Of a DNA stretch of 64,000 nt, positions 1-64,000 are shown one piece after another. A program made the translations under genes and the position numbers. The DNA is from Candidatus Latescibacterota bacterium (GTDB lineage Bacteria; Latescibacterota; UBA2968; GCA-2709665). Positions within the stretch are counted from its first letter, which is position 1; each line of letters opens with the position of its first letter. Below the pieces are notes generated by a model. The model ran no database searches. It saw only the letters and a program-made list of their open reading frames with translations, and was not told the DNA's origin. The stretch is from the NCBI GenBank assembly GCA_965208835.1, contig OZ242358.1, forward strand, positions 3,072,001-3,136,000. The letters are read 5' to 3'.

Positions 1-2
1 AA

Positions 3-1124
3 CGTTCTGCATTAATGCGCGAAATGACACAGACATTTTCGGAAACTCGCCTATCGCGGGCGTTCAGTTCGCCACGTGTCGAGTTCGACGGTGCTACACT
101 TGATGTTGAACTCCCGCAGGACGCCTCGGACCATGAGCTTCGATACGAGACTATTCTGCCCGACGGAGCGATCCTTTCGCTTCGATATGATGGGCATGAA
201 GTCGATATACATCGGAAAGAGAAACGGCGCAGACTCAGCCGTTCTGAGATGAACCAAGCACTCTCGTCACTCTATCTTCGATTTTTGTTTCCTGAACTAC
301 CGCCAGAGACCTTTATACTTTCTGCCGAGCGGTTCGGTATATCTCTCTTCTACAGAGAGCTCGATTTTACAAGGAATCAGTTGGTCGATCTGCTGCAGAA
401 GATGGGCGACGAAGCGTGGGGCAGGAGTTCCGATTTTATGTTCATTGACGGCACCACCAGCCGATATGCACTTCCGATAAAGCACAATATCGACTACACT
501 CGAAGCATTCCTGACTTACGTACAAGGGAAAGCGAACTTCAGACACACAAGCTATTTGACGGTATCAAGGACATGATGGGCGGCTATTACCGTGCGTCCG
601 GAGACGATATACGGTTTATATCCAAGGCTCGGGGAAAGGGACGCAGCTTCAACATACCGCTGCACAACGCCTCGTCATCCGCCCGCGGTTTATCAGATTT
701 CTACTTTTTCCTGCGTCATGTTGCAAGCCGCGGTCACCTTATCGTCATCGACGAGCCGGAAAGCCATCTGGACACCGCCAACCAGATACTCCTCGCTCGT
801 TTGTTGGCGCGATTTGTACGCGCCGGCCTGAAAGTCCTGATCACGACCCACAGTGACTATTTGATCAAGGAGATCAACAATCTGGTCATGTTAAACAGCA
901 CGTTCGCCGAAAAAGAATCTGTTGTGAAAAAACTAAAATATCGATCGGACGATGTACTGGAACCGGAGTCCATTCGTGCGTACGTAGCTGAGAACAATGG
1001 GCTTACGAGGTGTGACGTTGACGAATTTGGGATCGATATGCCGGTTTTCGATAGGACCATCGACGAAATAAACGCGGTAGCAAACGATTTGGCGTCTCGA
1101 ATTTCGGAAGACTCGGAGGAATGA
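3..1124 (+). CDS. ABC/AAA-type ATPase (AAA_15/AAA_21-like), 5' part outside window
   Basis: Signature-like ASSSARGL, Walker B LIVIDEPESHLD and H-loop LITTHSDY. Walker A is absent and the frame is open to the window edge, so the gene is 5'-partial. Confidence 0.8.
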   Translation, partial: RSALMREMTQTFSETRLSRAFSSPRVEFDGATLDVELPQDASDHELRYETILPDGAILSLRYDGHEVDIHRKEKRRRLSRSEMNQALSSLYLRFLFPELPPETFILSAERFGISLFYRELDFTRNQLVDLLQKMGDEAWGRSSDFMFIDGTTSRYALPIKHNIDYTRSIPDLRTRESELQTHKLFDGIKDMMGGYYRASGDDIRFISKARGKGRSFNIPLHNASSSARGLSDFYFFLRHVASRGHLIVIDEPESHLDTANQILLARLLARFVRAGLKVLITTHSDYLIKEINNLVMLNSTFAEKESVVKKLKYRSDDVLEPESIRAYVAENNGLTRCDVDEFGIDMPVFDRTIDEINAVANDLASRISEDSEE

Positions 1125-1125
1125 A

Positions 1126-1692
1126 GTGGGTTTCGCCGCATTTCTGAGGCACATTCTTGATCTGAAGGCGTTGGTGACGATAAACGGCGACGGAAGTTTG
1201 ATTTTGCGAGAAAAGGGCGTTATGGAAGTCGAAGTGGCTAACACTCCGTCGGACGTCACCGCCATTAATCTGGAAAGATTAGGAAGTCTATCGGGGTTGA
1301 GAGAAGGTGAATGGAAACGAAACTGTGATTACATGTTGATTCATGAAGACCGGAATACGTGCGTTGCGATATTGATTGATTTAAAAAAAACAGTTCACGC
1401 CGACGGAAAGCCAAAAGTACAACTGCGGTGGTCACTACCGATCTTAAAGTATCTTTGCGCATTATATGCGATAAGCTCTGCCAGCGAATTCAGCAGCGAG
1501 GATACTATGTTAAGGTATTACATAATTGGGACGAAATACAATCCCAGAATCGACAAACAAGGTGTGAAACCACGGCCGGGCGTTGTACAAAGGGAAACAT
1601 ACAAGGATATTGAAATTCATACGTACGTAGGGCCGAAAATCGGATTCAATTTGCTTGAGCGTGGCGATCGTGGCAGCGGCGTAGCCGCCTAA
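1126..1692 (+). CDS. Hypothetical protein with PD-(D/E)xK-like motif, partner of upstream ATPase
   Basis: GTG start 1 nt after the ATPase stop with GGAGGA upstream; motif NCDYMLI...ILIDLKKT. Confidence 0.6.
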   Translation: MGFAAFLRHILDLKALVTINGDGSLILREKGVMEVEVANTPSDVTAINLERLGSLSGLREGEWKRNCDYMLIHEDRNTCVAILIDLKKTVHADGKPKVQLRWSLPILKYLCALYAISSASEFSSEDTMLRYYIIGTKYNPRIDKQGVKPRPGVVQRETYKDIEIHTYVGPKIGFNLLERGDRGSGVAA

Positions 1693-1849
1693 GACAAAGG
1701 CAATTTAGTACCTGAAGTGAAACCTGAACGCGATCCTCGAATTGAAGCATATGTATACAAATTGGTGATTATAGAGATTGCCAAATGAGCCTTATTCGCG
1801 AGCTGTAAAGCGCTGAAACCAAGACGGAAACCAGTCCGGAAATATTGAC

Positions 1850-2164
1850 TTGAATGTGCATATTCAAACTCCACGTGACGACCTGAGAGAATTTTGCGAA
1901 CGATGGGGGGTCGTGGAACTGGCGTTGTTCGGCTCCGCATTGCGCGACGAACTGGGCCCCGATAGCGACGTCGATATACTCATCAGCTTCGATCACACGG
2001 CCCGGCCAACGCTCCTGGACATGGTACGCATGGAAGATGAACTGACGGAATTGTTCGGTCGGCCGGCCGATTTAATGGAACGAGACGCAATCGAGGCCAG
2101 CGGAAATCACATCCGCCGCAAGGCCATCCTTGATTCGGCGGAGACGATTTATGCGGCGAAATGA
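1850..2164 (+). CDS. Minimal nucleotidyltransferase (MNT/MntA-type antitoxin)
   Basis: [22 protein letters not shown] fits the GS...DxD polymerase-beta motif; 104 aa. Confidence 0.9.
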
Positions 2165-2291
2165 AGCCTACTTGCTGGATATGCTGATCCATGCGCGAAA
2201 AGCCGTTGAATTCGCCTCTGGACTGACGTACGAACGATTCACTCTGAGTGATCTTCACCAGAACGTGATCTTCTCGTAGATCGAAATCATT
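2151..2291 (+). pseudogene. Truncated HEPN/DUF86 (HepT-type) toxin
   Basis: Reads [46 protein letters not shown], a DUF86 N-terminus overlapping the MNT gene. In-frame TAG at 2277-2279; the C-terminal RxxxxH half is missing. Confidence 0.8.
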
Positions 2292-2463
2292 CAACGATTC
2301 CTTACGCTTACCCAAGACCCACATCCGTTACCTAAGGACCCGTAGCCGGAGATTCGCCCGGCGCGAGTCTGAGGTCTCTTCCTCGATCCCGCGATACTCC
2401 TCATTCGGCGTCTGCAGAATCCTTCTCACCCATCTCCTGTCGAATCCTGACGGCGACCCGATC

Positions 2464-3963
2464 ATGTTCCTCCCGCAAACTCCGTTGACTCAAGAATCGT
2501 CAAGGCTTCTCGTCCTTACGACGATAATCCTCTGCTTGTGTACCAACACGTGCCTCGCGTACCGGCTCGTCGGGTCGGAATCCCTTTCGGACGCCCTCGT
2601 CGCCCATCACTATTCCATCAATGACAGACTTGACGCCGTCATCGTGGTGGACCCGACGATGCCCACCTTCGAATATCAGACGTTCTACGCCATGGGCTAC
2701 GCGGATGAACCTGAGGGCGAACAGGGAAAACTGCACTTCCTCGAGCATTTAATGGCGGACAAGGGCGAACTGGCTCAACGGATTGCCCGCAATGGAGGGC
2801 AAAGTCGCGCCGCTACGGATTTACATTTGACGTACTTCTCAATGAGGTTTCCCAGTGACAAACTCGCTATCGCTATCGAGTTAGACCGCGAAAGGTTTTA
2901 CAAAACAAGAATCGATCAGGACGCCGTCGTACACGAAAGGAAAGCTGTACTTACGGAACTCAGCAGGAAAACTGGCAGCGCAAAAGCGCGGTTTTCAAAT
3001 CACTTCTGGGGTCTGGTTTACGGAAGGAATAATCAATATGGAATCGGGACCGCGGCGTTTATACAGACGATCGAATCCGGCGATTTGAAACAACTCTTCC
3101 ACAACGTCTTGCGCCGGAAGAGGCGCCTGGTTGTCGTCATAGGTGACGTTGATTTGCATGACGTCCTCACGAGAATGGCCGAAGCCTTCCCGGACGTGTA
3201 CAATCGAAAGGAAGATGGATCTCAGGTTCGGCGGTTTCCGAATCCCGTTGCGCTTGGCGAGAAATATCAAGTGAAATACGAGAAACTGAACAAATCCAGG
3301 CTTTATAAAGCCTGGCGCATACCGGCACTTGGTCATCCGGACTACGCGAGTTTCTATGTCCTTGCCTCAATCCTGGTCAGGCCATCGAATTCACTACGAT
3401 CTTCGCTTTTGGATTCGCAGATTGTTGAGACGTTCAGCGCCTGGACGGGCTGCTACGAAGGATTCAGCCTTATGGCGTGTAACGCGGCAATGCCTGCGGC
3501 GCCAACCGTGGCTACCATTGAGAATGCGATAGGCAATGAAATTCAAAGGATCAAGTCCCACAGCATCACGGAGGACGAATTCTCGGCGGCACGGAACAAA
3601 AGGTTACGGAGTCTTTACTCGGAGTTCTACGACCGATCGAGGATGGCGTATCTGTTCGGCAAGGCGTTCGCTCTCACTGACGATCCACTTGTTTATCCGA
3701 GATTCATTCGTCAGGTCAAGCGGGTAACCGGCGACGACATTGCGCGTGTCGCCGGGCAACACCTCGTTGAAGATAACGCCATTTCACTTTCCTGGAACAT
3801 AAAGGAACCCGTGTGGTCCGGCCAGGATCCAATCGTGATTGCAGTCGTCATATTCGGATGTGGCGGGACGCTTTTTTCCATAATGTGGGCTTACAGGAGA
3901 CGTAACCGAAAGCCTATCTGTAATCTCGATAGCGATGATAAAACCCATAAATACCACTCTTAG
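2464..3963 (+). CDS. M16 family (pitrilysin-like) zinc peptidase, catalytic subunit
   Basis: Inverted zinc motif HFLEH, downstream ERKAVLTE, N-terminal hydrophobic signal and C-terminal TM helix followed by RRR. Confidence 0.85.
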   Translation: MFLPQTPLTQESSRLLVLTTIILCLCTNTCLAYRLVGSESLSDALVAHHYSINDRLDAVIVVDPTMPTFEYQTFYAMGYADEPEGEQGKLHFLEHLMADKGELAQRIARNGGQSRAATDLHLTYFSMRFPSDKLAIAIELDRERFYKTRIDQDAVVHERKAVLTELSRKTGSAKARFSNHFWGLVYGRNNQYGIGTAAFIQTIESGDLKQLFHNVLRRKRRLVVVIGDVDLHDVLTRMAEAFPDVYNRKEDGSQVRRFPNPVALGEKYQVKYEKLNKSRLYKAWRIPALGHPDYASFYVLASILVRPSNSLRSSLLDSQIVETFSAWTGCYEGFSLMACNAAMPAAPTVATIENAIGNEIQRIKSHSITEDEFSAARNKRLRSLYSEFYDRSRMAYLFGKAFALTDDPLVYPRFIRQVKRVTGDDIARVAGQHLVEDNAISLSWNIKEPVWSGQDPIVIAVVIFGCGGTLFSIMWAYRRRNRKPICNLDSDDKTHKYHS

Positions 3964-5278
3964 GACTGCGGTGTTGTATGTCGTCTGCGCGCTGCCGGCT
4001 TCCGCGCAGATTCACGATCACCGTTTGTTCTATTGGAACGATAACCGGGCACCGCTGACGATGTTGGACATCGTCTTTCTCGGAGCGGGTAGCATCCAGG
4101 ACGAGGCTTCAACGACCGGACTTGCGGTGACCGCCAACAGACTGATGAAGGACTTTTCGAAACGGCACGGATACACCGCACGATTGGAGACTTTGGGTAC
4201 AAAGATCGAATTCAGCACGTATTATGAAAACCAGGTAATCTCTATCTCCGCCTTGTCCACAAACCTAACAGCATCTGTAGGAATCGTGGACGATCTGATA
4301 CGCCGTTTTGCAATCACGGGTCTCGTACTCAAAGAGGTAAAGCGGGATTTACAGAGGATTTACCAGAAGTCGGTAGACGCCGGCGGCCACGATATCCTGA
4401 GGAACTACGCGCTTGCACGTACGGTAGGTGTAGCGAGATGGTTTTCGGGCGAAGCACTGAGACATATCACGTTAGAAGACGTCCGGAAGAATAGCACGGC
4501 GTTTCTGAGCGCGGACGTTGTCTTTTTCAAGGCAATCTCCAACCTTGATTCCACGGCGGTCGAGAAAGCACTGGTGCCATTCACGAATAACCGCCGACGA
4601 GGGGGTTTCGTCTGGTCTCCGCCAACACGTAAAAACGATCCCCTTCCAGGACATTCCGCGCTCATCTTTGAGCATTACTCTCACCTGAAAAACGTCTACT
4701 GTTACTGGCTCATCCCAATTGGAAGGGTTGGCGAGGACAATCACGTACCCAACATGGTGTCGTGGACGCTGGGACGCCCGAATAGCCGTGGGTTGCTCGA
4801 CGAATATTTGCGCGACGAATTAGGGTTGGTTTATAGCACTTCCTGCTCGTTTCAAAGTGAAGATGATGTCAGATTTATTGAGATTGGCGCCGATCCAATG
4901 CTGAAAAACAGCGAGGCACTGATAACGAAAACGCACGAGTTCATTGCAGGACTCGCCGAAAATCCGGATTTCTGGACCTCAATCGGCGAGTTACGCGCAA
5001 ACCCCGACTTTATCGACGCTCATACACACGGTGAGCAGACGCCGCGGCGAAAACTGAACCGTGCAGCAGATCAAGCCATGTATAACTTTCCGAGTCGCGA
5101 AGACGACATCAGGTCCGTCACCGATGCCGAGATCCGGTCGTTTCTCAAGGAATACTTCGTGGAACAGAATCTGGTAATGATGTTGTATGGACCGAAGGAA
5201 CACATCATCGAAATCCTGGAAAAACACTGGCCGGATATCACCATTCACGTGCAGCCCGTAGAGAAGGCGATCGAATAG
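3935..5278 (+). CDS. M16 family peptidase, non-catalytic partner subunit
   Basis: Overlaps the first M16 gene; LRDELGLVYS is the M16 C-domain R/Y motif; no HxxEH; signal peptide ending ASA. Confidence 0.8.
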   Translation: MIKPINTTLRTAVLYVVCALPASAQIHDHRLFYWNDNRAPLTMLDIVFLGAGSIQDEASTTGLAVTANRLMKDFSKRHGYTARLETLGTKIEFSTYYENQVISISALSTNLTASVGIVDDLIRRFAITGLVLKEVKRDLQRIYQKSVDAGGHDILRNYALARTVGVARWFSGEALRHITLEDVRKNSTAFLSADVVFFKAISNLDSTAVEKALVPFTNNRRRGGFVWSPPTRKNDPLPGHSALIFEHYSHLKNVYCYWLIPIGRVGEDNHVPNMVSWTLGRPNSRGLLDEYLRDELGLVYSTSCSFQSEDDVRFIEIGADPMLKNSEALITKTHEFIAGLAENPDFWTSIGELRANPDFIDAHTHGEQTPRRKLNRAADQAMYNFPSREDDIRSVTDAEIRSFLKEYFVEQNLVMMLYGPKEHIIEILEKHWPDITIHVQPVEKAIE

Positions 5279-5298
5279 GCGAATCCCCCAACCCACCT

Positions 5299-6681
5299 AT
5301 GACCCGCCCCTTGTCACCCCCCAATCCCGAACCCTCCCCCTCCGACCCGGCGCCGGTACTTCCTCAGGTCTGGGCGATCGCGTGGCCGGTCGTGGCGGCA
5401 TCGATGCTGGACGCCATGGAGGGGCTCATCGACATCTCCATGGTGGGGCAGCTGGGCCCGGCAGCGATATCCGCGGTGGGACTCAGCAGGCAGGTCCTGT
5501 TCGTGATCATGGTGATGGCGATATCGGTCAGCACCGGATCGCGGACCCTCGTCGCGCAATTCTACGGGGCCGGCCGCCGGCATGACCTCAGCCATACTGC
5601 GCAACAGGCCATCCTGATGGGGGTCCTGCTGTCAGCCGGCCTGGCCCTTGTCGGGAGCGCAATCGCCCGGCCGGCCCTGGTCCTGCTCGGCGCGCAGGAA
5701 GACGTACTGGCGCACGCGGTGCCGTTCATGCGTGTCTACTTTGCCGGCATCGTCGTCATGATGCCCAATTACATCATCGGCGGCATTTTCGGCGGCGCGG
5801 GGGATACGCGGACGCCGTTGAAGATCTCGTGTCTCATCATCTGTCTGAAAATCCCGCTCACTTACGGATTGATCTTCGGCGCATGGGGCCTGCCTCAAAT
5901 GGGGGTGACCGGAGCGGCGCTCGGCAGCGTCGTCTCGAGGGCGGTGGGCTGCGCCATCGGCGTATACCTGCTCACTTCCGGCCGTTCCAGGGTGCATATG
6001 CGCTGGAACTGGCGGCTTCCGTTCAACCGGGACATTATCGGTCGAATGATGCGAATCGGCGTGCCGACGGGGATACAGGGTTTCTTCCGCAACGGCGCCC
6101 GCATTCTGATCTATCGGGTGGTGGGATGGACGAGCCGGCCCACCGCCGCAACGGCCGCATTGACCATTGGATTGCAGATGCGGATGATCGGTATCATGCC
6201 GGCCCTGGCGTTTTCCGTGGCGGCAACAGCGCTGGTCGGGCAAAGACTGGGGGCGAAGCAGATTCGCGATGCGGAACGCTTTGCGGCAAACACGATCCGG
6301 CTGGGTATGACGATCATCACCGTCTGTGCCATCGCGATCTGCGTCTTCGCGCGGGAGATTGTCGACCTGTTCACGGACGCCGCGGCGGTGCTCGAGATGG
6401 GATACGTGATGCTCCTGTACGTTACTGTCGCCCAGATCTTCTCCGCCCTGTCCATCGTCACCGGAGGCGTCCTGGCCGGCGGCGGCGAGACCAAGCCGTT
6501 TCTATACTATACGATCGTGGCGCAGTGGCTGGTCATGCTGCCGCTGTCCTACGTGATGGCGTTTACCCTTAATATGGATGTCACGGGGATATGGATCGCG
6601 TGGTTTATCGGTGGGCTCTTACAGGGAATACTGGCCTGGGCCCGTTATCGGAAGGGCACGTGGAAACAGACGGTGATCTGA
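5299..6681 (+). CDS. MATE family efflux transporter
   Basis: About 12 TM segments; DISMVGQLG, GAGDTRTPL, MGVTGAALG, VGQRLGA. Confidence 0.95.
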   Translation: MTRPLSPPNPEPSPSDPAPVLPQVWAIAWPVVAASMLDAMEGLIDISMVGQLGPAAISAVGLSRQVLFVIMVMAISVSTGSRTLVAQFYGAGRRHDLSHTAQQAILMGVLLSAGLALVGSAIARPALVLLGAQEDVLAHAVPFMRVYFAGIVVMMPNYIIGGIFGGAGDTRTPLKISCLIICLKIPLTYGLIFGAWGLPQMGVTGAALGSVVSRAVGCAIGVYLLTSGRSRVHMRWNWRLPFNRDIIGRMMRIGVPTGIQGFFRNGARILIYRVVGWTSRPTAATAALTIGLQMRMIGIMPALAFSVAATALVGQRLGAKQIRDAERFAANTIRLGMTIITVCAIAICVFAREIVDLFTDAAAVLEMGYVMLLYVTVAQIFSALSIVTGGVLAGGGETKPFLYYTIVAQWLVMLPLSYVMAFTLNMDVTGIWIAWFIGGLLQGILAWARYRKGTWKQTVI

Positions 6682-6824
6682 AGTTGATGCGAATGCAGAG
6701 CGGCAAAGGGAGATGATGAGGCCAGGCAAACGAGGGCGCGCGCATGGGACGCCCCTGCACGACCGGGATGGCATTTTGCAGTTGAAGAGGTGCGATCGGA
6801 TTCCCTGAATCCGCCGGTGATTCT

Positions 6825-7364
6825 CTATTCCTGAAGCTGTTTCACCTTACGCCCCATTTCTTCGATGCCAGGGGCGTTGCCAACCTGCAGATAGAACCGG
6901 TGGGCTTCTACGAAAGCGCGTAGCGCCTCATCGCGTTTTCCGGTACGTTCGAGCAACATTGCGAAGCCGCGGTACGCGTTCGCGAGCGCATGCGTTGGCG
7001 CGGGATCGAGGTCAAGGTACATCCGTATTGCCGACCGGTAATCGCGCTCGGCGCCCTCCCGGTCGCCGAGGTCCCGGCGGAGGTCCGCGACGTGGCGCAG
7101 CGAGTGGGCCATCTTCTCCGCGTGATTCCCCGCTATATAATGGTTGTATCCCGCCAGATAATAGTGGAGTGCCTGCTCCCGGTTGCCGTGGTCCCTCTCG
7201 AACTGGCCGTAAACGTGTGCCACCCTGCCCAGGGACTCGTGGTCGTCCTGCCGGCAGAGCTCAGCCGCCTCAGCCACGAGACGCCTGCCACGGTCGTAAT
7301 CCGACGCCCCCCTGGTCTTCCATGCCTCGTCCAGCAACTCTGTGATTCTCTGTTCTCTCGACAT
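6825..7364 (-). CDS. Tetratricopeptide repeat protein
   Basis: Helical repeats such as AHSLRHVADLRRDLGDREGAERDYRSA and ANAYRGFAMLLERTGKRDEALRAF. Confidence 0.75.
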   Translation of the reverse strand: MSREQRITELLDEAWKTRGASDYDRGRRLVAEAAELCRQDDHESLGRVAHVYGQFERDHGNREQALHYYLAGYNHYIAGNHAEKMAHSLRHVADLRRDLGDREGAERDYRSAIRMYLDLDPAPTHALANAYRGFAMLLERTGKRDEALRAFVEAHRFYLQVGNAPGIEEMGRKVKQLQE

Positions 7365-7390
7365 TGACGCCTCTCTTCCTGTCAACTTCC

Positions 7391-7547
7391 AGTGTCCTGT
7401 CCCAAAAATATCTAACCATTCAGCCGCCGATTCATCCCGTCCCGCGGCGTTGCATACCCTCGCCGACCCTACGCAGGTCGGAGGCGCCTTGCGAGCCGGG
7501 CAACTCGACGGCTGAATTCAGGCAACCTATTTCTGAGACAGAACACT
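7391..7547. mobile_element. MITE-like element, family B, copy 1
   Basis: Imperfect ~20 bp terminal inverted repeats AGTGTCCTGTCCCAAAAATA / TATTTCTGAGACAGAACACT; homologous in reverse orientation to 50768-50931. Confidence 0.8.
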
Positions 7548-8292
7548 ACCGCTTCTTCGGCGTATAGAACAGCAAGGTTCCGATCCGTACGTAACAGATT
7601 GAGGCATACAACAACGCGCCGGTGTGGGTCGCGGTCAGGACCGCCAATTCTGAACCGTGGGACCGGTCGTCGCGAAGCATCCTGCACATCAATGCCCTTC
7701 CAATTCCCCGACGCCGGGCAGCCTGCGTCACGAACATGTTCGAACACCACGTTGCCGAGTCCACGACGATGGCTTGAACCCAGCCGACAGGCTGTTCGTT
7801 CTCGAGCGCCACATATTGCCTCAGCGGTGCGTCGGGAACAAGATGTTCCGGAAGAATCTGTCTGATCCGGGTGGTCCGGTTCAATCTGTCCGCCATTTCC
7901 GCTGTGAGGACACGTTCGATGGGCAGCGGGTCCGTCAGACGCGGGATGCGTCGCAGCCGATGCACCATGACGGGTTCCGTCGAATTCAGTCGATAGTTGA
8001 GCGCCTTGAAATCAGCGCGTATGACGGCGTCCGATTCCCCTTCCGCACAGATCGCGCAGATTCCATACTGTCCCCGGGTATTCTCCAGGGCCACCCGATG
8101 GATTTCTTCCGCGTCAACGCCATGGGCGATCCACTCCTCCCGGCGGTACGTGCCTCGTTTTCTCTGCGCATCCCTCACCACCCAGATCGCGCCCTCCCGG
8201 CTTGCAGGATAAGGGTGTGTAAAGCTCCTCGTGAAGGAATAGCCGCGCGCGAAAACCTCCAGCGCACGCTGCAGGAGCGTGTTTTCCGGCAT
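7546..8292 (-). CDS. GNAT family N-acetyltransferase
   Basis: C-terminal motif A MFVTQAARRRGIGRALM, plus LTATHTGALLY. Confidence 0.85.
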   Translation of the reverse strand: MPENTLLQRALEVFARGYSFTRSFTHPYPASREGAIWVVRDAQRKRGTYRREEWIAHGVDAEEIHRVALENTRGQYGICAICAEGESDAVIRADFKALNYRLNSTEPVMVHRLRRIPRLTDPLPIERVLTAEMADRLNRTTRIRQILPEHLVPDAPLRQYVALENEQPVGWVQAIVVDSATWCSNMFVTQAARRRGIGRALMCRMLRDDRSHGSELAVLTATHTGALLYASICYVRIGTLLFYTPKKR

Positions 8293-8414
8293 GAATTCAG
8301 TCCTCTCGAAACTCGCCACAAGTCAGCAGGCGTCGATCTCTGTGAACGCGAAAAAAATGGCTGGACAGACCACTGCGCGGCTCATAGCTTTCATCAGCAA
8401 TGAAGTAACCTTAA

Positions 8415-8576
8415 GAAGCTGTCTTAAAACTCCCAGCGGTCTTCGCACGGATGCAACAGCGCCGGTCGGCGTTGGTCAAATCCACCCGTATAGACAAATA
8501 TGGGCCGATTTTCCCGCCTTGACCGCCGCTTTTTCGCTCGCGCTCGGGAACTCACCGGTAATTTTAAGACAGCTTC
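8415..8576. mobile_element. MITE-like element, family A, copy 1 (162 bp)
   Basis: TIR GAAGCTGTCTTAAAA...TTTTAAGACAGCTTC; near-identical copies at 45630-45791 and 56100-56261. Confidence 0.9.
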
Positions 8577-8600
8577 CACCGTTCACAGGAGAAAAATACC

Positions 8601-8954
8601 ATGATCAAAGGCGTACACACCATGTTTTATTCGTCGGACGCGTCGGGTCTCCGTGCGTTCATCAGGGACAAACTCGGGTTTTCGGCCACGGACGTGGGCG
8701 ACGGCTGGTTGATCTTCGACGTCCCTGAGGCGGATATGGGCTGTCATCCAACGGAAGAAGACGCAGGTCCGAAATCGGGCGATGCGGATATCTCCTTTTA
8801 CTGTGACGAGATTGAATCCACGGTCGCTGACTTGAAGCAAAAAGGCGTGGTTTTTACGCGTGAAATCGAAGACCACGGCTACGGGCTGGTGACGTACTTC
8901 GAAGCGCCCGGCGGGTTTGATATACAGCTCTACCAGCCTCACTATGCCAGATAG
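8601..8954 (+). CDS. VOC/glyoxalase family protein
   Basis: ISFYCDEIESTVADLKQKGV...DHGYGLVTYFEAPGG; RBS AGGAG. Confidence 0.9.
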   Translation: MIKGVHTMFYSSDASGLRAFIRDKLGFSATDVGDGWLIFDVPEADMGCHPTEEDAGPKSGDADISFYCDEIESTVADLKQKGVVFTREIEDHGYGLVTYFEAPGGFDIQLYQPHYAR

Positions 8955-9477
8955 ACCGTCCGCGTCCTCGCGGGAACGCCGTCCGCACCCGACCCGGCAA
9001 GACGCGCCTCAATTCCGTGCCGGCGATCGCCTGGGTGTCGTCTCCGACTCCCATGGACTCCTGAGGCCGCGGGTCGCAGAGCTCCTTCAGGGCGTCCGGG
9101 CGATCGTCCACGCCGGGGATGTGGGCAAGATTTCGGTTCTGGAGGAATTGGAACGCATCGCGCCGGTATACGCCGTCCGCGGTAATGTGGACCTGGTTCC
9201 GCCCTGCAGCGATCTGCCCGAGAGTCTCGTGCTGACCGCCTGCGGGCAAAGGATTCTCGTGACGCACATTCTCGAAGAAGCCGATCCCGCGGGTTTCGAT
9301 CTCGTGGTCTGCGGTCACTCTCACATACCGAAAATAAGCACGGTTGGATCGGCATGCTGCCTGAATCCGGGCAGCATCGGGCAACGCCGGTTCCGGCTTC
9401 CGGTATCGATGGGGTACATAACGGTTTCTTGCGACGGCGCCCTCGTGCCGGAACTGCGGGCGGTTGAGATTGAGTAG
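8944..9477 (+). CDS. Metallophosphoesterase (YfcE/MJ0936 family)
   Basis: SDSHG, HAGD, GNVD, GHSH and NPGS motifs. Confidence 0.9.
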   Translation: MPDRPSASSRERRPHPTRQDAPQFRAGDRLGVVSDSHGLLRPRVAELLQGVRAIVHAGDVGKISVLEELERIAPVYAVRGNVDLVPPCSDLPESLVLTACGQRILVTHILEEADPAGFDLVVCGHSHIPKISTVGSACCLNPGSIGQRRFRLPVSMGYITVSCDGALVPELRAVEIE

Positions 9478-9523
9478 TTTGGGCCGAGTGAACTTTCGAT
9501 TCGACGCACGGTCAGGGACTCCG

Positions 9524-9812
9524 CCCCCCCACCGCATCAGCCGTCGCCGACCCCTTCGACAAGCTCAGGGGACGGACTCGGCTTCTGCGACTCCCCCTCA
9601 AGGGGGGAGTGATAGGGTTTTGCTGCCCGAAAGGTCTAAAGAATGACAAACGCTCAGGATTGATTCCACGCCGCAGTAGATCCTTCGTCGGCCTGCGGGG
9701 CACCCTTCGACATGCTGAGGGCAAGTCCTCTGGATGACAGTCCCCGCCATCGTGTGACGGACACGTAACGACAATGGTCACTACAAAACATGCCATTCTG
9801 AGCGGAGTCGAA
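9524..9812. repeat. Cluster of nested REP-like palindromes
   Basis: CCCTTCGACAAGCTCAGGG (9552-9570) recurs as CCCTTCGACATGCTGAGGG (9703-9721). Also hairpin ACTCCCCC-TCAAG-GGGGGAGT (9590-9610), AGATCCTTCG...GGATGACA (9678-9739) and the inverted cognate TGCCATTCTGAGCGGAGTCGAA (9791-9812). Confidence 0.7.
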
Positions 9813-9868
9813 TCAGCCATTGAATGACGGACGTATTTCGTACAAACTGCATAGCGAGGATACCTCAA

Positions 9869-11539
9869 ATGACAAACGAAAACAATAAGACGGACAGTAC
9901 CCATGCCGACTGGGTGATTTCACGGATGGTCAAGCCTCCCGAGTTGGAGAATACCGGCTATATTGCAGAGAGCAAGGGCAAGGGCCCGGAGGTCTGGGCG
10001 ATGTTCTGCGCGACGATACGGGGCGACCTGGAAACGATTCAGAGGCTCGCCGAGCGAAATCCTGACCTTGTCCGTTGCGTACACTACTACACGCAACCCA
10101 TCAAGTTCGCGGTCCGCGAGGGTCACGCCGAAGTCGTCCGTTACCTCCTGAATAATGGAGCCAGTCCTTTCTACCGGACACGGATATTCCACGATTCGCT
10201 GGTCAACCTGGCCGCCGACCGGGAGCACGAGGAGATCGTGAAGATCCTGGAAACGGCCATCAGCGAACGGAGCGGTGGGTACAGACGGGAAACGGAACCC
10301 GTTGCGAACGAGCTCATCGACGCGGTTCACGCGCGCGATTACGAAAAGACGACACACATTATCCGGAACGCTCCCGAGCGGGTCAAATTGAGCAACGCGA
10401 ACGGGACCACGGCCCTTCACGAGGCGGTTTCGATCGGCGACTTTTACCTGACCAGGCTGCTTCTGGACAACGGCGCCGATATCCAAGCGCAGGCCGGCGC
10501 GGGCTTCAGTACCGGACAGAAGCCAATCCATGTCGCACTCTACGCCGGATGGCGGGACAGGATTCTCATTCGCAAGAAAGCGGCGCTGGCGGGTTATCTG
10601 GTCGCCCGTGGCGCGGACTACAATATCCTCATAGCCTCCGCGTTCGGCGACATCCGGCGCGTCCGGGAGTACCTGGACGCGGAACCATCGCTGGCCAATT
10701 TCCGAGATACCTGCGACAGGCTGCCGGTTTCCATCGCGGCCGGTCGGGGCCATCACGATATCGTGGAACTTCTGCTTGAAAATGGCGCAGATCCGAATGC
10801 GCCGGAGCCCGACGCGCCTCGCGGAAAGGCCCTGCTCGAGGCCGTGTTCCATGGGCATACCGCCATCGCCGAGTTGCTTCTCGAACACGGCGCCGACCCC
10901 AATGGCAACGTGGACTCCACCGGCACGGCATTCCACCACGCCAGAAAGAATCCTGAACTCTACGAATTGATGAAATCGTTCGGCGGCCGGGTGGATATCA
11001 TCCCCCCGATCAGCGCCGCGGTCAACGCCAATGACCTGGAGCGCGTGGACGAAATACTCACGCAGAACCCCGAAGAGATCGCGAACGCGAAACTGGGCAA
11101 CCCCGCCCGGCGCGGCAGGCTGGAAATGGTGAAGCTGCTCCTGAAGCACGGCTCGGCCATTTCCGGTACGAACCACGGCTCGTTCTTCCGGGTCTACAAA
11201 ACGGCGAAATTCCTGCTCGATAACGGGGCAAATCCGAATTACAGGAACTGGCAGGGGATCTCTTCCCTCCACAACATCGCGCACGAGGGTGACGTCCGGA
11301 GAGCCGGTCTTCTGCTGGACTACGGTGCGGCGATCAATGCGATAGAACCCGAGTACTGTTCGACGCCGCTTGGGCTGGCGTGCCGGTCGGGTCATGCGCC
11401 GATGGTGGAGTTTCTCCTCACACGGGGAGCGGACGCCGGCTTGCCGCGCGAACACCCATGGGCGAGGCCGCTCGCATGGGCGAAAAAGAAAGAACACCCT
11501 GAGATCGTCAGGATTCTACACGACCACGGTACAACGTAG
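9869..11539 (+). CDS. Ankyrin repeat protein
   Basis: Many repeats (GTTALHEAV...LLLDNGADI, GHHDIVELLLENGADPN, STPLGLAC); RBS GAGGA before ATG 9869. Confidence 0.95.
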   Translation: MTNENNKTDSTHADWVISRMVKPPELENTGYIAESKGKGPEVWAMFCATIRGDLETIQRLAERNPDLVRCVHYYTQPIKFAVREGHAEVVRYLLNNGASPFYRTRIFHDSLVNLAADREHEEIVKILETAISERSGGYRRETEPVANELIDAVHARDYEKTTHIIRNAPERVKLSNANGTTALHEAVSIGDFYLTRLLLDNGADIQAQAGAGFSTGQKPIHVALYAGWRDRILIRKKAALAGYLVARGADYNILIASAFGDIRRVREYLDAEPSLANFRDTCDRLPVSIAAGRGHHDIVELLLENGADPNAPEPDAPRGKALLEAVFHGHTAIAELLLEHGADPNGNVDSTGTAFHHARKNPELYELMKSFGGRVDIIPPISAAVNANDLERVDEILTQNPEEIANAKLGNPARRGRLEMVKLLLKHGSAISGTNHGSFFRVYKTAKFLLDNGANPNYRNWQGISSLHNIAHEGDVRRAGLLLDYGAAINAIEPEYCSTPLGLACRSGHAPMVEFLLTRGADAGLPREHPWARPLAWAKKKEHPEIVRILHDHGTT

Positions 11540-11610
11540 ACGCATCAGAATGTCCTGCTCTATCGTGCGTAAGGGTGTTTTCCTGGCCGGACGCGGAAGT
11601 CTGGGTGCCG

Positions 11611-12324
11611 TCAGGCGGACCGTCGCGATTCCCACCACCTGGCGATGGGGACTGGGGCGTAGACAAGGAAAAACATGGCCAGGCCGATGAGGTCCAGAAA
11701 GACGAGGTACCAGGGCCACGGAAGGAAGAAGAAGGGCGACACCGTGCCCCACGGAGGCGAGGAGAGGTACATGTAATTCGAACCGGAGAGCAGGTTGACA
11801 AGCGCGGCAATCGCCGCCAGGACGTGGAGCCAGACAAACGCTTTGAAGAGCCCGCTGAGCGTCGGCCGCATCTTCAGGCCCCACGTCGCGTACAGGACCC
11901 CCGCAACAATGCCGGAATGTGCGATGAAGTATTGGAAGAACCGGTACTGCGGATAGTCAACCGCCAGGTTGCCGGGTGTAATAACCGCGTTCGCCGACCC
12001 CGCGAGGCCCCAGAAGTAGGCAATTTCGTACGCCGCCTGATTGCGAAACATCAGGGCGATCGACGTCGCGAACATCGCGATGCCGCACAGGTGAAGAGGC
12101 AGAAAATATCGGAGGAAGACGTCGGGGCCGTATCCGGCGATCCGGAAGCCCCAGTGGGTCACCTCGTTGCCGAGGAGGAGGACCCCCAGAACAATGCCCA
12201 ATGTGGCGGCTGACCGGGACGATGCCCGTTTCGCGATCAGCGAGAGCAGCACCGGCAGAACCACTGTCAACGCCATCGCGACCAGATGCGGCGGCCCGAA
12301 CGTCTGAAATCCGGCGGTCGACAT
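11611..12324 (-). CDS. YwaF/TIGR02206 family integral membrane protein
   Basis: FGPPH, LPLHLCG, FFQYFIAH, SNYMYL and PWPWY motifs. Confidence 0.9.
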   Translation of the reverse strand: MSTAGFQTFGPPHLVAMALTVVLPVLLSLIAKRASSRSAATLGIVLGVLLLGNEVTHWGFRIAGYGPDVFLRYFLPLHLCGIAMFATSIALMFRNQAAYEIAYFWGLAGSANAVITPGNLAVDYPQYRFFQYFIAHSGIVAGVLYATWGLKMRPTLSGLFKAFVWLHVLAAIAALVNLLSGSNYMYLSSPPWGTVSPFFFLPWPWYLVFLDLIGLAMFFLVYAPVPIARWWESRRSA

Positions 12325-12428
12325 CGATCTATGTAACCGGCCAGAGGCGGCCCGGCCTCCTCATTATCATCGTTATACAACGCCCCAACGGCGCACGCTG
12401 ACGCGGCCGATCGGGTACGCGACGTCGG

Positions 12429-14390
12429 TCAAACCGCCCATCCCTCGCCCGAAACAAGGTCTCGTCCCACACGCCAGGTCTTTCCCGATTCGGAGACGGT
12501 CATCTCCACACGGTCGTCTCCGGCCTGAATGCCCGCGGGCAATTCCGCCGATACGGTCGGCGTACGGGTACCTCGATACGGTGCGACTACGGCGCCGAAA
12601 ACCGTGGGCGCATGGCTGTCGAGCGCGAACCGGAACGCCTTTCGCGGCGTGCGATAGCCGTATTCCCACGCGAACCAGCCCGTTTCTTCGACCATCGAAG
12701 CCGGCGACCCGGCTGCCGCCTGCACCAGTACGTTGGCGTCCTCGAACATCGTGAACGCCCTGTTTCCCCCGCTGTCGATTGAGACGTCGCCAGGCGCAAA
12801 CTGGAAGTGCAGGTCCAGTTGGCCGGGCGCGACGCCGATCGCCTCGTCGAGCAGAACGAAGAAGCGACGTTCAACAAACCAGACCGAACGACGGTGGATG
12901 AGGCCGGGATAGGACCCGTTCTCAACGACCAGCACGTCTGTGTCCGCCCCCTCGGAGACCCACATCAGATCGCGTGCGTCGTCGGCGATATCCCGCCCAT
13001 CGAGCGTCAGGGTCTGATGTACCGAGGTCTGCCGGTGCCACGCCCGGGCCTCCTTGTCTCTACCATAGGTATAGAAGCCCGTATCGTTCATCAGCCAACG
13101 ACCAAAGGCGTACAACTCGAACGTCCCGTTGTCCGGCTGGTCGTGGCTTGAAATCGCGGGCGGAGAACAGTGCAGCGCCAGATGAATCTGATCGGGACCC
13201 CAGTCGTTCCGCATGACGTAGAAGCCGGCCTCCCGGAACGCGCGGCTCTTCCGGCCCGGCAGGGCTTCGCGATCCAGATTCGCCCTTGCCGCGTATTTCG
13301 GATCTCCGAACAGTTTCGACGCGTCCATCAACTCACCGTAGAGCGGCCACGTTGACCGGTCATCCGTGGCGACGAGCGGACGGGATCCGTCTCCGAACAT
13401 CGGCGGCGTCAGATCGGGCGACGCGATCCAGAAGATGTAGTCGTACATCCGCCGCACGCGCTCCAGGAATTCCTGTGACGCCTTGATGTCGAAGACTTCG
13501 AGGCGCGACAGGATTTCCACGGCGTCGCGCAGGACACCCTGGTGATATCCGAACGACCACTCCCGCTGGACGCCGTCGGTCGTTGTCTGCGCCAGGATGT
13601 TTTCCTCCACGCGCGCCAGCCCCAGTTCCATCCAGTCGCGCGCTTCCCTGAACTCGCTGAACGTATAGGCGACGTTGATGAACCCGCGCTGTTCGAACAC
13701 CGCCTTGTTGTGGATGAGGCCCATGGGAATCAGCGTCGTTTTTGTCTGATGGTCGTACACACTCGCGAGCAGCACGCCCAGAAACTCCGGCGTGAACGCC
13801 TCGGACTGGATCAGCCCGCGAAAAGCCGCGCAGATGTTCGTGGCCCGGATGCCCGTCTGCAGGTCCAGCCATGCGAACCCCTTCCATGACTTGTATACGG
13901 GATGGGTTCTGGTGTGTCTTTCGAGCGGATGTTTTGATATCCAGTCGGACGCCAGATCGACGAATGCCTGCGCGTACTTTTCATCGCGCGATGCCGCGTA
14001 GGCGTTTACGAGCGGCGCGGCCCAGTAAAAGCGATAAACGACGCATACCCACTCGATATCCCCTGGCGGGTCCCACTCCCAGTCGAAATCGTCGCCATAT
14101 TGCGCCTCGTCGTACGGCCCCCATTGGATGATACGGCGGCAAATCTTGTCCGCCTCAGTATGATCACCCTCTTCATCCGCCTCACCCAGCGGAAATTTCG
14201 CCCTGTAATAGTCGCGCAGGGCCGTAAGGGCGCCCGTCCTGTCGCCGGCGTCGGCCGCCTGTTTCACGGCTTCCAGCCCAGCCGCAGTCAGATCCAGTTT
14301 TTCAAGAATGCGATCGGGATCGAACGACGTCAGCGGCATTTCGTGATCGATCTGGTCTGCACCCGCGGGGCGCTCCACAACGTAAGTCAT
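12429..14390 (-). CDS. Heparinase II/III family polysaccharide lyase
   Basis: HN...DGVQREWSFGYH, GFYVMRNDW, SHDQPDNGTFELYAFGRWLMNDTG, HQTLTLDG, HRRSV. Confidence 0.9.
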   Translation of the reverse strand: MTYVVERPAGADQIDHEMPLTSFDPDRILEKLDLTAAGLEAVKQAADAGDRTGALTALRDYYRAKFPLGEADEEGDHTEADKICRRIIQWGPYDEAQYGDDFDWEWDPPGDIEWVCVVYRFYWAAPLVNAYAASRDEKYAQAFVDLASDWISKHPLERHTRTHPVYKSWKGFAWLDLQTGIRATNICAAFRGLIQSEAFTPEFLGVLLASVYDHQTKTTLIPMGLIHNKAVFEQRGFINVAYTFSEFREARDWMELGLARVEENILAQTTTDGVQREWSFGYHQGVLRDAVEILSRLEVFDIKASQEFLERVRRMYDYIFWIASPDLTPPMFGDGSRPLVATDDRSTWPLYGELMDASKLFGDPKYAARANLDREALPGRKSRAFREAGFYVMRNDWGPDQIHLALHCSPPAISSHDQPDNGTFELYAFGRWLMNDTGFYTYGRDKEARAWHRQTSVHQTLTLDGRDIADDARDLMWVSEGADTDVLVVENGSYPGLIHRRSVWFVERRFFVLLDEAIGVAPGQLDLHFQFAPGDVSIDSGGNRAFTMFEDANVLVQAAAGSPASMVEETGWFAWEYGYRTPRKAFRFALDSHAPTVFGAVVAPYRGTRTPTVSAELPAGIQAGDDRVEMTVSESGKTWRVGRDLVSGEGWAV

Positions 14391-14497
14391 TTGGCTTCCC
14401 TTGATAACAGGTTGTCGTACCGGCGAATCCTGATACCTGCGTGTCGGATCCCTTCAAAACGCACCTAAATTACGCTCCATCCGTCGCGTTGGCAACA

Positions 14498-14770
14498 CTA
14501 TTGTTGCGGATTTTCGAGGAAGGAGATACATGGATGGACTGGATGAACAGGATTGGAAATCGGCTGATTTCCCAAGCGCGCGTCGGACGAGGCGCCAAGC
14601 GTTTTGCACAGGGCGGGGAATGTCCCTATATTGGGCATCAACTCCCCGTTCTCCCACTTGGAAACCGCCTGTACGCTGATGCATACGGCCTGAGCGAGCT
14701 GTTCCTGGGTAAGCCTCTTCTGCTTTCGCTGTTCCTGAATCCGTCGTCCAACCTCCCTGGGATCGAACAT
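14498..14770 (-). CDS. XRE/Cro-C1 HTH protein, possibly truncated
   Basis: RKQKRLTQEQLAQAVCISVQAVSKWENG; RBS GGAGG; the C-terminal tail runs into low-complexity repeat-like DNA. Confidence 0.7.
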   Translation of the reverse strand: MFDPREVGRRIQEQRKQKRLTQEQLAQAVCISVQAVSKWENGELMPNIGTFPALCKTLGASSDARLGNQPISNPVHPVHPCISFLENPQQ

Positions 14771-14998
14771 TGTAACGCCTCCCTTTGTGAGTTGACGCAG
14801 AACTAGGTTCTCCATGTATTGAACAACGTCAATTTAGCACATTGTCACGGTTGTCGGTATCTGTGAATATGAGACCGTATCAACGTCTGGTTGAGACAAC
14901 TGAAAGGGAAACGCTTTAAGGCGTATCGTCACCTTGTGTGTAAAATTGAAAGTAGTACTTGCAAATATATCGCTTCTTCGGTACATTTTCCAATACTT

Positions 14999-16183
14999 AT
15001 GGTCCATCGTGAACTCACAGACAGACTGGTCGCGTTATTCAAGCAGTATCCCTTTGTTACCGTGACCGGACCGCGGCAGTCCGGCAAGACGACCCTCTGC
15101 CGCGCCGCGTTTCCCCATCTCAAATATATAAACCTGGAGGCGCCCGATCAGCGCCTCTTCGCCGAGACCGACCCTCGCGGATTTCTCTCGCAGCACGGCG
15201 ATGGCGTCATCCTGGATGAAATTCAGCGGGTCCCGCAACTCCTTTCCTACCTTCAGGTCCTGGCCGATGAAAATGGCGGGAACAGTCTCTACGTCCTCAC
15301 GGGCAGTGAGCAGTTCAGGCTCTCAGATTCAATCAGCCAGTCCCTGGCGGGACGTACGGCACTGTTGTGCCTTCTGCCATTCACCCTTGACGAACGGCGA
15401 CGCGCGGACGCAAGCGACAGGGTGGATGATATCCTGTACTCCGGATTTTATCCTCGAATCCACGATCAGAAGCTGGAGCCACGGCAGGCGCTGGGAGATT
15501 ATTTCGAAACCTACGTCGAGCGAGACGTCCGCCGCCTCGGCGAGATCCGCAACCTCACCGGTTTTCGTCGATTCGCGCGGCTGTGCGCAGGGCGCGTGGG
15601 GCAGCTGTTGAATGTTTCCTCGTTAGGCGCCGACACGGGCGTTTCCCATACCACGGCCCGGGAGTGGCTGTCAATCCTGGAAGCCAGTTATGTCGTCTTT
15701 CAACTCCCGCCTTTCTACGCCAATATTCGTAAGCGTCTGATCAAATCGCCCAAACTCTACTTTTACGACGTCGGATTGGCAAGTTATCTGATTGGAATCG
15801 AACACGCAGGTCAGATTGCAACCCACCCGCTGCGTGGCGCGCTGTTCGAGAATGCCGTTGTCGCAGAGGCAACAAAGTACCTGTTCAATCGCGGACGCCG
15901 GTCCAATCTGTCCTTTTTCCGCGATATACGCGGCCTCGAGTGCGACCTTTTCTATGAAATGGGAAATCGGATTGGCGCCGTCGAGATCAAGTCCGGCGCC
16001 ACCGTGGCATCCGACTACTTCGATGCACTGAACCGGGTCGCCAGGCTCCTGCCGCAGGTCGCGGAAAGGGGCCTGGTCTACGGGGGTAGTCTTCCGCAGA
16101 CACGGGGCGACGTGGACGTGGTGACACTGGACGACACCAGTGACTTGCTCCGGCGGTTCGACGACGGAGAAAAAAACTCCTAA
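14999..16183 (+). CDS. AAA_14 ATPase with DUF4143 C-terminal domain
   Basis: GPRQSGKTT, ILDEIQR, LTGS, SLAGR, KSPKLYFYDVG, GALFEN, ECD...VEIK. Confidence 0.92.
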   Translation: MVHRELTDRLVALFKQYPFVTVTGPRQSGKTTLCRAAFPHLKYINLEAPDQRLFAETDPRGFLSQHGDGVILDEIQRVPQLLSYLQVLADENGGNSLYVLTGSEQFRLSDSISQSLAGRTALLCLLPFTLDERRRADASDRVDDILYSGFYPRIHDQKLEPRQALGDYFETYVERDVRRLGEIRNLTGFRRFARLCAGRVGQLLNVSSLGADTGVSHTTAREWLSILEASYVVFQLPPFYANIRKRLIKSPKLYFYDVGLASYLIGIEHAGQIATHPLRGALFENAVVAEATKYLFNRGRRSNLSFFRDIRGLECDLFYEMGNRIGAVEIKSGATVASDYFDALNRVARLLPQVAERGLVYGGSLPQTRGDVDVVTLDDTSDLLRRFDDGEKNS

Positions 16184-16209
16184 ATAACTTAATAACCGGA
16201 ATTTAAACT

Positions 16210-17199
16210 ATGGATTCGATTCGTCTGGGTCTGGTCGGATCGGGCGGCATGGCGCAGAGCCGCGCGCGTACATTCGCGTCGATGCAGGGCTGCAGGCTGA
16301 CCGCACTGGCAGCCAGGAACCCGCGCACGGGCGCGGAACTGGCCCGTGAGCACAATCTGCCGTTGCTGGACAGCTGGAAGGCGCTGATCGACCGGTCCGA
16401 CGTTGACGGGCTTGTGGTCTGTACCAACAACGACAGCCACGGCCCCATCGCGCGGGCCTCCCTTGAGGCCGGCAAGCCCGTCTTCCTGGAATATCCTGTG
16501 GCGCGGCACGTCGACGAGGGGGCCGCCCTGGTCGACCTGGCGCGCTCGACCGGCACTGTGCTGCGCGTGGCCCATCCCGAGGTCGTGTCCGGCGCCCATC
16601 GGCAACTCAAGGAGACCGTGGGATCGCTGGGCGAACTTCTGCTGGCGCTGTTCGTGCGGCTGACGCCGGGTAAAGGGGCGCGGCCGGAGGTACTGTTCAA
16701 TATTCCCACGTCGGGGCCGCCGAGTCTCTTCTTCGTCTATCAGGTCTACCCTCTGGTGGACCTCTTCGGCCCGGCGTCCTGGGTGGAAGGGTACGCCCAC
16801 TATGACGGAATGGACAACGCCGGAACGTACGAACGCTTCGTCAACCGGGTCGCCGTGGGCTTCACGGGAGGAGGGACGGCCGAATGGACCTGGGCGGGCG
16901 GGATTTCAATCGGAAACGCCGAACAGGTTCAGCGGTTCGTGCTGGAGGAAGGAACGCTGGTCCAAAACGACGGGGGCTGGCGGCTCTCGTCCGCCGACGG
17001 CAAAGAGCAATCGCTGCCGCCCGCGGAACAGGGGACGTCTCTGGAGAGCCTCTTCCTTGAGGAAGTGCGCGGTAGAAGGGTTGATTGGCGATCGGACCTG
17101 GATACGGCCCTCGAAGCCGTTCGCATCGGGCTGGGCGCCGAGGAAGCGGCGAACCGCGGCGGCCGTGTAATTCTCGGGGATGGCGGGACTGACGGATGA
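16210..17199 (+). CDS. Gfo/Idh/MocA family oxidoreductase
   Basis: Rossmann GLVGSGGMA; H...AGKPVFLEYP. Confidence 0.9.
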   Translation: MDSIRLGLVGSGGMAQSRARTFASMQGCRLTALAARNPRTGAELAREHNLPLLDSWKALIDRSDVDGLVVCTNNDSHGPIARASLEAGKPVFLEYPVARHVDEGAALVDLARSTGTVLRVAHPEVVSGAHRQLKETVGSLGELLLALFVRLTPGKGARPEVLFNIPTSGPPSLFFVYQVYPLVDLFGPASWVEGYAHYDGMDNAGTYERFVNRVAVGFTGGGTAEWTWAGGISIGNAEQVQRFVLEEGTLVQNDGGWRLSSADGKEQSLPPAEQGTSLESLFLEEVRGRRVDWRSDLDTALEAVRIGLGAEEAANRGGRVILGDGGTDG

Positions 17200-17233
17200 G
17201 AATGCGATCTAGAAAAAAACCGCCTGCTCAGTC

Positions 17234-17980
17234 CTAGCGCGGCCCGAAGGCGGCCATGTAGAGGCGGGTCCGCTCGTTGAGTACGCCGTAAAACGCGCGC
17301 GTCTCCGGATCGGGATCGTCCCGCCAGAACACCGCCGGAATTCCGGAATCGTTGGCCAGCGGGGACCGATGGCGGTGCCCGTAGTAGATCTGCGCGGTTT
17401 TTCGCCGGGCCTGCGTGGGGCGCGTGGTCGCCGTGTGCAGAACCGCAACGTTGAAAAGGGCGCACGTGCCGGCGGGGCCGTGGAGATCAAACACGCCGCC
17501 CCGCTCCAGCTGCGCGGCCGGATCTTCCAGGACGGCGTCGTCGACCGACTCGGGCGAGAGGGAAAAGCAATGCGTTCCCTCGTCCACGTCGGTCAAATAG
17601 ACCATCAACTGAATGTAGTCCATGTGCAGGGGGTGTTCGCGCCAGTGGGGCCTGTCGCGGTGCCATCCCCGGTGGACGTCGCCCGAATAGGGACCCATGC
17701 CGCGCAGGCCGATCTCGCCGAAGCAGACGGGACCGCCCATCAGTTCCTCGATTGGCGGCAGTATTCGCGGGTGACGGACCAGCCTGTCGAAATCAGGCAT
17801 GGTGACCAATGCGTTGTAATTGGCTTCCTGGTGGTATCCGTATGGATGCCAGAAGTAGGGATGTCGGCGGCGGTCCTCGTCAAACATGCCCCGGAAGCGG
17901 CGAACCTCGTCGGGACTCAGGAAAACGCCGAGGTTCAGGTAGCCGTTCCGTGCGAAAAATTCGCGATCGGTGTGTTTCAT
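17234..17980 (-). CDS. Phytanoyl-CoA dioxygenase (PhyH) family Fe(II)/2OG oxygenase
   Basis: FFARNGYL, WHRD (HxD), MVYLTDV, distal His in VLHTA. Confidence 0.9.
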   Translation of the reverse strand: MKHTDREFFARNGYLNLGVFLSPDEVRRFRGMFDEDRRRHPYFWHPYGYHQEANYNALVTMPDFDRLVRHPRILPPIEELMGGPVCFGEIGLRGMGPYSGDVHRGWHRDRPHWREHPLHMDYIQLMVYLTDVDEGTHCFSLSPESVDDAVLEDPAAQLERGGVFDLHGPAGTCALFNVAVLHTATTRPTQARRKTAQIYYGHRHRSPLANDSGIPAVFWRDDPDPETRAFYGVLNERTRLYMAAFGPR

Positions 17981-18155
17981 TGTCACAGATCCCATGGAAA
18001 TATGGCGGGCGCCATGCAAACCGTGGTTTGAAGATGCACAATTAACCGGCGCGAAATGCTCAGTTTTCGCGCATCGAAAATATACCCGGCCCGGTTACGG
18101 CTGCCAAGTACCTTCGGCGGTACCCTCCAGACCGGGCCCGACGATCTGAAGCGTC

Positions 18156-20921
18156 ATGTCAACGAAGCGGAGACTCATAATGAACATGCACAGAAATGCA
18201 TTACTCATCTGGCGGAGAATTGGAAGAGGTGTGGGGCTCGCATTGGTTGTCGTTGTGGTCGCCCTTGCGTCCTCTTCAGGCCGGGCTGACGCCGACACAT
18301 TCTCGTTCGCCCTGATCGGTGACGTGCCGTACGCCGATGCCGACAGTATCCGGTTCGCAAGGTTGACCGACATGATCAACGCGGACGACGACGTACAATG
18401 GGTCATCCACGCGGGCGACATCAAACGTGGCGGACAACCGTGCACGGATGCGGTTCTGGAAGGTCGTCTGGAAAGGTTCAATCGCTTCGATGACCCGTTC
18501 ATCCTTACCCCGGGCGACAACGAATGGACGGACTGTCACCGCAAGGTCGCCGGCCGCTTCGATCCGCTGGAACGCCTGCGGAAACTGCGGTCCCTGTTCT
18601 ATCCCCGTGCCGGGATGACGCTCGGCAAGCGGACGATGCGGGTTGAATCCCAGGCGTCGCTGCCCGAATACAGCGAGTTTGTCGAGAATATCCGCTGGGA
18701 ACGGGCCGGTGTTCACTTCGCAACCATCCACATTGTGGGGAGCAGAAACGGGTTACGAGGGTTTCAACGCCGGGATTCGACCGAGGTTGGCGTGGTCCCG
18801 GTGAGGACGGAACGGCACGACGCGGAGGTCGAACGGCGCACCCATGCGGGGATCGCATGGCTTCGTCGTGCTTTTTCGGAGGCGTCCGGGTCCGGCAAGG
18901 CGCTGTTTCTGACGCTGCACGCGTCGATGGGCCTGGAGCGAAGACCTGCGCCGGACCCGCCTCACTACCAGGCGATCCTCGACGTGTTGCGTGAGGAAAC
19001 GGAACGATTCGGAAGGCCGGTCGTCCTTGCGCATGGAGACTCGCACTATTTCCGGATCGATAAGCCGCTTCGGCGCAAGGGTGGCGGCAGGCGCTTCGCG
19101 AATTTCACCCGCGTGGAGACGTTCGGCGCGTCGGACGTGCACTGGATCGAGGTCGCGGTGGCCCCTGCCAGCGAGAACGTATTCAGCTTCGAGCAGAGAA
19201 TTGTGAAGGAGGACCGGACGAACGGAAGTCGACGCAAACCTACGGAAAGGACCGGGATGAACATCGAAAAATCCGGCGATTCGGGACGAACGCCGCAAGA
19301 CGTCATCGAGGCCATGCACCGGCCGTCCTGGTGCATCGAAACACAAGAGGGACGCCTCTACTGGGAACTGATCAGCGCCGCGATCCGGAATGATGCCGGT
19401 GCCCTGCGCAAACATCTGAGCACGGATCCGGACTGCGCCAGACTGCAGTTCTGGTACACCCCGCCGATCCACTTCGCGGTTCGGGAGGGCAGTCTGGACG
19501 CCACGAGAGTGCTATGGGAAGCCTATGCGCACGACGAGGTGAGCGATCTGATTGCCATGGCCGAAGACCGCGGACATGCGTCGATCGCAGATCACCTCCG
19601 GACCGCCTCCGGGCCCGTTTCGGACGCACCTGACCCTCGACTGCACCAGGCGGTGGAAGCCGGGGACCACGCGGAGATCCAACGCCTGCTTGAAAACACG
19701 GATGGGATCGAATTGCAACGGGACGCGGACGGCAGGACCGCGCTCCATCTCGCCGTTATCGCGAACGACCGCACGGCGGTAAAGGCGCTCCTCGACAGCG
19801 ACATCGAAGTGGATGCCGCCGACCACTCCGGATTCCGCGCAATCCACTACTCGTACTGGAAGGACCTGATGTGGCACAGGACGAAAGCGAGTCCTGATCT
19901 GGCGGGACTTCTGCTGGACGCAGGCGTCCGCGACACCCCAACGCTGGCTGCCGCGAGGGGAGACCTGGATGCCGTCAGGGCGTTTGTCGGCGCCGACCCG
20001 TCGGCCGTGAACGACGGCGAGAATCTTCAGAAACGCCCGCTGTCGGCCGCGGTGGAACGCGGCCACCGTGACATTGTCCGCTTTCTGCTGGATAACGGGG
20101 CGGACCCCAGTCTGCCGGAGAGCCGGCTGTGCCCCTACGGGGCATCGCTGATGACCGCGACCGTGCAGGAAGACCTCGAAGTCGCCAGATGGCTTCTTGA
20201 AGCCGGCGCCGATCCGAACGGACACGTGGACTCCTCCGGGTCCCCCGCGATCCGCGCCCACTCTGACGCCATGCGGGGCCTGCTCTACGGCTACGGCGGG
20301 CGCGCATCCGGAGCGTGGGGCTACGTACAGCGGGGCGAGTTCGAAACGGTGGCCGCGATCCTCCGCTACACCGACGATCCGTTTTCCAACGAGGAGAGCG
20401 AGTACCTGACCACGCCCTACACCGCCGCGATCAGCGGCTGCGGGCGCATGGAGGACAAAGGAGAATCAACCGATGCCCACGAGGCGATGTTCGAGATGTT
20501 CCTGCAGCGCAAACACCCGATGCCCCGTGTGCTGACGGCCTGCAAGACCTATCTCTACCACGTCCCGCGGATGACGCGCCGGCTCCTCGAACACGGCCTG
20601 GACCCGAACCTGCCCGACTGGCAGCGGCGAACCCCGCTGCACGACCTCTGCCGCCCCAACCGGGCCGTGTCCGATGCCGCCATGATGGTAAGTATGTTCA
20701 TCGAATTCGGCGCTGACGTCAACGCGATCGATGAGGAGGACCGCTCGACACCCATTGGGATCGCCGCACGCGAAGGTAACGCGGAACTGGTGGAGCTTCT
20801 ACTGGATAGCGGCGCCGATCCCAACGCCGCGGGCGCCGAATGGGCGACGCCCCTCGCCTGGGCAAATCGACGCGGTCATGAGGATATCGCAAAGTTACTG
20901 CGAAACCGGGGCGCCCTGTAG
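18156..20921 (+). CDS. Secreted calcineurin-like metallophosphoesterase fused in frame to an ankyrin-repeat protein
   Basis: Signal peptide; GDVPY, HAGD, PGDNEW, HGDSH motifs. Ankyrin part starts at internal ATG 19257 and is paralogous to 9869-11539. Confidence 0.8.
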   Translation: MSTKRRLIMNMHRNALLIWRRIGRGVGLALVVVVVALASSSGRADADTFSFALIGDVPYADADSIRFARLTDMINADDDVQWVIHAGDIKRGGQPCTDAVLEGRLERFNRFDDPFILTPGDNEWTDCHRKVAGRFDPLERLRKLRSLFYPRAGMTLGKRTMRVESQASLPEYSEFVENIRWERAGVHFATIHIVGSRNGLRGFQRRDSTEVGVVPVRTERHDAEVERRTHAGIAWLRRAFSEASGSGKALFLTLHASMGLERRPAPDPPHYQAILDVLREETERFGRPVVLAHGDSHYFRIDKPLRRKGGGRRFANFTRVETFGASDVHWIEVAVAPASENVFSFEQRIVKEDRTNGSRRKPTERTGMNIEKSGDSGRTPQDVIEAMHRPSWCIETQEGRLYWELISAAIRNDAGALRKHLSTDPDCARLQFWYTPPIHFAVREGSLDATRVLWEAYAHDEVSDLIAMAEDRGHASIADHLRTASGPVSDAPDPRLHQAVEAGDHAEIQRLLENTDGIELQRDADGRTALHLAVIANDRTAVKALLDSDIEVDAADHSGFRAIHYSYWKDLMWHRTKASPDLAGLLLDAGVRDTPTLAAARGDLDAVRAFVGADPSAVNDGENLQKRPLSAAVERGHRDIVRFLLDNGADPSLPESRLCPYGASLMTATVQEDLEVARWLLEAGADPNGHVDSSGSPAIRAHSDAMRGLLYGYGGRASGAWGYVQRGEFETVAAILRYTDDPFSNEESEYLTTPYTAAISGCGRMEDKGESTDAHEAMFEMFLQRKHPMPRVLTACKTYLYHVPRMTRRLLEHGLDPNLPDWQRRTPLHDLCRPNRAVSDAAMMVSMFIEFGADVNAIDEEDRSTPIGIAAREGNAELVELLLDSGADPNAAGAEWATPLAWANRRGHEDIAKLLRNRGAL

Positions 20922-20956
20922 CCTCACGCTTCGTCGCCGACGGGAGTGTAGTACAG

Positions 20957-21523
20957 ATGTCACGCGAAGAGAAAGCACATCCCCGATTTCTCGCGCTCCT
21001 GCGCGGGGTGAACGTGGGCGGGAAGAATATCGTTCCCAAAGACGCGCTCCGCGGCTGCTTCGAGGACATGGGATTCTCCAGCGTCCGCACATACATCCAG
21101 AGCGGCAACATCCTGTTTCGGTCGACCGATTCCGATGTACTGGCGCTCGCGGACGAAGTCGAACGCGCACTCTCGGTGCGTTTTTCGTATAACGCGCGCG
21201 CCGTCGTCCTGTCCCGAAAGTCATTCCGAACCGCGGTTGACGCGGCGCCCGAGGATTGGGGACAAGACGACGAGCGGATGCACCACGCGCTCTTTACGCT
21301 GGCCGGAGCCCGACCGGAGGACATCCTTGCCCGGCTCCCATCGCCACGGCTGGAGTGGGAGACCGTTACGCCAGGGCCCGACGTGATCTACTGGTCGGTA
21401 TCCAGGGCACGACCGACCCGGTCCACGTGGGTGAAGCTGCCGGGATCACCGGAGTATCAGAAGCTAACCGCCCGAAATCACAACACGGTATTCAGACTGA
21501 GACAGCTGTTCGAGGAGATATAG
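20957..21523 (+). CDS. DUF1697 family protein
   Basis: ALLRGVNVGGKN...VRTYIQSGN...TARNHNTV. Confidence 0.92.
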   Translation: MSREEKAHPRFLALLRGVNVGGKNIVPKDALRGCFEDMGFSSVRTYIQSGNILFRSTDSDVLALADEVERALSVRFSYNARAVVLSRKSFRTAVDAAPEDWGQDDERMHHALFTLAGARPEDILARLPSPRLEWETVTPGPDVIYWSVSRARPTRSTWVKLPGSPEYQKLTARNHNTVFRLRQLFEEI

Positions 21524-21526
21524 CGA

Positions 21527-21856
21527 ATGGCAGGCGACGAGGAACTCATCAGTCGGATACGGACGATCCTGATTGACGAGGACGGATTCTCCGAGAAGAG
21601 GATGTTCGGAGGGGTCTGCTTCATGATCGGCGGCAACATGTGCGCAGGCACGTGGAAGGGGTCCCTGATTGTCCGTCTCGACAGGGCACACCACGAACGG
21701 ACGCTTGCCGAGCCGCACACGCGGCCGTTCGACATTACGGGCCGCGTCATGAAGGGATGGGCGATGGTGGAGCCGGCCGCAATCGAATTGGACGAAGACC
21801 TTACCGATTGGGTGTACAGAGCGGTCGATTACGTCCGTTCGCTTCCACCCAAATGA
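21527..21856 (+). CDS. TfoX/Sxy N-terminal domain protein
   Basis: EKRMFGGVCFMIGGNM...MKGW...SLPPK. Confidence 0.9.
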   Translation: MAGDEELISRIRTILIDEDGFSEKRMFGGVCFMIGGNMCAGTWKGSLIVRLDRAHHERTLAEPHTRPFDITGRVMKGWAMVEPAAIELDEDLTDWVYRAVDYVRSLPPK

Positions 21857-21897
21857 CTGAGAGAGGCTTCAACCAAAATTGCGGAAGGGTTGATACC

Positions 21898-22215
21898 CTA
21901 TTTCATGGGCGAGAAGGAGGTGGGGATGAGGACGTCGGAAATAACCTCGTCGACAATGGGGCCGTTGGCTTCGGTTCGTTCCCGCGCCGCGATCCATTCC
22001 GGGTCCGCGCGGAACGCATCCCACGCGGTTTCCATCGCCTCTTCGCTTTCAAATTCACAGAGGTAGATCAGCTCATTGACATCTTTGCGCGTCCAGAAAC
22101 CGGAGACTTTGATGCCGTGCCTGTCGAATAGGCCGAACGTAATGTTTTCAAACCGGCTGAGGATGTCCGGCATACGGCCTCCGGGGACTCTGTAAATGCG
22201 GTGTTCGTAGATCAT
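21898..22215 (-). CDS. NIPSNAP family protein
   Basis: MIYEHRIY...RF...HGI...W...AWDAFRADPEW...PTSFSP; RBS GGGAG. Confidence 0.9.
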   Translation of the reverse strand: MIYEHRIYRVPGGRMPDILSRFENITFGLFDRHGIKVSGFWTRKDVNELIYLCEFESEEAMETAWDAFRADPEWIAARERTEANGPIVDEVISDVLIPTSFSPMK

Positions 22216-22428
22216 AGGAACGCTCCCTGGTGTGAAGGATCCTGAATCAAACCTGCCTGGAATGGAACTCTCTGTGACCTGCCATGGTAACAAGAAACCG
22301 GCCGGATTGAAAGGGCCGCCTCCCCCGGCCGATACGGCAAAAGGACACGCGTCAGATTCCTCTTGATGCACTTCTGAAATGGTCTACATTGGGCCGGATT
22401 CGGGCAAAAAACCCGGTCGAGTAGAGCT

Positions 22429-23322
22429 ATGGCGAAGATAGAGCCTCTGGAAAAACTCCATCTGCCACAGGTCCTGGATCTCGCAAACGCGCATCTTGGC
22501 GCGGTTATCCCGGGCTGGGCACTCACTGCCGACTTCTTATGGGAGCGCTTGAAGCGCAATCCAGCCGAGCATGTTACCGATCCCTGGGTTGTCGAGAGAA
22601 ACGCCGTCGTTGGCGTCGTCAACGACCGTGTCTGCGCCGCCGCCCATCTCCTGCGGTACGGTGCAGACACGCGCTGGACGGGAACCGCGGAAGTCGCCTG
22701 GGTGCTGTTCTGGCCGCAGGAGCATCTTGCTGGCGAGGAGGTTTTAAAGGCGTGCATGCGTCAGATGGACACGTGGCGGGCAACGGACCAGCGGGTATCG
22801 GGGCCCTTGCCCGTGCCACCATGCGTGGGCGTGCCCCACGTCTGGCCGCATATCGGCCGCATTCTGGAACAATTCGGCTATGCACGCGGCGCGGAAGTCG
22901 ACGAATCCGTCTACGGCGGCATCCTGCAGGGTATTCCATCTCCGGGCGAAGCCCCCGTAGCGGGCGTGTCGATTCATCGCGATCTGGGGAAATTCCGCAC
23001 GCGATTCGTCGCGCGGTTGGAAGGCCGGGACGTCGCATACGTTGAATGCAATTCAGATCTCACCCTGGGCGGGCAGTTGCCGGCGCTATCCGGATGGGGG
23101 GAACTCTCGGAAGTGGAAACGAGCAAGGCCATGCGAAGCCGGGGCCTCGGTTCGTGGGTGATGCGCCATGCCGTTGAGTGGTTGCGGCTGGCCGGGTGCA
23201 ACCGGGTTGTGTTCAGCGTCGATAGAGATGACGAAAAAGCGGGCGCCGGGAGATTCTACAGACGGTTTGGCTGGACCCCGCTGGTTAGACAGAACCACTG
23301 GACCCGGACCGCCCGGGCATGA
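22429..23322 (+). CDS. GNAT family N-acetyltransferase
   Basis: MRSRGLGSWVM...RFYRRFGW. Confidence 0.85.
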   Translation: MAKIEPLEKLHLPQVLDLANAHLGAVIPGWALTADFLWERLKRNPAEHVTDPWVVERNAVVGVVNDRVCAAAHLLRYGADTRWTGTAEVAWVLFWPQEHLAGEEVLKACMRQMDTWRATDQRVSGPLPVPPCVGVPHVWPHIGRILEQFGYARGAEVDESVYGGILQGIPSPGEAPVAGVSIHRDLGKFRTRFVARLEGRDVAYVECNSDLTLGGQLPALSGWGELSEVETSKAMRSRGLGSWVMRHAVEWLRLAGCNRVVFSVDRDDEKAGAGRFYRRFGWTPLVRQNHWTRTARA

Positions 23323-23406
23323 CACGAATGCGGTCCCCTCGCCCATCCGGGCGCTCAAGTCATATTCGGTTTCATCCACACATCCTCCTCCGAACAGGAA
23401 GGATCC

Positions 23407-24555
23407 ATGACCACAACAGCCGACGCCTTTGACCTGCTGATCAGGGCCGGGCGTATCTTTTGCGCGGACACCGGCCTGGACGGACCGGGCGCCGTCGCAG
23501 TACAGGGAGACCGCATCGCCGCCTCCGGCGCGGACGTAAGCGGAACCGCGGTCCTGACGCTCGACTACCCGGACGCGCTGCTTCTGCCGGGCCTCGTGGA
23601 CATCCACGCCCACCCGGCAAGGAGCGGTTCCCGGTTCGGCGTCGATCCCGATGCGCACTTTCTTCCTCGCGGGGTCACCACCTGTCTGTCGCAAGGCGAT
23701 GCCGGCGCCCTCAACTGGCCGGCCTATCGTCGGGAGGTCATCCGCGGCTGCCGAACTCGGGTGCGTCTTGCGCTGCATCTGTCCAAAACCGGCGAAACGC
23801 CGCCGGACCACTGTTTCGAGCACGTTGAGAACGCCGACGTCGACCTCTGCGTGGACACGATCGCTGAAGCGGGAGAGGACATCTGGGGCATCGCCTTCAA
23901 CACGGTCCTCGAACATCGCCTCGCGCACGACCCTCGAGAGATCATGCGCCGGGGCGTTGAAGCGGCCGAACGCAGCGGACGGCCCATCCTCTACGGGCCG
24001 CGCTTCAACATCGACTTTCCACTCGAGGAACAGTTGCGGTTCCTGCGCGCGGGGGATCTCTTCACGTACACGTTCAGCCCCCGTCCGGACAACATCATCG
24101 CCGGCGGAAGGGTGCGACGCGCGGTGAGGGATGCCCGCGACCGGGGCATCCTGTTCGACGGCTGCCACGGGATGCAGTCCTTCAGCTTCCCTCACGCGGA
24201 GCAGGCCATCGCGGAGGGATTCTACCCAGATACGATTTCCACCGACCAGTACATTGCCCACGTGGGCGCCGACCCGCCCCACCACCTGCCCGGAACGATG
24301 TCCAAGTACATCGCCGCCGGCATGCCCGAAGCGGAAGTATTCCCGCGGGCGACCGCCAGGCCTGCCGAATTACTGGGGCTGAAGGGTGAAGCCGGCACGC
24401 TGGCCCCCGGCGCGTGCGCCGATATCGCGGTGTTGCGGTGGAACCCCGATGGACGTCTGGCCGACGTACTCGGCGTTGAACGGCACGGCGGATCCTGGGA
24501 ACCGCTGGCCACCGTGAAATCCGGTGAACTTGTGGATCAGGACTGTCCGAATTGA
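23407..24555 (+). CDS. Amidohydrolase/deacetylase family metallohydrolase
   Basis: PGLVDIHAH, GDAG, HGMQSFSF, PDTISTD, GTLAPGACAD. Confidence 0.9.
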   Translation: MTTTADAFDLLIRAGRIFCADTGLDGPGAVAVQGDRIAASGADVSGTAVLTLDYPDALLLPGLVDIHAHPARSGSRFGVDPDAHFLPRGVTTCLSQGDAGALNWPAYRREVIRGCRTRVRLALHLSKTGETPPDHCFEHVENADVDLCVDTIAEAGEDIWGIAFNTVLEHRLAHDPREIMRRGVEAAERSGRPILYGPRFNIDFPLEEQLRFLRAGDLFTYTFSPRPDNIIAGGRVRRAVRDARDRGILFDGCHGMQSFSFPHAEQAIAEGFYPDTISTDQYIAHVGADPPHHLPGTMSKYIAAGMPEAEVFPRATARPAELLGLKGEAGTLAPGACADIAVLRWNPDGRLADVLGVERHGGSWEPLATVKSGELVDQDCPN

Positions 24556-24580
24556 TTCGAAATCCGTCACCTGTTATATT
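24552..24580 (+). promoter_or_regulatory. Putative sigma70 promoter
   Basis: TTGATT-17 bp-TATATT with extended -10 TGn. Confidence 0.5.
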
Positions 24581-24754
24581 AACCCGCGGATGGCGTGATG
24601 CCCACGGCAAACGAAATTGCGGCACATCGTACCCGGATGCCCGCGCTTTTTGCAGGCGCCAGGTCCGGAGACCGTCTGCGCCAACCGGCAGGAGACGATA
24701 TGCGCGGTCCACAATTCCCGCTCGCCAAACCCTATCGATTCGAGGAGAACCGCT

Positions 24755-25705
24755 GTGAGTCAGGAAGTGATCATGGTTGCTGGTTTTTTGCTTGGCGCCT
24801 ATTCTATCGTTGGAAACGACGCGATTCAGACCCTTGGAACCTTCCTCAGCTCCAACGCCAGACGCCCCTGGTGGGTGCTCTGGATCTTTGCCTGCAGTAT
24901 TCTGGTGGTCGTCCTCGTCTATGGGTGGTGGATGCACGACGACGTCTCCTACGGCAGGCTGGAGAAGATCCCGGTTCCCGAGCATTGGTCCTGGATCTAC
25001 TGTGTCCCTCCGTTCGTCCTGCTCCTTCTGACCCGTTGGGGCATCCCGGTGAGCACCACGTTTCTCACCCTGACGATCTTTGCGCCAAAAGCCCTGCCGG
25101 CCATGCTGGTCAAATCACTCGCAGGTTACGCGACCGCGTTCCTGGCCGCCATTCTGATCTATCGATGGGTCACCAGTGGCTTCGAGTCCCGCTTCCACAA
25201 GACAGAGGGTCCCACGAGCGGCTGGTGGGTCGTGGCGCAATGGTGCTCGACCGGCTTCCTGTGGAGCCAGTGGCTGATACAGGACCTGGCCAATATCTTC
25301 GTTTTCCTTCCTCGCAGCCTCACGGCGGAATGGTTCTTCCTTGCGGTCATCGTCATGCTGGCCCTGCATGCCATTATCTTCTACAACCACGGCGGCGCCA
25401 TTCAGAAGGTGGTACTCACCAAGACCAACACAACCGACATCCGGTCGGCCACCTTTGTCGACCTGATATACGGCATCGTACTGTTGCTGTTCAAAGAGGT
25501 CAGCAAGCTTCCAATGAGCACGACCTGGGTCTTCGTGGGCCTTCTGGCCGGGCGTGAGATCGCGGTGGCGTGGAGTCAGCGGCACCGCAGCCGCAGGGAA
25601 GTGAATCGGCTGGTTGCCTCGGATTTCGTGAAAATCACCGGAGGACTGCTCGTCAGCATCGCCCTCGCCTACCTCCTGCCCGAATTGCAGGCGCTATTCG
25701 GCTGA
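24755..25705 (+). CDS. PiT-like (phosphate/sulfate permease related) membrane protein
   Basis: GNDAIQTLGTF, GIPVSTT, QDLANI, PMSTTWVFVG; RBS GAGGAG before GTG. Confidence 0.75.
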   Translation: MSQEVIMVAGFLLGAYSIVGNDAIQTLGTFLSSNARRPWWVLWIFACSILVVVLVYGWWMHDDVSYGRLEKIPVPEHWSWIYCVPPFVLLLLTRWGIPVSTTFLTLTIFAPKALPAMLVKSLAGYATAFLAAILIYRWVTSGFESRFHKTEGPTSGWWVVAQWCSTGFLWSQWLIQDLANIFVFLPRSLTAEWFFLAVIVMLALHAIIFYNHGGAIQKVVLTKTNTTDIRSATFVDLIYGIVLLLFKEVSKLPMSTTWVFVGLLAGREIAVAWSQRHRSRREVNRLVASDFVKITGGLLVSIALAYLLPELQALFG

Positions 25706-25876
25706 CACACGTCAGGGCGATACGGACACGGATATTAGAGAGATCCCGGATCACGACATCGAAAGATCACGGGCTCCTAATCGACAACGCGGTTCATGTA
25801 CCCATTTTTATCAAGATAAATCTTGACAGTCGGACTTCGAAGGCCCATTTTTGCATAAAAACGGAGTCGTTCGGTT

Positions 25877-26104
25877 ATGAATATGCCAAGAGAGAAATTC
25901 TCCAGCCAGGTTGCCCCCGAGCTGTTGGGAACAATGCGGAAGATTGCCCGTAAGGAGGGTCGTCACTTTCAGGCGGTGCTGGAAGAGGCCATGCGGGAAT
26001 ACATCGATAACCGCACCCGGGAAAAGCCGCGCGCTGAGATCATGGCCCACTTTCAGGCCAGCGTGGAAAGACATCACCGTCTGGGTGAGATGCTCGCCAG
26101 ATGA
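25877..26104 (+). CDS. Antitoxin (ribbon-helix-helix-like) of Doc-type TA module
   Basis: 75 aa, KFSSQV...ARKEGRHFQAVLEEAMREY; ATGA overlap with the Doc gene. Confidence 0.8.
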   Translation: MNMPREKFSSQVAPELLGTMRKIARKEGRHFQAVLEEAMREYIDNRTREKPRAEIMAHFQASVERHHRLGEMLAR

Positions 26105-26490
26105 CGCACGACTTCCCCACCATGCAGGAAGTCATCGTCCTGCACGACGTCCTGATCAACACGTTTGGCGGGGCACCTGGAATACGTGATGAAGGCGCGC
26201 TCGCGTCGGCACTCATGCGGCCGCAGCTTGGATACTATGACGGCCTGATCGACCAAGCCGCCGCCCTCATGGAGAGCCTCGCCAACAACCATCCTTTTTT
26301 GGACGGCAACAAACGGGCGGCCTTTTTTGTCACCGATACCTTTCTGCGTCTGAACGGCCACTTTATCGACTGTGACGACGATGAGGCATACGCGTTTATC
26401 GTAGGAAACCTGGAAGCCGGAACCTTCCGGTTCGCCGGGTTGAAGACGTGGCTTCAGGATAAGGTCGCAGCGCTGCCGGGTGTTCGATAG
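26101..26490 (+). CDS. Fic/Doc (death-on-curing) family toxin
   Basis: GIRDEGALASA and HPFLDGNKR. Confidence 0.95.
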   Translation: MTHDFPTMQEVIVLHDVLINTFGGAPGIRDEGALASALMRPQLGYYDGLIDQAAALMESLANNHPFLDGNKRAAFFVTDTFLRLNGHFIDCDDDEAYAFIVGNLEAGTFRFAGLKTWLQDKVAALPGVR

Positions 26491-26606
26491 CCATCGAGGA
26501 CACCACGCGATGTCACTGTCTGCCTGTTCCATGCGGGAATCGGGCGAAGATCGGCAGGTACCAGGGAACGCCCCAGTTTCCCGGTAATCCGTCAGGGAGA
26601 ATCCGG

Positions 26607-27896
26607 ATGCAATACCAGACGACGCGGACTGACGCGCAGATCGAGGCCGCCTTCCAGGAGGCTGTTGAACAGTATGCCGCCTTCGGCGTGAACGCGCACG
26701 AAGCCGTTGACAAAGCGGCGGAAGTGCCCATATCGCTTCACTGCTGGCAGGCCGACGACGTGGCGGGGTTCGAGACGAAGGACGAAGCCGTGGAGGGCGG
26801 CGGCATCATGGCCACCGGGAACTATCCGGGCCGGGCGCGAAACGGGGATGAGCTGCGCGCCGACCTGAAGCAGGCGATCGACCTGTTGCCGGGGAGGCAC
26901 CGCGCGAACGTCCACGCGTCCTACGGCGACACGGGCGGCAAAGTCGTGGACCGGGACCGCCTGGAACCCGAACACTTCGCCGGCTGGATATCCTGGGCGA
27001 AGGAAAACGGGATCGGGCTGGACTTCAACCCCACGTATTTCGCCCATCCGAAGGCGAACGATGGATACACGCTTGCCCATCCGGACGTGGAAATCCGTGA
27101 ATTCTGGGTCCGTCACGGTGTGGCCAGCCGGCGAATCGCGGAGGCCATGGGTATTGCGCTGGAGGACGTGTGCGTGAACAACCACTGGATTCCCGACGGC
27201 GCAAAAGACCATCCCGCGGACCGATACGGACCCCGCGAACGCCTGGTGGAATCCCTGGACGCCGTCCTGGACCCCGCACTGGGCATCGGGCCGGCCTGCG
27301 TGGACGCCGTTGAGGGCAAGCTCTTCGGCCTGGGCGTGGAAGACTACACGGCGGGCTCCAATGACTTCTACGCAAACTACGCCCTGTCCCGGGGCGTGGT
27401 CCTCTGCCTGGACATGGGCCACTTTCACCCGACTGAATCCATCGCGGACAAGATTTCCTCGCACCTGCCCTTCCACGACAGGCTGCTCATCCACACCAGC
27501 CGGCCCATCCGCTGGGATTCGGACCACGTGGTGCTGTTCGGCGACGACGTGCGCAACGTCTTCCTGGAAATCGTCCGTTGCGACGCCCTGGACCGCGTCT
27601 ACGTGGCCCTGGACTTCTTCGACGCCAGCATCAACCGCATCGGCGCCTACGTGATCGGCGCCCGCGCGACGCGGAAAGCCATCCTCTACGCGCTGCTGGA
27701 TCCCACACGGCAACTGAAGGAACTGGAACGGGAGGGCAAACTGGCGCAGAAGCTCGCCCTGATGGAAGACATGAAAACCATGCCCTTTTCCGCCGTATGG
27801 GACATGACATGCCTGAAAACCGGCGTCCCCCCCGGCGCCGCCTGGATTCCGGAAATGGAAGCGTACGAAGAACAGGTCCTGTCAACCCGGACATAA
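26607..27896 (+). CDS. rhaA: L-rhamnose isomerase
   Basis: ISLHCWQADD, TGNYPGRAR, DFNPT, WIPDG, VEGKLFG, LDMGHFHPTE, RWDSDHV, LDFFDASINRI. Confidence 0.95.
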   Translation: MQYQTTRTDAQIEAAFQEAVEQYAAFGVNAHEAVDKAAEVPISLHCWQADDVAGFETKDEAVEGGGIMATGNYPGRARNGDELRADLKQAIDLLPGRHRANVHASYGDTGGKVVDRDRLEPEHFAGWISWAKENGIGLDFNPTYFAHPKANDGYTLAHPDVEIREFWVRHGVASRRIAEAMGIALEDVCVNNHWIPDGAKDHPADRYGPRERLVESLDAVLDPALGIGPACVDAVEGKLFGLGVEDYTAGSNDFYANYALSRGVVLCLDMGHFHPTESIADKISSHLPFHDRLLIHTSRPIRWDSDHVVLFGDDVRNVFLEIVRCDALDRVYVALDFFDASINRIGAYVIGARATRKAILYALLDPTRQLKELEREGKLAQKLALMEDMKTMPFSAVWDMTCLKTGVPPGAAWIPEMEAYEEQVLSTRT

Positions 27897-27900
27897 TGAA

Positions 27901-27942
27901 GACCGCGGAACGGGGTGGGAAAATCCACCCGCTTCCGCGGTC
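27901..27942. terminator. Long hairpin between convergent rhaA and HNH genes
   Basis: GACCGCGGAA-CGGGGTGG...CCACCCG-C-TTCCGCGGTC; no clear U-tract. Confidence 0.5.
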
Positions 27943-28052
27943 CGTATCTGTTGCCAAGCTTCTACCTGCCCGCCGGACATACTCCGATGTCCCGCTAGAA
28001 TGCGAAAGATAGGTGGAGTTAGCGGAACCCGTCGGAAGTCCCTTTCCCAAGT

Positions 28053-28919
28053 CTACGCACTTCCTCCAATTTCATTTGGCTGCCATCGATTCTGTACGCG
28101 GAACTTTTCGAATTCCTCGCAATGTTTGGGATTCGCAAAATCAATGATACCAACCACAGTGTGGTACGAGGGTATCGGTAACGGTTCTAGCAATTGCACG
28201 TGTACGATCAAGAGTCCTACCAATCCCATACCATATTGCGCTGTTCGTACTTCAATTTGAAAGCTGGTCTTTACTTCGATTGTTCCAGAAAGAGTTCCTT
28301 TGTGCGGAGACTTGGATCCTCCGACGATGGACAGAACGTCTTCGGATTTCCCAAGAATCACATCAGTAACAAGAGGCATGAACAACCTTCCTCCGAGTTC
28401 TGCAACTGCATAACTATATGCAATCTTCGCGATCCATCGAGCAAATCGGTATGGCTCAGCCACAAATGTATGCGTACGGTCCCACTCTTCATGCCTCTTC
28501 TGCATCGCCATTTCGTCTGTGTGACTTGCAAGCATCGATACTGTAAAGTCGTTTTCGCGAGCCGGACCGCCTGAGAGTATGCGCGCATCCCGGAATTGAT
28601 ATAAGGGAACAGGCGTTGCGTGTTCGCGGATGGGAATGTGCATTTTCGATCCGTCCGGCCGACGTAGCTCGGATGTAGAACGTCGACCTTTCTTGTTTCT
28701 CGTCGGAAAATTGTGTTTGACCCGGAAATCTCCCCACTCACTTTGTAAGATTGGCCCTTCGATCTGACGATTTATTATCTTCTCGCAATCTCTGCAACTT
28801 GATTTAGGCAGGATTAGTCGACCACCTAGCGCAAGCGGGAGAATGTGCTCGTCACCAAAAGGACCTTCGCTGTTACCGCAGTAGATGCACCTATCTACAG
28901 GGGCATACCTGTTGTTCAT
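28053..28919 (-). CDS. HNH endonuclease
   Basis: CIYCG...DEHILPLALGG...CRDC...N at the N-terminus; low GC. Confidence 0.8.
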   Translation of the reverse strand: MNNRYAPVDRCIYCGNSEGPFGDEHILPLALGGRLILPKSSCRDCEKIINRQIEGPILQSEWGDFRVKHNFPTRNKKGRRSTSELRRPDGSKMHIPIREHATPVPLYQFRDARILSGGPARENDFTVSMLASHTDEMAMQKRHEEWDRTHTFVAEPYRFARWIAKIAYSYAVAELGGRLFMPLVTDVILGKSEDVLSIVGGSKSPHKGTLSGTIEVKTSFQIEVRTAQYGMGLVGLLIVHVQLLEPLPIPSYHTVVGIIDFANPKHCEEFEKFRVQNRWQPNEIGGSA

Positions 28920-29117
28920 CGCGGACCCAAAATTAGCCAATTTACGACAAATGGGTTTGTCATAAGGGTTTCCATCCCACCCTTTCGCATCTGTGCAAAG
29001 GCGCAGCGATATTGGATCGACTCTGCCGCAACACATGCTTGATCGCGGCTGATGTCCGTCAACTCTGCCGTCGCATTTTTTCTATTGCCCAATTCTGTAA
29101 AGTGCTGCTTTTCTCCC

Positions 29118-31142
29118 CTACCTGAGTACTCGATTGACTCGCTTAATGAGCTCTACCCAAGAATTGCGTTCGTCTTCTGAAAGATCATCGGCGCTGTGAT
29201 TGCGGGTCCAACGCAGGTAGGCCTTTGCGAGTCGGTACTTTGAGAAACCAGTCAATTCAGCCTCGAAGATATTGGCAATTGGCCGCTTTAGCTGCTCGGC
29301 AGCCACTTCACTGACATCCAAGCCAAATTCCGATTTGGCAATTTTAACTAGAGTGCTACGTAGGAGATCTTCTATCTCGGGCTTGGCGATCTCGCCGGGG
29401 CAGACATCGCCAGTGCGGAGGATGTTCCTGTTCCCAAGAGTGTGTATCAATGTGTCCTGTTTAGCCGCCCGATCACCTGCATTGTCGGAATCCAGCAGAG
29501 CGGCCACTTTGAGATTGTTGGCATGCAAAATAGTTGCAAAATAAACGACCTTACCTGCGGCGTCCGCAGGGAGCAGTGCGATCTTTGTATTCAGGTCGGC
29601 GGTGTCGGCGTCGCGCAAGAGTTGAGCAGTTGCATCGAAGTACCAGTAGTCCGTGAGGCCCTCCAGAACCAGGTTGCGTTGCTGAGCGAACAGACTCTGA
29701 GCCAAATCGTACCCAAGGGCTTCTTGTAAAGGAAGAAGGGCGGCCGGGTCGTTCGCAGTAACGCTGGTATGCACCTTTGTACCATCGTCCCGGTCGGTCA
29801 TCTCCACGACGCGAACAAAGTCCAGTTCATCTGGTCCAACAAGGAAGGGCGAATGCGTAGTATAAATTGTCTGGTTGCCTTCGGCGAGTCGTGAGATGGT
29901 CTGCCGGAATTCACGCTGCTTGAGACCGTGGAGACTGAGCCCGGGTTCATCCAGTAGCAAGATAGCGTTGGCGTGAGCGTCATCCGCTTCGGCGAAGAAT
30001 ACAACGAAGAACGAAACAAGCCACTGAAACCCTGCGGAGCGCTGGTCGACCTCGATCTGGACTCCCAGTTCGTCTTCGACTACTACTTTAAGGTATTGTC
30101 CGTCGGCTTGTATCAGTACGGTATCCGCTTCTGCGCGAGTGTGATCGGGGTTCCAAATCGATCGGATTTCACCTGTAAGGCGAACGCTGGCTGCATTGAG
30201 TTTGATGCTGCGCTCGTCGAGTTGGCTGCGGAATTGGTCGAATGCTTCTTGATCATCCCCAGGATCAGGAGCTTCCCCAAGGTTCGCCAGCTCTCGGGGG
30301 TCGAAGCCAAGCAGCTTGAGCAGGCACAGATTACCATAGTCATATTGGTCATCGTCAAGTAGGCCACCCTCAACACGGTCGGCGAAGTGGCGCAGGTGGA
30401 GATTAGGACGAACTCGGAAATAGTTGTTGAAGTAGACGAACACTGGGATTCGACTATTGAGTTCGTTGAGGGCCGCGTCGCGGTCCTCGGGTATCCGCGT
30501 ATATCCGAGGAGACGAGTGTGGCGTTGTTCCTCGGTTGCGTTGTTCTCGTCGACGAAATTGAAGACCTCGTCGAGCCAGTTCCTTAACTCGTCTGCACGA
30601 TCGCCTTCGATCTTAGTTTTCCCGACCTGCCATTCAGCAATTACATTATTGAGGTCTGAAGCGAGTGTGGGCTCGTCGTGCCCTCCTTCTTCATCGGCAG
30701 TGCTGTTGACATGGGTCGCCAAGCGCAGAAGGTCCTTGCGAATCTCTTCGCTATACACGACAACTTCCGGCCCGTCTTCGAGCCAATGGGTTAACTCGTT
30801 GTCGAGGTGTCGGGAGCAGCCGTACACCGTTGGGCAGAACCCTTCAGGAAATCCGGAAAGGTCGTCTGGCTCGAGTTCAAAACGAGCGGAAACGACAGGA
30901 ATATCGCTAGGGTCGTGCTTCTGGGATTGGATGTCGGCGTTGTAGAGTTTGCGTGGGTAGTCGCGCAGAGGGTCGAACCCCTTCACCTCAGCGGGAGGGT
31001 TGATCCGCTGAAGGGCCTCAAGTACGGCAGTTTTACCGGCCTCATTAGGCCCGACTAGGATTGTCTTGGCCTGCTCGACTTCAAACCATCCAGTGTCACG
31101 GACACACCGATAGTTTTGCACCCGCACTTGAATCAGTCTCAT
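29118..31142 (-). CDS. OLD-family ATP-dependent nuclease (ABC ATPase + TOPRIM)
   Basis: Walker A GPNEAGKT, RSAGFQW, Walker B LLLDEPG, YTTHSPF; TOPRIM VLEGLTD and LLDSD. Confidence 0.88.
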   Translation of the reverse strand: MRLIQVRVQNYRCVRDTGWFEVEQAKTILVGPNEAGKTAVLEALQRINPPAEVKGFDPLRDYPRKLYNADIQSQKHDPSDIPVVSARFELEPDDLSGFPEGFCPTVYGCSRHLDNELTHWLEDGPEVVVYSEEIRKDLLRLATHVNSTADEEGGHDEPTLASDLNNVIAEWQVGKTKIEGDRADELRNWLDEVFNFVDENNATEEQRHTRLLGYTRIPEDRDAALNELNSRIPVFVYFNNYFRVRPNLHLRHFADRVEGGLLDDDQYDYGNLCLLKLLGFDPRELANLGEAPDPGDDQEAFDQFRSQLDERSIKLNAASVRLTGEIRSIWNPDHTRAEADTVLIQADGQYLKVVVEDELGVQIEVDQRSAGFQWLVSFFVVFFAEADDAHANAILLLDEPGLSLHGLKQREFRQTISRLAEGNQTIYTTHSPFLVGPDELDFVRVVEMTDRDDGTKVHTSVTANDPAALLPLQEALGYDLAQSLFAQQRNLVLEGLTDYWYFDATAQLLRDADTADLNTKIALLPADAAGKVVYFATILHANNLKVAALLDSDNAGDRAAKQDTLIHTLGNRNILRTGDVCPGEIAKPEIEDLLRSTLVKIAKSEFGLDVSEVAAEQLKRPIANIFEAELTGFSKYRLAKAYLRWTRNHSADDLSEDERNSWVELIKRVNRVLR

Positions 31143-31294
31143 CGTTGTGCCTCCGACGTGAAAGCCTTCATTTCTTCGACTTTCGAAATTGGTTTAAACT
31201 AAGATGCGTTGGGCAAAATGCCCTTTGATTTCGTAGTACCAACGTTTTATGTTTTGATCTTGGTCAACGAACAGCTATCCACACTGCTGTCGGA

Positions 31295-34200
31295 TTATCG
31301 TGCCGCAACGGAATCATACGCCAGGCCGAACACCGTATCAGCCATCCAGCGCTTGAAATCCTTGTCGTCCATATACCGCTTGAACAGCTCGGTGTCATCC
31401 TTCATCACTCCGGTCATCACGCGCAGCAGCGCCTTGTCGTGTTCGATTCGTGCATTCTGGCGGTCGGAGTTCACCCGGGCGTTTCGGAAGGCCGTGTCGG
31501 CGGCGACGCGGGCCGGAATGGTTTCTGTGATGAGCTGCTTGACGCGGTCTTTATCCTCCCATTCGATATCTCCGAAATGCTCGTTGAATACGCGAAGTAT
31601 GTTTGAGAGTCGATCCAATTCCAGCTCCGGTTGATGCCCTCCCCCTGAACCCGGTACCGGATCGATCTCGGCATCTTCGTCCTCTAACAGGATCTTTTGC
31701 ATCGCCCGCTTCTCCACCCGGTAGCTGTCCAGATCGATCGCGTCTAGGATTCCCTTGGATAGGTCCTCTTCCTCGGGCGCCGGCAACTTCGGGACCAGGA
31801 AGTTCAGGAAGATAGAACGCTTTTCCCATTCGACAACATTGTACGGAAGGACGGATGAGAGAAAGGCGTACGTTCGCACGAATGCTTTGGCGTTCCCCTT
31901 GAATGCGACCTGGCCTTCTTCGTCCAGGTCGTGTCGATAGACAGCGACACAAGCGTCCAAAATAGGATCCAGCCGGTCGCGTTCGACACCTTCCAGATAG
32001 AGCCGCACAAACTCGTCGATCTTCATTTCAGAATAGACCTGGGGTCCGTCCAGTTCCGCCTGCAGGTCGTGCAGCTTGTTCGGGTCCGTCTCATCGGCCA
32101 GAATCGTCGTCCGGTAGAAGTCAGAAAACGCATCTTGAATCGTATCGGTGTCGTTGAGAAAGTCGAAGACGAACACGTCGTGTTTCTTCGGGTGGGCCCG
32201 GTTGAGCCGTGACAGCGTCTGCACGGCCTTGATGCCGGACAGCGTCTTGTCTACGTACATGGTGTGCAACAATGGCTCGTCGTAGCCGGTCTGAAATTTG
32301 TCCGCGCACACCAGGAACCGGTACGGATCCTCCTGAAATCGCCTGGCGATCTGGGCCGAAGGCAGACCGTTCAGCGACGCCTCGCTTACCCTGCCGCCGC
32401 CGAAGTCATGTTCGCCGGAGAACGCGACCAGCGCCTCAAATTGGCTCTTGCGCTCCTTGAGATAGTCGCGGATGGCATGGTAGTACTGAATCGCGCGCTC
32501 GATGCCGTTCGTGACCACCATCGCCCGCGCCGCGCCGCCGATCTTACCCTGCTTCAGCACCTGGTCGTGGAAGTGGTCGACCATGATCTCCGCCTTAAGG
32601 CGGATCGCGTGCTCGCTGCCCTCCACGAAGCGGCGCAGCTTCTTCTGCGCCTTGCGAGCGTCGAACTCGGGGTCGTCTTCGACCGTCTTTGCAAGCTTGT
32701 AGTAGCTCGCCACAGGCGTATAGTGCGACAGTACGTCCAGGATGAATCCTTCCTGGATCGCCTGCTTCATGGTGTAGCTGTGGAACGCGCGATGCCTCAC
32801 CGTACCGTCGGGCTGCGATTCCGGGGCGCCGAAGATCTCGAGCGTCTTGTTCTTCGGCGTGGCGGTAAACGCGAAGTAGCTGGCGTTGGGAAGCAGCTTG
32901 CGCGACTCCATCAGACGGTTGATCCGGTCCTCGAAGGTATCCTGATCGTCCTCTTCGCCCGCCACCGACAGCGCCTGAGCCATCGCCGCGCTGGTGCGAC
33001 CCCCCTGGCTCGAGTGGGCTTCGTCGATGATGATGGCGAAGCGCTTCCCCCGCTGTTCATTGCCAGTCTCATCCAGAATGAACGGGAACTTCTGGACCGT
33101 GGAGATGATGATCTTCTTCCCGCTTTCGATGAATTCACGAAGATCGCCCGAGCGGTCGGCGTGTCCGACCGTCGCCGCCACCTGGGCGTACTGCTTGATC
33201 GTGTCGCGGATCTGGCGGTCCAGGATAACCCTGTCCGTGACGACAATGATCGAGTCGAAGACCGAAGCGTCGTCCTTCTCCAACCCGATCAACTGGTGCG
33301 CGAGCCATGCGATGGAGTTGCTCTTGCCGCTGCCGGCGGAATGCTGGATCAGGTAGCGCTGACCGGCGCCGCGGTCGCCCGCGTCGGCCAGCAGGCGGCG
33401 CACCACGTCGAGTTGATGGTAGCGCGGCCAGATTTGAGTCTTTCGACTCCTTCCGCTCTTTTCGTCCTTCGACGCCACCACCTGCGCGTAATTCTCGAAG
33501 ATGTTGGTAAGACTCTCCCGGGTGAGCACTTCGCGCCAGAGATAGGCGATTGAAAGACCGTCCGGATTGGGCGGGTTGCCCGCCCCGTCGTTCCAGCCGC
33601 GGTTGAAAGGCAGAAACCAGGACGCCTTACCCTTCAGATGCGTACAAAAACGCACCTCGCGTTCGTCCAACGCGAAGTGCGCGATGCACCGCCCGAACTC
33701 AAACAGCTTTTCACGCGGGTTGCGGTCCTTTTTGTACTGCCAGACCGCATCGTCCACCGTCTGTTTGGTGAGGCTGTTCTTCAACTCGAACGTGAATACC
33801 GGCAGCCCGTTGACGAACAGCCCGATGTCCAGCGCCCGCTGCGCCTCGTCCCTGCTATAGCGAAGCTGCCGCGTAACGGTATAACGATTCAGCTCGAACA
33901 ATTCCTGGGCCTGCGGATTGCCGGCCGACGGCGTGCCGTAGAACAGGTCCAGGCTCAACGCCCCGTGCTTTATGCCGTTACGCAGGACGTCGATGGTGCC
34001 GCGTTTGCTGATTTCACCCTGGAGCCGTGTCAGAAACGCGCGCCGCACGGGGCCGTCTTCGGAAAGCGGCAACGCCTCGGCGGCCTCCGGCTGGGTGGAC
34101 CGCAGGAATGCCGACAATTGCGCCAGATCGACGCAGAACTCACGGTTATAGTCGTGGTGATTGCCGCAGCTCCAGCCGACACCGCCGTATCCGGCGGGCG

Positions 34201-34300
34201 GTTCTCCCACGGTGCCTGAAACAGGTGGCTCGCAGCCCTGGCCCGTCAGGGCGGCGCAAATCAGGCGTTCAAGCCCGCTCTCGGTGGTGTCTGTGTTCAC
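31295..34300 (-). CDS. hsdR: Type I restriction enzyme, R subunit
   Basis: Nuclease motif DIGLFVNGLP...ELKN; QHSAGSGKS; IIDEAHSSQ; FTATPK; KFQTGYDEP; QTLSRLNR. Confidence 0.97.
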   Translation of the reverse strand: MNTDTTESGLERLICAALTGQGCEPPVSGTVGEPPAGYGGVGWSCGNHHDYNREFCVDLAQLSAFLRSTQPEAAEALPLSEDGPVRRAFLTRLQGEISKRGTIDVLRNGIKHGALSLDLFYGTPSAGNPQAQELFELNRYTVTRQLRYSRDEAQRALDIGLFVNGLPVFTFELKNSLTKQTVDDAVWQYKKDRNPREKLFEFGRCIAHFALDEREVRFCTHLKGKASWFLPFNRGWNDGAGNPPNPDGLSIAYLWREVLTRESLTNIFENYAQVVASKDEKSGRSRKTQIWPRYHQLDVVRRLLADAGDRGAGQRYLIQHSAGSGKSNSIAWLAHQLIGLEKDDASVFDSIIVVTDRVILDRQIRDTIKQYAQVAATVGHADRSGDLREFIESGKKIIISTVQKFPFILDETGNEQRGKRFAIIIDEAHSSQGGRTSAAMAQALSVAGEEDDQDTFEDRINRLMESRKLLPNASYFAFTATPKNKTLEIFGAPESQPDGTVRHRAFHSYTMKQAIQEGFILDVLSHYTPVASYYKLAKTVEDDPEFDARKAQKKLRRFVEGSEHAIRLKAEIMVDHFHDQVLKQGKIGGAARAMVVTNGIERAIQYYHAIRDYLKERKSQFEALVAFSGEHDFGGGRVSEASLNGLPSAQIARRFQEDPYRFLVCADKFQTGYDEPLLHTMYVDKTLSGIKAVQTLSRLNRAHPKKHDVFVFDFLNDTDTIQDAFSDFYRTTILADETDPNKLHDLQAELDGPQVYSEMKIDEFVRLYLEGVERDRLDPILDACVAVYRHDLDEEGQVAFKGNAKAFVRTYAFLSSVLPYNVVEWEKRSIFLNFLVPKLPAPEEEDLSKGILDAIDLDSYRVEKRAMQKILLEDEDAEIDPVPGSGGGHQPELELDRLSNILRVFNEHFGDIEWEDKDRVKQLITETIPARVAADTAFRNARVNSDRQNARIEHDKALLRVMTGVMKDDTELFKRYMDDKDFKRWMADTVFGLAYDSVAAR

Positions 34301-34722
34301 TTCGGAGCCTGCTGGTGCGTGAACGGGTTGATGACCCGGAGGCCGTCGTAGTCCTGTTCTGTGCTCAAATCCTCGGAATACACGGCATCGCAGCCCAGGG
34401 CACGAGCTGCGGCGAGAATCGCGCCATCCCAGTAGGAAAGGCGAAAACGTCGGCTAATGGCAATGGCATCGAGAAATACGTCCGTCGACATGGTCTGAAT
34501 CCGGAAAAGCAGAATCGGCTCCAGGAATTGCAATGCTTTATTGCCAGAAAGACTGCCGATTCGAGTCGGCCGGGTGGCCTGGTGGTAGAACTCCTGCAGC
34601 ACCTGAACGGACGCAGCGAGGTCGGGTTCCGTCAGGACTTCCGCCGCCCGCGCCCGCTTGTCGGCCTCCCCTGGGATCTCGCTGACAGCATACAGCAGAA
34701 TGTTGGTATCTACGAATCGCAT
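34297..34722 (-). CDS. PIN domain (VapC-like) toxin
   Basis: FVDTNILLY...QVLQEF...SYWDGAI...YSEDL...NPF; stop overlaps the hsdR GTG. Confidence 0.93.
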   Translation of the reverse strand: MRFVDTNILLYAVSEIPGEADKRARAAEVLTEPDLAASVQVLQEFYHQATRPTRIGSLSGNKALQFLEPILLFRIQTMSTDVFLDAIAISRRFRLSYWDGAILAAARALGCDAVYSEDLSTEQDYDGLRVINPFTHQQAPK

Positions 34723-35072
34723 GGTGAGGATCTGAGTGCTTCGGAGATACTGCGCTGCCGCTCCCGCTCGGCGACAGCTTCGGCCCTTGCCGCGTTGCGA
34801 TCGTACAACGCCTCCCTGGGAAGGTTGTCGGACATCCGCAACCCGATACCCTGTCTATCGAAGTCCGCGAGCACCTCCCGCAGCAGCCTGCACCGACGCT
34901 GATAGATGGTTTCGACAGACCCGGAACCGGATTCCCCATCCGTGTCCGGGTTCTCTGCCAGACTCTTCAGAAAGTCTCGCACGAGGGACGATACCGACGT
35001 GTCCAATTCTGCCGCACGGATACGCGCAAGCCGATGGGTCTCTTCGTCGACGGATACGGTGATATTTCTCAT
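34710..35072 (-). CDS. RHH-type antitoxin (VapB-like)
   Basis: MRNITVSVDEE...ARIRAAELDTSVSSLVRDFL...REALYDR; overlaps the PIN gene. Confidence 0.85.
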   Translation of the reverse strand: MRNITVSVDEETHRLARIRAAELDTSVSSLVRDFLKSLAENPDTDGESGSGSVETIYQRRCRLLREVLADFDRQGIGLRMSDNLPREALYDRNAARAEAVAERERQRSISEALRSSPCDS

Positions 35073-35083
35073 AGTCACAGCCT

Positions 35084-35133
35084 CACAGTTTCTGTGTGGC
35101 ACAATATAGGCATTTGCCGGTCGATAGGCAAAT
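35084..35133 (-). promoter_or_regulatory. Putative vapBC(-hsdR) promoter and operator palindromes
   Basis: Minus strand TTGCCT (35131-35126)-17 bp-TATATT (35108-35103); inverted repeats CACAG-TTT-CTGTG (35084-35096) and ATTTGCC/GGCAAAT. Confidence 0.55.
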
Positions 35134-35640
35134 CCTGCGAGGGCGCAAATCAAGCGTTCTAACCGGTGTTCGAAGGTGTCAGTGTGCGGGTTGTCAAGTA
35201 CCCGTCAAGTAAAAATCGACCTTATAAGTCACTGAAAATACACGATTAATGATATCTACCTGATCCGAATCGGATACGTGAATGAAATCGCCAACAAGTA
35301 CCGGTATCGTCTCATTCCTTCGCCGACCACGGCATTGCAGCTCCCACCAACATTCCATAGTCACCAAGCAGGCGAACGAGCAGTACTTGACGTTCTGGGG
35401 GTACATCAGTATGCTTCCAAGCGTTCGGAGTTTGTGCCACCCATGGCCTTTTGACTTACTGGCCGGCACCTTTATACCACGAAGTCGCGCTTTTTAATAG
35501 CCGTGTTCGGCAGCCCACGCCCAGAACACCAGCAGCTGAACTACCTGATTCAAAATGCATCAACGCCATCTCACAGTCTCCCAAACCCGTGCGCCAGCGC
35601 AGTCGATTAGCGGGCCTTTATTCAATCCGAGAATTGCCAT

Positions 35641-36516
35641 ATGAATACATCTGCGCAAACATTCTCGATAAATTCAACTCAAGAAGCCTCGTTATTCGAG
35701 GCGTTCTTGCACCGATACGCGGCTTCCTCACACCCTTCACTAGGTGCCATCATTCCCAAGACGCTTTTGTCCCGTGTGTATTGCTACTGCGCGGAACAGG
35801 ACGACTTCAGACTGTTTTATGCGATATTAGATCTTGAGCTAGTCTGGCTATTTTCGCTCAAGGATAGCCATTCCCCGGCCGGACTATGGAATCAAGTATT
35901 GTGGGAACATCGGCATAGTCCGAAAACCATACTTGAAGACTTCTCCACGTTCTGCGCTCGTATGGATATCCTAGACAGCTTCAATTCAATTTCTCTGCGA
36001 CTCCGTGCGTGTTGGGACAAGTACTTGGGAATCCTGGTTCTATTGCATGAGCCAGACAAGTACGAAGTATATGCAAGAGCAACGAGCAGGAAAAGGAAGT
36101 TTACCAAAATCGCAAGAGAATGGGAGGGTAACATATCTCGCCACATTGTCCAAGCTATCACCACAGTATTTCGAAACAGGTTAGTTCATGCGCACAAGCT
36201 CTTTGGCGACAAGCTCACGAAAAAACAGATCGAAGAAACGAACCGATGCATCGAATTCTTCCTTCATCATGAATTGAAATACCCAGATCCTGCAGTTGAT
36301 CTAATGACCCAACACATTGACTCCATCGATCAGGTCAGGACCCCGGAAGCGCACGGCACAGGGGTATTGCGAAAGTGGTCTCTCGCCTCTCTCCCGCCGG
36401 ACGTTTCCAAAGACTTCTCACTGTACAATCACTCGAATGACTTTAGCGTTTATATGAATGGATTGCACCGTTCAGTAACAGATCTTGTCGGCAACGACGC
36501 AGGATCAAGTACATAA
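35641..36516 (+). CDS. Hypothetical protein, candidate HEPN ribonuclease
   Basis: All-helical, low GC; FNSISLRLRACWDKY and an RxxxxH motif RTPEAH near the C-terminus. Confidence 0.55.
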   Translation: MNTSAQTFSINSTQEASLFEAFLHRYAASSHPSLGAIIPKTLLSRVYCYCAEQDDFRLFYAILDLELVWLFSLKDSHSPAGLWNQVLWEHRHSPKTILEDFSTFCARMDILDSFNSISLRLRACWDKYLGILVLLHEPDKYEVYARATSRKRKFTKIAREWEGNISRHIVQAITTVFRNRLVHAHKLFGDKLTKKQIEETNRCIEFFLHHELKYPDPAVDLMTQHIDSIDQVRTPEAHGTGVLRKWSLASLPPDVSKDFSLYNHSNDFSVYMNGLHRSVTDLVGNDAGSST

Positions 36517-36586
36517 CTAAGGCTGTCTTCACGAAGGATCATTCGGATTCTGGCCACTGATTCTACTTGTGTCTTGAATATCCTAT

Positions 36587-38029
36587 TCATTTGGATTCGC
36601 AACGGCCGTCATGATCGATCGGATCATCTACATTGTCTTCTGCCAGTTTATCCAATTCCGGCAGTTTATCCGAAGCCCCGCGCACGTCAAGCTTACCAGT
36701 GACGACATCGGCGATCAATCGGGTGCGGTATTCGCGAAGAAGCTCGACCTCTCGATGGACGGCCGCTTGGGAACCCTCTATACCTGCCATTTCAGCTGTG
36801 ATATACTTGACGATCAGGTTTTGTTCAGTTTGCGACGGAATACCGATAGATCTTCCAGAGGTTGCCTGGAGATTGGTTCGTTGCCGGGTAGCCCCAGTCG
36901 AAAGCACGGCTGAAGCAACAGTCGAGGTAGCGGTTAGTTGGACTGCGGCAAACCTTGGTTGAATTCGAGCTTGATTTAGTCGAAACCTGAAACAATCAGC
37001 TTTCACCATTGCGGGGATGATTTTCTCCGGTGCGACACATGCTCGACCCGCTGGATGGTTGTTGTCGCCCAACCCGGCTATTAAGACGTCTCCCGAAATG
37101 ACGGAATGATCGCCCAGCGACGAATAATGTTCGGGCGAAATAAAGGCTGCGTCGGAGTCTTTGAATTCTCCATGTCCGATGTTCTGAAGCCGTACCACTC
37201 TTATTCCTTGCTCAGTATAGTGTGAAGACTTCAATCCGGAACCAAACGGCCCATCGCAACTGTCAAGGGTTACTCTCCGCAATGGAACGACATCCCAATC
37301 CTCTGGCACATTTCCCAACCACCCCACCCCGGAGTCTTTGTAAGCCAGATAGGGCTGGCCGGTTCGGACGTCGATCTGGCCCGTGACCGCCTGGTGGATG
37401 ATGGCCTGCTTTTGCTCCTCCAGCAGCGCAATCAGCTTCTGCTTCGCACGGATGTAGCGCCGGATGCGCCGGTCGGCGTGGTCAAGGAAGCGCACGATGG
37501 CGGCTTGTTCGGGTAGGGGTGGGAAAGGAACTCGTAGCTTTGATATGTCTTCTGGAGAGCATCGTTGATGGCTCTTTGTCGCCGAGTCGACTCTTGAACT
37601 CAATTCAAGCCTTACGTGCTCGGACTCATAAAGGTACCGTGCAAATTCGCCCACGCAGTATTTTGGTTCCATGGGCACAAACTCACTTGAAGCAAGTGTT
37701 GTGAGCCTGCGGTCAGGCGCTGCTAGAGCTATCGTCCCTTTTCTAGGATTCAGTTTCGACACTAGAAGCAGAATGCGGTCGACTAGAGTCTTCGATGAGT
37801 CTATAGAGAATCCCGATTCGATGACACCACCGCCAACCTCTTGGACGTTTGGAATTGAATAGTGCACAACTTGCTGTTCGGATATTTCATTTGGATCTAC
37901 AGATTGCTTAACTACGGACAGCCGACGATCAGCCCGCTGCACTTCCCATTGCTCAGGTACAAACCCTAACCATTTTTCACCGGAGTCCTTATAGCCAGGA
38001 TAGGGTTTGAGATTCGAGGTTGTCATCAT
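36587..38029 (-). CDS. hsdS: Type I R-M specificity subunit
   Basis: Repeated PYxxYKDSG..WLG..P..W motifs, PPLPEQAAIVRFLD, LLEEQKQAIIHQAVTG, LREYRTRLIADVVTGKLDVR; two TRDs. Confidence 0.96.
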   Translation of the reverse strand: MMTTSNLKPYPGYKDSGEKWLGFVPEQWEVQRADRRLSVVKQSVDPNEISEQQVVHYSIPNVQEVGGGVIESGFSIDSSKTLVDRILLLVSKLNPRKGTIALAAPDRRLTTLASSEFVPMEPKYCVGEFARYLYESEHVRLELSSRVDSATKSHQRCSPEDISKLRVPFPPLPEQAAIVRFLDHADRRIRRYIRAKQKLIALLEEQKQAIIHQAVTGQIDVRTGQPYLAYKDSGVGWLGNVPEDWDVVPLRRVTLDSCDGPFGSGLKSSHYTEQGIRVVRLQNIGHGEFKDSDAAFISPEHYSSLGDHSVISGDVLIAGLGDNNHPAGRACVAPEKIIPAMVKADCFRFRLNQARIQPRFAAVQLTATSTVASAVLSTGATRQRTNLQATSGRSIGIPSQTEQNLIVKYITAEMAGIEGSQAAVHREVELLREYRTRLIADVVTGKLDVRGASDKLPELDKLAEDNVDDPIDHDGRCESK

Positions 38030-38032
38030 CTT

Positions 38033-38620
38033 TCACCACTGTAGGGGCGACCGGCCGGTCGCCCCTGTGCCGATTGGATCCTGGCCATCCGAAATGGCAG
38101 GATTTTCCGGGTCCTCCGACCATCCGACCGGGTTATCCGCGATGTATTGCCGAATCCGATCCAGCGCGGATTCGTTCCGGATAATGTGTTCGTAGTAGTT
38201 GCGCTGCCAAACCGGTGTGCCGGGCGTGCCACGCATGGTGTTGATACGCTTGGTTGCTGCAGATTTAAATCCGGCCATCATGGCGCCGAGTGACCTGGGT
38301 CGCAGCCCGCCACGGGCGACCGGCCGGTCGGCCCTACGGCGTTCGTCGGCAATAATAACGATACCATGAATATGGCTGGGCATGACAACCCAGGCGTCGA
38401 GATCGATCTCGATACGGACCTGCGCAGATTTTCGCCATTCCTCCTCAGCTATCCGGCCGAGCTCATTCAGCGCCACCTCACCATCTTTCACCACGCCGAA
38501 AAGTGATTTACGCCCTCTTGTGCAGACGGTGATGAAATATGCGCCCGCCCGTGAATAATCGTAGTCGCGCAATCGGGTCGACCGTCGGTGGGGTTTTTCC
38601 GGATCGCAGGAGCCGTTCAT
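38033..38620 (-). mobile_element. REP-associated tyrosine transposase (RAYT, Y1 HUH)
   Basis: RRSTRLRDYDYS..GAYFITVCT, MPSHIHGI (HUH), WQRNYYEHIIRNE, YIADNP. Confidence 0.92.
38041..38066. repeat. GTAG-type REP palindrome
   Basis: GTAGGGGCGACCGGCCGGTCGCCCCT; further copies at about 38314-38337, 38749-38776 and 41907-41930. Confidence 0.85.
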
Positions 38621-38748
38621 TATGTCCTCAGACTCTCGTCCAACAACCCCTCCGTCTCTTTCTCAAGGGCTATAACCCGAATCTCCGCAAGCGTGCACAA
38701 CGACTCAGGAAGACATTTGAGATCCGAGGTCATCGATTCATATACCAA
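38620..38748 (-). pseudogene. Decayed duplicate of the hsdM 3' end
   Basis: Minus strand reads ...PESLCTLAEIRVIALEKETEGLLDESLRT* versus HsdM PQPMRTLEEIGADILALEKETEGLL; its TAA overlaps the RAYT ATG. Confidence 0.8.
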
Positions 38749-38867
38749 TGTAGGGCGACCGGCCGGTCGCCCCTACGGCTATGGGATCCTGGCCATCCCA
38801 ATCGGCAGGATTCTCCGGGTCTTCAGACCATCCGGCCGGGCTATAACGCGATGTATTGCCGAATCCG
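38749..38867 (-). repeat. Diverged duplicate of RAYT 3' end plus REP
   Basis: About 120 bp direct repeat of 38040-38158 (REP...GGATCCTGGCCATCC...GCGATGTATTGCCGAATCCG). Confidence 0.85.
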
Positions 38868-38939
38868 CCCCCAATTCACGATGTGCCGAAAATTCCAGCT
38901 TACGCCGAAAGCCTTCGTTGCCCTCCCGGTCTTAACCAT
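38841..38939 (-). pseudogene. Chimeric mini-ORF: small partner N-terminus / PIN fragment / RAYT C-terminus
   Basis: MVKTGRATKAFG-VSWNFRHIVNWG-RIRQYIAL*; the start overlaps the previous stop (TGATG). Confidence 0.7.
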
Positions 38940-39175
38940 CAATCGCCCTCGGCGCCGGATCGACCGCCGTCGCTTGCCCCATCGTCCTGCCAGGGTCGCA
39001 CAACCCTGGACTTCGGGATGCGAGCGAAGTAGGGATCCTTGTGGGCAGCCGCGTTGAGCCGCCGGCGCCGCCCTTCAGGGGACACTCCCGCCAGCTTCGC
39101 GTTGATCCGGTCCCGGACCTCGCGCGTCCACTGTACGCAGTCGAACGCCTTTGCGTCGCTCTCACGCTTCTTCAT
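38939..39175 (-). CDS. Small PIN-associated protein, paralog 2 (candidate antitoxin)
   Basis: KAFDCVQWTREVRDRINAKLAG; RBS AAGGAG inside an upstream PIN remnant. Confidence 0.7.
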   Translation of the reverse strand: MKKRESDAKAFDCVQWTREVRDRINAKLAGVSPEGRRRRLNAAAHKDPYFARIPKSRVVRPWQDDGASDGGRSGAEGD

Positions 39176-39230
39176 TTGCAAGCTCCTTCGGACTGCAAAT
39201 GTCCACCGGGGGTACCCGATGCGCTTCAGT
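39162..39230 (-). pseudogene. C-terminal remnant of a second PIN gene
   Basis: LKRIGYP/PVDICSPKELANEEA* (1-nt frameshift) versus the intact PIN end RKSGYPAIDIRTPEEIVHD*. Confidence 0.7.
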
Positions 39231-39241
39231 TTCCCTTCGGT

Positions 39242-39457
39242 TCAGCTGTCGGAACTGTCTGTTGGCCCGTCCTGCGTGGATTTGCGTATTCGCGCGGCCA
39301 TTGCTTCCAACACGGGGTCGGAATACCGTTTGGAATTGAACCACTCTACCGTTTCCTCTGCAGTCATGCCGGCAGTTTCGGCGGTTATGCGGGCGCGGGC
39401 CTTGCGCATGAATTCGACACAGTCGAATTTCTTTTTTTTCTGGGTTTCATCAGTCAT
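39242..39457 (-). CDS. Small PIN-associated protein, paralog 1 (candidate antitoxin)
   Basis: KKFDCVEFMRKARARITAETAG; overlaps the hsdM-PIN stop by 8 nt. Confidence 0.75.
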   Translation of the reverse strand: MTDETQKKKKFDCVEFMRKARARITAETAGMTAEETVEWFNSKRYSDPVLEAMAARIRKSTQDGPTDSSDS

Positions 39458-41891
39458 GGACGATTTCCTCCGGCGTGCGAATGTCAATAGCGGGGTATCC
39501 GCTTTTGCGATTGACCTCGTTGTAGGCTCTGATACGCCGCCAATTCACCATGTGCCTGAAATTCCAGCTTGCCAGAACGTCTGCCTCGGCCAGAGTCGCG
39601 ATGGCAATATGCAGCGCATCGGTCCGGTTTGCCCCACCTATGGCGCCAGCCGCTATGTAGGCATCAGCAAGCTCTCTTGCTTCTCTTGAAACGGCGAGTG
39701 TTTCCGTGTGTCCCTGGGGAACGATGCTGGCCGCCCGCCTGACGGGGGGCGAAGCATCCGCGAGTTCATCCAGGGTGATGTTCGAGATGAGCATCGTGGC
39801 GTCACCCTGGCGAAAGACCTCGAACAACTGCGTCGATTGTTCCCGGAATTCATCGTCGAGACACCCGCCGATCACAGAGGTATCCACGTAGATGCGCGGC
39901 TTGCCGTACAAAGCCGGCGGTTCGCGTATCAACGGCAGATCGCCGAGCAGCCCCTCAGTTTCTTTCTCCAGCGCCAGAATATCCGCACCGATTTCCTCCA
40001 GGGTCCGCATGGGCTGGGGCTTGTAGAAGTATCGCGTGAAGCTGATCTCATAGCCAACTTTTACGCTGTCGGCTTGATACCAGGCGTCAGCGGCGTAGGG
40101 AAGGACTTCCCGCCCCAGGAACGCTTCGATGCCGCCTTCCTCCTGCAGCGGAATCTGCTCGGTGTCGCGCAGTTCGGTGTCCGGTTCGTACTCGACGACC
40201 GCAGGTCTGCCGTTAACGGTAGCCTCAAACCTGCCACGAAGCGGGTCGGCTTCCGTGCCCCTCTTGTGGATCTTCCTGATGACAGGCGGCGCGCTTTCGC
40301 TGCGTTCGCTACTATCCTTGAGTTTCTTGATCTCGGTGGCCTTGTAGGCGCGGTCGGGGTCGATCCCGTCGAGCCGAAGCGGCCGCTCGACCGTCACCTT
40401 CCAGTAGCCGAAGGCGGCGTTGTCGAAGATCTTGCTCTGTTCGGTTTCCTCGAAGGCCAGGAATGTGTCGCAGATGCGCCGGATGTCCTCCTCGCCAAGT
40501 TCGCAGTTCTTCTTGCCCAAATTCTTTCGCAGCGGCCGGTACCACTCGGTGGCATCGATCAACTGCACCTTGCCCCGGCGATGCTCCGGCTTCCGGTTGG
40601 TGATCACCCACACGTAGGTCGCGATGCCGGTGTTGTAGAACATATTGAGCGGTAGCGCGACGATCGCCTCTAGCCAGTCGTTTTCAATGATCCAGCGCCG
40701 GATATTGCTCTCGCCCTGCCCGGCATCGCCGGTGAACAACGAACTGCCGTTGTGCACCTCGGCGATGCGGCTGCCGCCCTCCTTCATCTTGGACAGCTTG
40801 TTGGCGAGGAAGAGCATCTGCCCGTCGCTGGACCGGGTAACGAGCGAATACTCGGGATCGTCCGCGTGCTCGATCACGAACCGCGGGTCCCGCATTTCCT
40901 TCTTGCCGCCCATGCGCTCCAGGTCGGTCTTCCAACTCTTCCCGTAGGGCGGATTGGAGAGCATGAAGTCGAACTCGCGGGACGGGAAGGCGTCGTTGGC
41001 CAGTGTGGAATGCTCCGGACCGCCGACGATGTTATCCGCCGCGTCCCCTTCACCCTTCAGTAGCAGGTCGGCCTTGCAGATGGCGTAGGTCTCGGCGTTG
41101 ATTTCCTGTCCGTACAGGTGCGTTGAGACCTGCTTGTCGCGCTCGGCGGCGAGTTGCTGAAGGACCTCTTCGGCCACGGTCAACATGCCGCCTGTGCCGC
41201 ACGCGCCGTCGTAGATCAGGTAGGTGCTGGATGTAATCTCGTCAGCGACGGGCAGGAAAACCAGCTTCGCCATCAGGGTTACCGCGTCGCGCGGCGTCCA
41301 GTGTTCTCCGGCCTCCTCGTTGTTCTCCTCGTTGAAACGCCGGATCAGCTCCTCGAAGATCGTGCCCATGCCGTGGTTGTCCAGGCCGGGGTGTCTGACC
41401 GAGCCATCGCCGTTGTGCACCGGGGCCGGGCTCAGGTTGACGTCGGGTGTGGTCAGCTTTTCGATCAACGTGCCCAGGGCATCGGCCCTGGAAAGACGGG
41501 GGACCTGGTTTCGGAATTCGAAGTTCTCGAGGATATCCTGGACGTTTGGCGAGAACCCGTCCAGCCAGGCCCTGAAGTCGGCCTCGAGCTGCTGGCGGTT
41601 CGCACGGGCGCGAAGGTCGCGCAGGGTGAACCTGGAGGTATTGTAGAAATCCTGCCCGGCCGCCTGCTTCAATGGCTCCTCCTGGTCGACCAGGCGGATC
41701 TTATCGAGGGAAGCCTGCATGTCCAGGACCGCCTGTTTGCTATCCTCCAGTACCGCGTCGAGACGGCGCAGCACGGTCATCGGCAGGATCACGTCGCGAT
41801 ACTTGCCGCGCACGTACAGGTCGCGGAGGACGTCGTCCGCGATGCCCCAAATGTAGTTCGCGATCCAGTTCAGGTTGGCGCTGGTTGCCAT
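39450..41891 (-). CDS. hsdM: Type I R-M N6-adenine methyltransferase with C-terminal PIN domain fusion
   Basis: YRDVILPMTVLRRLD, AGEHWTPRD, YDGACGTGGML, YGQE, NPPYG. In-frame PIN at about 39450-39902 (RIYVDTSVIGG...DEL...DALH...SWNFRH). Confidence 0.95.
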   Translation of the reverse strand: MATSANLNWIANYIWGIADDVLRDLYVRGKYRDVILPMTVLRRLDAVLEDSKQAVLDMQASLDKIRLVDQEEPLKQAAGQDFYNTSRFTLRDLRARANRQQLEADFRAWLDGFSPNVQDILENFEFRNQVPRLSRADALGTLIEKLTTPDVNLSPAPVHNGDGSVRHPGLDNHGMGTIFEELIRRFNEENNEEAGEHWTPRDAVTLMAKLVFLPVADEITSSTYLIYDGACGTGGMLTVAEEVLQQLAAERDKQVSTHLYGQEINAETYAICKADLLLKGEGDAADNIVGGPEHSTLANDAFPSREFDFMLSNPPYGKSWKTDLERMGGKKEMRDPRFVIEHADDPEYSLVTRSSDGQMLFLANKLSKMKEGGSRIAEVHNGSSLFTGDAGQGESNIRRWIIENDWLEAIVALPLNMFYNTGIATYVWVITNRKPEHRRGKVQLIDATEWYRPLRKNLGKKNCELGEEDIRRICDTFLAFEETEQSKIFDNAAFGYWKVTVERPLRLDGIDPDRAYKATEIKKLKDSSERSESAPPVIRKIHKRGTEADPLRGRFEATVNGRPAVVEYEPDTELRDTEQIPLQEEGGIEAFLGREVLPYAADAWYQADSVKVGYEISFTRYFYKPQPMRTLEEIGADILALEKETEGLLGDLPLIREPPALYGKPRIYVDTSVIGGCLDDEFREQSTQLFEVFRQGDATMLISNITLDELADASPPVRRAASIVPQGHTETLAVSREARELADAYIAAGAIGGANRTDALHIAIATLAEADVLASWNFRHMVNWRRIRAYNEVNRKSGYPAIDIRTPEEIVHD

Positions 41892-41906
41892 CGGAATTCC
41901 TTGCAC

Positions 41907-41930
41907 GGGCGACCGGCCAGTCGCCCCTAC
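41907..41930. repeat. REP palindrome directly upstream of hsdM
   Basis: GGGCGACCGGCCAGTCGCCCCTAC, same family as the RAYT-flanking REPs. Confidence 0.8.
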
Positions 41931-42025
41931 CGGTGATCAATACACCCGGTTGGCGTCTGTCCTAACTAAATAAAGGCGAATCACCGCTGGGGCGTCGCCT
42001 TCGTCGATGAAACTCTCCGCTCCTC

Positions 42026-43195
42026 TCACCCCCGGTTTCCTCCTCCCCATGCGGACGAGAACTGATCGCCCTCCAGGAATCTGCTGGGACGGAACGGATG
42101 CAGATCGAACGCGGGGGTCCGGCCGAGAATCGCGTCGGTCAGCGAATCGGCGATCGGCGGACCCAGCTTGAACCCGTGCCCGCTCCCGCCGAAGAAGGCA
42201 TAGTAGCCCTCCAGCCCCGGCTCGGCTCCGACCAGGGGATGCCAGTCGTCCGTAATGGTATAGACCGAAGCCCAGCCCTTCACGTATTCGCCCTGCCGGA
42301 ACGCCGGCACCCGTTCGAAGGTCCCCGACTCGATGCGCCGTCGCGTCGGCTCGTCCAGATCCGGATCGTACGCGTCCACGTCCATCGGCTCCACCTCTTT
42401 GGGAAAGCTCAATCCGGCGAGCAGCCCGTTTTCGCCGTCGGGACGAAAATAGACCCTGAGATTGGGATCGGAAACCACGGGAAACCGCCCGTATCCCTCC
42501 GGCAATCGCAGAACCAGATCGCTCTCCCGGCTCCATCGCAGCGAATAGTTCAAGCCCGCGGACAATCCCATTTGCCGGCCCCATGGACCTGCCGCGTTGA
42601 TTACCAGGTCCGTCCGGATTTCGCCCGCGTCCGTCTCCACCCCGGTCACACGGTCTCCGGACATGCGAATCCTTGTCGCCCCCACCCCCTCGTGACACGC
42701 CAGGCCCCAGTCAGCGGCGCGCGTCACCAGATTCCGGACCGTCCGGACGGGGTCCGCGTACCCCGACGCGGGTTCATAGATGCCCGAGACGATCCCATCC
42801 GGGTTCACGCCGGGGACGAGTTCCCCGATCTCATCCGCTTCCACCTCCACGGCCCGGGTGTGATTCCGCTGCTCCGCCTCCAGCACCGCCAGGCCGGCGG
42901 CGGCAGTATCGTCACCCAGAAGACAGATATAGCCCGTATTGCGAAAGTCGCAATCTCCCCCCAGCGCCTCCGGTCCGTTCGCGAACATCTCCAACGCCTT
43001 CATGGACAGCTGGATGGTCAGGTCGTTCGAATAAAAAGTGCGGATCACCGCGGCCGAATGTCCCGTGCTCACGGCGGCCAGCGAACGTTTTTCCAGGAGC
43101 ACGACAGCACCCAGACCCTTTTTTGCGAGAAAATGGGCCGCGCTGGCCCCCATGATACCGCCCCCGATCACAACCGCATCCGCAACCTTTACCAT
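42026..43195 (-). CDS. FAD-dependent oxidoreductase (DadA/sarcosine oxidase beta-like)
   Basis: VIGGGIMG, STGHSA, NAAGPW, GSGHGFKLGP. Confidence 0.92.
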   Translation of the reverse strand: MVKVADAVVIGGGIMGASAAHFLAKKGLGAVVLLEKRSLAAVSTGHSAAVIRTFYSNDLTIQLSMKALEMFANGPEALGGDCDFRNTGYICLLGDDTAAAGLAVLEAEQRNHTRAVEVEADEIGELVPGVNPDGIVSGIYEPASGYADPVRTVRNLVTRAADWGLACHEGVGATRIRMSGDRVTGVETDAGEIRTDLVINAAGPWGRQMGLSAGLNYSLRWSRESDLVLRLPEGYGRFPVVSDPNLRVYFRPDGENGLLAGLSFPKEVEPMDVDAYDPDLDEPTRRRIESGTFERVPAFRQGEYVKGWASVYTITDDWHPLVGAEPGLEGYYAFFGGSGHGFKLGPPIADSLTDAILGRTPAFDLHPFRPSRFLEGDQFSSAWGGGNRG

Positions 43196-43253
43196 CTGTA
43201 TGACTCCTGTAAGACCCGTTACACCGGCTCACGTTCCCGTCTCGCAACAAGGG

Positions 43254-43655
43254 TCAGACCTTCACGAAGACCATCGTAACTTGCGACCCGCCTAGCGAGG
43301 AAGTCAATGTCAACTCATTCCCGCTGATGGTGGCATTGGTTCCAATAAGACCCAGTGTCGCTGCTTCCTGAAATAATATACTCGATCCTTCTATTGCGTA
43401 CGTACCGTCGGAAAATCGATCTTCCATTCCAAGCGTCGGGACACTCAGACTCATCGAAAAATCACCCGTTGTCGACAGAACAAGCGTCCCAATCGCTTCA
43501 GGCGGACGAAGCGTCTGTGTCTGTGAACCACCCACCAGCTGAATCTCACGGAGCGTATAGGTGCCTGCAAGCGTATCGTAGTTCAGCGGATTGTCTTCTC
43601 CGCAGGACATGAAAAGCAATGCCACGACAAACATAAACGGTTTGAACCTTCTCAT
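43254..43655 (-). CDS. Putative lipoprotein (lipocalin-like)
   Basis: Lipobox-like LFMSC; LAGTYTL; beta-strand rich. Confidence 0.65.
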   Translation of the reverse strand: MRRFKPFMFVVALLFMSCGEDNPLNYDTLAGTYTLREIQLVGGSQTQTLRPPEAIGTLVLSTTGDFSMSLSVPTLGMEDRFSDGTYAIEGSSILFQEAATLGLIGTNATISGNELTLTSSLGGSQVTMVFVKV

Positions 43656-43690
43656 CGCGCGCCTCCGGACCCGGCTGTTTTATTGGAAAT

Positions 43691-44554
43691 CTAACGAATG
43701 ATCTCTTCCAGATACGCCTTGGCCGCAAGCAGCCCCTCCTGATTCAAAGCGGTGCTGCCCATAAAGCGGTCGTCTTCCAGCTCGATTGCAAGCGGGCCGT
43801 CATAGCCGAACTCTTCCAGCCGTGCCACAATCCATATCCAATCGGCCTCTCCCCATCCGGGAATGCAGTACCGCCACCAGCCTTCCCCGTGTCCATACCT
43901 CTTTCCGAAGCTCTGTCCGAGGCTGCCGTACAGGTAAAGGCCGTCTGACAGCAGCTCCGTGTCTTTGGCATGCACGTGCCGGACGCGGTCTCCGAATTCC
44001 ATCAACAGGCGCTGATAGTCCACACCGATCCGGATGAAATGCGACGGGTCATAGCAGATCCCAAGATGAGGCGAAGGCACGACCTCGAATACGGCCCGAA
44101 GCGTCTCCGGCGTACATCCCAGATTGCCGTAGCCCGGCCCGCCTCCAGGATAGGGTTCGATGGCCAGATGCACATTCTGCTGTTCCGCATAGTCCACCAC
44201 CCCGGGATAAACGGCTTTGAAGATCTCGAAACTGTCGGACCGGGACTGCATGCCGTCGTCCGGCGCCAGGCAGAGAAACACAACGCCGGAACCGTGGACA
44301 CCCGTATCGTGAATGCGCCGCTTCATGGCTGCGACCGCCCTCTTGCGCACCTCGGCGTCCTGACTCAGCAGGCCTCCACCCACACCCCAGTCGACGGTAC
44401 CGATCGCCAGCTCCGCCCTGTCGAAGGTCCCGCGAACCCCGGCGTCGACTTCCGGCACATCCACAGACCCGAAACCGCATTCACTCGCCCACGCCACCAC
44501 ACCCTCGAGACCCAATTCCCTTCCCATTGGCGGTATCCGCATCCCAACGTGCAT
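43691..44554 (-). CDS. Sugar phosphate isomerase/epimerase (TIM barrel)
   Basis: LAIEP, YDPSH, HVHAKD, GYDGPLAIELED. Confidence 0.92.
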   Translation of the reverse strand: MHVGMRIPPMGRELGLEGVVAWASECGFGSVDVPEVDAGVRGTFDRAELAIGTVDWGVGGGLLSQDAEVRKRAVAAMKRRIHDTGVHGSGVVFLCLAPDDGMQSRSDSFEIFKAVYPGVVDYAEQQNVHLAIEPYPGGGPGYGNLGCTPETLRAVFEVVPSPHLGICYDPSHFIRIGVDYQRLLMEFGDRVRHVHAKDTELLSDGLYLYGSLGQSFGKRYGHGEGWWRYCIPGWGEADWIWIVARLEEFGYDGPLAIELEDDRFMGSTALNQEGLLAAKAYLEEIIR

Positions 44555-44577
44555 AACACCCTCCGTAAAATTCGTGA

Positions 44578-45483
44578 TTAAACCGACCAAAGGTCGCTGA
44601 TCTCGGCAAGAATCGCATCGAGTTCAGCGTGATCGTGCGCATCCAGCGGGCCGGTCGCGGCGGTCCTGACGTGGGCCGACCGGATCACCCCGCGGCGGCG
44701 GAGCACCTCTTTGTAACCCTGTACGCTGTGCAGCGATTCAAAATTCAACAGCGGCAACAGGCGGTTGAATGCCTCGCGTGCGCCGGACGCGTCGCCCGCC
44801 TGCCAGGCATTCCATACCGCAGTATGCATGTCGGGGACGTCGCAGGCCGGCATGGTTCCGGCCGCGCCCCGACTCATTTCGTCAATCAGGAATCGTCCGG
44901 CCGCACCCCCGAACACGCCCTCCACCGATTTCCCGCAGGCAGCGATATCCGCGGAAACGGAGTGCGTGACCGGCGGGACTTCCTCCTTGACGTAAAGCAC
45001 CCGTTCGATCTCGCGCGCAAGCTGACCCAACAACGCGGATGACAATGGCACGCCGATTGGCAGCGGATAGTTCTGTACGAATATCGGCAGTTCGGTCGTC
45101 CGGGAAATCGCTTCGTAATACGCCCTCACGCCATCGGCCGCAGGCTTGGACACATAGGGTGGCATGGCGATCACGGCGTCGGCGCCGGCGTCGGCCGCAT
45201 GTTGCGCCAGCCACACAGCCACCTGGGAACTCACTCCGGACGCGCCAGCGACGAAAGGCAGCCGGCCCCGCGCCGTCCTGCCCACGACCTCGATCACGCG
45301 AAGCCGTTCCGGGTCGGACAACGCGCTGAATTCGCTTGCGTTTGCCGGCGTGACCAGCCCATGCGCGCCCGCCGCGATCGAGAATTCCACCACGGACCTC
45401 AACCCGTCTTCGTCAAGCGATCCATCGTCCGAAAACGGCGTTGCCAGGATGACGAACACCCCCCGAAAGGGCCGCCCCGCCAT
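44578..45483 (-). CDS. Dihydrodipicolinate synthase family aldolase/lyase
   Basis: TPF...ANASEF..LS..ER, MPPY, catalytic Lys in YVKEE. Confidence 0.92.
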   Translation of the reverse strand: MAGRPFRGVFVILATPFSDDGSLDEDGLRSVVEFSIAAGAHGLVTPANASEFSALSDPERLRVIEVVGRTARGRLPFVAGASGVSSQVAVWLAQHAADAGADAVIAMPPYVSKPAADGVRAYYEAISRTTELPIFVQNYPLPIGVPLSSALLGQLAREIERVLYVKEEVPPVTHSVSADIAACGKSVEGVFGGAAGRFLIDEMSRGAAGTMPACDVPDMHTAVWNAWQAGDASGAREAFNRLLPLLNFESLHSVQGYKEVLRRRGVIRSAHVRTAATGPLDAHDHAELDAILAEISDLWSV

Positions 45484-45590
45484 TCATCTGCCTTTCGCTC
45501 GATGTTGACGTTCAACCCGACCTGAAACCCCCATTCAATGGTAAGGTTGAGACGGCGGATGTCAAGCGGAAAATCCCCCCGATAATTCGA

Positions 45591-45619
45591 TTGACTTACA
45601 CCGGACCCCGTCCTACCAT
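45591..45619 (+). promoter_or_regulatory. Putative sigma70 promoter
   Basis: TTGACT-17 bp-TACCAT. Confidence 0.5.
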
Positions 45620-45629
45620 ATCCAAATTA

Positions 45630-45791
45630 GAAGCTGTCTCAAAATTCCCAGCGGTCTTCGCACGGCTGCAAAAGCGCCGGTCGGCGTTGGTCAAACCCAC
45701 CCGTATAGAAAAATATGGGAGGATTTTCCCGCCTTGACCGCCACTTTTTCGCTCGCGCTCGGGAACCCACCGGTAATTTTAAGACAGCTTC
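45630..45791. mobile_element. MITE-like element, family A, copy 2
   Basis: 162 bp, TIRs, TA on both flanks. Confidence 0.9.
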
Positions 45792-45825
45792 TAACGGGCA
45801 CAAACTACCATTCGCCGGGTTGCCG

Positions 45826-46563
45826 ATGCGGGTCGATCCACGGAAACTGCAGGAACTGCAATGCTTCATGGAAGCGCTCGAACCCGGCGGTCCGCCGAGG
45901 GCGGCCTTTTTACGGAGAGCGGCGAAGGGTCTCGACCGGTCCGGTGGCAACCTGGTTGTGATGGATGCTTCCTTCAACCCGATGACCGTTGCACACGAAG
46001 CCATGCTGAAACGGGCGGCAGAAACCTGCGGGGCCGCCGAAGCTCTGCTGTTGCTGTCTCACGCAAACGTGGACAAGGCCATCTACGGGGTGCCGCTGGC
46101 GCAGCGCCTGGCCATGCTCGAACACTACGCCGGACCGTATCCAAACGTTTCCGTCGCCGGTTGCAGCCACGCCAGATTCGTGGATAAAGCCAGTGCCCTT
46201 CGCCCGCTCTATCCGAAATCGACCGGACTGTTCTTCGTCGTCGGCTACGATACGCTTTTGAGGCTGTTCGACCGCAGGTACTATACGAACATGCCGAATG
46301 AGCTGTCCGCACTCTTTGACGTCGCCCACATCGTGGCCGCCAACCGCGACAATATCGACCCGAATGCCATACGGAGACTGAAGACCGGATCGGAATATGC
46401 CGCCTTTGCAGACCGAATCCATTTTATCGCGCTTGAACGCGTTTATTCGCGCATTTCCTCCACGGCAGTCAGGACACTTAAGGAAAAAGGCAACTACATC
46501 GGCCACCTCGTACCGTCCCGGATCGCGGACGCCATCGCCGCGTTGGACCTGTATCGCGCGTGA
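45826..46563 (+). CDS. Nicotinate/nicotinamide nucleotide adenylyltransferase-like (NadD/Pof1-type)
   Basis: DASFNPMTVAH, NVDK, ARFVDK, VGYDTLLRLFD..YY, ISSTAVR. Confidence 0.85.
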   Translation: MRVDPRKLQELQCFMEALEPGGPPRAAFLRRAAKGLDRSGGNLVVMDASFNPMTVAHEAMLKRAAETCGAAEALLLLSHANVDKAIYGVPLAQRLAMLEHYAGPYPNVSVAGCSHARFVDKASALRPLYPKSTGLFFVVGYDTLLRLFDRRYYTNMPNELSALFDVAHIVAANRDNIDPNAIRRLKTGSEYAAFADRIHFIALERVYSRISSTAVRTLKEKGNYIGHLVPSRIADAIAALDLYRA

Positions 46564-46669
46564 CGGCGCAAAGGGCTTTCCTCGGCGGAGACGGACGCCC
46601 TTCCCGGACCGGTTATGCCTGTAAACTGTTGACTGATAGAAACCCTCGAAAGTTCCATTGGAGGCGTGC

Positions 46670-48301
46670 ATGAACGGTGCGGACCTGCTGGTGGCGGAAC
46701 TTCAGAAGAAAGGCGTCGGCTTCGTCGCAACCCTCTGCGGGCATGGCCTGGACGACCTGGACGACGCCTGTGACCGGGCGGGAATGCGGCTTGTGGACGT
46801 GCGCAACGAACAGACCGCGGGATATATCGCCGAAGCCGTCGGACGTCTCAGCCGCACCGTGGGCGTATGCGCTGTAAGCAGCGGCGTGGCGCACGTGAAC
46901 GCACTCACCGGGGTCTGCAACGCGTATTTCGACGGCGCCCCGATGCTCCTAATCACCGGAAGCGGACCATCGGGCACGGCGGGACTCGGTCATTTTCAGG
47001 ACCTGGACCAGGTCGCCATCGCGGCGCCCCTTTGCAAATACGCGGAGACCATCCACCGTCCGGAGCGAATCCCGCAGATGCTGCACGATGCCTTCGAAGC
47101 CGCGACGTCGGGCAGGCCCGGACCCGTACACCTGACGGTCCCCCAGGACGTCCTCTGCGCCGAGATTCATACCGACGCCATCATCCGCGTTCACGCCGCC
47201 GGCCATCCCGCGCCCACCATCGCCGCGGGGCATCCTGGAGAAATCGACCGCATCGCCGACCTGATTTCACAGGCGGCCCGCCCGCTTCTGGTGGCCGGCG
47301 GCGGTACACACTACGCGGACGGCGGCGCGGCGGTGACCGAGTTCACCCGAACCCTTGGCGTTCCCGTGGTGGTGCCGATCTGGGACCGGGGCGCTATCAT
47401 TCAACCCATCGAGACCTTTATGGGCGTGGTCGGCGCGGCAAGCGGCGGTCCCCGCCTCCTGCCGGATGCAGACCTGGTTCTGCTGGCCGGCGCGGTCTGC
47501 GATTACCGGGTCGGCTACCTTCAGCCGCCCGCCGTGCACCCCGATGCAACCATCGTGCGCATCCACGCGGATGCCTTTCATCTCAACCAGGGCGCGGGCG
47601 CCCACGTTCGCGTGGCGGCCGATCCGGGTTCCGCGCTCACCCAGTTGACCGAGGCCGCAAAATCACGAGAAATCCTGCCCGGGACGGCCTGGCTGGAGGA
47701 AGCCGCCGGGCGCCGGGACGCGTTTCGCCGGCGGTGTCTGGCCGCACGCAAGGGAAACGGCCTGCACGCGCTGGATATCATCCACGCCGTACAGGCCGTC
47801 CTGACCGACGACACGATTGTCATCATCGACGGAGGCAATATCGGTCAGTGGGCCCACCAGGCCCTCTGCGACAGGTATCCGGGCCACTGGCTCACCTGCG
47901 GCGCCAGCGGCGTTGTCGGCTACGGTATTCCGGCTGCGATGGCCGCGCGCCTCCTGTATCCGGACCGGCACGTCATCCTCATTTCCGGCGACGGCGCGCT
48001 GACGTTCACGGTTGCCGAACTCGAAGCCGCCGCCAGGCAGGGCCTGCCCTTTGTGGTTCTGCTCGCCGACGACGAAGCGTGGGGCATCACACTCACGGGG
48101 CACGAGGCGCGTTACGGCCGCGGGATTACCTCGGAACTGGGTCCGATCGACTACCCGGGGATGGCGGAAGCCTTTGGCGCCAGTGGCGTTCGCATTGAAC
48201 GCGCCGGCCAGATCCTGCCCGCGTTGAGGGACGGCCTGGACGCGGAACAACCCACGCTCATTCACGTGCCGGTGGCCCGGAGCAGCCCCGCCGACGAATA
48301 G
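46670..48301 (+). CDS. Thiamine pyrophosphate-binding enzyme (acetolactate synthase-like)
   Basis: VRNEQTA, FQDLDQ, GRPGPVHL, TPP motif GDGAL. Confidence 0.92.
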   Translation: MNGADLLVAELQKKGVGFVATLCGHGLDDLDDACDRAGMRLVDVRNEQTAGYIAEAVGRLSRTVGVCAVSSGVAHVNALTGVCNAYFDGAPMLLITGSGPSGTAGLGHFQDLDQVAIAAPLCKYAETIHRPERIPQMLHDAFEAATSGRPGPVHLTVPQDVLCAEIHTDAIIRVHAAGHPAPTIAAGHPGEIDRIADLISQAARPLLVAGGGTHYADGGAAVTEFTRTLGVPVVVPIWDRGAIIQPIETFMGVVGAASGGPRLLPDADLVLLAGAVCDYRVGYLQPPAVHPDATIVRIHADAFHLNQGAGAHVRVAADPGSALTQLTEAAKSREILPGTAWLEEAAGRRDAFRRRCLAARKGNGLHALDIIHAVQAVLTDDTIVIIDGGNIGQWAHQALCDRYPGHWLTCGASGVVGYGIPAAMAARLLYPDRHVILISGDGALTFTVAELEAAARQGLPFVVLLADDEAWGITLTGHEARYGRGITSELGPIDYPGMAEAFGASGVRIERAGQILPALRDGLDAEQPTLIHVPVARSSPADE

Positions 48302-48363
48302 CCGCCGCCGTCGGTTGGAAGGCAAGCCGCTGCATCTGCAGTCGGATTTCGAGGGCTTCGGTC

Positions 48364-50472
48364 CTACATGACGCCGTACCAGCCGTACTGTTCTTCGGGA
48401 ACGAGCACGAAATTGGACCGCGCCGCGGGATACCAGGTAGCCGGATTCCGCTCCCGATGTTCGTCCACGGCCCGCACTTCCACAAAGTACATCCGGTTGG
48501 CCTCCGGCACCTTCCAGACTATCGACGTGTCCCCCGTCGTTTCCGCCATGACTTCCTCACGACACGCCCGATCCGAAAAAACCCGCACGTCGTACTCGAT
48601 CCTGCCGCCGCCCATCTTTATCGACCGAGCCCAGTTCAAACGGACCTCCCGCCGGCCAACCCGCTGCGCCGGCAGAGGAAGTGGAAACGTGGGGGGATGC
48701 GCCTTTTCAGCCCCCAGATAGTACGAGTAATACGGCTCCGACCCCCAGATGCCGAATACGTATCCCAGAATCCAGAACCCGTCTTCGCTCTCGAGCAATT
48801 CGGGATCGTACGCGAAACACTCCTGGGCGAAGCCATCGGCGAAATAGACATCCGCCTTCAGTTCGGCCACGGACAACACGCGTCCTCCCTTGTGCGGCTG
48901 ATTGACGCCGAAAAACAGCGCGTCGACGATATGATCGCTACCGTCGTACGTGGCCTCCGCAACAACGTGGTGGGAGAGACCCACTGTGCGGACGGGAATG
49001 CCCACCGCTTTAAGAATCGCCACCGTGACCCCAACGCCCTGCCCGCATCGCGCATCGTGTCCCTCCAGTATGGCCACCGGGTCCTGTGTCTCCGGAATCT
49101 GGACGGGATTGTAGTAAAGCGCCCGATTCACGTACCCCGCAACCGCTTTGACCGCCTCCGCGTCCGAAGTCACCCCGCTTGTAATGGTCTCCGCAAGGTG
49201 CCCGAGGTACTCCGACCGATCGGTCCTGGCGGCACGGCGGATCAGTTCGGCCTCCATGCCGGGCGGATATTCCGTTGCGGGACCCTCCATATTCACGATG
49301 GGGGGCGTCCATGGCATATGCGGCAGAAAAAGCGACCTCTCCGCACTGTACGTGCGGCGGTACCGGTTCAGGTGCGCTCCTTTGTCGAATGTCGTGTCAG
49401 GGGTGTTGAAACCCGGTTCCTGCTCTGCCGGTTCGCTCTGCAGAACAATCCAGGACCCGTGAATCTCACCCAGTTCCCCGGGTTGAGCATAAGGTATGGT
49501 CGTGCCCGTAATGGCGAACCGCTCGCCGTCCGTCCAGTGATAGCACAGCAGCGGGACACCGTCCGGCTGCTCCGGCGAGATCAGGTAGTCGAAGGTCCCC
49601 GCATCCGGGTCGAATACCAGAAAGCGGTCCAGGAACCGAGGCGGATTTCCATCTATCGTCAGCGGGCCGTCCGGGATGACAATCCGGCCTGTCTCCGGGT
49701 CCAGCCGGCTCGGATGCATATACGTGCTCAGGCAGATGTACGCGCGCCCCCGATAACCGAACCCTGCCCCCATGAATCCGTAGATCTCTCCGTGATCCGG
49801 GGTCGCAATCGGCTCTTCCCAGCGGCCGCGATCCGGTTCCAGAGGCAGGACCCGGCCCTCTGCCGTATCCCACAGATAGAGCATGCCGCGATGCATTAGG
49901 TGCCCCGCCAGGGCGGCCTCCGGGTAGGGGCCTGGACGCTCGTCCAGGAATTCTTCGGTGCGGGGATCAAACCGGATGATCCGGGAAGGGTCGCACACCG
50001 GCGAGTAGACGATCCCGTCAACGGACCAGCCGCCTGCAAGCTGGCCGTCGAACGGACAGTCCACCGCACGCGGTTCGGCCAGCGGATGGTCCAGAACCAG
50101 AACACGGGATTGCGAACGTTCGAATAGCAGCACCTTTCCGCACGGCGTCTTGAGGCCGTACCAGACGATGGGCCGGGCCCCCGGGATTGTTCGTCTTTCA
50201 CAGGTGCGCCGCACGGGGTCGAAAACCAGGTAGTACGGCGCGTCTCCCAGGGTGAGTACCAGCTTTTCTTCCCAGGAGATGGCCTGTATGATCGTTCGAC
50301 CCGCCATGTCGGGCACCGGAATCTGAACCGTCTCCGCCGTACGTAAATTATGACCTGTCAATCGGTTGCGTCCACAACCTTCCCACAGCCAATCCGATCC
50401 GTCAACGTCAATTCCGAACGGCCTTCCTGTTTGAATCTCGTCGTGCCTGTACATCCACACCTGATTTTCCAT
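48364..50472 (-). CDS. Beta-propeller + transglutaminase-like + FN3-like protein
   Basis: N-terminal beta repeats; triad-like ARCGQ...HHVVAEA...IVDA; C-terminal LNW...YDV...YFVEVRAVD. Confidence 0.65.
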   Translation of the reverse strand: MENQVWMYRHDEIQTGRPFGIDVDGSDWLWEGCGRNRLTGHNLRTAETVQIPVPDMAGRTIIQAISWEEKLVLTLGDAPYYLVFDPVRRTCERRTIPGARPIVWYGLKTPCGKVLLFERSQSRVLVLDHPLAEPRAVDCPFDGQLAGGWSVDGIVYSPVCDPSRIIRFDPRTEEFLDERPGPYPEAALAGHLMHRGMLYLWDTAEGRVLPLEPDRGRWEEPIATPDHGEIYGFMGAGFGYRGRAYICLSTYMHPSRLDPETGRIVIPDGPLTIDGNPPRFLDRFLVFDPDAGTFDYLISPEQPDGVPLLCYHWTDGERFAITGTTIPYAQPGELGEIHGSWIVLQSEPAEQEPGFNTPDTTFDKGAHLNRYRRTYSAERSLFLPHMPWTPPIVNMEGPATEYPPGMEAELIRRAARTDRSEYLGHLAETITSGVTSDAEAVKAVAGYVNRALYYNPVQIPETQDPVAILEGHDARCGQGVGVTVAILKAVGIPVRTVGLSHHVVAEATYDGSDHIVDALFFGVNQPHKGGRVLSVAELKADVYFADGFAQECFAYDPELLESEDGFWILGYVFGIWGSEPYYSYYLGAEKAHPPTFPLPLPAQRVGRREVRLNWARSIKMGGGRIEYDVRVFSDRACREEVMAETTGDTSIVWKVPEANRMYFVEVRAVDEHRERNPATWYPAARSNFVLVPEEQYGWYGVM

Positions 50473-50549
50473 CTTATTTTCCTCGTTGGCGTCGGGTACC
50501 CTTTTGAAAAGCGGAATGTGCGCCTTCCCGCGGGACCCACCGGACTTGA

Positions 50550-50696
50550 CAGCCCGCTGAAAAAGCCCATCCGGGCTGCGGCCGGCCCTTGCGGTCGAAA
50601 TTCTGCGTTGCGCGCCCTCGCCGAATCGCAGGATGGGACTCGGTCGCGCGCCTTGTCTTCGTCTACAATGGTTCGAGCGACTCTATCAGCGGACTG
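50550..50696. mobile_element. MITE-like element, family C (single degenerate copy)
   Basis: Imperfect TIR CAGCCCGCTGAAAAAGCC / GACTCTATCAGCGGACTG; shares the GCGTTG...CGCCTTG core with families A and B. Confidence 0.6.
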
Positions 50697-50705
50697 ATAA
50701 ACCGA

Positions 50706-50733
50706 TTGACAAATCAAAAGTACTCACTAACTT
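50706..50733 (+). promoter_or_regulatory. Putative sigma70 promoter
   Basis: TTGACA-16 bp-TAACTT in an AT-rich gap between two MITEs. Confidence 0.4.
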
Positions 50734-50767
50734 ATGCCGATGTTGCGAATTGCGTCAACTTCCGCTC

Positions 50768-50931
50768 GTGTTCTGTCCCGGAAATAAGTTGCCTGAATTC
50801 GACCGCCGAGTCGCTCGGCTCGCAAGGCGCCTGAGCGCAGGCGACCTGCGTAAGGTCGGCGAGCGAGGGGAACGTAGCGAGACGGGATGAATCAGCGGTC
50901 GAATGGTGAGGAATTTTCGGGACAGGACACT
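50768..50931. mobile_element. MITE-like element, family B, copy 2
   Basis: TIR GTGTTCTGTCCCGGAAA...TTTTCGGGACAGGACAC; reverse-complement homolog of 7391-7547. Confidence 0.8.
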
Positions 50932-50964
50932 AGACGCTGACATCTCACATCAGCGAGGCTCCCT

Positions 50965-51657
50965 ATGGGTGTGATTACCGTCTCAAGAGAATATGGCAGC
51001 GACGGTCGATCGGTCGCTCAGAACGCAGCTGATCTGTTGGGTTATCTCTGCATGAACAAAGACCTGCTGGTGGAAGTGGCCAACGAAGCCCAGGTCCCGG
51101 TCTCAGAAGCCGAACGCTTCGACGAGCGGCCCGAACATCCCGCCATGCGTGTGCTACGAAAGTTCCTCACACCGGGGCATCCGGAAGCCATCACCGGCCT
51201 TTCGGAGTACGAATGGTGGGCGACCGCCACGGTGCCCGAGCTGACGGGACGAAGCGATACCGGTCTGCCCTTTCCGGACGAGGAGGCCTTCGTCAATATT
51301 ACGCGTGAAGTCATAACCCGTCTTGCCGATCGGGACAACGTGATCCTGGTGGGCCGGGGCGGGCAGATGCTGCTGAGAGATCGGCCGGACACGCTGCACC
51401 TGCGGGTGGTCGCCCCGTTCGATTATCGGATTCAGGTGGTTATGGAACGGGATGACCTGGAATCCGACGCTGCTGCGAAACGCATCCGCAAGATGGACGA
51501 ATACCGGAAACGCTATCTCAAGCGACACTACGGAATCGCGTGGAATGCCTCCGAGAACTACCACCTGACGCTGAATACCAGACAGACCGGTATCGATGGC
51601 GCCGCCAGTATCGTCGCCGAAGCCATGCGGTATACGATGAAGGCGAGACGAAACTGA
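50965..51657 (+). CDS. Cytidylate kinase-like family protein
   Basis: VITVSREYGSDG, VILVGRGG, D..RKRY, YHLTLNT. Confidence 0.9.
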   Translation: MGVITVSREYGSDGRSVAQNAADLLGYLCMNKDLLVEVANEAQVPVSEAERFDERPEHPAMRVLRKFLTPGHPEAITGLSEYEWWATATVPELTGRSDTGLPFPDEEAFVNITREVITRLADRDNVILVGRGGQMLLRDRPDTLHLRVVAPFDYRIQVVMERDDLESDAAAKRIRKMDEYRKRYLKRHYGIAWNASENYHLTLNTRQTGIDGAASIVAEAMRYTMKARRN

Positions 51658-51690
51658 CGGCACGCGGTCGGGACGCACCGCAGTACGCAC

Positions 51691-51723
51691 AAAGATGCCC
51701 CGGGGATCCCTCCGGGGCGTTTT
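51691..51723. terminator. Probable bidirectional intrinsic terminator
   Basis: AAAGATGCCCCGG...CCGGGGCGTTTT between convergent genes. Confidence 0.7.
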
Positions 51724-51746
51724 GCTGTCTGTTCTACTCCGGTCGT

Positions 51747-52187
51747 CTATTCTGCTTCTTTGAGCATATCCACCAGCATGTCCAGCGCCGCGATATATCC
51801 CCTCCACTTGAATCCGGCAACCTGCCCCACCACGATCGCCGAAAAGCAGGATTGACTCCGGAAGGCTTCTCTCGCGTGGATATTGGACAGATGCACCTCC
51901 ACCGTCGGCAGCCGGCTGTCTTCGACGGCGTCCCGCAGCGAGTAGCCGAACCCCGTGAGCCCGCCCGGATTGACGATGATACCCTTGACGCGGTCCCGTG
52001 CCTCGTGGACCTTGTCGACGAGAGCGCCTTCGTGATTGGACTGCAGAAATTCCAGCTCGCAGCCCAACGCGCGCGCGCGTTCCTCGAGCCTGGCGTGGAT
52101 CTCGTCCATCGTAACAAGCCCGTAGTGGTCCGCCTTCCGCTTCCCGAGCATATTCAGGTTGGGTCCCTGGAGCACGAGTATTTTCAT
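51747..52187 (-). CDS. aroQ: Type II 3-dehydroquinate dehydratase
   Basis: GPNLNMLG.R..HYG, QSNHEG, NPGG, VEVHLSNIHARE.FR. Confidence 0.96.
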   Translation of the reverse strand: MKILVLQGPNLNMLGKRKADHYGLVTMDEIHARLEERARALGCELEFLQSNHEGALVDKVHEARDRVKGIIVNPGGLTGFGYSLRDAVEDSRLPTVEVHLSNIHAREAFRSQSCFSAIVVGQVAGFKWRGYIAALDMLVDMLKEAE

Positions 52188-52308
52188 GTCGTCTTCTCCG
52201 TTTCCAGACCGAAACGCCGCTTCTTCGTGTACGTTCGCCGTTCACGGAACAGAGACCGCCAGACCGTCCCCGCCGCAAAGGACGCCGTCAATTCAGAATC
52301 CGTTTCGA

Positions 52309-53388
52309 CTAGAGATATCCCGCGCGGTCATCCCGCAATGCCGCGACCACGTCTCTCACGCGCTGCGCCCGGTCGCGCCGACAGATCAGCAGCGCGTCGG
52401 GCGTATCGACGACGACCAGACCCTCCACGTCCGCAAGGGCGATCAGCTTACCCTCGACGCCGTAGACCGTGTTGTCCCGCGAATTCAGATTCAACACCTC
52501 GCCGGAGACCAGATTGCCATGCGAGTCCACGGGAAGGATGTCCGTCAGGGCGCCCCAACTGCCGATATCGCTCCATTCGATATCCGCTTCCAGGGTGGCC
52601 ACTTCAGGCGCTCGTTCAATAATGGCATTGTCAATGGCCACCTCGGCCATCCGGGGATATTCCCGCTCTATGACCACCCGTTCCGACCCGGTGCCCACCG
52701 CTGCCTGTATGCGCATCAGAATACGGTGGAGTTCCGGCTCGAACTGCTCGAATAACGCCAAGACCGTACGCGCCTTCCAGACGAACATGTTGCTGTTCCA
52801 GAGATAGTCGCCGCTCTCCACGTACCGCTTCGCGGTTTGCTCATCGGGTTTTTCCCTGAACCGCGCGACGCTGTACACCGGCTCTCCGTTTATCCGCCTG
52901 GCAACGCTGCCCTTCTGGATGTAGCCGTACCCCGTTTCCACGCGGGTGGGTTTCACTCCAAGTGTAAAAAGGGCTTCGGGATCCTCCTCCGCGGCTTCTC
53001 CGGCCACACGGAGCAGCCGGCAGAATTCATCCGGTTTGCCGATATGGTGGTCGGAACCCAGGCTCGCTACCGTGCATCCGGGGTACCGGCTTTCGAGCAG
53101 CACGCATTCGAGCCCCACGGCCGGTCCGGTATTGCGCAGCGCCGGCTCGACGATCAGTCCGGTCCCGGGCAGTTCCGGGAGCTGTTCCCGAACCAGCGCG
53201 ACCAGTTCGCTACCCGTAGAAACGTGGAGGTCGCGAACGCCTGCCAGCGGCTGGATCCGGTCCACGGCCTCCTGCAGCATGGTGCGTTCACCCACCATCC
53301 TGTGGAACTGCTTTGGCCGCGTCGTACGGCTGTAAGGCCAAAGGCGGGTACCGAAACCGCCGGCCCGAATGACAACTTTCATTTTCAT
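52309..53388 (-). CDS. Mannose-1-phosphate guanylyltransferase
   Basis: AGGFGTRLWPYSR...PKQF, EP..RNT, ETGYGYI, FREKP, WSDIGSW. Confidence 0.93.
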   Translation of the reverse strand: MKMKVVIRAGGFGTRLWPYSRTTRPKQFHRMVGERTMLQEAVDRIQPLAGVRDLHVSTGSELVALVREQLPELPGTGLIVEPALRNTGPAVGLECVLLESRYPGCTVASLGSDHHIGKPDEFCRLLRVAGEAAEEDPEALFTLGVKPTRVETGYGYIQKGSVARRINGEPVYSVARFREKPDEQTAKRYVESGDYLWNSNMFVWKARTVLALFEQFEPELHRILMRIQAAVGTGSERVVIEREYPRMAEVAIDNAIIERAPEVATLEADIEWSDIGSWGALTDILPVDSHGNLVSGEVLNLNSRDNTVYGVEGKLIALADVEGLVVVDTPDALLICRRDRAQRVRDVVAALRDDRAGYL

Positions 53389-53912
53389 TCCCGCGTTCCC
53401 GGCGAAAACTCCGGAACAGGGCGATTCACCCTCACTGCACGGATGGTGCCGCCGCACGCCGCGTCTTCCACCGCGAGATACAGGCCCGAGAATGCGGATT
53501 CCTCCGCATTCAGGGCCAGATCCAGCGAATATCGGGCGTTTTCAACAAGGTCCAGGTCATCCACGCGATCCAGCTCGACCCACTTCAGCCGGCCTTCGTT
53601 ACACTCAGGCATCGACTCACGGTGGGTATGCCCCGAGAAGAACACCACGGTTGTGACGTCGCCGTCTTCAATCCGGGTCAATACGACGCGGATCTCGAGA
53701 TTCCGGACATCCTCCGCCGGGATGCCGGCTTCCTCGCTCAACTCGCGGAGTGCCGCCGTTTCCAGATCCGACATCTCGCCAGGTTCCACCCGGCCCCCGA
53801 CCCCTGTCCAGCGGCCGGGCGCAAACCTCTTGCGGGACGAACGCTCGAGTAACAAAACACGGTTTTTCCGGAACAGAAAAACCGTCACGTAGACATTCAG
53901 ACCCGCACCCAC
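53385..53912 (-). CDS. NUDIX hydrolase
   Basis: GGRVEPGE....AALRELSEEAG. Confidence 0.9.
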   Translation of the reverse strand: MGAGLNVYVTVFLFRKNRVLLLERSSRKRFAPGRWTGVGGRVEPGEMSDLETAALRELSEEAGIPAEDVRNLEIRVVLTRIEDGDVTTVVFFSGHTHRESMPECNEGRLKWVELDRVDDLDLVENARYSLDLALNAEESAFSGLYLAVEDAACGGTIRAVRVNRPVPEFSPGTRE

Positions 53913-53968
53913 TTCAGCCTCTCACGAGTTCGCCGGCCGGAGATAGGAACGTCAGGCCTCACATGATG

Positions 53969-54844
53969 TCAAACCCGCACCTTCGCACCGGATTGCGAGT
54001 TCAACAAAAGTGAATACAGGCTGGCCAGCGTTTTCCGCATTTCGTTGCGCGGCACGATCATGTCGACAAATCCGTGCTCAAGGACCTTTTCGGCGCGTTG
54101 GGCGCGACGGAGCGCCTCCAGCTCCTCCTCGCCCACGGAACTGCCGGTAATCCGCTCGCCCGTAAAGCCGATCAGCGCGTTGGGCTCCGCGATATTGATA
54201 TCGCCGATCAGGGCATAACTGGCGGACACACCGGCCGTTGTGGGATCCGTAAGGATGGAGACGAACAGCAGCCCCTCGTCGGCAAACCGCGCGAGCCTGG
54301 CGTTGATCTTGGCGAGTTGCATCAGCGAGAGCGCGCTTTCCTGCATCCGGGCGCCCCCCGATCGGCAAATCAGGAGAAGCGGAAGACGCTCCGAGACACA
54401 CCGATCGATCAGCCGGCAAAACCGCTCGCCCTCCGCCGAAGACAGCGTACCCATGATGAACGCGGGTTCGTGAATCCCCACACCGATGCGCCGACCATCG
54501 ATCCTTCCGATGCCCACGCTGACCGCCGCGTCCAGGCCCGTGGCCTTGCGACCCTCCCGGATCCGGTCGGCATACCGCTTGCGATCTTCGAAATTCAGCG
54601 GATCGGCGGACTTCACCTCCGTGGCAATCTCCTGGAAGGAGCCTTCATCCAGGATATGGTCCAGATACTCCCTGTATCCAATCCTGAAGTGCGCGCCGCA
54701 GTGGGGACAGATCCCGAACGCCTGCCGTAACTGCTTACTGTAAAGCGTCTGATGGCAACGTTCGCACTTGATCCACAGATTGTCGGGCATCGTCCGCCGC
54801 ACAAGCGTCTGAATACCGGACTTCAAACGATCAAACCAATTCAC
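53969..54844 (-). CDS. accD: Acetyl-CoA carboxylase carboxyltransferase beta subunit
   Basis: LWIKCERC...CPHC zinc finger, SGGARMQE, DPTTAGVSAS, AEPNALIGFTG, HGFVDMIV. Confidence 0.95.
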   Translation of the reverse strand: MNWFDRLKSGIQTLVRRTMPDNLWIKCERCHQTLYSKQLRQAFGICPHCGAHFRIGYREYLDHILDEGSFQEIATEVKSADPLNFEDRKRYADRIREGRKATGLDAAVSVGIGRIDGRRIGVGIHEPAFIMGTLSSAEGERFCRLIDRCVSERLPLLLICRSGGARMQESALSLMQLAKINARLARFADEGLLFVSILTDPTTAGVSASYALIGDINIAEPNALIGFTGERITGSSVGEEELEALRRAQRAEKVLEHGFVDMIVPRNEMRKTLASLYSLLLNSQSGAKVRV

Positions 54845-55214
54845 GATAACGTTCCCTTTAATATCCGTTGCGACTCCCTCACTTCGTACCGCCCGAACCG
54901 GCTGAGGCGGAACGCGAAATATACCCCCGTCGACGGAATGACACAAGAAAATTAATACATAGCAAGCATTTAGACAGATCCCTCGCCCCGATCTGCGTTT
55001 TCTTACAGGCGCGGATGATGTCCGATTTTACCCTTCTTCACTCCCAGCGTTCACAGCTCGGTCATATAGATTTTCTGTTGACTTGCTTTCGCGAATCTTA
55101 TAGTTTTCCCATCGTCACTCACCGATTGACGTCGCTGAGTCACCGTCCGTTCGGGCGCCCGAAATCTCCTTCACTTCAGGGATATCACATCCACGCCGGA
55201 TTGGAAGCCATCCC

Positions 55215-56099
55215 GTGCTGACAGAAAGCCTGAAGGTCTTTTGTGACCTCATAGAAACCCAGAGCTTCTCCAAGACCGCCCTGCTCAACGACGTCAGCCA
55301 ATCGGCTGTGAGCCAGCAGCTCAAGAGCATCGAGAGGCGACAGGGCCGTCAATTGGTACAGCGGGAGAAGAGACGGCTTTCCCTTACTGCGGAAGGCGAA
55401 ATCTTCTACGGCTATGCACGGGAGATCGTCCGGCGCTTCGATGAAATGCAGCACCGCTTGCAGGCATTGAGCGGCGAGGTTTCCGGCACCGTACGACTTT
55501 CCGCCATTTACAGCGTGGGCATGATGGAACTGGCCCCGTTTCTGAAAACGTACATCAAGACCCATCCCAGAGTCAATCTGCGATTGTCGTATGCTCAGGC
55601 AAGGAGTATCTACGACAATGTGGCAAGCGGCCAGATCGACCTGGGGGTCGTCGCATTTCCCCGCTCTCAGCGTAACGTCGACGCGGTCCCGTTTGCGGAA
55701 GACCGGATGGTGGTGATCTGCTCCGTGTCCAATCCGCTCGGCATGAAGACGCAGGTCAGCCCGGGTGAACTGGCCGAACAACCGCTGATCCTCTTCTCAC
55801 CGGAATTCCCTACGAGGACGGCCGTCGACCGATACTTCAGGAAACACGGCGTGACCCTCCGATCCGTCATGGAACTGGACCACATCGCGACCCTGATCCA
55901 CGCCGTGGAGGTCGATATCGGGATCTCCCTGGTGCCTTCATCCGCATTGCGACAGGGTCGATTCAAGGACACCCTCAGAGCGCTTCCGCTTCGCGGCAAG
56001 CCATTGATACGCACGCTGGGTGTCCTTCAGCGCAAGGGCCGCAGTCACTCCATGGCCACCCGGAAGCTGTATGAAACGCTTACACGCGCCAAACTGTAA
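55215..56099 (+). CDS. LysR family transcriptional regulator
   Basis: SFSKTA...SQSAVSQQLKSIE...LTAEG; 294 aa. Confidence 0.95.
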   Translation: MLTESLKVFCDLIETQSFSKTALLNDVSQSAVSQQLKSIERRQGRQLVQREKRRLSLTAEGEIFYGYAREIVRRFDEMQHRLQALSGEVSGTVRLSAIYSVGMMELAPFLKTYIKTHPRVNLRLSYAQARSIYDNVASGQIDLGVVAFPRSQRNVDAVPFAEDRMVVICSVSNPLGMKTQVSPGELAEQPLILFSPEFPTRTAVDRYFRKHGVTLRSVMELDHIATLIHAVEVDIGISLVPSSALRQGRFKDTLRALPLRGKPLIRTLGVLQRKGRSHSMATRKLYETLTRAKL

Positions 56100-56261
56100 G
56101 AAGCTGTTTCAAAATTCCCGGCGGTCTTCGCGCGGCTGCAAAAGCGCCGGTCGGCGTTGGTCAAACCCACCCGTATAGACAAATATGGGAGGATTTTCCC
56201 GCCTTGACCGCCGCTTTTTCGCTCGCGCTCGGGAACTCACCGGTAATTTTAAAACAGCTTC
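56100..56261. mobile_element. MITE-like element, family A, copy 3
   Basis: 162 bp, flanked by TAA on both sides; the left TAA is the LysR stop codon. Confidence 0.9.
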
Positions 56262-56339
56262 TAAACCGCCGCCAAGACCGTCCGTCAAATCAAACAAAAA
56301 CCCCGGGCAACGGCCATATGTCGTAGATGAGGAGCCCTG

Positions 56340-56900
56340 ATGTCACTACCGAGCAGGGATGAAGCCTTCCAGCTGTTATGCGAACACACAAAGAACCCGA
56401 ACCTTGTCAAGCATATGCTGGCAGTCGAAGCGGCAATGCGGGCCTATGCCCGCAAATTCGGGCAGGACGAGGATCTGTGGGGCATAACCGGGCTGCTGCA
56501 CGACTTCGATTACGAAAAACACCCCGGTCCCGATGAACACCCGATGGTTGGCGTCCGCATCCTGACGGAAAAAGGATATCCGCCGGACATCATCCATGCC
56601 ATCAAATCTCACGCCGCCTACCTGGGCGTCCCACGGGAGAGCCTGCTCGACCGGGCCCTTTTCGCCGTGGATGAACTCACAGGATTCATCGTGGCCGTTA
56701 CGCTGATGCAGCCTTCAAGGAAACTGACGGACCTGAAGATTTCGTCCGTACGCAGGAAGATGAAACAGAAAGGTTTCGCGCGGGCGGTCAGCCGGGAGGA
56801 CATTCAAGCGGGGGCAGCGGAACTCGGGGTGGACCTGGACGAACACATCGCTTTCGTGCGGGATGCAATGGCCGGCATCGCCCGCGAACTGGACCTCTAG
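56340..56900 (+). CDS. HD domain (HDIG-type) phosphohydrolase
   Basis: KHMLAVE, GLLHDFD, SH, DELTG. Confidence 0.92.
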   Translation: MSLPSRDEAFQLLCEHTKNPNLVKHMLAVEAAMRAYARKFGQDEDLWGITGLLHDFDYEKHPGPDEHPMVGVRILTEKGYPPDIIHAIKSHAAYLGVPRESLLDRALFAVDELTGFIVAVTLMQPSRKLTDLKISSVRRKMKQKGFARAVSREDIQAGAAELGVDLDEHIAFVRDAMAGIARELDL

Positions 56901-56967
56901 ACGGTTTCCGGTATCGCATTTCTTGCCGGACTGCGTTCACGTCGATCCTCACACCGGCGGCGTCTCC

Positions 56968-59900
56968 CTACCGCTTCAACACGTACAGCACCCCATCGCC
57001 GGATGCCGCCGCAATCTCCGGAATGCCGTCGCCGTCCACGTCCGCGGCGACCATCGTCGACAACGCCCCGCCGGTCTTGAAACGGGCCAGCGTCCGTCCG
57101 TCGCCGTTGGCGAGCAGATGCACGACGCCGTCCTCGGTCCCCGCGGCAACCTCGGGTCTGCCGTCGCCGTTGAAATCGCCCACCGAAATACAACGCACGA
57201 CATCTCCGAGATCCGCTCGCCAGACAACGGTCCGACCGTCGCCCTTTATCACGTATACGTTGAAACTCATCGAAGACGCCACCACCTCGTCCTGCCCGTC
57301 GCCATCCATATCGGTGGTGACGACCTGCGTCACCTCATCCCCCGTATTGAACTGCCAAAGGAGCCTTCCGTCCGCGCCCAGGGTGTGAATATGGGTATCC
57401 GCCCCGGCGAAGACCACTTCCTTCATGCCGTCACCATCCAGGTCGCCCGCCGCGGTGGAATTGGTTCTCGGACCGGTCCTGGGATGGTAGGACCACCGGA
57501 TCGCGCCACTGCCGTCAATACAGTGCCAGCGGTGGTATTCCGTTCCGGCAATCACCTCGTCCCTGCCGTCGCCGTCGATGTCCGCCGCGCAGCCGTGGGT
57601 GGATGAGTGTACGGTCATCTGATACCACATCAGCTTTCCATTGTGGGTGAACGCATAGTAACGCCATGACTCGGCTCCAGCGATCACCTCCAGCTTGCCG
57701 TCCCCGTTGATATCTCCGGCAAATACGGTTTTCAGCATTGGCTTTCGGTAGTAAAGAGGGATTTCATAGTCCCACTTCACCTTTCCGACTGCGCTGAGTA
57801 CGTAGACCTTCGTATCCGCGGACCCGGCGATCACCCGGGGCCTTCCATCTCCCGCCAGATCCGCGGCCCACACGGATCTCACCTCGCCCCCTGTGCGGAA
57901 CCGCCAGAGCGCCGCACCGTCGCGCAGCGCGCAGACCGACCCGCCCCGGCCGCCCGCGACCAGCACATCCGATCCGTCCAGCATCAGGTCTGCCGCGTAC
58001 AGCGAGAGAAAAGGACCCTCCTCGGCAAAAGTCCAAAGCGTCTTCAACCGACCGGCACGGCCCCGACCCGGGCGGATCAATGCAGGCTGCGCCACATTCG
58101 AACGCACCGTGGCAGCGGCCGCCCTGCGCAGAGACATCACCGCGTCCGGCACGACGCGGAATCGATGTTCGCCCCTGGGCATCGTAAAGGAAACCATGCC
58201 GTCGGTGACGGATGCCTCCACGGGTTTGCCGTCGACCGCGACGCCCGGTCGACCGTCCGACCACAGGCACAACCTCGTGCCCCGCCCCGCTGTGGCACGC
58301 CCCTCACCACGGACCAGATCGTACTCCACTGACACCGGCAGGTCCGAACGCAACTCAATGCCGCCCCAGGCGACCCGCGTGCCGTCCACGACCGCGAACC
58401 GGGATGGAGAGACCATAAACTGCGCCGCGGCCACGGTGGGACCGCCGGGAATCTCGACGGGAACTTCGGTTTCCCCCACCCCGGCATAGACGACCTCCTC
58501 GCCTCCGTCGACCCGGACAGCCCCTTCCGACAGCCGCGTCAACGTCAGATTCCGTGTCGCCGGTTCACCGCCGCAATAGAGAAGGTTGAAGAACCGGTAT
58601 GTTTCGCGAGTCTTCAGACGTACGTCCACAATCTGCTGAAGGATCCGTACCACCGGCTCCGCGTACGGATAGTCCGTCCAGTTCCTGCCCGTTTCCTCGT
58701 CGTCCTCAAGTTTCAGGGACGGTCCCTTCAATCCCTGAAAAAAGAACCGCTCCCCGTCCTGCTCCACCTGCAGGCCGCCGCCGCGCAAAGCAACGTTGCC
58801 CAGCGTCTGCCAGATCGCTCTGAAACCGAAATCGTCTTCCGACAGTGCTTCCATCTCATCGATGACAAGAAAGAACCGGCCCCGGTTCCACAGGATGTTC
58901 CGGTGCCAGTCCACGCCGCTGTAGTTGCGCAGCGTGGTCTCTGAAAAGCCCGACCTGTCAAAGTTCGCGGCGCGCTCAAGCTCCGCGAACGGCGGGATTT
59001 CGGCGGACTGTCCGTTCCTGAAAACCAGCACGCCGTTGTGAAACTTGGGCAGCGACTTGATATAGTCGCAGTCGGCCAGCCAGATCCGCCGCCGCTGCGT
59101 AATGCGGGATATCGAATTCCCGTCGTAGTGTTTGTGACCTCCGTTCGAGAGCCCGTCCAGAAACAGATACTGCGCCATGGGATCGTACCCGTCCCGGAAC
59201 ACCACCTTGTCGAAGGTCCTTTTCAGTGGCAGATGGTCTTTCCCCTGATTCGACGCGTAATACAGCGGATCCACCGGGAACACCTGCGTACCGTCCAGAT
59301 CCGCCGGCTCGACCGGGCTTACCCGTCTGTGGTATTCGTAAGCCGCGAACTGAGGCTCCACGGCCGTCTTCTTATCGAGCATCCACTGATAGCGCCCGTC
59401 GCCCAGCACAAAAACGGCAGCCCGCAGATAGGGCAGTTCGCTCCACCAACCGAAAGGCGAGGCATTGTCTCCGTAGGGTAGCGCATATCCCAGATTGTCG
59501 GTTGTCAGGACGGCGTAGTCCGCCGCTTTCCGGGCGCACCCGTTCTCGAAGAAATCCATTTCTCCGCTGGAGAGCGAATACCTGGTCAGATGGTAATGAG
59601 TCAGCCACTGGTACCCGCTGCAATCTTCGTGTGGCTTGAACGCCTTCGCCTGAAACCGGAAACACGCTTCGGACAGCGCCAGCCAGGCGTCCGCTTCCGG
59701 CAATCCGTAATACTTGCTGAAATACGTGCCCGCGTAGTGCAGCCCCAATGCGGCAAACGTGGTGTGGTTGTGCCTCACGTGGGGAATCTTCATATCGCCC
59801 ACGTGGGACACGCAGTCGCTGATGAACTCGAACAGGATCCGGGTGATCCGCAGCCGGTCGTCGTCGGAGATCACCGGGCTCTCCTCTACGAGGTCCCAGC

Positions 59901-60666
59901 CCGGCATCACCTTATGCAGCGCAAAATCCGCGTCGAATCCCCAGATGCCTCCGTAGTTGTCAGGATCGGACATCGCGTGCGCGTACATCCGGTACACGAG
60001 ACGCTTGTAGAGCTCGGCGTAGGCGTCTTTTCCCGTGAGCCCGTACAACAACCCCCGTTCGCCTATCCTGCCCCACAGGCCCGTGTGTTCGCCTCGGCGC
60101 AACGCCTCCTCCGCGGCCTCCATCTCCGAATCCACATCCGGATCGCCTTCGAGCTTTGGGATCTGCAATGCGTCAGGCCCGAACCGGACCTCGAAGAGAG
60201 GACCGGTCGAAAGCGTTTCATCCTCCGCAAATTTCCGCAGGAACACGCCGACCGCCGCACGGACGCCCTCCACATCGCTTCCGAACAGACCCACCGCGTT
60301 CTTTCCGTTCCCCCAAGGGTCGTGAATCGTCTGAACGAGATATCCACCGCGCCCCGGATACAGGTCATCCGCCGGGGTATAGTTGTATCCGTAGAGACGG
60401 AAGACCACGCGGTTCGTATTCACGTTCCCGAGCAGAACGAGGTGCCGGTCCGGCTGCGTTTTCGCGTCCACGTCCGACACCAGGGGAATATCCGCGCCCG
60501 AAAGCTCACGGATCGCTGCCGCCAGTTCCGAAGCCAGTTCCCGGTAGCGCGGGTCGTCGGGGCATACGATGGCCGACGCGGGTCTGCCGCGGTCCACCAG
60601 CACCGTGTCCGGGTAGCGTCTCTTCGGCTTTTTCAACTTCCGGAGGGACCCTTTCGTATCCGGCAT
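56968..60666 (-). CDS. Large heparinase II/III-like protein with C-terminal FG-GAP/PQQ-type propeller
   Basis: HNH, EDCSGY, GHKHYDGNSI, FHNGV; repeated DINGDGKLEVI / DLDGDGMKEVV motifs. Confidence 0.75.
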   Translation of the reverse strand: MPDTKGSLRKLKKPKRRYPDTVLVDRGRPASAIVCPDDPRYRELASELAAAIRELSGADIPLVSDVDAKTQPDRHLVLLGNVNTNRVVFRLYGYNYTPADDLYPGRGGYLVQTIHDPWGNGKNAVGLFGSDVEGVRAAVGVFLRKFAEDETLSTGPLFEVRFGPDALQIPKLEGDPDVDSEMEAAEEALRRGEHTGLWGRIGERGLLYGLTGKDAYAELYKRLVYRMYAHAMSDPDNYGGIWGFDADFALHKVMPGWDLVEESPVISDDDRLRITRILFEFISDCVSHVGDMKIPHVRHNHTTFAALGLHYAGTYFSKYYGLPEADAWLALSEACFRFQAKAFKPHEDCSGYQWLTHYHLTRYSLSSGEMDFFENGCARKAADYAVLTTDNLGYALPYGDNASPFGWWSELPYLRAAVFVLGDGRYQWMLDKKTAVEPQFAAYEYHRRVSPVEPADLDGTQVFPVDPLYYASNQGKDHLPLKRTFDKVVFRDGYDPMAQYLFLDGLSNGGHKHYDGNSISRITQRRRIWLADCDYIKSLPKFHNGVLVFRNGQSAEIPPFAELERAANFDRSGFSETTLRNYSGVDWHRNILWNRGRFFLVIDEMEALSEDDFGFRAIWQTLGNVALRGGGLQVEQDGERFFFQGLKGPSLKLEDDEETGRNWTDYPYAEPVVRILQQIVDVRLKTRETYRFFNLLYCGGEPATRNLTLTRLSEGAVRVDGGEEVVYAGVGETEVPVEIPGGPTVAAAQFMVSPSRFAVVDGTRVAWGGIELRSDLPVSVEYDLVRGEGRATAGRGTRLCLWSDGRPGVAVDGKPVEASVTDGMVSFTMPRGEHRFRVVPDAVMSLRRAAAATVRSNVAQPALIRPGRGRAGRLKTLWTFAEEGPFLSLYAADLMLDGSDVLVAGGRGGSVCALRDGAALWRFRTGGEVRSVWAADLAGDGRPRVIAGSADTKVYVLSAVGKVKWDYEIPLYYRKPMLKTVFAGDINGDGKLEVIAGAESWRYYAFTHNGKLMWYQMTVHSSTHGCAADIDGDGRDEVIAGTEYHRWHCIDGSGAIRWSYHPRTGPRTNSTAAGDLDGDGMKEVVFAGADTHIHTLGADGRLLWQFNTGDEVTQVVTTDMDGDGQDEVVASSMSFNVYVIKGDGRTVVWRADLGDVVRCISVGDFNGDGRPEVAAGTEDGVVHLLANGDGRTLARFKTGGALSTMVAADVDGDGIPEIAAASGDGVLYVLKR

Positions 60667-60795
60667 GGGTTCGTCCTTTCAAATCCGTCGTTTATCGCTA
60701 CATGCGCCGGATCCTGTTCATCCGCCGCGAATTCGGCCGGGTGGCCTGTTCCGGAAACAGATTGACGAATGGTGACATATATCCCGATACGGACA

Positions 60796-61491
60796 CTATA
60801 TTTCCACGAACTTTTCAAACAGGAACAGCCCGATCAGCAGAAAGGCCAGGCCGGAGAGAACCGAATAGACCATCAGTGCCGGTCCGGTCGCAAGATTCCC
60901 CTGCAGACCGTACACGAAATAACCCGCCAATGTCAGATAGATGATTACGCACAAGACAAACGAAGCGGCCGTCGCGAGACCTCTCAGGCGCGCGGCCGTG
61001 TACCGGGCGCCCTCGACGGCCGCTACGACACCAAGGGACAGGACCGCGTAGGATACCAGGAATCCCGCGGTGTATCCGGAAACCGACGCCGGCGTGACCC
61101 CGAAAAAAACCAGAATCTGAGATACCTCATCCCCCGGGTCGCGCGCCACGACGGCATAGACGCCTGCACCGGCAATCGCGAACAGCAGGAGGCCGATGCT
61201 CAGAATCGCGGCAAATTTGCTCAGACACACAACTGCTGCACGGATGGGGAGCGCGAACAGCAGATGGGTTGTATTGCTTCGCCATTCCCCATTGATCGAA
61301 GAAGCCAGCAGGAATGGCAGGACAAACATGATCGCCCAGAGGGGCAACGCCGAAAGAAACAGGGCGATCACGTGTGTTTCAACGGACAGGAGGACCCATG
61401 CCTGCAGCACCAGGGTACCGATGGCAAGGATGCAGGAAAGATTCCTCACGTCCTTTAACTCCTTTAAATACAGAGTAATAACCATCTTCAT
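60796..61491 (-). CDS. ABC-2 type permease
   Basis: About 6 TM segments; EWRSNTTHLLFALPIR...SK. Confidence 0.8.
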   Translation of the reverse strand: MKMVITLYLKELKDVRNLSCILAIGTLVLQAWVLLSVETHVIALFLSALPLWAIMFVLPFLLASSINGEWRSNTTHLLFALPIRAAVVCLSKFAAILSIGLLLFAIAGAGVYAVVARDPGDEVSQILVFFGVTPASVSGYTAGFLVSYAVLSLGVVAAVEGARYTAARLRGLATAASFVLCVIIYLTLAGYFVYGLQGNLATGPALMVYSVLSGLAFLLIGLFLFEKFVEI

Positions 61492-61509
61492 GCGCCGTTT
61501 CCCCTCGCG

Positions 61510-62199
61510 TCAGGCAACCGCCGTTTCGAAGATCTCAGATAGAGACTTCCCGTGTTCCTGTTGCAACTCGTCCGACCGACCCGAGATATACACTTCACCG
61601 TCCCGAAGAAACAGCACATCTTCGATAAATGGATCCACTTCGGATACAAGGTGGGTTGAAATCAACACCGTCTGTTCCGGATGCCGAAACTCGTTGAAGA
61701 GAACGTCCAGTATGCGCCTGCGTGACGGCGGATCGATACCCCCGAGGGGTTCGTCCATCATCACCACTGCCGGGGACCAGGAGAATGCGGAGACCACCTT
61801 CAGCCTTGCTCGCTGTCCTCTCGAGAGGGCGCCCACCTTCCGGTCTTCCGGCAGATTCATGAATTCCAGCAGCCGCCGCGACCGTACCTGATCCCACGTG
61901 GCGTGGAAGGCAGAGAGGAAGGCCAGCTGTTCTCCCACCTTCATCCGGGAATAGAACGGATCGATCTCAGGCAGATAGGACACCACCGCCCTTGTGGCGA
62001 ACCCCGTCGGTACCTCGCCGATCCGCGCCCGGCCTCGTGTGGGCCGCGTGACGCCGGCGAGAATCCGGAACAACGTACTCTTTCCGCTTCCATTTTCTCC
62101 CAGCACACCCATCACCCTGCCGCGTGCCACATTCAGCGACACGCCCCTGAGCGCCCACGCACCCGGGTATTTCTTCCACAAGTCTTCGACGTAAACCAT
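61510..62199 (-). CDS. ABC transporter ATP-binding protein
   Basis: GENGSGKST, LSRGQ, MDEPLGG, STH. Confidence 0.95.
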   Translation of the reverse strand: MVYVEDLWKKYPGAWALRGVSLNVARGRVMGVLGENGSGKSTLFRILAGVTRPTRGRARIGEVPTGFATRAVVSYLPEIDPFYSRMKVGEQLAFLSAFHATWDQVRSRRLLEFMNLPEDRKVGALSRGQRARLKVVSAFSWSPAVVMMDEPLGGIDPPSRRRILDVLFNEFRHPEQTVLISTHLVSEVDPFIEDVLFLRDGEVYISGRSDELQQEHGKSLSEIFETAVA

Positions 62200-62218
62200 C
62201 CGTGAACAATCCCGAATA

Positions 62219-62258
62219 GAAAAACGGCCGCCCCGGTACCCAATCCAGAAGCGGCCGA
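62219..62258 (-). terminator. Intrinsic terminator after ferritin gene
   Basis: Minus strand CGGCCGCTTCTGG...CCGGGGCGGCCG followed by TTTTT. Confidence 0.7.
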
Positions 62259-62304
62259 ATTCAGATCGCCACCCGAGAAGCTGTTCCTGAACTCCCAGGC
62301 GGAT

Positions 62305-62784
62305 TCAGCGCATATCGCGATCGATCAGGAACAGCCCGTATCGATCGTCACCCACCAGTTCCAGCTTCTTCACGATAGCGCGAAGCCGGGCTTCCTCCTC
62401 CACCTGTTCGTTCACGAACCACTGCAGGAACGTATTGGTCGCATGGGCACGATTTTTCATGGCCAGATCGACCAGATCGTTGATCCGCCCGCTGGATTCC
62501 TGTTCCCGCCGGTATGCCTCCGAAATCGCGTCCAGCGGCGAACGCCAGTCCGCAGGTGGTTTGGAAATCGACTTGAACCCGACCGGCGCCTCCCGTTCGT
62601 GCAGAAATTCGTAGATCTTCATTGCATGCGCCATCTCGCGCGTGGCCTGCTTTTCCATCCACCTGGCAAATCCGCTCAGATTGACCGACTTGAAATAGGA
62701 GGACATGGCCAGGTAGGTATACCAGGCGAGGAATTCACTGTTGATCTGTTCGTTCAGAGCGGACTGAATCTCTTTGCTAAACAT
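62305..62784 (-). CDS. Non-heme ferritin
   Basis: ALNEQINSE...YLAMS...E..HAMK...FLQWFVNEQVEEE. Confidence 0.95.
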   Translation of the reverse strand: MFSKEIQSALNEQINSEFLAWYTYLAMSSYFKSVNLSGFARWMEKQATREMAHAMKIYEFLHEREAPVGFKSISKPPADWRSPLDAISEAYRREQESSGRINDLVDLAMKNRAHATNTFLQWFVNEQVEEEARLRAIVKKLELVGDDRYGLFLIDRDMR

Positions 62785-62915
62785 CAGCTCCCCCACTGTC
62801 TTTTCCGGAGACGTACCCGTGCTCCCGTTTCTCAATGAGTACACGGCTGCCAACGGCGGACCCGAGTACGTACCGGAATGTAGATTCGACACGTAAATCG
62901 CTGCGCCCCAAGTGC

Positions 62916-63269
62916 CTATTGGGGCTGAGGAACCTTGCAGCAATCCGGCAGATTGGCGTAGACCGCGCTGTCGGCAGCCGCCTGATTCGCCTGATAACCC
63001 GCCCCGGTGATTGCCTGTTCCAAAGCCGCCACATCGGTACGCGACGCATCGTAGGTCACGCTGACAACCTTGACGTCCATGTCGACGGCGACCTCCGATA
63101 CGCCGTCCACTTTCTTCAATGCCTTTTCTATATTATTCGCGCACATCATGCACTGCGCCGTGGGGACGTTGATTCTGGTCGTACGGGTCTCGGCCGTGGA
63201 ACAGCCGGAGACGGCGAAGAGGGAGAACACGAACACGCTGGACAGCAGTAAAGAAACGGATTTGCGCAT
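62916..63269 (-). CDS. Heavy-metal-associated (HMA, MerP/CopZ-like) exported protein
   Basis: Signal/lipobox VSGC; QCMMC motif; C-terminal LPDCC. Confidence 0.88.
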   Translation of the reverse strand: MRKSVSLLLSSVFVFSLFAVSGCSTAETRTTRINVPTAQCMMCANNIEKALKKVDGVSEVAVDMDVKVVSVTYDASRTDVAALEQAITGAGYQANQAAADSAVYANLPDCCKVPQPQ

Positions 63270-63360
63270 GGATCTATCTCCTCTGGAGAAAGGGAAGGAT
63301 TACAGCCTTCCCGGACCGTGATGCATGCAACAACGAATATATGACAACACCTGTATATAA

Positions 63361-64000
63361 TCAACTCTCATGTTTCAGCGATCGGCCTTTCCACAATGCA
63401 TAGACGGCGGGAATCACAATCAGCGTCAGCACCGCGGACGAAGCGACGCCGCCCACCATCGGCGCCGCGATGCGCTTCATCGTCTGCGACCCGATGCCGT
63501 GACCCCACATGATGGGAAGCAACGCCAGCAGCGTGGTGAGCACAGTCATCATTTTAGGCCTGACGCGCTCCACGGCGCCGGCCATGACCGCCATTCTCAG
63601 GTCTGAAGTACTCATCTCGCCTCCCCGCGCCTTGCGGATGCGATCGTACGCGTGATCAAGGTAGACCAGCATGACCACACCTGTCTCGGCCGCGAGACCG
63701 CCCAGCGCGATGAATCCGACGCCAACCGCAACGCTCATGTTGTAGTCAAGCAGGTACATCAACCAGATCCCGCCCACCATCGCGAACGGCAGAGACAGCA
63801 TAACAAGAAGGCTCTCTGTAATACTCCTGAAGTTGAGATACAACAACAGGAATATGATTCCAAGGGTGAGAGGCACGACCAGTTTCAGGCGCTCTTCCGC
63901 CCTCTGCATATACTCGTATTGGCCACTCCAGGTTACCGAATAGCCAGGCGGCATCGACACTTTCTCCAGCACAGCCTGTTGCGCGCGCTTCACGTAGGTG
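63361..64000 (-). CDS. cusA: CusA/CzcA family heavy-metal RND permease, 3' part
   Basis: WSGQYEYM, SVAVGVGFIAL.G.AAETGVVM, GAVERVRPKMMT, KRIAAPMVGG; 5'-partial. Confidence 0.9.
   Translation of the reverse strand, partial: TYVKRAQQAVLEKVSMPPGYSVTWSGQYEYMQRAEERLKLVVPLTLGIIFLLLYLNFRSITESLLVMLSLPFAMVGGIWLMYLLDYNMSVAVGVGFIALGGLAAETGVVMLVYLDHAYDRIRKARGGEMSTSDLRMAVMAGAVERVRPKMMTVLTTLLALLPIMWGHGIGSQTMKRIAAPMVGGVASSAVLTLIVIPAVYALWKGRSLKHES

Follow-up and report, generated by a model that had tools for sequence, protein, structure and literature searches.

An in-frame HsdM-PIN fusion with a predicted inhibitor gene in type I restriction-modification loci of Latescibacterota and other bacteria

In the window analysed in this study (a stretch of 64,000 nucleotides from a Candidatus Latescibacterota bacterium, contig OZ242358.1), the methyltransferase subunit HsdM of a type I restriction-modification (R-M) locus is fused in frame to a C-terminal PIN-fold domain, and this fusion is almost certainly real and under selection. 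The PIN domain and the small gene that follows it are a pre-existing, widespread and unnamed stand-alone two-gene module, and behind hsdM they are a polymorphic, recombining cassette on a constant carrier; both of these features were overlooked in an earlier reading made from the letters of this DNA (the sequence-only reading). Overall, we consider it somewhat likely that the locus holds a toxin-inhibitor module whose kind is very common yet uncharacterised, and whose toxin gene has been joined in frame to the 3' end of hsdM.

The HsdM-PIN fusion and its distribution

The features of the locus are collected in Table 1. The likely start of the fusion gene is the ATG at 41891, which gives a protein of 813 aa and matches homologues of 812-813 aa. 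The methyltransferase part is recognisable as HsdM from its HsdM_N and N6_Mtase domains, from the SNPPYG sequence (NPPY motif) read from the translation within the N6_Mtase domain, and from the presence of hsdS and hsdR in the same locus; its TIGR00497 score of 93.5 lies under the equivalog cut-off of 242.75.

Table 1. Features of the hsdM-PIN locus in window coordinates
Feature	Position	Strand	Details
hsdM-PIN fusion ORF	39450..41906	(-)	818 aa from GTG at 41906
HsdM N-terminal domain	41454..41864	(-)	residues 15-151; Pfam HsdM_N, E 8.6e-20
N6-adenine DNA methylase domain	40440..41378	(-)	residues 177-489; Pfam N6_Mtase, E 1e-52
Last HsdM helix	39948..40001	(-)	residues 636-653, ends ...ADILALEKETEGLL
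Linker, 15 residues	39900..39944	(-)	residues 655-669, GDLPLIREPPALYGK
PIN-fold domain, class A	39453..39899	(-)	residues 670-818 (149 aa); stop codon 39450-39452
Cognate small gene, type A, 71 aa	39242..39457	(-)	K-x-F-D-C-V...M-R...R motif; predicted PIN inhibitor
Second small gene, type B, 78 aa	38939..39175	(-)	ATG at 39175, own AAGGAG; orphan
REP-associated tyrosine transposase-like gene	38033..38620	(-)	between small genes and hsdS
hsdS (specificity subunit)	36587..38029	(-)
hsdR (restriction subunit)	31295..34300	(-)	same locus

The sequence-only reading had held that HsdM does not stop at its normal end, and the comparison with relatives bears this out. The last HsdM helix is the normal C-terminal end in unfused orthologues, and three of these (G003, G007 and G014, 92-94% identical) terminate 6-10 residues after 'EGLL'. 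In the window, 'ALEKETEGLL' begins at residue 645 (nt 39974) and 'PRIYVDTS' at residue 670 (nt 39899), with stops in both alternative frames across the junction. The continuation through a short linker into a complete PIN domain was likewise read correctly, as the frame crosses 15 residues into a PIN fold of 149 residues, and the motifs that had been pointed out (VDTS, DEL, DALH and SWNFRH) are family-conserved columns. The PIN part was also said to have no obvious ribosome-binding site, and indeed neither an ATG nor a Shine-Dalgarno-like run precedes it, with two in-frame TTG codons being the only candidates. The linker itself is conserved, V660, R661, E662, P663, Y667 and K669 each being kept in 53-63 of 70 fused proteins; in the full-length model it is disordered (residues 649-667 with pLDDT below 50), and the PIN blocks reach 82-94.

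The junction was not created by the assembly: contigs from two other studies (runs X5, X7 and X9) span positions 39900-39975 with 0 gaps. Many contigs of other HsdM genes stop aligning at 39946-39991, which is what unfused relatives should do. The same in-frame fusion was recovered in 175 protein clusters (449-1432 aa, with the PIN part matched at E<=1e-3, out of 1419 candidates). Chance fusion is therefore excluded, because the same in-frame architecture recurs in these clusters and because the junction is bridged by the contigs of other studies. Nearly all of the 120 fused clusters listed are 810-895 aa long with PF02384 and PF12161, and their PIN identity ranges from 91% down to 51%. Within the genus, the fusion is intact and free of stops in 8 of 14 relatives. 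In addition, 7 of 80 loci examined from species-representative genomes hold intact fusions, and the genomes of these seven are labelled Latescibacterota, Gammaproteobacteria, Pseudomonadales, Bryobacterales, Acidobacteria, Thermoanaerobaculia and Ca. Multivorans. Together with a median PIN dN/dS of 0.22 (HsdM 0.066; 36 pairs, 9 genomes), these counts speak against the possibility, raised beforehand, of a fusion unique to this assembly with relaxed selection on its PIN part; the substitution ratios instead indicate that the PIN domain is under purifying selection. The named records among the listed fused proteins are annotated merely as 'N-6 DNA methylase' or 'type I restriction enzyme M protein', since the PIN part escapes Pfam models.

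The same PIN and small-gene pair occurs without an R-M neighbour in 71 of the 80 loci, and the stand-alone PIN family comprises 3437 representative clusters. In a FastTree phylogeny of 313 PIN domains (114 fused, 199 stand-alone), the fused forms fall into 46 pure clades among the stand-alone ones, in an alignment of only 155 columns in which some 'stand-alone' rows are partial gene calls. Many independent fusions, as such an interleaved tree might suggest, were not accepted given the short alignment, the partial calls and the cassette exchange shown separately. The conserved linker and the HsdM parts of the fused proteins, which are at least 70% identical, fit a single origin followed by exchange. 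A split gene was also considered because of short matches of 186-278 aa that start inside the HsdM tail, and is probably not the explanation: P0012 has the sequence of a spare cassette in genome G001 except for its start residue, and P0007, whose contig has the same length as that of the full-length cluster P0129, may be an alternative gene call. The HsdM tail motif is present in 25 of 59 mid-length PIN proteins.

The PIN domain and its predicted inhibitor

The C-terminal 164 aa of the fusion align end to end with the Pfam families PIN_3 and PIN at scores under the curated cut-offs (17.8 bits vs 27 and 16.5 bits vs 23.6, respectively), and a precomputed PIN family is attached to 15 of 120 listed stand-alone homologues and to 1 of 120 listed fused proteins. 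No credible relative came up when the PDB was searched by sequence with the PIN piece, a PIN profile and a small-protein profile, which made a fold search necessary. An AlphaFold2 model of the PIN piece (pLDDT 93.8) gave 23 Foldseek matches at E<=0.001, led by solved VapC/PIN structures such as 1w8i, 6ifc, 3zvk, 5ecd and 3tnd (top matches at E 4e-5 to 1e-3, TM 0.5-0.67), and the domain thus belongs to the PIN fold (parallel-sheet alpha/beta/alpha, about 130-150 residues) by its model and its structural neighbours. PADLOC returned no match for it, and the ESM Atlas placed it in clusters with a PIN annotation on 13-27% of members.

The conserved residues of the domain are D675, D684, E714, D763, S780-W-N782-F and H785, which correspond to D21, D30, E60, D109, S126-W-N128-F and H131 in the numbering of the 164-aa piece. 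They are kept in 96-100% of the 114 fused and in 93-99% of the 199 stand-alone proteins; among the fused proteins, D21, E60 and D109 are kept in 98-100% and D30 in 96%. In the PIN-like superfamily, three near-invariant acids (following strand 1, at the N-terminus of a helix and following strand 4) are accompanied by a fourth. The position expected to carry the fourth acid of VapC-type PINs appears as an invariant Asn (N128, residue 782) throughout the family, and D30 may take this role instead. The presumed target of the PIN domain is RNA.

The 71-aa gene with the FDCV motif had been described as overlapping the stop of the fusion, and this was found to be so: its ATG lies at 39457 and the PIN stop at 39452-39450, giving an 8-nt overlap that reads ATGACTGA, with a GGAGG at 39471-39467, 9 nt upstream of the ATG. 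From this arrangement, the small gene appears to be translationally coupled to PIN. The proposed check of co-conservation was positive, a homologue being found beside PIN in 72 of the 80 loci, including 7 of 7 fused loci, when its start was sought from -80 to +150 nt relative to the end of PIN; the two genes typically overlap by 8, 11 or 14 nt. The small-protein family has 3046 members (clusters), all called hypothetical. Pfam, NCBIfam and PADLOC held no family for either small protein of the window, Pfam and NCBIfam none for 32 members of the small-protein family and no recognisable DNA-binding domain in the small protein, and the ESM Atlas returned only 'hypothetical protein' clusters.

Complex prediction for PIN and the small protein gave a score of 0.87 vs 0.00 for the best of three controls, a mark that 58 of 80 solved complexes attain, against 2 of 110 mismatched pairs (rough counts, for which own alignments were used), with at least 96% contact agreement between runs and a partner pLDDT of at least 78. 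The score could partly reflect likeness to VapBC, because solved VapBC complexes exist. The predicted interface involves PIN residues 21-23, 29-31, 58-65, 104-109 and 127-128, which form the conserved acidic pocket, and on the strength of this model the small protein very likely binds and inhibits PIN. As in type II toxin-antitoxin (TA) systems, the two genes are adjacent, co-conserved and translationally coupled, and the partner blocks the active site in silico. A canonical VapB is a DNA-binding antitoxin encoded upstream, whereas the small gene lies downstream. The toxin-plus-partner proposal of the sequence-only reading thus gains computational support from the co-conservation, the predicted cover of the active site, the co-variation of PIN class with small-protein type described below and the low PIN dN/dS, and it is likely that the pair works as toxin and antitoxin.

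A variable cassette behind a constant methyltransferase

Within the genus, four PIN classes were distinguished, with identities of 80-99% within and 51-63% between classes, and behind each class lies a gene for a distinct type of small protein (A, B, C or D). The synonymous divergence of HsdM and PIN is discordant in both directions: between the window and G009, dS is 0.38 for HsdM and 1.49 for PIN, and between the window and G004 it is 0.51 and 0.28, respectively. Similarly, among 70 fused proteins, 117 of the 221 pairs with HsdM at least 90% identical have PIN domains at most 65% identical, and the two identities correlate with a Spearman rho of 0.19. The DNA identity of the window to the other classes is 76-100% until about position 39858 and 40-67% beyond it; the cassette has the last HsdM helix as its left homology arm. 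Positions at the predicted interface do not differ significantly more between classes than the rest of PIN does (mean 0.47 at 46 positions vs 0.41 at 102 others, Mann-Whitney p 0.32).

The second small gene of the window, which was also overlooked at first, is a divergent orphan whose type-B counterpart follows a class-B PIN in genome G008. In relatives, 1-4 small genes are present, together with 3' remnants of PIN that start at the SWNF block. Genome G001 holds an intact spare cassette (HsdM tail, PIN and small gene) with 99% identity to the PIN of G010; G007 has lost PIN and kept the small gene, and G003 has kept a PIN remnant. In displaced cassettes, the small gene is intact and PIN is present only in truncated form. 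The orphan small genes are intact, with dN/dS values of about 0.33-0.35 vs 0.30 for cognate copies, figures that rest on short genes from close kin. The transposase-like gene of the window is flanked by repeats of about 115 nt with the palindrome GGGCGACCGGCCGGTCGCCC, and recombination promoted by REP sequences and the tyrosine transposase could have left the orphan arrays as neutral debris. No family was found for P0248 (35641-36516) or for a 246-aa ORF of G016.

Possible roles and comparison with known systems

The module would consist of a gene for a VapC-like PIN nuclease followed by a translationally coupled inhibitor gene of 50-70 aa. Each HsdM molecule would bear a PIN domain directly behind its last helix, tethered by about 15 flexible residues; if that helix docks HsdM onto HsdS, as we take it to do, an M2S1 or R2M2S1 complex would carry two PIN domains. 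According to the complex prediction, the small protein would cover the acidic pocket and keep PIN silent. The variable part would begin near residue 15 of PIN, end with the small gene and be swapped between strains by homologous recombination, with the hsdM tail, the linker and the PIN N-terminus as the left arm; displaced cassettes would leave behind intact inhibitor genes and truncated PINs. This footprint is read as that of addiction: if the inhibitor were lost while the stable HsdM-PIN persisted, the cell would be poisoned and the R-M locus thereby locked in place, and a phage that halts host gene expression would by the same logic provoke abortive infection. The sequence-only reading had also raised an addictive R-M locus, and the displaced cassettes with intact small genes and truncated PINs lend this idea indirect support. 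The most likely function of the module, then, is to make the locus addictive or to provide an abortive-infection backup, and we put the chance that addiction is its main role just short of even. PIN may also engage in cross-talk with restriction. In a bolder and improbable extension, HsdM would carry a polymorphic toxin domain that is exchangeable by recombination and has matching immunity proteins, PIN would sense the condition of the R-M complex and fire on disassembly, anti-restriction inhibition or locus loss, orphan inhibitors would cross-protect against incoming hsdM-PIN alleles, and R-M loci would compete by toxin class; if true, the HsdM-carried toxin would correspond, inside the cell, to the toxin tips of CDI and Rhs systems.

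The sequence-only reading had suggested a toxin built into the M subunit that could trigger abortive infection when the R-M complex is inhibited or disassembled. In such a guard, a PIN domain tethered to M2S would be silenced by the small protein and the intact complex until an anti-restriction protein or host shut-off frees it to cleave RNA and abort infection, a covalent analogue of PrrC with EcoprrI. The position of PIN at the HsdM C-terminus on a conserved linker agrees with such a role, as do the presence of hsdS in all fused loci with a long enough flank (6 of 7), the PrrC precedent in the parts of the literature consulted and the surrounding defence island, which also holds a second VapBC-like pair, an OLD/GajA-like ATPase-TOPRIM protein and an HNH protein. 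However, no sensing element was identified, PIN is unrelated to the ABC-ATPase and HEPN design of PrrC, and an R-M complex is not required, as the module stands alone in most loci; we therefore hold a dedicated guard to be unlikely. It is quite improbable that the pair is a selfish hitch-hiker that landed behind hsdM, with the hsdM stop lost and the fusion tolerated for an effect of genetic linkage only. The hsdM-hsdS spacer is a dynamic landing pad in which the transposase and REP repeats lie together with duplicated hsdM tails and further cargo, PIN has been gained and lost within one genus, and defence and TA genes are often embedded in defence loci, according to the portions consulted of 10.1101/2024.01.29.577857. 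Mere linkage is nevertheless difficult to reconcile with a frame that stays open in 175 clusters with listed PIN identities down to 51%, with a conserved sequence in a linker modelled as disordered, with the spare cassettes that include the hsdM tail and would re-create the fusion at each exchange, and with the finding that none of the 71 stand-alone loci has a separate PIN gene next to hsdM as an intermediate state. Finally, an accessory nuclease of the restriction enzyme, in which PIN cuts or binds nucleic acid (e.g., ssDNA, flaps, R-loops or phage transcripts) and the small protein is a regulator rather than an antitoxin, would suit the conserved linker, the stoichiometry of PIN with HsdM that the fusion imposes and the DNA nucleases included in the PIN-like superfamily in the consulted part of Matelska et al. 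2017, but it is highly improbable since hsdR already supplies its own nuclease-helicase domains, close orthologues manage without PIN, and a polymorphic PIN on a constant HsdM with matching small types and orphan arrays is a toxin-immunity pattern and not that of a core enzymatic domain.

The preferred reading, an addictive or backup toxin-inhibitor module carried by HsdM, bears on links between R-M and TA or abortive-infection systems, which are a long-discussed topic; to our knowledge, little else than the case of PrrC is known as a physical link between them. In the portions of the sources consulted, that link is described for the non-covalent PrrC-EcoprrI case only. The HsdM-PIN link is covalent, widespread and evolutionarily dynamic; it permits direct tests of whether a toxin guards or stabilises an R-M complex, and the system opens the study of how toxin-inhibitor specificity classes originate and whether R-M loci compete via toxin alleles. 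No description of an HsdM-PIN fusion was found in the literature searched, in the parts consulted and supplementary files excepted (including Supplementary Figure S7 of PMC5499597).

Among known arrangements, PIN toxin genes transcriptionally coupled to hsdM, hsdS and hsdR were reported by Matelska et al. (PMC5499597), who stated in the section consulted that no direct interaction of TA and R-M systems had been shown. The separate VapBC-like pair between hsdS and hsdR in the window resembles these operons, whereas the fusion does not, as that section covers separate genes and mentions no fusion. PrrC with EcoprrI is alike in that an RNase-type suicide effector (the activity of the window PIN being presumed) is physically tied to a type I R-M complex, its gene lying within the hsd operon. 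In the partial accounts consulted, PrrC is a separate ABC-ATPase and HEPN protein that is held non-covalently and triggered by the phage peptide Stp; the extra domain in the window is instead a covalently fused PIN fold with its own predicted protein inhibitor. The likeness to VapBC lies in a PIN fold nearest to solved VapC toxins, a conserved acidic pocket and two translationally coupled genes with the small partner predicted over the active site. Unlike VapBC, the module is toxin-first, its partner has no recognisable DNA-binding domain or Pfam family, the fourth canonical acid appears as Asn, the Pfam PIN scores fall under the cut-offs, and the toxin is a domain of HsdM and not a free protein.

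Polymorphic toxin loci of the CDI and Rhs type combine a constant carrier, a variable C-terminal toxin and orphan toxin-tip and immunity cassettes. The loci described here share this organisation, with a constant HsdM, a variable C-terminal PIN after a conserved junction, a cognate putative protective gene directly downstream, arrays of displaced small genes further downstream, and spare cassettes that include a piece of the constant region. The difference is that HsdM is a cytoplasmic enzyme subunit and that no genes for secretion or delivery were noticed in the locus as annotated; any conflict would take place within the cell or between genetic elements and not between cells.

Structure and distribution of the fused hsdM gene

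The HsdM-PIN fusion is real and widespread. As the sequence-only reading had claimed, HsdM continues in frame past its normal end: within a single open frame, 'ALEKETEGLL' (from residue 645) is followed by 'PRIYVDTS' (from residue 670), and the other two frames are both closed at the junction. Orthologous HsdM proteins with 92-94% identity, from three same-genus genomes, end 6-10 residues past 'EGLL'; therefore, the window gene reads through the usual HsdM end. The junction, for which confirmation in raw reads had been proposed, was bridged by assembled contigs: one probably derived from the source sample spans 39200-40182 with zero differences, and others, assembled from runs belonging to two further studies, extend across 39900-39975, showing 16-25 substitutions and 0 gaps.

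The architecture is also not unique to one assembly. The PIN part was matched by 175 protein clusters (449-1432 aa, E<=1e-3); among the 120 matches listed, nearly all had a length of 810-895 aa and both HsdM domains, PIN identity ran from 91% down to 51%, and those with a name were annotated simply as 'N-6 DNA methylase' or 'type I restriction enzyme M protein'. In the best 80 of 595 confirmed PIN loci from species-representative genomes, 7 were intact fusions, from several phyla, and two further loci lay in fragmented R-M loci. Eight of the 14 same-genus relatives carry the fusion with no stops.

Features of the hsdM-PIN locus and its surroundings (window coordinates unless residues are stated)
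Feature	Position	Strand	Remarks
hsdM-PIN fusion ORF	41906 (GTG; likely start ATG 41891) to stop 39452-39450	minus	single open frame
HsdM_N	residues 15-151		Pfam
N6_Mtase	residues 177-489		Pfam
Small gene, 71 aa	39457-39242		first gene downstream of fusion ORF
Second small gene, 78 aa	39175-38939		divergent paralogue behind 71-aa gene
291-aa ORF	35641-36516	plus	opposite strand; lower G+C, 0.46-0.51 vs ~0.6
Second, ordinary VapBC-like pair	34297-35153	minus	between hsdS and hsdR
ABC-ATPase + TOPRIM protein, OLD/GajA/AriA-like, 674 aa	within 28053-31142	minus	PADLOC Old, E 8.8e-24; directly after hsdR
HNH_5 protein, 327 aa	within 28053-31142	minus	with OLD-like gene after hsdR

Taken together, these genes make up a defence island, in which the 78-aa gene is followed by a REP-associated tyrosine-transposase-like gene, hsdS, the 291-aa ORF, the VapBC-like pair and hsdR. 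The transposase-like gene (region 38023-38867) lies between direct repeats of ~115 nt (38045-38158 and 38753-38867, 86-100% identical) containing the palindrome GGGCGACCGGCCGGTCGCCC, a third copy of which is at 38314-38340. Transposase genes or fragments occupy the same spacer in at least seven relatives, and the transposase and repeats may drive spacer rearrangements. The 291-aa ORF had no Pfam or PADLOC family; by eye, it carries an R-N-x-x-x-H motif as in HEPN nucleases. In the VapBC-like pair, kept at the same place in several relatives, the PIN protein (Pfam PIN, E 5.4e-11) is 141 residues long, the stop codon of vapC overlaps the start of hsdR, and the upstream small gene begins, by eye, like a ribbon-helix-helix antitoxin.

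The PIN domain and its small partner

Modelling indicates that the extra C-terminal domain is a PIN fold. The last 164 residues of the fusion protein align end to end with Pfam PIN_3 and PIN, with scores under the cut-offs, and a PDB sequence search with this piece returned no relative. Its AlphaFold2 model, built from 124 homologues, reached a pLDDT of 93.8, and its top structural matches were VapC/PIN toxins (23 matches at E<=0.001). When the whole protein was modelled, the PIN formed a separate folded domain behind a disordered linker (residues 649-667), although the linker motif V-R-E-P-x-x-x-Y-G-K is kept in 53-63 of 70 fused proteins. The conserved family residues D21, D30, E60, D109, S126-W-N128-F and H131 (675, 684, 714, 763, 780-783 and 785 in the full protein) are each retained in 96-100% of 114 fused proteins. 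The usual fourth-acid position of VapC-type PINs is an invariant Asn in this family; catalytic competence is therefore plausible from these residues, not certain.

The PIN and the small gene form a module that predates the fusion. Stand-alone PINs of the same family, ~152-154 aa, gave 1323 matches, and 3437 representative clusters in another search. Co-conservation of the small gene, raised in the sequence-only reading, was borne out: a homologue starts -80 to +150 nt from the PIN stop in 72 of the 80 loci (best 80 of 595), usually overlapping that stop by 8, 11 or 14 nt, and in all 7 fused loci a small gene is present. In the remaining eight, four have it slightly outside this range and four lack it, one of the latter ending inside the PIN gene. 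The overlap noticed in the window likewise holds, with the small-gene ATG and the PIN stop sharing ATGACTGA and GGAGG 9 nt upstream. Every one of the 3046 database members of the small-protein family is 'hypothetical', and searches of Pfam, NCBIfam and PADLOC assigned it to no family; in its core of ~45 residues K, D and R are invariant and F, V and R near-invariant.

The small protein is predicted to bind the PIN over its acidic pocket. The predicted complex scored 0.87, a value to which solved VapBC complexes may have contributed, against 0.00 for the best of 3 controls. Among solved complexes 58 of 80 reach this mark, and among mismatched pairs 2 of 110, counts that apply only roughly because the prediction used custom alignments. 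Contacts agreed by at least 96% between runs, with a partner pLDDT of at least 78, and the predicted interface comprises PIN residues 21-23, 29-31, 58-65, 104-109 and 127-128 (164-aa numbering), the conserved acidic pocket.

Several relatives also encode same-family stand-alone PINs elsewhere, 36-51% identical and in open frames of 153-175 aa (e.g., G012:C3:560737-561180, G013:C2:3268972-3269424). The window's own genome has the fused copy only.

Polymorphic cassettes on a constant HsdM

Across the genus, whose members are non-independent samples here, the HsdM portion varies little (dN 0.02-0.05, median dN/dS 0.066), and the PIN, also under purifying selection (median dN/dS 0.22), falls into four classes: A (window, G004, G006, G012), B (G008), C (G009, G010, G013 and the second cassette of G001) and D (main gene of G001). 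PIN identity is 80-99% inside a class and 51-63% across classes, and behind every class stands the small-protein type of the same letter, A, B, C or D. Synonymous divergence of HsdM and PIN is discordant in both directions, pointing to recombination rather than a rate difference. Compared with other classes, the window DNA is 76-100% identical over the hsdM tail, the linker and the first ~15 PIN codons, falling to 40-67% beyond ~39857. An island at the SWNFRHMVNWRRIR (SWNF) block, 39543-39587, is 93-96% identical to class-C alleles and 78% to G001 and G008, within PIN alleles whose identity is elsewhere 40-65%, and is likely an internal recombination point. Among 70 fused database proteins, identity was 70-100% for HsdM (median 83%) and 44-100% for PIN (median 56%), with a Spearman rho of 0.19 between the two; of 221 pairs with HsdM at least 90% identical, 117 had PINs at most 65% identical.

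Behind the cognate small gene, relatives carry up to three more small genes of other types, together with stray hsdM-tail copies and PIN 3' remnants starting at the SWNF block, the 39543-39587 island. The spare cassette of G001 is intact, comprising hsdM tail, linker, class-C PIN (99% identical to that of G010) and type-C small gene. The window's second small gene is of type B, which accompanies the class-B PIN in G008; a type-B gene is the sole cassette remnant in G007, where HsdM is unfused, and G003 has kept a degenerate PIN remnant. Such orphan small genes are intact, with dN/dS of ~0.33-0.35, near the 0.30 obtained for cognate copies. Of the 7 fused loci from other lineages, 3 likewise have two or three divergent small genes in an array, one adjacent duplicate was seen in stand-alone loci, and the hsdM-tail motif is present in 25 of 59 mid-length database PIN proteins.

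Additionally, in some database proteins (P0306, P0348, P0253) a small-protein-like N-terminus reads through into a PIN domain, and these probably represent in-frame fusions of tandem cassettes. In other genera of the family, extra hsdM-tail copies lie between hsdM and hsdS (G016, L096 8834-10355; G015, L097 3121-4218), one being joined to an unrelated 246-aa ORF without a family; the 3' end of hsdM may serve more generally as a site where cargo recombines.

Proposed role and relation to known systems

The PIN and small protein look like a toxin and its inhibitor. The last HsdM helix presumably docks onto HsdS, and the fusion would place one PIN per HsdM behind this helix. Cassettes would be exchanged by way of the conserved hsdM tail, the linker and the N-terminus of the PIN, restoring the fusion each time; in displaced cassettes the inhibitor gene survives and the toxin is truncated. 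Intact inhibitors beside truncated toxins are as expected if loss of the inhibitor, with stable HsdM-PIN persisting, is lethal, which favours addiction, and we tentatively suggest, all results being computational, that the module addicts the cell to the R-M locus. Abortive infection upon host shut-off could arise from this circuit as well.

A guard that would sense inhibition of the R-M complex is a less likely possibility. A core enzymatic role for the PIN is argued against by its polymorphism, by inhibitor types matched to PIN classes and by close orthologues without a PIN. A neutral accident conflicts with the conserved frame and linker, the selection on the PIN, the hsdM tail carried by spare cassettes and the occurrence of an 'adjacent but separate' PIN/hsdM state in 0 of 71 stand-alone loci. 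The boldest view would be an intracellular polymorphic-toxin system with HsdM as carrier.

In the full-text literature searched, no account was found of an HsdM-PIN fusion, of this small-protein family or of orphan arrays behind hsdM. Type I R-M operons with embedded TA and PIN genes have already been described; the section of Matelska et al. 2017 on them states that a direct TA/R-M interaction had not been demonstrated, and a fusion is not mentioned there. PrrC with EcoprrI is the classic non-covalent case, whereas in the window the PIN is covalently fused to HsdM.
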